Part shown: in pieces, positions 1 to 15,546 of the stretch
Layout of the letters: every line of letters begins with the position of its first letter
Numbering within the stretch: the stretch's first letter is position 1
NCBI GenBank assembly: GCA_027345565.1
Contig: DAHWIF010000016.1
Span: 1-15,546 of the forward strand
DNA length: 15,546 nucleotides
From: Candidatus Micrarchaeota archaeon
GTDB lineage: Archaea; Micrarchaeota; Micrarchaeia; Micrarchaeales; Micrarchaeaceae
Direction of reading: 5' to 3'
Program-made: the position numbers and the translations under genes
Notes under the pieces: generated by a model
The model's database searches: none
What the model saw: the letters and a program-made list of their open reading frames with translations, nothing else
What the model was told of the DNA's origin: nothing

Positions 1-500
1 TCGCCGAGCACCGCTGTGACATTCTTCGCCTTGTTTATCATTATGTTGCCGCACATCGCCGCATATGCATCATTGTTCAGCTCCATCGCGACGACTCTCG
101 CCTCTGGGTTGCGCTTCGCTATCTCTATCGCATACGGCCCCACACCTGCGAACATGACGATGACGTTCTCCTTGCCCTTGGACATCGACGCTATGCGGTT
201 GCGCTCGAAGGAGAGCCTGCCCGAGAAGAACGCCTTCCTTACGTCGAATACGAACCTGCAGCCATTTTCCCTGTAATCCGCGGTGTAGCTGCGCCTGCCC
301 TTCAGGTACCTGAGCTTCCTGATGCGGAACCTGCCGCTTACCGGACCAGACTTGGCGAGCACGGTCCTGACGCTCTTGTGCTCCCTGAGTATGCGGCTCG
401 CTATGCCGCCGCCTTTTGCGCCAGCGATTCCCTCCAGGTCGACTATGGCTATGTTGCCGAGGATCTCATAGCCGGGCGCCGCTCTCCTTTGCTTCACCAC
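1..500 (-). CDS. trm5: tRNA (guanine37-N1) methyltransferase Trm5 / Met-10+-like class I SAM methyltransferase, 5' part (runs off the left edge)
   Basis: Not in the ORF track because it is open at the edge. My translation of the minus strand from GTG at 500 reads VVKQRRAAPGYEILGNIAIVD...HKSVRTVLAKSGPVSGRFRIRKLRYLKG...YRENGCRFVFDVRKAFFSGRLSFERNRI...NVIVMFAGVGPYAIEIAK...VVAMELNNDAY...NIMINK. This matches Trm5 D2-D3 motifs. An in-frame TGA at 512-510 bounds the start. Confidence 0.85.
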   Translation of the reverse strand, partial: MVKQRRAAPGYEILGNIAIVDLEGIAGAKGGGIASRILREHKSVRTVLAKSGPVSGRFRIRKLRYLKGRRSYTADYRENGCRFVFDVRKAFFSGRLSFERNRIASMSKGKENVIVMFAGVGPYAIEIAKRNPEARVVAMELNNDAYAAMCGNIMINKAKNVTAVLG

Positions 501-521
501 GGCAGTTAGTCATCTGCGAAG

Positions 522-530
522 CTTTATAAT
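522..530. promoter_or_regulatory. TATA-box-like element between divergent trm5 and spt5
   Basis: CTTTATAAT reads as a TATA-like box on both strands. It lies 22-30 nt upstream of the trm5 GTG and about 75 nt upstream of spt5. Confidence 0.5.
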
Positions 531-603
531 CTTTTGCAGCCGTATAGTATCTGGAAATGCCACATAGCTGAAGCTATGCAAAACCGGTTTCCTTAGTGGT
601 AGT

Positions 604-1047
604 GTGTTCTTCGTCGTGAAGGTTACATCCGGACAGGAGAAGATAGCCGCTAGCATGCTCCAGAACAAGCTGACGAAGGAGCAGCTGGCGATATACTCGA
701 TAATAGTAGTTGAGGGGATGCGCGGATACATAGTGGTGGAAGCGGAGGACGAGATAACCGCCAGGACATTCATAACAAAGGAGCGCAACATAAGGGGGAT
801 ACTCCCCAAACCGCTCAGCGAGGCGGAGGTCGACAAGCTCCTTGAGGTTAAGAGCTACGTCCAGGAGATACACAACGGGGATACCGTCGAGTTCACATCC
901 GGGCCGTTCAAGGGCTACAAGGCGAAGGTGCTGCGCGTGGACGAGGTGAAGAGCGACATGACGGTGGAGCTCATGGACGTCGTCGTTCCGATACCGATAA
1001 CGACGAAGATGAACACGGCAAGGATAATACAGAAGGCTCAAAAGTGA
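604..1047 (+). CDS. spt5: Transcription elongation factor Spt5 (NusG family)
   Basis: NGN domain (FVVKVTSGQE, MRGYIVVEA) and KOW motif (GDTVEFTSGPFKGYKAKVLRVD...VPIPIT); adjacent to rpl11. Confidence 0.97.
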   Translation: MFFVVKVTSGQEKIAASMLQNKLTKEQLAIYSIIVVEGMRGYIVVEAEDEITARTFITKERNIRGILPKPLSEAEVDKLLEVKSYVQEIHNGDTVEFTSGPFKGYKAKVLRVDEVKSDMTVELMDVVVPIPITTKMNTARIIQKAQK

Positions 1048-1048
1048 T

Positions 1049-1519
1049 ATGATGCCAGAAGTAACAGTATCAGGATTGGTCGAGGGCGGAAAGGCTACCG
1101 GAGGGCCGCCGCTCGGTCCGGCGTTGGGTCCTCTTGGCGTTCCGATAAACGACATAATAAAGGAGATAAACGAGAAGACGAAGGCGTTCGAGGGCATAAA
1201 GATATCCGTGAAGGTCGTCGTGGATACATCGACAAAGAGGTTCCGCATTGAGGTCGGGTCCCCGTCGGCGAGCGCGCTGATACTCAAGGAGCTCGGCGTC
1301 CAGTCCGGCGCGAAGACAAAGGAGGAGACGATAGGGAACCTTACCCTGGAGCAGGTGAAGAAGATAGCAGCAGCGAAGGAATCGTCGATGTACGGCAAGG
1401 ACCTCGCGCAGCGCGTCAAGCAGATACTGGGCACATGCAAGAGCATGGGCGTCAAGTGCGAGAACGAAGATCCTAGGAGCATAATAAAGAAGATAGATTC
1501 TGGGGAGCTGAAGGTATGA
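1049..1519 (+). CDS. rpl11: 50S ribosomal protein L11 (uL11); start may be ATG 1052
   Basis: LVEGGKATGGPPLGPALGPLG, IEVGSPSASALILKELG and QILGTCKSMGV are archaeal uL11 signatures. Confidence 0.98.
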   Translation: MMPEVTVSGLVEGGKATGGPPLGPALGPLGVPINDIIKEINEKTKAFEGIKISVKVVVDTSTKRFRIEVGSPSASALILKELGVQSGAKTKEETIGNLTLEQVKKIAAAKESSMYGKDLAQRVKQILGTCKSMGVKCENEDPRSIIKKIDSGELKV

Positions 1520-1534
1520 CTATGGCGAGAGGCC

Positions 1535-1552
1535 AAAAAATACATTTAAATA
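1535..1552 (+). promoter_or_regulatory. BRE/TATA promoter of the 503-aa ORF
   Basis: An A-run followed by TTTAAATA (1545-1552), about 34 nt before ATG 1586; SD-like GGTGGA at about 1577-1583. Confidence 0.6.
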
Positions 1553-1585
1553 TCTGGCAAACCACTATATTATATGGGTGGATGA

Positions 1586-3097
1586 ATGCCTAGTGCTACC
1601 GTAGATGTCGATAAGATATTGCACGAGAGGGGAGGCCAGAGAGCCAGCGGCCGGACCGAGCAGAAGCATATGGAGCAGCTTGATGGCATGAGGGAGGAGC
1701 TCAGGTCAAGCCTCGTGGAACTGAAGACCGCACTGGAGGACCTCAAGGGCATAGACCACGAACGAGACCAGGATATAGACATTGCTGTAAGAAGGATAAA
1801 CGACTACGTGAAGCTCCTTGATGGAAAGGACAGGGTAGCGAAGGCTGAGATGCAGAAAGAGCTGCACGGGCTGCTGCTCGGAGCAGCGGCGGTGGCGAGG
1901 ACGCAGGGGCTGCCAGTCGCTATAGATGCGCTTAATCATCTCAACTACTGGAACAGGGTTGGAGTGGGAGACTACGGAGCTGGTGATGAGGGGCCTGCAC
2001 AGGCCAGGGAGATGGGGCCGCTGGCCACGGCCGACCAGCGCATGGCGGACCTATCAGGCAGGCTTGCGCGCGCCGTCCATCTGCAGGACGCAGAAAGCAA
2101 GGATTTCGACAGGCTAATCGGCACGCTGACCGATCTCAAGGCCGACGTAGCAAGAATGGCCAAGAAGATGGGGCAGATGCATTCCGACTGGGAGGTTATG
2201 ACCAAGATAGGCAAGGTCGGATTCAAAAAAAGGGAGGACCAGGTATTCAGCGAGCTTGCGGGCATAGTCTCACCGGCGACCGGCGTGGCACTAGAGCATT
2301 ATGCGAAGGGCCTAATGATAGACAGAGAGCTTGCGAAAGTGGCGATAGACGCAAAGGACCTATCCGGTTCTGTTAGCGCTGCTGGGCCGGTGATCAAGCT
2401 TTTTGAGACATATAAGGGCAATTTCGGGCCTATGGACGCCGGGGCAGGGACACATGGAAGGAGGCCGGTGGAATCGAGAAAGGCCAAGATGAACTCGGCG
2501 GTATCGGAAGGCTGGATCAATGATACGGAAGACTATGTGAAGGCCGCTGGCGCATGGGCCACGGATGCGATAAAGGGGCTTGGGACGAAGAACGCTGACC
2601 TGTTGAAGAGCTTCGAGAGCCATAACATGACGAAGGCGCAGGCGTTCGCGCTCTACAAGGAGCTATTCGCCGCATGGGCGAGGCAGTCTGGCCAGGATGC
2701 GGTATCGAAGATTGCAGAGCGCATGGAAGGGGCGGCGACAGTTGAGGAAGCGGGGTGGATACACAACGAGGCGCTGTGGAATCACCTCAGGATCTCAGCT
2801 GATTTGGCGTACTGGCGCGGCATGGGGCTTAGCGAGACCGCAATAGGCATGCTCATGGAAAACCATCCCGCCGAGGACCACTTCAAGATAAATAAGAGAT
2901 ACTGGATGGAGATAGACAAGGCAACCAGAAAGGCATTCCTCACTGCGAACGCGCGCGAAAGCGTGCGGGTTGGGCCGCCAACGCAGGTGCCAGAAGATTT
3001 CGTTGGGAAAGATGGGAGCCCTGCTCCTGGAACCTTTACGGGCAATACGAATAAGGTGCCCCCGCCAGAGGGACCAGACTCGATAATGTTCGGCTGA
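1586..3097 (+). CDS. Hypothetical alpha-helical protein (503 aa) with an N-terminal coiled coil and a Pro/Gly-rich C-terminal tail
   Basis: Long ORF with host-like codon usage, its own TATA box and an SD-like site; no family motif recognised. Confidence 0.85.
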   Translation: MPSATVDVDKILHERGGQRASGRTEQKHMEQLDGMREELRSSLVELKTALEDLKGIDHERDQDIDIAVRRINDYVKLLDGKDRVAKAEMQKELHGLLLGAAAVARTQGLPVAIDALNHLNYWNRVGVGDYGAGDEGPAQAREMGPLATADQRMADLSGRLARAVHLQDAESKDFDRLIGTLTDLKADVARMAKKMGQMHSDWEVMTKIGKVGFKKREDQVFSELAGIVSPATGVALEHYAKGLMIDRELAKVAIDAKDLSGSVSAAGPVIKLFETYKGNFGPMDAGAGTHGRRPVESRKAKMNSAVSEGWINDTEDYVKAAGAWATDAIKGLGTKNADLLKSFESHNMTKAQAFALYKELFAAWARQSGQDAVSKIAERMEGAATVEEAGWIHNEALWNHLRISADLAYWRGMGLSETAIGMLMENHPAEDHFKINKRYWMEIDKATRKAFLTANARESVRVGPPTQVPEDFVGKDGSPAPGTFTGNTNKVPPPEGPDSIMFG

Positions 3098-3101
3098 CCT
3101 C

Positions 3102-3506
3102 CTATTTCCTGATCAGCTCGCGTATTTCGCGCGTGAGACTGCGCATCCTCTCCATATCCTCCAGCTCATCCTTCGTAAGAGCGCCGGATTGCGCTTTCTG
3201 GCTGAGGCCTTTCTCTATGTCATCAAGGAACATCAGCCACTCCTCTGCATCCTCCCTGACCAGCTCCATGACCGCCTTGTTCGTGGCGAACAGGTCAAGC
3301 ACCTTCAGCAGTTTCTTGTTGTCCTCTATGTCCTCGTTCTTCTGCAGCCTGACGCGTATATGGTCCCTAAGGCTGCGTATGTCTGACATCCCGAGCTCAC
3401 CATTCTGCCTCAGCGTTTCGTCTATGGTGTTGACGAAATCAAGTATGGCGCTGTGGAGCCTTGAGATCAGGTCGCCGAGCGACAGTCCGGTAGTCTCGCC
3501 AGCCAT
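3102..3506 (-). CDS. Hypothetical charged helical protein (134 aa)
   Basis: Fills the gap convergent to the 503-aa ORF. It is E/K/L/D-rich and amphipathic, with a TATA-like TATTTAAG about 30 nt upstream on the minus strand. Confidence 0.8.
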   Translation of the reverse strand: MAGETTGLSLGDLISRLHSAILDFVNTIDETLRQNGELGMSDIRSLRDHIRVRLQKNEDIEDNKKLLKVLDLFATNKAVMELVREDAEEWLMFLDDIEKGLSQKAQSGALTKDELEDMERMRSLTREIRELIRK

Positions 3507-3519
3507 GAAACACAGATTT

Positions 3520-3542
3520 CTATTGACAAATAGCCTTAAATA
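3520..3542. promoter_or_regulatory. Shared divergent promoter: short palindrome next to a TATA-like box
   Basis: CTATT-GACA-AATAG (3520-3533) followed by CTTAAATA (3535-3542), midway between the two divergent starts. Confidence 0.4.
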
Positions 3543-3567
3543 CCTGACTTTCCCATGATGAAGGTCA

Positions 3568-4461
3568 GTGATTCACGTGGAAGAGCACAGGCTCATCAAG
3601 AATATAGTATTTAGGCTCGTCCGTCGTCATATCGCGGGCTCTACTATGAACTCTGCGCTCAACGCGGTGCGCTACCTGAACGGGGAGGGCATGAACACCA
3701 CGCTGACGTTCCTGAGCGAGCATGTGAGCGACCCGATAAAGGCGAGGTACAACGCGAACACCTACGTGCAGATGATAAAGCAGATATCGAGGCTCCACCT
3801 CAACTCATCGGTGTCGCTTAGGCTGAGCCAGATAGGCTACGCGCTCGGCAACGGATCCGCCGACAGGTTCCTCGACGACATACTCGATGCTGCAAACGCC
3901 GGCAACTCAACCGTATGGCTCGAGGGCGGGCTCGGGATGACGCACGACGAGCTCATGGCTGTCTACAACGAGAGGAGGGCCGCCAACCCTAACCTTGGAG
4001 TCGAGATACCGATATCGTATTACAACAGGATGGACGGGATAATAAGGTCGATAAAGCCGCACAGCATGGTAAGGATGACCTCACACCCGTATATGGCGGA
4101 AAGGGCGGACGGCAACGGCAACAAGGCGCAGAAGGGAGTGCTTGACAGGTACATGTCAGCTATAAGGATGCTGCTAAAGAAGAGCCAGAAGGTATGCATA
4201 CACGAGCCTGACGAGAAGCTGATGATCAGGATAGCGTCCAACAGCAACGGGCACAAGAAGGATTTAATATTTGGCGTGCCATTCGGATATAGCAAGCGCA
4301 GGGTGAAGAAGCTGATGAAGATGAAGGTGAACCTCGACGTTTACGTTCCTTACGGCAAGGACTGGAGCACTTACGCGATATACGGCCTGGCAAGCGGGAG
4401 ACTGCACAGCATAGCAACGACGCTGCTTGATGGCGAAAAGAGTGGTACATATGGAGGCTAG
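3568..4461 (+). CDS. Proline dehydrogenase-fold protein with a degenerate active site (start may be GTG 3577)
   Basis: RRHIAGSTMNSAL...LNGEGMNTTLTFLSEHV, VSLRLSQIG and VYVPYGKDWSTY follow the monofunctional PRODH pattern and length, but catalytic and FAD motifs are substituted. Confidence 0.8.
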   Translation: MIHVEEHRLIKNIVFRLVRRHIAGSTMNSALNAVRYLNGEGMNTTLTFLSEHVSDPIKARYNANTYVQMIKQISRLHLNSSVSLRLSQIGYALGNGSADRFLDDILDAANAGNSTVWLEGGLGMTHDELMAVYNERRAANPNLGVEIPISYYNRMDGIIRSIKPHSMVRMTSHPYMAERADGNGNKAQKGVLDRYMSAIRMLLKKSQKVCIHEPDEKLMIRIASNSNGHKKDLIFGVPFGYSKRRVKKLMKMKVNLDVYVPYGKDWSTYAIYGLASGRLHSIATTLLDGEKSGTYGG

Positions 4462-5488
4462 CAACCAGAAGGCTATCGCGCTTGTCACTGGCGGCACGTC
4501 GGGGCTGGGCCATGCGGTCATAAGAAGGCTGCTATCCGAGGGATATGAGGTGAGGGTGCTGCTTAAGGGCGACCCGAGCGCCTACCCAGACTGGAAGACG
4601 CTGCCGCCCGGATGCAGGCCGTACGTCGCTGACCTTACGCTGAAGAGGAAGGACGACGAGAAGAACCTCGCGGCGGCATGCAGGGGCGTTAACATCGTGT
4701 TCCACATAGCCGGCGCTACCTTCAACTCTAAGTTCAGCTACAACCAGCTCATAGACACCAATGTGATAGGCACGGAGAACCTGCTAAAGAGCATGGCAGA
4801 CTCCAACAAGGGGGCGGCGAGCCCTGCCCATCTGATATTCACAAGCACGACAACGATTTACGGCTACAGGAGGCCTGGCGAGACGCTAACCGAAACTTCT
4901 GAGGAGGCGCCATCCAGCCACTATGCCGAGAGCAAGCTGATGGCCGAGCACCTCATAGAGAGCTTCGCAGAATCGCACAGCGAGCTCTTCTACACAATAT
5001 TCAGGATAGGCACCATATACGGCCAGGGGTACGAGAAGCCACATTTCTTCAAGGCGTTCAGGCTCGTCCATGAGCAAAAGATGAGGTATATAGGTAGGGG
5101 CGCAAACCACCTGCCGCTTGTCAACGTGGACGATGTGGCTGATGCGATGCTGCTCGCATCGCACAAGCCAAAGGCATCGGCCAACCAGATCTTCAACCTT
5201 ACTGACGGGGTGGCGCACACCCCGAGGGAGCTTTTCGGCATAGTCGCCAAGGTGCTCGGCGTGGCGCCGCCATCGAAGTCGGTCAACCCGACGTTGGCGA
5301 GGCTCCTGTCAAAGGCGGCCGACATAGACTACGACGAATACGAATTCCTTGCGGGCGACAGGGCGGTGAGCATAGCGAAGATAAAGGATAAGCTCGGCTG
5401 GGCCCCATCCAGGCGCATAGACATAGACGGGCTGCTCATGGTGGAGGATTACATGAGGAGCACGAAGAAGGCAACAGTGAGGGCGTGA
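4451..5488 (+). CDS. NAD(P)-dependent epimerase/dehydratase (extended SDR); alternative start 4427
   Basis: Rossmann motif LVTGGTSGLG, plus VFHIAG, NVIGTENLL, catalytic YAESK, RIGTIYG and VNVDDVADA. Confidence 0.93.
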   Translation: MEASNQKAIALVTGGTSGLGHAVIRRLLSEGYEVRVLLKGDPSAYPDWKTLPPGCRPYVADLTLKRKDDEKNLAAACRGVNIVFHIAGATFNSKFSYNQLIDTNVIGTENLLKSMADSNKGAASPAHLIFTSTTTIYGYRRPGETLTETSEEAPSSHYAESKLMAEHLIESFAESHSELFYTIFRIGTIYGQGYEKPHFFKAFRLVHEQKMRYIGRGANHLPLVNVDDVADAMLLASHKPKASANQIFNLTDGVAHTPRELFGIVAKVLGVAPPSKSVNPTLARLLSKAADIDYDEYEFLAGDRAVSIAKIKDKLGWAPSRRIDIDGLLMVEDYMRSTKKATVRA

Positions 5489-5492
5489 TGCG

Positions 5493-6290
5493 ATGAGGCC
5501 GGGGAAGGTTGAGCTTTACATAAACGAGATTCTGCAGAGCAAGGGCGCGATGTTCTTCTCGCTGCTTGATCCGGTCGATTACAAGGATGAAGAGAGCGCC
5601 GTGCGCACAGCAAGAGACTGCGCGCTGGGCGGCGCGGACATAGTGCTGATAGGCGGCAGCGTCGGGGTCCAGGGCAGCATGCTCGACAGCATCACGAAGC
5701 GCATAAAGGAGGAGGTTGCTGTGCCTGTTGTGCTCTTCCCTGGCAACATGGCCACGATAACGCAACAGGCTGACGCTATATACTTCCTGTCAGTGCTCAA
5801 TTCCAGGAACCCGTACTGGCATGTGCAGGCGCAGATGCTTGGCGCACCTCTCGTGAAAAGCTTCTCGATAGAGCCGCTGCCTGTGGGCTACATAGTCGTG
5901 TCCCCGGGCGGGACGGTTGGATGGGTAGCTGACATCAACATGGTGCCGAGGGAGAAGCCGAAGATAGCGGCCATGCTGGCGATGACCGGAGAGTGCCTGG
6001 GCCAGAGGATCATCGTGACGGACACAGGCTCGAACCCGCAGGCGCAGGGATCTGGGCCGATACCTAACGAGATGATAAGAGCGGTGAAGTCTGCCATAAG
6101 CGTACCATACATAGTCGGCGGCGGTATAAGGAGCATAAAGGAGCTTAGGAGCGTATACGCCAGCGGCGCTGACATAGCCCAGATAGGGGCTGTCTTCGAG
6201 GGGCCGAACGGCCGTTCGGCGCTCAGGCTCTCCCAGCAGTTCTCGAAGGTGGCGAAAGAGGAGGGGGCGAAGAAGCTCAAAAGAATGTAG
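5493..6290 (+). CDS. Geranylgeranylglyceryl phosphate synthase (group II GGGPS)
   Basis: LLDP, LIGGS, VLFPGN, SVLNSRNPYW, GYIVVSPGGTVGWV and IVGGGIR. Confidence 0.92.
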   Translation: MRPGKVELYINEILQSKGAMFFSLLDPVDYKDEESAVRTARDCALGGADIVLIGGSVGVQGSMLDSITKRIKEEVAVPVVLFPGNMATITQQADAIYFLSVLNSRNPYWHVQAQMLGAPLVKSFSIEPLPVGYIVVSPGGTVGWVADINMVPREKPKIAAMLAMTGECLGQRIIVTDTGSNPQAQGSGPIPNEMIRAVKSAISVPYIVGGGIRSIKELRSVYASGADIAQIGAVFEGPNGRSALRLSQQFSKVAKEEGAKKLKRM

Positions 6291-6321
6291 CATCTAAATA
6301 GACCGCGAAAGATAGTATCGT

Positions 6322-7233
6322 ATGCGATTTATAACCGCGCCTGAGCTCTCGGTCCTCGCAAAGGAGCTGCAGGAGCTCGTAGGCTCGCACATAGAGAGGT
6401 TCTACGAGGTAGATGGCGGCAGGTTCAGGGTAAGGGTAAAGAAGGACAGGGAGCGCAGCGACATGCAGATAATGCTTTCACATGCGATAAACCGGACAAG
6501 ATATGCGGAGAGGCAGGAAAGCCCTACGGATTTCGCGATGGCGGTGAGGAAGAGGATCGAGGGCTCAACAATAGAGTCGGTAAGGCAGATAAACAACGAC
6601 AGGGTATTGGAGATCGCTTTGATTAGGGGTGACGAGCATCCGGGGTTGGTCCTCGAGATGTTCGGCTCGGGCAACCTCATAATAGTCGACAATACGATGA
6701 AGATACTCCTGGCGTACAGGCGCAGGCAGTTCCACGGCAGGAGAATCGATGTCGGCGAGGTGTATACGCCGCCGCGGCAGGCAAATGGCTACAAGATGGA
6801 ACTGCCAAAGGTGATAAAGCCGGCGGTGCTGCTGGACGAGAATGGCAAAGCCGTAGACTACACAATAGACGGAGAGAGGAGCGGGGCCGGGCATCAAAGG
6901 GCCGAATTCAAGACCCTGCAGGAGGCGCTGGACCTATTCTATCACGAAAACCGGATAGGTGAACGAAACGAGCAGGTCAATGAGGCGGAAAGGCAGCTAA
7001 GGCTCAGCATAGAGAAGCAGAGGAGGCTGCTGAAGGAGACTGACTCTGAAATAGAAACAAATAAAGAAATCGCCGATAAGATATTCAGCAATATGGACGC
7101 GATAAACGGCATAATAGCGGAGCTGAAAAAGAATAGGCGGATCACAAAAGAGGAGCTGCAGTTGCGCGCCGGCCGGATAAGGATAATAGACCTTGACCTT
7201 AAGGATAAGAGAGTAACGATAGACGTTGACTAA
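6322..7233 (+). CDS. Short Rqc2/RqcH (NFACT family) protein: NFACT-N plus one coiled coil
   Basis: PTDFAMAVRKRIEG, VRQINNDRVLEI, LVLEMFGSGNLIIVD, GEVYTPP and FKTLQEALDLFY, followed by a coiled coil; ends at 303 aa. Confidence 0.88.
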   Translation: MRFITAPELSVLAKELQELVGSHIERFYEVDGGRFRVRVKKDRERSDMQIMLSHAINRTRYAERQESPTDFAMAVRKRIEGSTIESVRQINNDRVLEIALIRGDEHPGLVLEMFGSGNLIIVDNTMKILLAYRRRQFHGRRIDVGEVYTPPRQANGYKMELPKVIKPAVLLDENGKAVDYTIDGERSGAGHQRAEFKTLQEALDLFYHENRIGERNEQVNEAERQLRLSIEKQRRLLKETDSEIETNKEIADKIFSNMDAINGIIAELKKNRRITKEELQLRAGRIRIIDLDLKDKRVTIDVD

Positions 7234-8133
7234 ATGCCATTACCGATAAATATAACGTTTCTGGGCACGGCTGGCTCGACGCCGACTAAGGAGAGGGCCC
7301 TCCCTAGCGTAGCAATAGAATACGACGGTAATACCTACCTCTTCGACTGCGGCGAAGGGGCGCAGAGGCAGCTGATAGTATACGGGATAAGCCCGTACAG
7401 GATAAAGGCGATCTTCATAACCCATATCCACGGCGACCACGTCATAGGCGTGGCTGGCCTCGTCAGGACGCTCGCATTGAGCAAGAGGACAGATCCTTTG
7501 TACATTTACGTGCCAAGAGGGGAGGAGCTGAAGGTGACGCCGCTGCTGACCTTCGACAGGGCGCTGATAGGCTACGAGGTTAGGGTAATCGGCGTCAAAT
7601 CCGGCAGCGTGCTGAAAGGCAGGGGATTCTCTGTAAGAGCGTTCATGCTCAGGCACTCGGTGCCGACATACGGGTATGCGTTCACGGAAGACGACAGGTA
7701 CAGGTTCGACAAGGAAAAGTGCAAGAGGCTGGGGCTTAAAGGCGAGATGTATTCGGAGCTGCAGAAGGGCCGCAGCGTAAAGCTTGGAAAAAGGACGGTG
7801 AGGCTGAACGATGTGGCAACCAAGCTCACCGGCAGGAAGGTCGTTTATGCCACCGACACCAGACCGGCCGCGACCACGATAAAGGCATCGCGCGGCGCTG
7901 ACATCCTCATACACGAGGCGACATACGCGGAGGAGCTGAAGCCGTTAGCGAAAGGAAGGCTGCACTCAACCGCCATGGAGTGCGCTGACATAGCGAAGCG
8001 TGCGAAGGTGAAGAGGCTGATAATATTCCACATGAGTGCAAGGTACAAGAGGCCTGATGCATTGCTAAAGGAAGCCAGGGCCGTATTCAAGAGCACGGAT
8101 GCCGCATACGACGGCATGCGCATTATGATTTAG
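7234..8133 (+). CDS. rnz: Ribonuclease Z (tRNA 3' processing endonuclease)
   Basis: FLGTAGSTPTKER, LFDCGEGAQRQ, THIHGDH (HxHxDH), a flexible-arm region, YATDTRP, LIHEATY, HST and HMSARY. Confidence 0.97.
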   Translation: MPLPINITFLGTAGSTPTKERALPSVAIEYDGNTYLFDCGEGAQRQLIVYGISPYRIKAIFITHIHGDHVIGVAGLVRTLALSKRTDPLYIYVPRGEELKVTPLLTFDRALIGYEVRVIGVKSGSVLKGRGFSVRAFMLRHSVPTYGYAFTEDDRYRFDKEKCKRLGLKGEMYSELQKGRSVKLGKRTVRLNDVATKLTGRKVVYATDTRPAATTIKASRGADILIHEATYAEELKPLAKGRLHSTAMECADIAKRAKVKRLIIFHMSARYKRPDALLKEARAVFKSTDAAYDGMRIMI

Positions 8134-8205
8134 GGGCTCGTAGTCGATTGGTAAGACGTCACGTTGACAACGTGAAGATACGGAGTTCGATTCTCCGCGG
8201 GCCCA
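8134..8205 (+). tRNA. tRNA-Val(GAC), intronless, CCA not encoded
   Basis: Cloverleaf: acceptor GGGCTCG/CGGGCCC, D arm GTC/GAC, anticodon arm TCACG-TTGACAA-CGTGA, T arm CGGAG-TTCGATT-CTCCG, discriminator A8205, followed by TCA. Confidence 0.96.
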
Positions 8206-8225
8206 TCATACTTAGATTCCCACTT

Positions 8226-8260
8226 CTCTACATATCACTCTACATACCTCCTTCCACATA
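8226..8260 (+). repeat. Three imperfect short direct repeats in a G-free tract after the tRNA
   Basis: CTCTACATA (8226-8234), CTCTACATA (8238-8246) and TTCCACATA (8252-8260). Confidence 0.5.
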
Positions 8261-8321
8261 ATACCCTAGCTTGAATTTGAACCAAGACAACCTTTTTAAC
8301 CCATCCACGGCCATATAGATC

Positions 8322-8525
8322 ATGCAATGCCCCTCGTGCAAGGCGCTTCTGATATTCGACATGTCGGTGGTACAGGAAATAGCACGCCCAACCCTAATCC
8401 CTCAGCCCTTACCTCTGTATTATAGCGCAGAAGAGATATTAAGTGCTTTCCATTCTAAGAGAGTCTTAGCCAAAAATGGAAGGTATTTAAAGCCTTCTGG
8501 AGATGTTTTGGTAGAGATAAGGTGA
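8322..8525 (+). CDS. Small hypothetical protein with a single N-terminal CPSC motif (possible remnant)
   Basis: Begins MQCPSCKALL; TTTTTAAC about 25 nt upstream; only half of a Zn ribbon. Confidence 0.4.
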   Translation: MQCPSCKALLIFDMSVVQEIARPTLIPQPLPLYYSAEEILSAFHSKRVLAKNGRYLKPSGDVLVEIR

Positions 8526-8640
8526 AACGAATGGATGGAGACGGACGCGGCGGATAACATTATAGACGGAGATGGACCAAGTAACTAGGTCGCCTTAAAC
8601 TTTGCTAATTATATCTGTAGCTTCTATTGTGGTTTTATAA

Positions 8641-9978
8641 TTAAAGTTCAACTATTCCTTTCTTTAATATTTCATAGTCTAATGTCTGTGGCTGAGATAT
8701 ACCAAATTTCTCCTGTAATTTCTCCTGTTGCTTAGAGTGGATGACATCGAAAAGCCTATAGCAGAACGTACCTGTTATTACGGCTGTTCCAACATCCACC
8801 TTTGTCTGCATTCCAAATGTCCTATCAGCTATTTTTCCGGTCTCTTTGTCCATAGAGAAATCATCAAATACAGGCATAAACAGAATGGAGCCATCGGGAG
8901 CGATGGTGTCCCCCGCAAGTGTAAACTTGTTTATTGGATACCTGGTATACTCTATCATCCATTGCAAAAACTTTTTCCTATTCATAACAAATCTATTGTC
9001 TTCCACCACACTTTTGTATAGTACTCCAATATATTTTACAGGCAAACCTGTTAAATTTATAGTTATCCTCTTTATTAATCCGATTGTTCTTAATCTATCA
9101 AAAATATAGCCCACGCTGCCTTTCGGCATATCATGTTTCCGTTCTATATCAGAGAAACTTACTGCTCCGTTTAGCCCAAACTCTTTTAAGAGTATAAATT
9201 CTCTATAGGAAAGCTGTTCTTGGGTCTTCTTTAGCCATTTATGCGTGTCCTTATCTCTAACTCTTCTGAAGACTCTTTTTTCAAGTAAATCAAAGAATTC
9301 CGCCCTCAATGGAACCATCCCGAAGTGTTCATAAAATGGCTGGCTGTTCCACTCTGCCTTCAATCCCGACAGCCCCTCCGCATGACGCAAGCTTGTGATT
9401 ATATCGATTGCTTCAGTGCTGTCATTGTTTCTACCAAGGGCGTATATGAGAAGGTCACAGCTACCTTTCATCAATACAGCAAGCTGCACTCGCGGTTCTC
9501 TATCCATTACGCGTTTTATTGTCTCTAACGCTGGAATATGATCCTTAAATTTAACTGAAATCAAATACTTTGTATAACCAAGTTTATCAAGGTCAATTTC
9601 AGTTATATATTTTATGCATAGGCTGTTTTCAAGATTCTTTATTCTTGATTCTAAAGTTGTTGGGGGGATATTGAGCAGCTTTCCCATATATTTTAATGGC
9701 ATTATCGCATTCATGCTCAATACTTTTAAGATTGAAAGGTCTTTATCGTCCAGTATCGAAATAACATCTTCATTGGGCGGAGACTGGCTGGGCTCTGCTT
9801 TTGTTTTTTCTTTCTTGAAGAACAAACCATTTTCATCTATACGGCCTATGTATTCTGCTTTTGAAATCTGCTTATAGATATAGAAATGTCCATTAATGAC
9901 ATGCATCTGAATAGGGAACGTATATTCTTTCTTTAACGCCTCAAATTTCTCTCTGACATCTATTGGTAAAGCTTTCAT
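8641..9978 (-). CDS. Tandem double Lrp/AsnC-type winged-helix regulator with an extra N-terminal domain (445 aa)
   Basis: HTH1 LDDKDLSILKVLSMNA...PPTTLESRIKNLE...IDLDKLGY; RAM-like VQLAVLMKGSCDLLIY; HTH2 LSYREFILLKEFGLNG.VSFSDIERK...SVGYIFDRLRTIGLIKR. Codon usage is AT-rich. Confidence 0.85.
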   Translation of the reverse strand: MKALPIDVREKFEALKKEYTFPIQMHVINGHFYIYKQISKAEYIGRIDENGLFFKKEKTKAEPSQSPPNEDVISILDDKDLSILKVLSMNAIMPLKYMGKLLNIPPTTLESRIKNLENSLCIKYITEIDLDKLGYTKYLISVKFKDHIPALETIKRVMDREPRVQLAVLMKGSCDLLIYALGRNNDSTEAIDIITSLRHAEGLSGLKAEWNSQPFYEHFGMVPLRAEFFDLLEKRVFRRVRDKDTHKWLKKTQEQLSYREFILLKEFGLNGAVSFSDIERKHDMPKGSVGYIFDRLRTIGLIKRITINLTGLPVKYIGVLYKSVVEDNRFVMNRKKFLQWMIEYTRYPINKFTLAGDTIAPDGSILFMPVFDDFSMDKETGKIADRTFGMQTKVDVGTAVITGTFCYRLFDVIHSKQQEKLQEKFGISQPQTLDYEILKKGIVEL

Positions 9979-10166
9979 AACAGTATTATATATGAATTAA
10001 TATTTAATACTATTGTTATTCTTTATGCTTAGATTATCATTCATATAGTATGTTTTCTGCAATAATACTTTATAACTCTATGTCTCTACTATAATCCGTA
10101 GCATTGTTGCTATTACCTCTTATATACAAGTTCGTTCATAATATCTAATAGGTAGAAGGCGGGAGA
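9979..10166. promoter_or_regulatory. AT-rich divergent control region
   Basis: Several TATA-like words (TATTTAAT near 10001, TTTATAA near 10069, TTATATA at 10120) and an inverted repeat TAGCA-TTGT-TGCTA (10099-10112). Confidence 0.5.
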
Positions 10167-10538
10167 ATGGATAGGGCTTCAAATACATCAACACCCACTG
10201 TGCGGACTTTTCCACCTATTTCAGAGGAGAGCCCCAACCCTAATCCTTCACCTTATCTCTATACCCGGCGTGCCAGGAATGGCGCGCCAGGCCCCACTCT
10301 GAAGCTTTTCAGGTATCTTGCAATCATTGGTGAGAGAATGGGTATATGGAAGGGAAACGGCCAGGATGGCGCAGACAATGCAGAAACATACGGATGCTGG
10401 ATGTGTGGTGCTGAACACAGGAATCCCACCGCGTACCTGTGGCACATACACGCGTGCGAACTTGAGCTGACCGGCAGGAGCGCAATCACGGCAAAGAAGG
10501 AGACTACGCTTTCAGTCGCGGCAATAAAAAAGCAGTGA
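10167..10538 (+). CDS. Small protein with a C2H2/C2HC-like zinc finger
   Basis: YGCWMCGAEHRNPTAYLWHIHAC (CxxC-x12-H-xxx-C); GGGAG before the ATG; Pro-rich N-terminus. The true start may lie further downstream. Confidence 0.6.
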   Translation: MDRASNTSTPTVRTFPPISEESPNPNPSPYLYTRRARNGAPGPTLKLFRYLAIIGERMGIWKGNGQDGADNAETYGCWMCGAEHRNPTAYLWHIHACELELTGRSAITAKKETTLSVAAIKKQ

Positions 10539-10543
10539 AAACC

Positions 10544-10660
10544 ATGAGATGCCCGCACTGCGGAAGGCTTCTCAAGATAAAATGGGAAGGCGTTAAGGCA
10601 AGGCACATCTGCATATACTGCGATTACGAGGCGGAAACGGAAGGGAAAGTGGTAGCATGA
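10544..10660 (+). CDS. 38-aa zinc-ribbon microprotein (not in the ORF track)
   Basis: MRCPHCGRLLKIKWEGVKARHICIYCDYEAETEGKVVA*, with CPHCG and CIYC. Its stop overlaps the next ATG (ATGA 10657-10660), and in-frame GTG 10535 overlaps the previous stop. Confidence 0.75.
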   Translation: MRCPHCGRLLKIKWEGVKARHICIYCDYEAETEGKVVA

Positions 10661-10923
10661 CATTGCAAGCAAAGGAGCATGAAAAGAGCATGAGGGGAAG
10701 GCACCGCAGAGTGCTTTTCAGGAACCCGAAGGCCAGCGTGTCGATGGAGGAGCTTGCGCAGAGGATCATAGAGCTCAACCTTGTAGATGAGGTGCTTGTT
10801 GGCAGGTTCGGAGACGGCTTCGTTGCAAAGATCAGGTTCGCCCGGGGAAGGATGCCGGAGAGGCCTGAAACCTATGTCTCAAAATATATAAGCGGGGATT
10901 TCGGCAGGGTGGTCCGGCCATGA
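10657..10923 (+). CDS. Small protein, possibly a stand-alone Lrp/AsnC ligand-binding (RAM)-like domain
   Basis: VSMEELAQRIIELNLVDEVLVGRFGDGFVAKIRF resembles the RAM helix-strand-G-strand pattern; ATGA-coupled to the upstream ORF. Confidence 0.6.
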   Translation: MTLQAKEHEKSMRGRHRRVLFRNPKASVSMEELAQRIIELNLVDEVLVGRFGDGFVAKIRFARGRMPERPETYVSKYISGDFGRVVRP

Positions 10924-10926
10924 TGG

Positions 10927-11109
10927 TCATTTCGCGCCAGGCTTCGCCCTCGAAGCCTTTATGCTGTGGAGTCTTACCCTTGGCTTGTCCCAGTACGGCG
11001 ACCTGCACTTCGGGCACGTCTCCGGGGGACTGCCTTTATGCCTGGGGATCCATTCGTGGCCGCATCTCGAGCACACAGCATAGACCATCTTTACGGCTCT
11101 GTACGGCAT
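10927..11109 (-). CDS. Small basic zinc-ribbon protein (60 aa)
   Basis: CSRCGHEWIPR...PETCPKCRSPYWDKPR; SD GGTGA and a TTTATAT box upstream on the minus strand. Confidence 0.8.
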   Translation of the reverse strand: MPYRAVKMVYAVCSRCGHEWIPRHKGSPPETCPKCRSPYWDKPRVRLHSIKASRAKPGAK

Positions 11110-11139
11110 CGGGCTTCACCATATAGAGATGCAGCCGAT

Positions 11140-11210
11140 ACATATAAATATCTCTTAATGAATATATATACACTATAAGAATATCATTAGATGTATATGT
11201 TTAAATACAT
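11140..11210. promoter_or_regulatory. Divergent promoters for the Zn-ribbon gene (-) and tyrS (+)
   Basis: Minus-strand TTTATAT (11148-11142). Plus-strand TTTAAATA (11200-11207) lies 26 nt before ATG 11234, a leaderless-type spacing. Confidence 0.6.
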
Positions 11211-11233
11211 AGTATTGCAGATTTGGTGCGGAG

Positions 11234-12343
11234 ATGAAACATGAAAGGAGCTCCAAGGACGGCGTCTGGATTGGTACTGACCCGCATGACGCCGCCAAGC
11301 TCATCAGACCGACTGGCGATATGGATGATTCAATGGCTATGGGAAGGATGGCATTGGTAAGAAGAGGCACGGCTGAGGTCCTCTCCGAGGCGGAGCTCGG
11401 CGAGAAACTCGCAGGCGGGAAAAGGCTCTCCGCATATCTGGGAAGGGCGATAACCGGACCACTTCATCTTGGCCACCTGGTTTCGATAAGCAAGCTGCTC
11501 GACCTGCAAAGGGCGAACATAACGGCCATCGTGCTCCTTGCAGATATACACGCCGCGCTCGACGATCAGAAATCGAAGTGGGAGGAGCTGGAAGTGAGGA
11601 GGGAATACACAAGGAAGGCAATAGAGCTGTCGGTGGACTGGCAGGAAATGCCCAGGTTCGTCCTCGGCTCGGACTTCCAGACTACGAAGGAGTACCAGAT
11701 GGACATATTCAGATTCTCCACGTTGGCGACCGTCAGGGACGCGCTGCACGCCGCGTCTGAGGTGACAAGAATGAAGAACCCAAAGGTCAGCGAGCTCATA
11801 TACCCAATAATGCAGGGCCTTGACGAGCAGTATCTCGGCGTAGACATCCAGCTCGGAGGCACAGACCAGCGCCACATAATGGTCTTCGCAAGGAAGTTCC
11901 TGCCGATGCTTGGCTACGAGAGGCGCGTAGAGCTGATGATGCCTCTCATACCATCATTGAAAGGGCCAGGCGTCAAGATGAGCTCCTCGCTCCCAGGCAC
12001 TAACATAAAGGTCAACGCGTCTGAAGAGGAGATAAGGGCTACGGTAAACGGGGCGTATTGCCCTGCGGGGGTCATACAGGACAATCCCCTAACGGCGATC
12101 GCCAATCTCTTCGTGCTGCCGAACGAGGGCTCGTTTACGATAGCGAGGCCTGAGAAGTTCGGGGGCGACCTCGTGGTCAATTCACAGGAGCAGCTCAACG
12201 AGGAATTCGCTTCGAAGAGGCTGCACCCTGTGGATCTCAAGTGGTTCCTGGCTGATTACCTGATAAGGAAGCTTGCGCGTGCGCGCGAATACTTCGAGGC
12301 GAACCAGGATCTGATAAACAGGCTGGGTCCGCAGTTCAAGTGA
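11234..12343 (+). CDS. tyrS: Tyrosine--tRNA ligase, archaeal/eukaryotic type (alternative start about 11321)
   Basis: SAYLG, HLGH (HIGH motif), LLADIHA.LD, LGSDFQ, LIYPIMQGLDEQYLGVDIQLGGTDQR, KMSSS, AYCPAG, RPEKFGGD and LHPVDLK. Confidence 0.96.
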   Translation: MKHERSSKDGVWIGTDPHDAAKLIRPTGDMDDSMAMGRMALVRRGTAEVLSEAELGEKLAGGKRLSAYLGRAITGPLHLGHLVSISKLLDLQRANITAIVLLADIHAALDDQKSKWEELEVRREYTRKAIELSVDWQEMPRFVLGSDFQTTKEYQMDIFRFSTLATVRDALHAASEVTRMKNPKVSELIYPIMQGLDEQYLGVDIQLGGTDQRHIMVFARKFLPMLGYERRVELMMPLIPSLKGPGVKMSSSLPGTNIKVNASEEEIRATVNGAYCPAGVIQDNPLTAIANLFVLPNEGSFTIARPEKFGGDLVVNSQEQLNEEFASKRLHPVDLKWFLADYLIRKLARAREYFEANQDLINRLGPQFK

Positions 12344-12349
12344 GGAGGC

Positions 12350-12382
12350 ATGATCGTCAAGTGTAGAAGCGATGTCAGATGA
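12350..12382 (+). other. 10-codon intercistronic ORF (MIVKCRSDVR*)
   Basis: GAGGAGG overlaps the tyrS stop, ATG is at 12350, and the TGA at 12380-12382 overlaps both candidate decarboxylase ATGs. Confidence 0.35.
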
Positions 12383-14394
12383 TGGAAGTGGCGTACGGCA
12401 AACAAAAACAGGCGGGGAATGCAAGAGGGACTATCGACACTGATGCGCTGTTTTTGGGGCCTCGGGGCGAGAACGCGCAGATCCTGGTGGAAGCATTCCA
12501 GAAGGCAGTGAGAAGAAACTCCGAATGGAGGAAGGGTTTCCACTCGGAGGACGGAAGCCCGATAGCCAATGGCGCCACCGGGCGGGCAGACTACCAGGCT
12601 ACAATAGAAAGCACGATGGATGTATACGACAGGCTGCTGCTTAGGTTAAACGACGGCTCGACCCCATGGTCGTCGCTGAGGTATCTCGGGCACATGAATA
12701 CCGATACCCTGCTGATATCGATTGCGGCTGAAGCGGCTGCCATGCTCTACAACCCGAACAGCGTCGGGTATGAGTCATCAATCCCGACTGCGAAAATGGA
12801 GGTAGAGGTGGTGCGCGATCTCATAAGGCTTATAGGCTATGACAGGGGCAAAGCGTGGGGATACCTCGCCCTGGACGGCACCATAGCAAACGACGAGGCG
12901 CTGTGGATCGCCAGGGAGCTCAAGGCATTTCCCGTAGCCGTCAAGAGGGCCATGGAATCGCTCATGGCAACCGACGACGTCGCAGACGTTTTAGGCAGGG
13001 CGGCTGCTCTCGAGGAGAGGGAGCTGCTCAACCTTCCGGTCGAGGAAACGATAAGGATGGTGGAGTATGCCGCGAAGTCGAACCACATGCCGTGGATAAT
13101 GAAGCATTCGATACGCCACGTTGGTTCCGACAGGTATCCGAGCTTGGGAGCGATACTTGTCCCAAGCACTGCGCACTACTCCCTGGAAAAGGCTGCGGCG
13201 ATCCTCGGCATCGGGGAGAACAACCTGATCCGCATTCCTGTGGACGAGAACTACAGGATGAACCTCAGCTCCCTGGAGAAGAGAATAGAGAAGCTGCAAA
13301 GGGAAGGTACGCCAATACTGGCGGTTGTCGGAGTCGTAGGGACAACTGAGGAAGGTGCTGTGGACGACATACGCGGAATCGCCGATTTGAGGGATGAGTG
13401 CGCGAAGAGGGGCACAGGCTTTTATTTCCACGTGGACGCTGCCTACGGCGGATACATAAAATCAGCTTACGTCAACAGGGACGGGAGCCGGGCTGCGACC
13501 AACGGCGAAAACGACGCGCACGTCTCTGATTCCTATTTCAGCCTGCACCTGGCCGATTCTGTGACCATCGACCCACACAAACAGGGATACATACCGTATG
13601 TTGCCGGCGGCATATTCGTTAGGAACAGGGAACAGTTCAGGCTGCTTATGCAGTCCGCGGAGTACCTCTTCAGGAACCAGACCGGCAGGGTTGACGAGGC
13701 GCAGAACTTCGGGCGAATCACGTTCGAAGGATCCAGGCCTGGATCCGCAGCCGCAGGCGTCTGGTCCGCCCACAGGCTGCTTCCCCTAGATGTTGACGGA
13801 TATGGGCGCGTGATAAAAATAGCGCAGGAGAATACGAAACGGTTCATGGAGGTCATAGAACGGCTGAAGGATTTTGAGGCAGGCGGGGTCGGATTCCATG
13901 CCGAGCCGCTTTTGCGCAATCCAGACCTGAACATCGTAAATTTCGCGTTCAATTTCGGGTCGAACATAGACCTGAGGCGCATGAACGCTTTCAACGCCAG
14001 CATTTACCGCAACTTTACGTTCAACAGTGGCGCGAAGCCATATGACAATAACGGCCTGATCCTCACGAACACAGCGCTCGTGCGCGATAAATACGGCGAC
14101 GCGCCTAAGGAATTCCTGCACAGGCTTGGCATTCCGGAGCGCGAATGGGACGAGCTCGGCCGTGTAGAGGTGTTGAGGAGCGTCCTCATGCACCCGTGGC
14201 TCATGTCTGCGGAAACGCTGGAAACGTATCACGAAGAGCTGAAGAAAGCGGTAAGGAGGGCGCTTGACGAGCCGTTCGGGAGAGGCGCTGCAGGCATTGC
14301 AGCGCTCAGGCGCAGCGATATCAGCGGCCAGTCTGCGGAGGCGGTCGCTATCAGACCTCGAGGAATTCCGTCTTCAGCTGCTTCAGCGAGGTGA
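12379..14394 (+). CDS. tdcA: Group II PLP-dependent decarboxylase, TdcA-type tyrosine decarboxylase-like (671 aa)
   Basis: LFLGPRGEN, PWSSLRYLGHMNTDTL, NSVGYESS..TAKME.EV, WGYLALDGTIANDEALWIARELKAFP, PSTAHYSLEKAA.ILGIG, VVGVVGTTEEGAVD, FYFHVDAAYGGY, DSVTIDPHKQGYIPY (PLP lysine), EGSRPG, PDLNIV and LRSVLMHPW. These are collinear with Enterococcus/Lactobacillus TdcA as I recall it. The substrate is inferred. Confidence 0.85.
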   Translation: MMEVAYGKQKQAGNARGTIDTDALFLGPRGENAQILVEAFQKAVRRNSEWRKGFHSEDGSPIANGATGRADYQATIESTMDVYDRLLLRLNDGSTPWSSLRYLGHMNTDTLLISIAAEAAAMLYNPNSVGYESSIPTAKMEVEVVRDLIRLIGYDRGKAWGYLALDGTIANDEALWIARELKAFPVAVKRAMESLMATDDVADVLGRAAALEERELLNLPVEETIRMVEYAAKSNHMPWIMKHSIRHVGSDRYPSLGAILVPSTAHYSLEKAAAILGIGENNLIRIPVDENYRMNLSSLEKRIEKLQREGTPILAVVGVVGTTEEGAVDDIRGIADLRDECAKRGTGFYFHVDAAYGGYIKSAYVNRDGSRAATNGENDAHVSDSYFSLHLADSVTIDPHKQGYIPYVAGGIFVRNREQFRLLMQSAEYLFRNQTGRVDEAQNFGRITFEGSRPGSAAAGVWSAHRLLPLDVDGYGRVIKIAQENTKRFMEVIERLKDFEAGGVGFHAEPLLRNPDLNIVNFAFNFGSNIDLRRMNAFNASIYRNFTFNSGAKPYDNNGLILTNTALVRDKYGDAPKEFLHRLGIPEREWDELGRVEVLRSVLMHPWLMSAETLETYHEELKKAVRRALDEPFGRGAAGIAALRRSDISGQSAEAVAIRPRGIPSSAASAR

Positions 14395-14800
14395 GAGAGG
14401 TAGTCTTTGCTATCCCTTTCTTTGAAAGCACGTTCTTCACGAACTGGTAGAACTCGTCCACGTCCCTGGTCCTTATCTTGAGCAGCATCTCCCATCCGCC
14501 TGTAATTATGTCTACGCTCTCTATCTGAGAGAAGCCGGACAGCTCCTTGGCCAGCCGCTCCGGATCCGCGTATTCCTCGGCTGCCAAGTTCACCAGCACG
14601 TAGCTGCAGAAACCCTCCCCTATCAGCTTGTAGTCGAAGACCGCCTTGTACCCCCGTATGACCTTCTCTCTCTCCATCTGCTTGACGTTGTAGTGCACCG
14701 TGGCGGGTGGCTCCCTGAGCTTCTTCGCGATACCGACTATCCTTGGGGAGCAATACCCCTTCTTCAGCAGCCCGAGAAGCTCCTGCCTTACGTTTTTCAT
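14351..14800 (-). CDS. Lrp/AsnC family transcriptional regulator
   Basis: HTH IAKKLREPPATVHYNVKQMEREKVIRGYKAVFDY; RAM domain IESVDIITGGWEMLLKIRTRD...KTTSLTSLKQLK. Confidence 0.94.
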   Translation of the reverse strand: MKNVRQELLGLLKKGYCSPRIVGIAKKLREPPATVHYNVKQMEREKVIRGYKAVFDYKLIGEGFCSYVLVNLAAEEYADPERLAKELSGFSQIESVDIITGGWEMLLKIRTRDVDEFYQFVKNVLSKKGIAKTTSLTSLKQLKTEFLEV

Positions 14801-14805
14801 GGTTA

Positions 14806-14820
14806 TTGAATAATATTCAA
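14806..14820. promoter_or_regulatory. Perfect 15-bp palindrome, likely Lrp operator
   Basis: TTGAATA-A-TATTCAA lies between the lrp start codon and its TATA box (minus-strand TATATAAA, 14830-14823). Confidence 0.7.
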
Positions 14821-14860
14821 CATTTATATAGTTTTTGGTCTATTTTTCAAATTTTATTCA

Positions 14861-14874
14861 GGAATGTATAAATA
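14861..14874 (+). promoter_or_regulatory. BRE/TATA promoter for the rightmost gene
   Basis: GGAATG-TATAAATA, with the TATA box at 14867-14874. Confidence 0.55.
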
Positions 14875-14954
14875 GCCGGCAGCACACAATATACATAACG
14901 AAGAGGGAGAGTGATGCCCTTCCAATATCCGACGGGAAACGATCGGGAGACCCG

Positions 14955-15546
14955 ATGCCCGGAGCAGCGCCGCGCGCGCTCACGGCTCTAGCCAGGGCCT
15001 CGGATTCTAATTTTAAGGTAGTTGACTTAAGGAAATCGGCAACCACCGCCGCCGAAGCAAGATGGCTTATGGCGCGCGGCGGTTTCTTTGATACGCACGA
15101 AGTCGAGCTGGAGGGATTGGGCGACTGCTTCCACTCGTTCGAGCTGCACCCTGCAGCGATGTCGCTCGATTTTGAATCGCTGCTGGAACGTTCTAGGGAA
15201 CATAAGGCGACGGTGCGCTCGCTGCTGGAAGGGGACGCCACCTTCCAGGAAAAGGTTTCCTTGTTTGAAAGGAGCCTGCACCACAATCTTGAAATGCTGT
15301 TCGTGGAGGGCATGATTGCAGACCGCAGCATCGTTATGGGCTGGAAAAGAAATGGGCAGATAAGGAACATCGAAGATGGTCTGGAGAGGTTTGTTGCCGC
15401 ATGGGAGATCATGCAGCCGTTCTACAGCGTGGAGGGTTTCGTCGGCTCCTTCGGCAAGAAAGGGGGATCGGAGGAGAGCGGCATACTGGATGTCCTGGAG
15501 GAACTGTTGCCAGGCGTCAATCCGAGCACCCCGAAAGGCAAGCAGA
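14955..15546 (+). CDS. Hypothetical protein, partial (runs off the right edge)
   Basis: Not in the ORF track. The frame stays open to the window end: MPGAAPRALTALARASDSNFKVVDLRK...WLMARGGFFDTHEVELEGLGDCFHSFELHP...FVAAWEIMQPFYSVEGFVGSFGKKGG. GGGAGA precedes the ATG. Confidence 0.75.
   Translation, partial: MPGAAPRALTALARASDSNFKVVDLRKSATTAAEARWLMARGGFFDTHEVELEGLGDCFHSFELHPAAMSLDFESLLERSREHKATVRSLLEGDATFQEKVSLFERSLHHNLEMLFVEGMIADRSIVMGWKRNGQIRNIEDGLERFVAAWEIMQPFYSVEGFVGSFGKKGGSEESGILDVLEELLPGVNPSTPKGKQ

What the first reader, a model, noticed from the sequence alone, without database searches (positions are those of the whole stretch)
11234..14800. Archaeal tyrS-tdcA(-lrp) module mirroring the Firmicute tyramine locus with an archaeal synthetase
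Seen: an archaeal/eukaryotic-type TyrRS with intact HIGH, KMSKS and Tyr-pocket motifs is followed 35 nt later by a 671-aa decarboxylase of the long TdcA type, not the roughly 400-aa archaeal MfnA type. Known: Enterococcus and Lactobacillus brevis carry tyrS-tdcA-tyrP-nhaC for acid resistance and proton-motive force, and aaRS/decarboxylase neighbours also occur as hisRS-hdcA and lysU-cadBA. Inference: because this TyrRS is not bacterial-type, the pairing arose independently or by in-place replacement, which implies real functional coupling. Options are protecting Tyr-tRNA charging while tyrosine is consumed, tolerance to tyramine, or a tRNA-linked pathway. No antiporter is adjacent, and an amino-acid-sensing Lrp is present instead. 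I know of no description of this in archaea but cannot check.
Basis: partly seen in the sequence, partly recalled or inferred. Interest (0 to 1): 0.85.

Follow-up and report, generated by a model that had tools for sequence, protein, structure and literature searches.

The report
One-off TyrRS–decarboxylase pair in Micrarchaeon
A tiny acid-mine archaeon carries a second, ordinary-looking tyrosyl-tRNA synthetase gene directly in front of a highly diverged tyrosine-decarboxylase-like gene, but the pairing was found in no other archaeal locus examined, so it looks like a recent juxtaposition in a variable genome region and not a conserved archaeal tyramine module.

Summary
An archaeal-type TyrRS (11234-12343) lies 35 nt upstream of a 671-aa TdcA-family PLP decarboxylase (12379-14394), with a convergent Lrp/AsnC gene.

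The genome (600 kb, 84% complete, Micrarchaeota) has a second TyrRS on contig C3 (33% identity). The C3 copy is the type normal for the genus. The window copy ("type B") matched in 32 of 401 genomes of the phylum. It was the only TyrRS found in 28 of the 31 others, and none of those carries TdcA. It shows no unusual substitutions.

The decarboxylase sits on by far the longest branch of its family tree, apart from other Micrarchaeota TdcAs. Four pocket-adjacent positions are changed, three to residues seen in none of 87 relatives. It lacks the TyrP-like antiporter that sits immediately upstream of TdcA in 12 of 12 other archaeal loci; here TyrRS occupies that slot.

Everything right of tRNA-Val (8134-8205) is missing from congeners. 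No archaeal-type TyrRS was found beside TdcA in 160 other loci. A 92%-identical TdcA elsewhere has no recorded TyrRS-B partner.

Best reading: a probably co-transcribed but one-off juxtaposition in an accessory region. A convergent functional tyrS-tdcA module remains possible (about 0.27).

The parts
8134..8205 (+). tRNA-Val(GAC). It is the last feature syntenic with congeners and the left edge of the strain-specific region.
   Evidence: Rfam 66 bits; ARAGORN. In one search the epimerase-PcrB-NFACT-tRNase Z-tRNA-Val order is conserved in G010, G005, G009 and G011, and nothing from 8206 onward matches their downstream DNA. G009 has a 33-nt copy of the tRNA 3' half 3.8 kb downstream.
8206..11233 (.). 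Accessory DNA. It holds a low-GC segment (37-43% GC) with a 445-aa double-wHTH gene (8641-9978, -), then small zinc-ribbon-like ORFs (10167-10538, 10657-10923). An AT-rich stretch (about 11140-11233) with a TATA-like TTTAAATA lies about 30 nt before the tyrS ATG.
   Evidence: The small ORFs have paralogues at G000:C3:76.0-76.5 kb and DNA matches in 4 of 12 congeners. Promoter assignment is inference from the sequence.
11234..12343 (+). Second tyrosyl-tRNA synthetase, 'type B' (A. fulgidus/M. jannaschii-like). The N-terminal 38 aa are absent from relatives, so the true start may be Met39 (11348).
   Evidence: a 23-row starred clade that includes rows named Micrarchaeia or Micrarchaeaceae; 4 deviations at >=90%-conserved columns, median 3.
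12344..12378 (+). 35-nt spacer with no TATA-like or terminator-like element, so co-transcription is likely.
   Evidence: Inference only; there are no RNA data.
12379..14394 (+). TdcA-family PLP decarboxylase, 671 aa. The catalytic residues are kept, four pocket-adjacent positions are changed, and the branch is very long.
14351..14800 (-). Lrp/AsnC regulator, convergent with the decarboxylase gene and overlapping it by 44 nt.
   Evidence: A >=90%-identical copy lies on a separate 3733-nt contig elsewhere.
14806..14820 (.). Near-perfect 15-nt palindrome TTGAATAATATTCAA in the lrp/ORF237 divergent promoter region. It is a candidate Lrp box and occurs only here in the window.
   Evidence: expected by chance 0.28. 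Its function is inferred.
14835..15545 (+). Unknown soluble ORF, cut by the contig end and divergent from lrp. It has no family match and no relative in 60 related genomes.

Best explanation
The region right of tRNA-Val in this acid-mine-drainage Micrarchaeon is strain-specific accessory DNA. Two independently acquired genes have come to lie head to tail there.

Gene 1 is a canonical, housekeeping-grade archaeal TyrRS of a 'type B' lineage. This lineage moves among Micrarchaeota and usually stands as the only TyrRS found in the genomes that carry it. Here it coexists with the native type A copy on contig C3.

Gene 2 is a TdcA-family PLP decarboxylase acquired from outside the Micrarchaeota TdcA group. 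It has lost its usual TyrP-like antiporter partner and has diverged strongly, including at four pocket-adjacent positions.

The two genes are probably transcribed together from an AT-rich promoter upstream of tyrS (inferred). The decarboxylase would then act on cytoplasmic tyrosine or another, possibly different, amino acid, consuming a proton, while extra TyrRS is made at the same time (inferred). The pairing is a one-off juxtaposition. It is not a conserved or co-evolved archaeal tyrS-tdcA module, and the Lrp gene belongs with its divergent neighbour and not with this pair.
For: - Two TyrRS genes at 33% identity. Type A is the norm in the genus and family: 60 of 61 related genomes match the family model, and only G000, G031 and G054 have two full-length copies.
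- Type B matched in 32 of 401 phylum genomes at E<=1e-70. Of these, 25 including G000 are at >=50% identity; the weakest 7 are at 41-46%. It was the only TyrRS found in 28 of the 31 others. None of those 31 is among the TdcA carriers.
- The window TyrRS nests in a starred 23-row clade together with the type B copies of TdcA-free G054 and G031. It is not unusual at conserved columns.
- TdcA occurs in 9 of 401 phylum genomes. None is in the window's own family (0 of 93) or in f3 (0 of 83), and none in 60 relatives.
- Window TdcA plus P0001 sit on the longest stem of the tree: 1.26 with FastTree and 2.7 with the mixture model. A starred branch separates them from the other Micrarchaeota TdcAs, and the AU test rejects joining them (p 0.0013).
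- A265, Q402 and V408 occur in none of 87 relatives at positions equivalent to LbTDC K240, M393 and S399. V602, at the S586 position, occurs in only 3 of 87.
- A TyrP-like antiporter lies immediately upstream of TdcA in 12 of 12 archaeal loci and near TdcA in 58 of 80 loci in all. None is in the window or the genome.
- Synteny with congeners ends at tRNA-Val. ORF237 is absent from 60 relatives. No genus-level DNA match covers tyrS-tdcA-lrp.
- No TyrRS-B above 69% identity of any length >=30 aa is on record, and its 90% cluster has one member. The TdcA cluster has a second member on a 6138-nt contig.
Against: - The arrangement (tyrS immediately upstream, same strand, 35 nt) copies the Firmicute order. 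A bacterial tyrS lies within 8 kb of TdcA in 23 of 68 bacterial loci, so the association is recurrent in bacteria and may be selected.
- G000 is one of only four genomes found with both TyrRS types, and it is the only one of 401 with both type B and TdcA. If the two traits were independent, about 0.1 such genome would be expected (my arithmetic), before counting adjacency.
- The context of the 92%-identical TdcA was inferred from cluster and homologue look-ups only, not read directly.
- The genome is 84% complete and the contig ends 1.1 kb past the decarboxylase, so an antiporter could lie in unassembled DNA.
Confidence: 0.6

Rival explanations
1. This is a true functional module, convergent with the Firmicute tyrS-tdcA locus. 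The decarboxylase drains cytoplasmic tyrosine and consumes protons in an acidic habitat. The co-transcribed second TyrRS keeps tRNA-Tyr charged while the pool is low. Tyramine leaves by diffusion or through an unidentified carrier.
For: - Same order, same strand and tight spacing as in Enterococcus-like loci.
- A second tyrS elsewhere in the genome, as PMC3315439 describes for E. faecalis (passages read).
- The recurrent bacterial association: 23 of 68 bacterial loci.
- The source run is labelled a mine drainage metagenome.
- Both ORFs are intact. All family-invariant residues of the decarboxylase are kept, and the TyrRS is ordinary.
- Joint occurrence plus adjacency is improbable if the two traits are independent (my arithmetic).
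Against: - The adjacency was not found in 12 other archaeal genome loci, 80 metagenome loci or 8 phylum genomes.
- No TyrRS-B partner is recorded for the 92%-identical TdcA.
- TyrRS-B does not form a TdcA-linked clade, unlike the TDC-linked TyrS clade described in PMC3315439.
- Three other genomes hold both TyrRS types without TdcA.
- No antiporter was found, although one accompanies TdcA in 12 of 12 other archaeal loci.
- The altered pocket residues leave the substrate uncertain. In LbTDC, only A, G and T replacements at S586 kept more than 10% activity (PMC4904194, section 15 read).
Confidence: 0.27
2. This is an assembly or binning chimera. The DNA right of the tRNA-Val gene belongs to a different organism and was joined through the shared tRNA sequence.
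For: - The tRNA is a high-depth repeat in the community (depth 422 against about 9), and Logan contigs break inside it.
- GC falls to 37-43% directly after it.
- All genes to the right are missing from congeners.
Against: - Depth is alike on both sides: 8.9 on the right and 9-13 on the left.
- GC of 10.5-15.5 kb (0.49-0.57) brackets the genome's 0.51-0.535.
- The small ORFs at 10.1-10.9 kb have paralogues on G000:C3 and in congeners.
- TyrRS-B belongs phylogenetically to the same order and family.
- Even if it were a chimera, the tyrS-tdcA junction itself is confirmed.
Confidence: 0.05
3. The decarboxylase is a relic drifting after loss of its antiporter, and the adjacency has no meaning for either gene.
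For: - The very long stem and the unusual residues at otherwise conserved positions.
- Loss of the antiporter.
- A breakpoint at the gene's 3' end. Logan depth changes at 14278-14452, P0001 ends 11 aa earlier, and the Lrp relative lies on another contig.
Against: - The 671-aa frame is open.
- All invariant columns of a 22-sequence alignment are kept, including the PLP lysine.
- The copy at 92% identity has no gaps over 659 residues and shares all four unusual residues. This points to retention under selection after the changes.
Confidence: 0.08

Closest known systems
Firmicute tyramine (TDC) cluster tyrS-tdcA-tyrP-nhaC (Enterococcus, Levilactobacillus)
   Same: A tyrS lies immediately upstream of a TdcA-family decarboxylase on the same strand, with another tyrS elsewhere in the genome (PMC3315439 passages).
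   Different: The TyrRS is archaeal type, not bacterial TIGR00234 type. No tyrP or nhaC homologue was found. There is no T-box leader (Rfam scan; none is expected in archaea). The TyrRS does not belong to a TDC-linked clade. The decarboxylase is about 38% identical to the solved TDCs by my reading of the alignment, and it scores below the equivalog cut-off.
Archaeal and bacterial antiporter-TdcA pairs (TyrP-like APC gene immediately upstream of TdcA)
   Same: The same decarboxylase family and architecture (PF00282 + PF21391). The closest relatives at 40-46% identity include Micrarchaeota, Thermoplasmata and several bacterial phyla.
   Different: In 12 of 12 archaeal loci the upstream slot holds the antiporter. 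Here it holds TyrRS. The window enzyme is on a far longer branch and differs at four pocket-adjacent positions.
Archaeal TyrRS of the A. fulgidus/M. jannaschii type (PDB 2cyb, 1j1u)
   Same: Full-length alignment at 243 and 232 bits, with the HIGH-type and KMSSS motifs and the tyrosine-binding residues conserved.
   Different: It is a second copy beside a P. horikoshii/A. pernix-like TyrRS, and the called ORF has a 38-aa N-terminal extension.
Duplicate or alternative aaRS genes, such as B. subtilis tyrS/tyrZ and thrS/thrZ (as cited in PMC3315439)
   Same: Two divergent synthetases for one amino acid in one genome.
   Different: Here the two are deep archaeal lineages in a 0.6-Mb DPANN genome. 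The phylum-wide pattern suggests displacement of one type by the other (28 of 31 carriers show type B only), with coexistence rare. Nothing points to a regulated back-up pair.
MfnA (archaeal about 400-aa tyrosine/aspartate decarboxylase)
   Same: A group II PLP decarboxylase fold.
   Different: 138 bits against a cut-off of 299 and a different length and C-terminal domain. No MfnA-type gene was found in the genome: the TdcA gene is the only PF00282 match.

Membership tests
Archaeal/eukaryotic-type tyrosyl-tRNA synthetase (NF006330) | Score over the curated cut-off | tested here: met
   317.6 bits against 220; 317.4 in the genome search.
Archaeal/eukaryotic-type tyrosyl-tRNA synthetase (NF006330) | Class I signature motifs HIGH and KMSKS | tested here: met
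   HLGH and KMSSS in the alignment to 2cyb and 1j1u. The M. jannaschii chain also reads KMSSS.
Archaeal/eukaryotic-type tyrosyl-tRNA synthetase (NF006330) | Tyrosine-binding Tyr, Gln and Asp (M. jannaschii Y32, Q155, D158; numbering recalled) | tested here: met
   Identical residues in the aligned columns. There are only 4 deviations at >=90%-conserved columns of 53 type B sequences.
Archaeal/eukaryotic-type tyrosyl-tRNA synthetase (NF006330) | Charges tRNA-Tyr | not testable with these tools
   One tRNA-Tyr(GTA) gene was found in the genome.
Enterococcus-type tyrosine decarboxylase TdcA (TIGR03811) | Equivalog score over the curated cut-off | tested here: not met
   470.1 bits against 905.3.
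Enterococcus-type tyrosine decarboxylase TdcA (TIGR03811) | Architecture PF00282 + PF21391 and full-length alignment to solved TDCs | tested here: met
   7cwx 392 bits over residues 14-631; 5hsi 390 bits over residues 17-633.
Enterococcus-type tyrosine decarboxylase TdcA (TIGR03811) | PLP lysine and stacking histidine (LbTDC K392, H241), plus Y331 and Y398 | tested here: met
   K401, H266, Y356 and Y407 are conserved.
Enterococcus-type tyrosine decarboxylase TdcA (TIGR03811) | Pocket residues K240, M393 and S586 (small residue) as in characterised TDCs | tested here: not met
   A265, Q402 and V602. S399 is also changed, to V408. PMC4904194 section 15 reports that only A, G and T replacements at S586 kept more than 10% activity.
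Enterococcus-type tyrosine decarboxylase TdcA (TIGR03811) | Decarboxylates L-tyrosine | not testable with these tools
   Needs an enzyme assay.
Tyramine cluster tyrS-tdcA-tyrP-nhaC | tyrS immediately upstream of tdcA, same strand | tested here: met
   The synthetase is archaeal type, however.
Tyramine cluster tyrS-tdcA-tyrP-nhaC | Tyrosine/tyramine antiporter TyrP (NF040513) and NhaC in the cluster | tested here: not met
   No match in the window or genome. The sole APC permease is a general type on C2. The genome is 84% complete.
Tyramine cluster tyrS-tdcA-tyrP-nhaC | Cluster-linked TyrS forms its own clade apart from housekeeping TyrS (PMC3315439) | tested here: not met
   The window TyrRS nests among type B TyrRSs of TdcA-free genomes.
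Tyramine cluster tyrS-tdcA-tyrP-nhaC | T-box leader upstream of tyrS | tested here: not met
   The Rfam scan of the window at E<=1 found only the tRNA.
MfnA (TIGR03812) | Score over the curated cut-off | tested here: not met
   137.9 bits against 299.4.
Lrp/AsnC regulators | AsnC-type ligand-binding domain over the cut-off | tested here: met
   PF01037 44.1 bits against 25. All NCBIfam equivalogs are below their cut-offs.

The most novel reading that the evidence does not exclude
An archaeon has independently assembled a tyrS-tdcA operon from an archaeal TyrRS and a foreign decarboxylase, while discarding the antiporter that accompanies TdcA in the other archaeal loci examined. If the pair is functional, it would show that draining an amino-acid pool by decarboxylation selects for a dedicated synthetase across domains. 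It would also show that the remodelled, antiporter-less enzyme (A265, Q402, V408, V602) works inside the cell, for proton consumption or to make an amine used by the cell or its host. That would be a new physiological mode for the TdcA family in a DPANN symbiont.
Probability: 0.25. Interest if true: 0.7.

Novelty: new variant of a known kind. Interest (0 to 1): 0.4.

Why it matters
If the pair works as a unit, it would be the first archaeal counterpart of the long-debated tyrS gene in bacterial tyramine clusters. It would be built from unrelated parts, which would argue that synthetase-decarboxylase linkage is selected and not historical accident.

As it stands, three points are of more modest interest:
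- Two deep TyrRS lineages are displacing one another across Micrarchaeota, with rare genomes caught holding both.
- A TdcA-family enzyme has lost its antiporter and changed pocket residues, so 'tyrosine decarboxylase' annotations by family name are unsafe here.
- A tRNA-Val-linked variable region exists in a 0.6-Mb DPANN genome.

My searches of the held library found no paper on tyrosine decarboxylase or tyramine metabolism in Micrarchaeota or DPANN, and none on an archaeal tyrS-tdcA pair. For the first hit I read the matching passages; for the two hits and the listings I saw only the search listing.

Tried and rejected
- I looked for the pairing elsewhere and did not find it. Sources: 60 relatives, 400 further genomes of the phylum, flanks of the 8 other TdcA-bearing genomes of the phylum (two of these were contigs of only 3.2 and 2.5 kb), the best 80 loci of genome contigs and the best 80 of metagenome contigs.
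- Neighbourhoods of type B TyrRS in G054, G031, G024 and G047 hold no decarboxylase.
- No remnant of an antiporter gene is in the window.
- No T-box or other Rfam element lies upstream of tyrS.
- No second copy of the lrp-promoter palindrome occurs upstream of tyrS.
- The sigma-70 and terminator scan is uninformative for an archaeon.
- No copy of the tRNA-Val 3' end was found downstream in the window or elsewhere in G000, so island ends are not defined. The contig ends at 15546.
- ORF237 has no Pfam or NCBIfam match, no Atlas hit and no relative in 60 genomes.
- Expression: no RNA holder was listed for this stretch. Two metatranscriptome runs of the same study laid nothing on the genes except one contig on the tRNA. 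This says nothing either way.
I used cluster and homologue look-ups instead, which is indirect.
- I did not run structure prediction, complex prediction or the representative search. I make no binding claim, and the families were already clear.
- Supplements of papers were not consulted.
- The AU test group was named after seeing the tree, which weakens its p-value. The trees are 'quick' or FastTree and contain a very long branch.

Full report
**What is there.** The window is a whole 15,546-nt contig (C8) of a 600-kb, 16-contig genome. The genome is 83.9% complete and 0.9% contaminated.
- ORF 11234-12343(+) is an archaeal-type tyrosyl-tRNA synthetase. It scores 317.6 bits on NF006330 (cut-off 220) and has PF00579. 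It aligns end to end with the A. fulgidus and M. jannaschii enzymes, with HLGH, KMSSS and the tyrosine-binding Tyr, Gln and Asp in place (the M. jannaschii numbering is recalled).
- Thirty-five nucleotides later, ORF 12379-14394(+) encodes a 671-aa PLP decarboxylase with PF00282 and the TdcA C-terminal domain PF21391. It aligns over nearly its full length with the solved E. faecalis and L. brevis tyrosine decarboxylases (392 and 390 bits). It reaches only 470 of the 905 bits that the TIGR03811 equivalog requires, and it is not MfnA (138 of 299 bits).
- ORF 14351-14800(-) is an Lrp/AsnC regulator. It is convergent with the decarboxylase gene and overlaps it by 44 nt.
- A Logan contig of the source run covers 10419-14278 without a difference, so the junction is real.

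**Whose genome.** Sources name the closest TyrRS relatives Candidatus Micrarchaeia or Micrarchaeaceae. Same-class genomes with TdcA have contigs of the same lengths as records titled Ca. Micrarchaeia or Micrarchaeota. The run that holds the stretch is labelled a mine drainage metagenome. The left half of the contig is native. The order epimerase-PcrB-NFACT-tRNase Z-tRNA-Val is conserved in congeners, with PcrB 93% identical in G003.

**Two TyrRS genes.** The genome has a second TyrRS on C3 (351.5 bits), only 33% identical to the window copy.
- The C3 copy ('type A') is closest to the P. horikoshii and A. pernix enzymes. The window copy ('type B') is closest to A. fulgidus and M. jannaschii.
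- Type A is what the genus and family normally carry. 60 of 61 related genomes match the family model, and two full-length copies were seen only in G000, G031 and G054.
- In a 401-genome sample of the phylum, type B matched at E<=1e-70 in 32 genomes (13 of 93 in the own family, 0 of 10 other congeners). The weakest 7 of these, at 41-46% identity, may be a further subtype.
- Searching the 31 other carriers with the type A protein showed a separate type A gene only in G031, G054 and G359. In the other 28 the only match was the type B gene itself, including 8 genomes at least 90% complete.
- In a tree of 63 sequences the two types are split by starred branches. The window protein lies in a starred 23-row clade that includes rows named Micrarchaeia or Micrarchaeaceae and the type B copies of G054 and G031.
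- Its end branch is 0.36 against a median of 0.14, but it departs from >=90%-conserved columns at only 4 positions (median 3, maximum 11 among 53).
- The neighbourhoods of type B genes in G054, G031, G024 and G047 hold no decarboxylase.

Type B is therefore an ordinary, housekeeping-capable TyrRS that spreads and replaces type A in this phylum independently of TdcA.

**The decarboxylase.**
- *Distribution.* TdcA-family genes were found in none of 60 relatives and in 9 of 401 genomes of the phylum, all but G000 in two other families (3 of 30 and 5 of 76). None of these has type B TyrRS.
- *Relatives.* The only close relative on record is P0001 (92% identity, no gaps over 659 residues). The next are at 44-46%.
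- *Tree position.* In trees of 89 rows (FastTree) and 36 rows (mixture model), window plus P0001 sit on by far the longest stem (1.26 and 2.7). They fall among rows from Acidobacteriota, Actinomycetota, Chloroflexota, Thermoplasmata and unnamed sources. A starred branch separates them from the other Micrarchaeota enzymes. An AU test rejects uniting them (p 0.0013; the group was named after seeing the tree).
- *Active site.* I mapped the L. brevis residues studied by mutagenesis (PMC4904194, section 15 read). The PLP lysine, H241, Y331, Y398 and the HMN loop are kept. Window and P0001 alone carry A for K240 (87 others: K 71, R 15, M 1), Q for M393 (M 71, L 12, V 3, A 1) and V for S399 (S 43, A 37, P 5, Q 1, D 1). 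They also carry V for S586 (C 63, A 14, S 5, V 3, T 2). In LbTDC only A, G and T at 586 kept more than 10% activity.

The enzyme is very probably an active PLP decarboxylase, but its substrate is not secure.

**The missing antiporter.** Using the TyrP (NF040513, 694 bits) and NhaC-like genes of Enterococcus-like loci as queries, I found a TyrP-like APC gene near TdcA in 58 of 80 genome loci. It lies immediately upstream on the same strand in all 12 archaeal loci: Thermoplasmata, five Micrarchaeota, two Methanophagales, Methanobrevibacter, Methanomicrobiales, Pacearchaeota and one unclassified archaeon. In the window that slot is occupied by TyrRS. There is no TyrP-like gene or remnant in the window or the genome. 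The only APC permease is a general amino-acid type on C2. The genome is incomplete and the contig ends soon after, so absence is not proven.

**Is the pairing found elsewhere?**
- A bacterial-type tyrS (TIGR00234) lies within 8 kb of TdcA in 23 of 68 bacterial loci (Bacillaceae, Paenibacillus, Clostridium, Enterococcaceae, Lactobacillaceae, Chromobacterium).
- No TyrRS of either type was found in the 12 archaeal loci.
- Among 80 metagenome loci, 2 have a bacterial tyrS and none has an archaeal one.
- For the contig of P0001 I could only reason indirectly. P0001 has a complete N-terminus and lies on a 6138-nt contig. Yet no TyrRS-B relative above 69% identity, of 30 residues or more, is on record, and the 90% cluster of the window's TyrRS has one member. 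Unless that contig starts within about 125 nt of the gene, it has no type B tyrS upstream.
- The Lrp relative lies on a different contig of 3733 nt. Logan depth changes at 14278-14452, which suggests a breakpoint at the 3' end of the decarboxylase gene.

**Genomic setting.**
- Synteny with congeners stops at tRNA-Val(GAC), 8134-8205.
- Beyond it lie a 37-43% GC segment with a 445-aa double-wHTH gene, then small zinc-ribbon-like ORFs with paralogues on C3 and in congeners, then tyrS-tdcA, lrp and an unknown ORF that is absent from 60 relatives.
- G009 carries a 33-nt copy of the tRNA-Val 3' half 3.8 kb downstream of its tRNA-Val. This suggests that the tRNA is an integration site in the genus.
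- No such repeat was found in G000, so 'accessory region' is shown but 'integrated element' is only inferred.

**Mechanism.**
- *Shown:* two intact genes, same strand, 35 nt apart. The spacer has no AT-rich promoter-like or terminator-like element, and an AT-rich stretch with a TATA-like box lies about 30 nt before the tyrS ATG.
- *Inferred:* one transcript carries both genes. The decarboxylase acts in the cytoplasm without a dedicated exchanger, consuming a proton per turnover, in an organism from acidic drainage. TyrRS-B simply adds charging capacity.
- Lrp more likely controls itself and the divergent ORF. The only near-perfect palindrome, TTGAATAATATTCAA, lies in their shared 34-nt promoter region and nowhere else in the window.

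**Verdict.** However, the evidence favours a one-off juxtaposition of two separately mobile genes over a conserved, co-evolved archaeal module (0.6). Arguments for real coupling remain. The Firmicute-like arrangement, the recurrent bacterial association and the low joint probability under independence keep the convergent-module reading at about 0.27. Novelty: a new variant of known kinds.

Noticed in passing
Phylum-wide; G000:C3:3938-4975 and window 11234-12343: Two deep TyrRS lineages alternate across Micrarchaeota. Type B matched in 32 of 401 sampled genomes and was the only TyrRS found in 28 of the 31 others. Both types coexist only in G000, G031, G054 and G359. This looks like ongoing xenologous displacement of an aaRS in reduced genomes.
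   Followed up: partly
L120 (G009:C5) 4011-4082 and 7901-7933: A congener has a 33-nt direct copy of the 3' half of tRNA-Val 3.8 kb downstream of the intact tRNA-Val. This is the signature of an element integrated at the same tRNA that bounds the accessory region in the window.
   Followed up: no
window 8206-10260: A low-GC (37-43%) segment carries a 445-aa protein with AsnC-type and MarR-type wHTH domains. It is bracketed by an 18-nt direct repeat (8387-8404 / 10233-10250, 17 of 18) and a 15-nt inverted repeat (8512-8526 / 10247-10261). A 29%-identical homologue lies 2.5 kb upstream of the type B TyrRS of G024 (L032).
   Followed up: partly
window 10167-10923; G000:C3:76063-76484: A cassette of small cysteine-rich (zinc-ribbon-like) ORFs is repeated on contig C3 (62% and 31% aa identity) and has DNA matches in 4 of 12 congeners (G003, G004, G005, G008). 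It may be a mobile or viral-type small-gene family.
   Followed up: partly
window 14806-14820: The near-perfect palindrome TTGAATAATATTCAA lies in the 34-nt gap between lrp and the divergent unknown ORF. It is a candidate Lrp operator.
   Followed up: partly
window 14278-14452: Logan contig depth drops from 8.9 to 3.8 and then 7.0 at the 3' end of the decarboxylase gene. P0001 ends 11 aa earlier with a diverged tail, and the Lrp relative (P0274) is on another contig. A strain-level rearrangement breakpoint probably lies here.
   Followed up: partly
TyrRS tree: own_G000_C3_A + L034_A: The genus's native type A TyrRS sits on a stem of 1.1 substitutions per site relative to other type A enzymes of the order. 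It is only 38-40% identical to the type A copies of G031 and G054.
   Followed up: no
L035-L114: In bacteria, tyrS near TdcA is not confined to lactic acid bacteria. It also occurs in Bacillus, Gottfriedia, Neobacillus and Paenibacillus, in several Clostridium (there 1.3-7 kb downstream on the opposite strand), and in Chromobacterium. Several Clostridium loci carry two or three TyrP-like genes.
   Followed up: no
window 11234-11347: The called TyrRS ORF has a 38-aa N-terminal extension absent from most relatives, which are about 338 aa. The alignment begins at Met39, so the start codon is uncertain.
   Followed up: no
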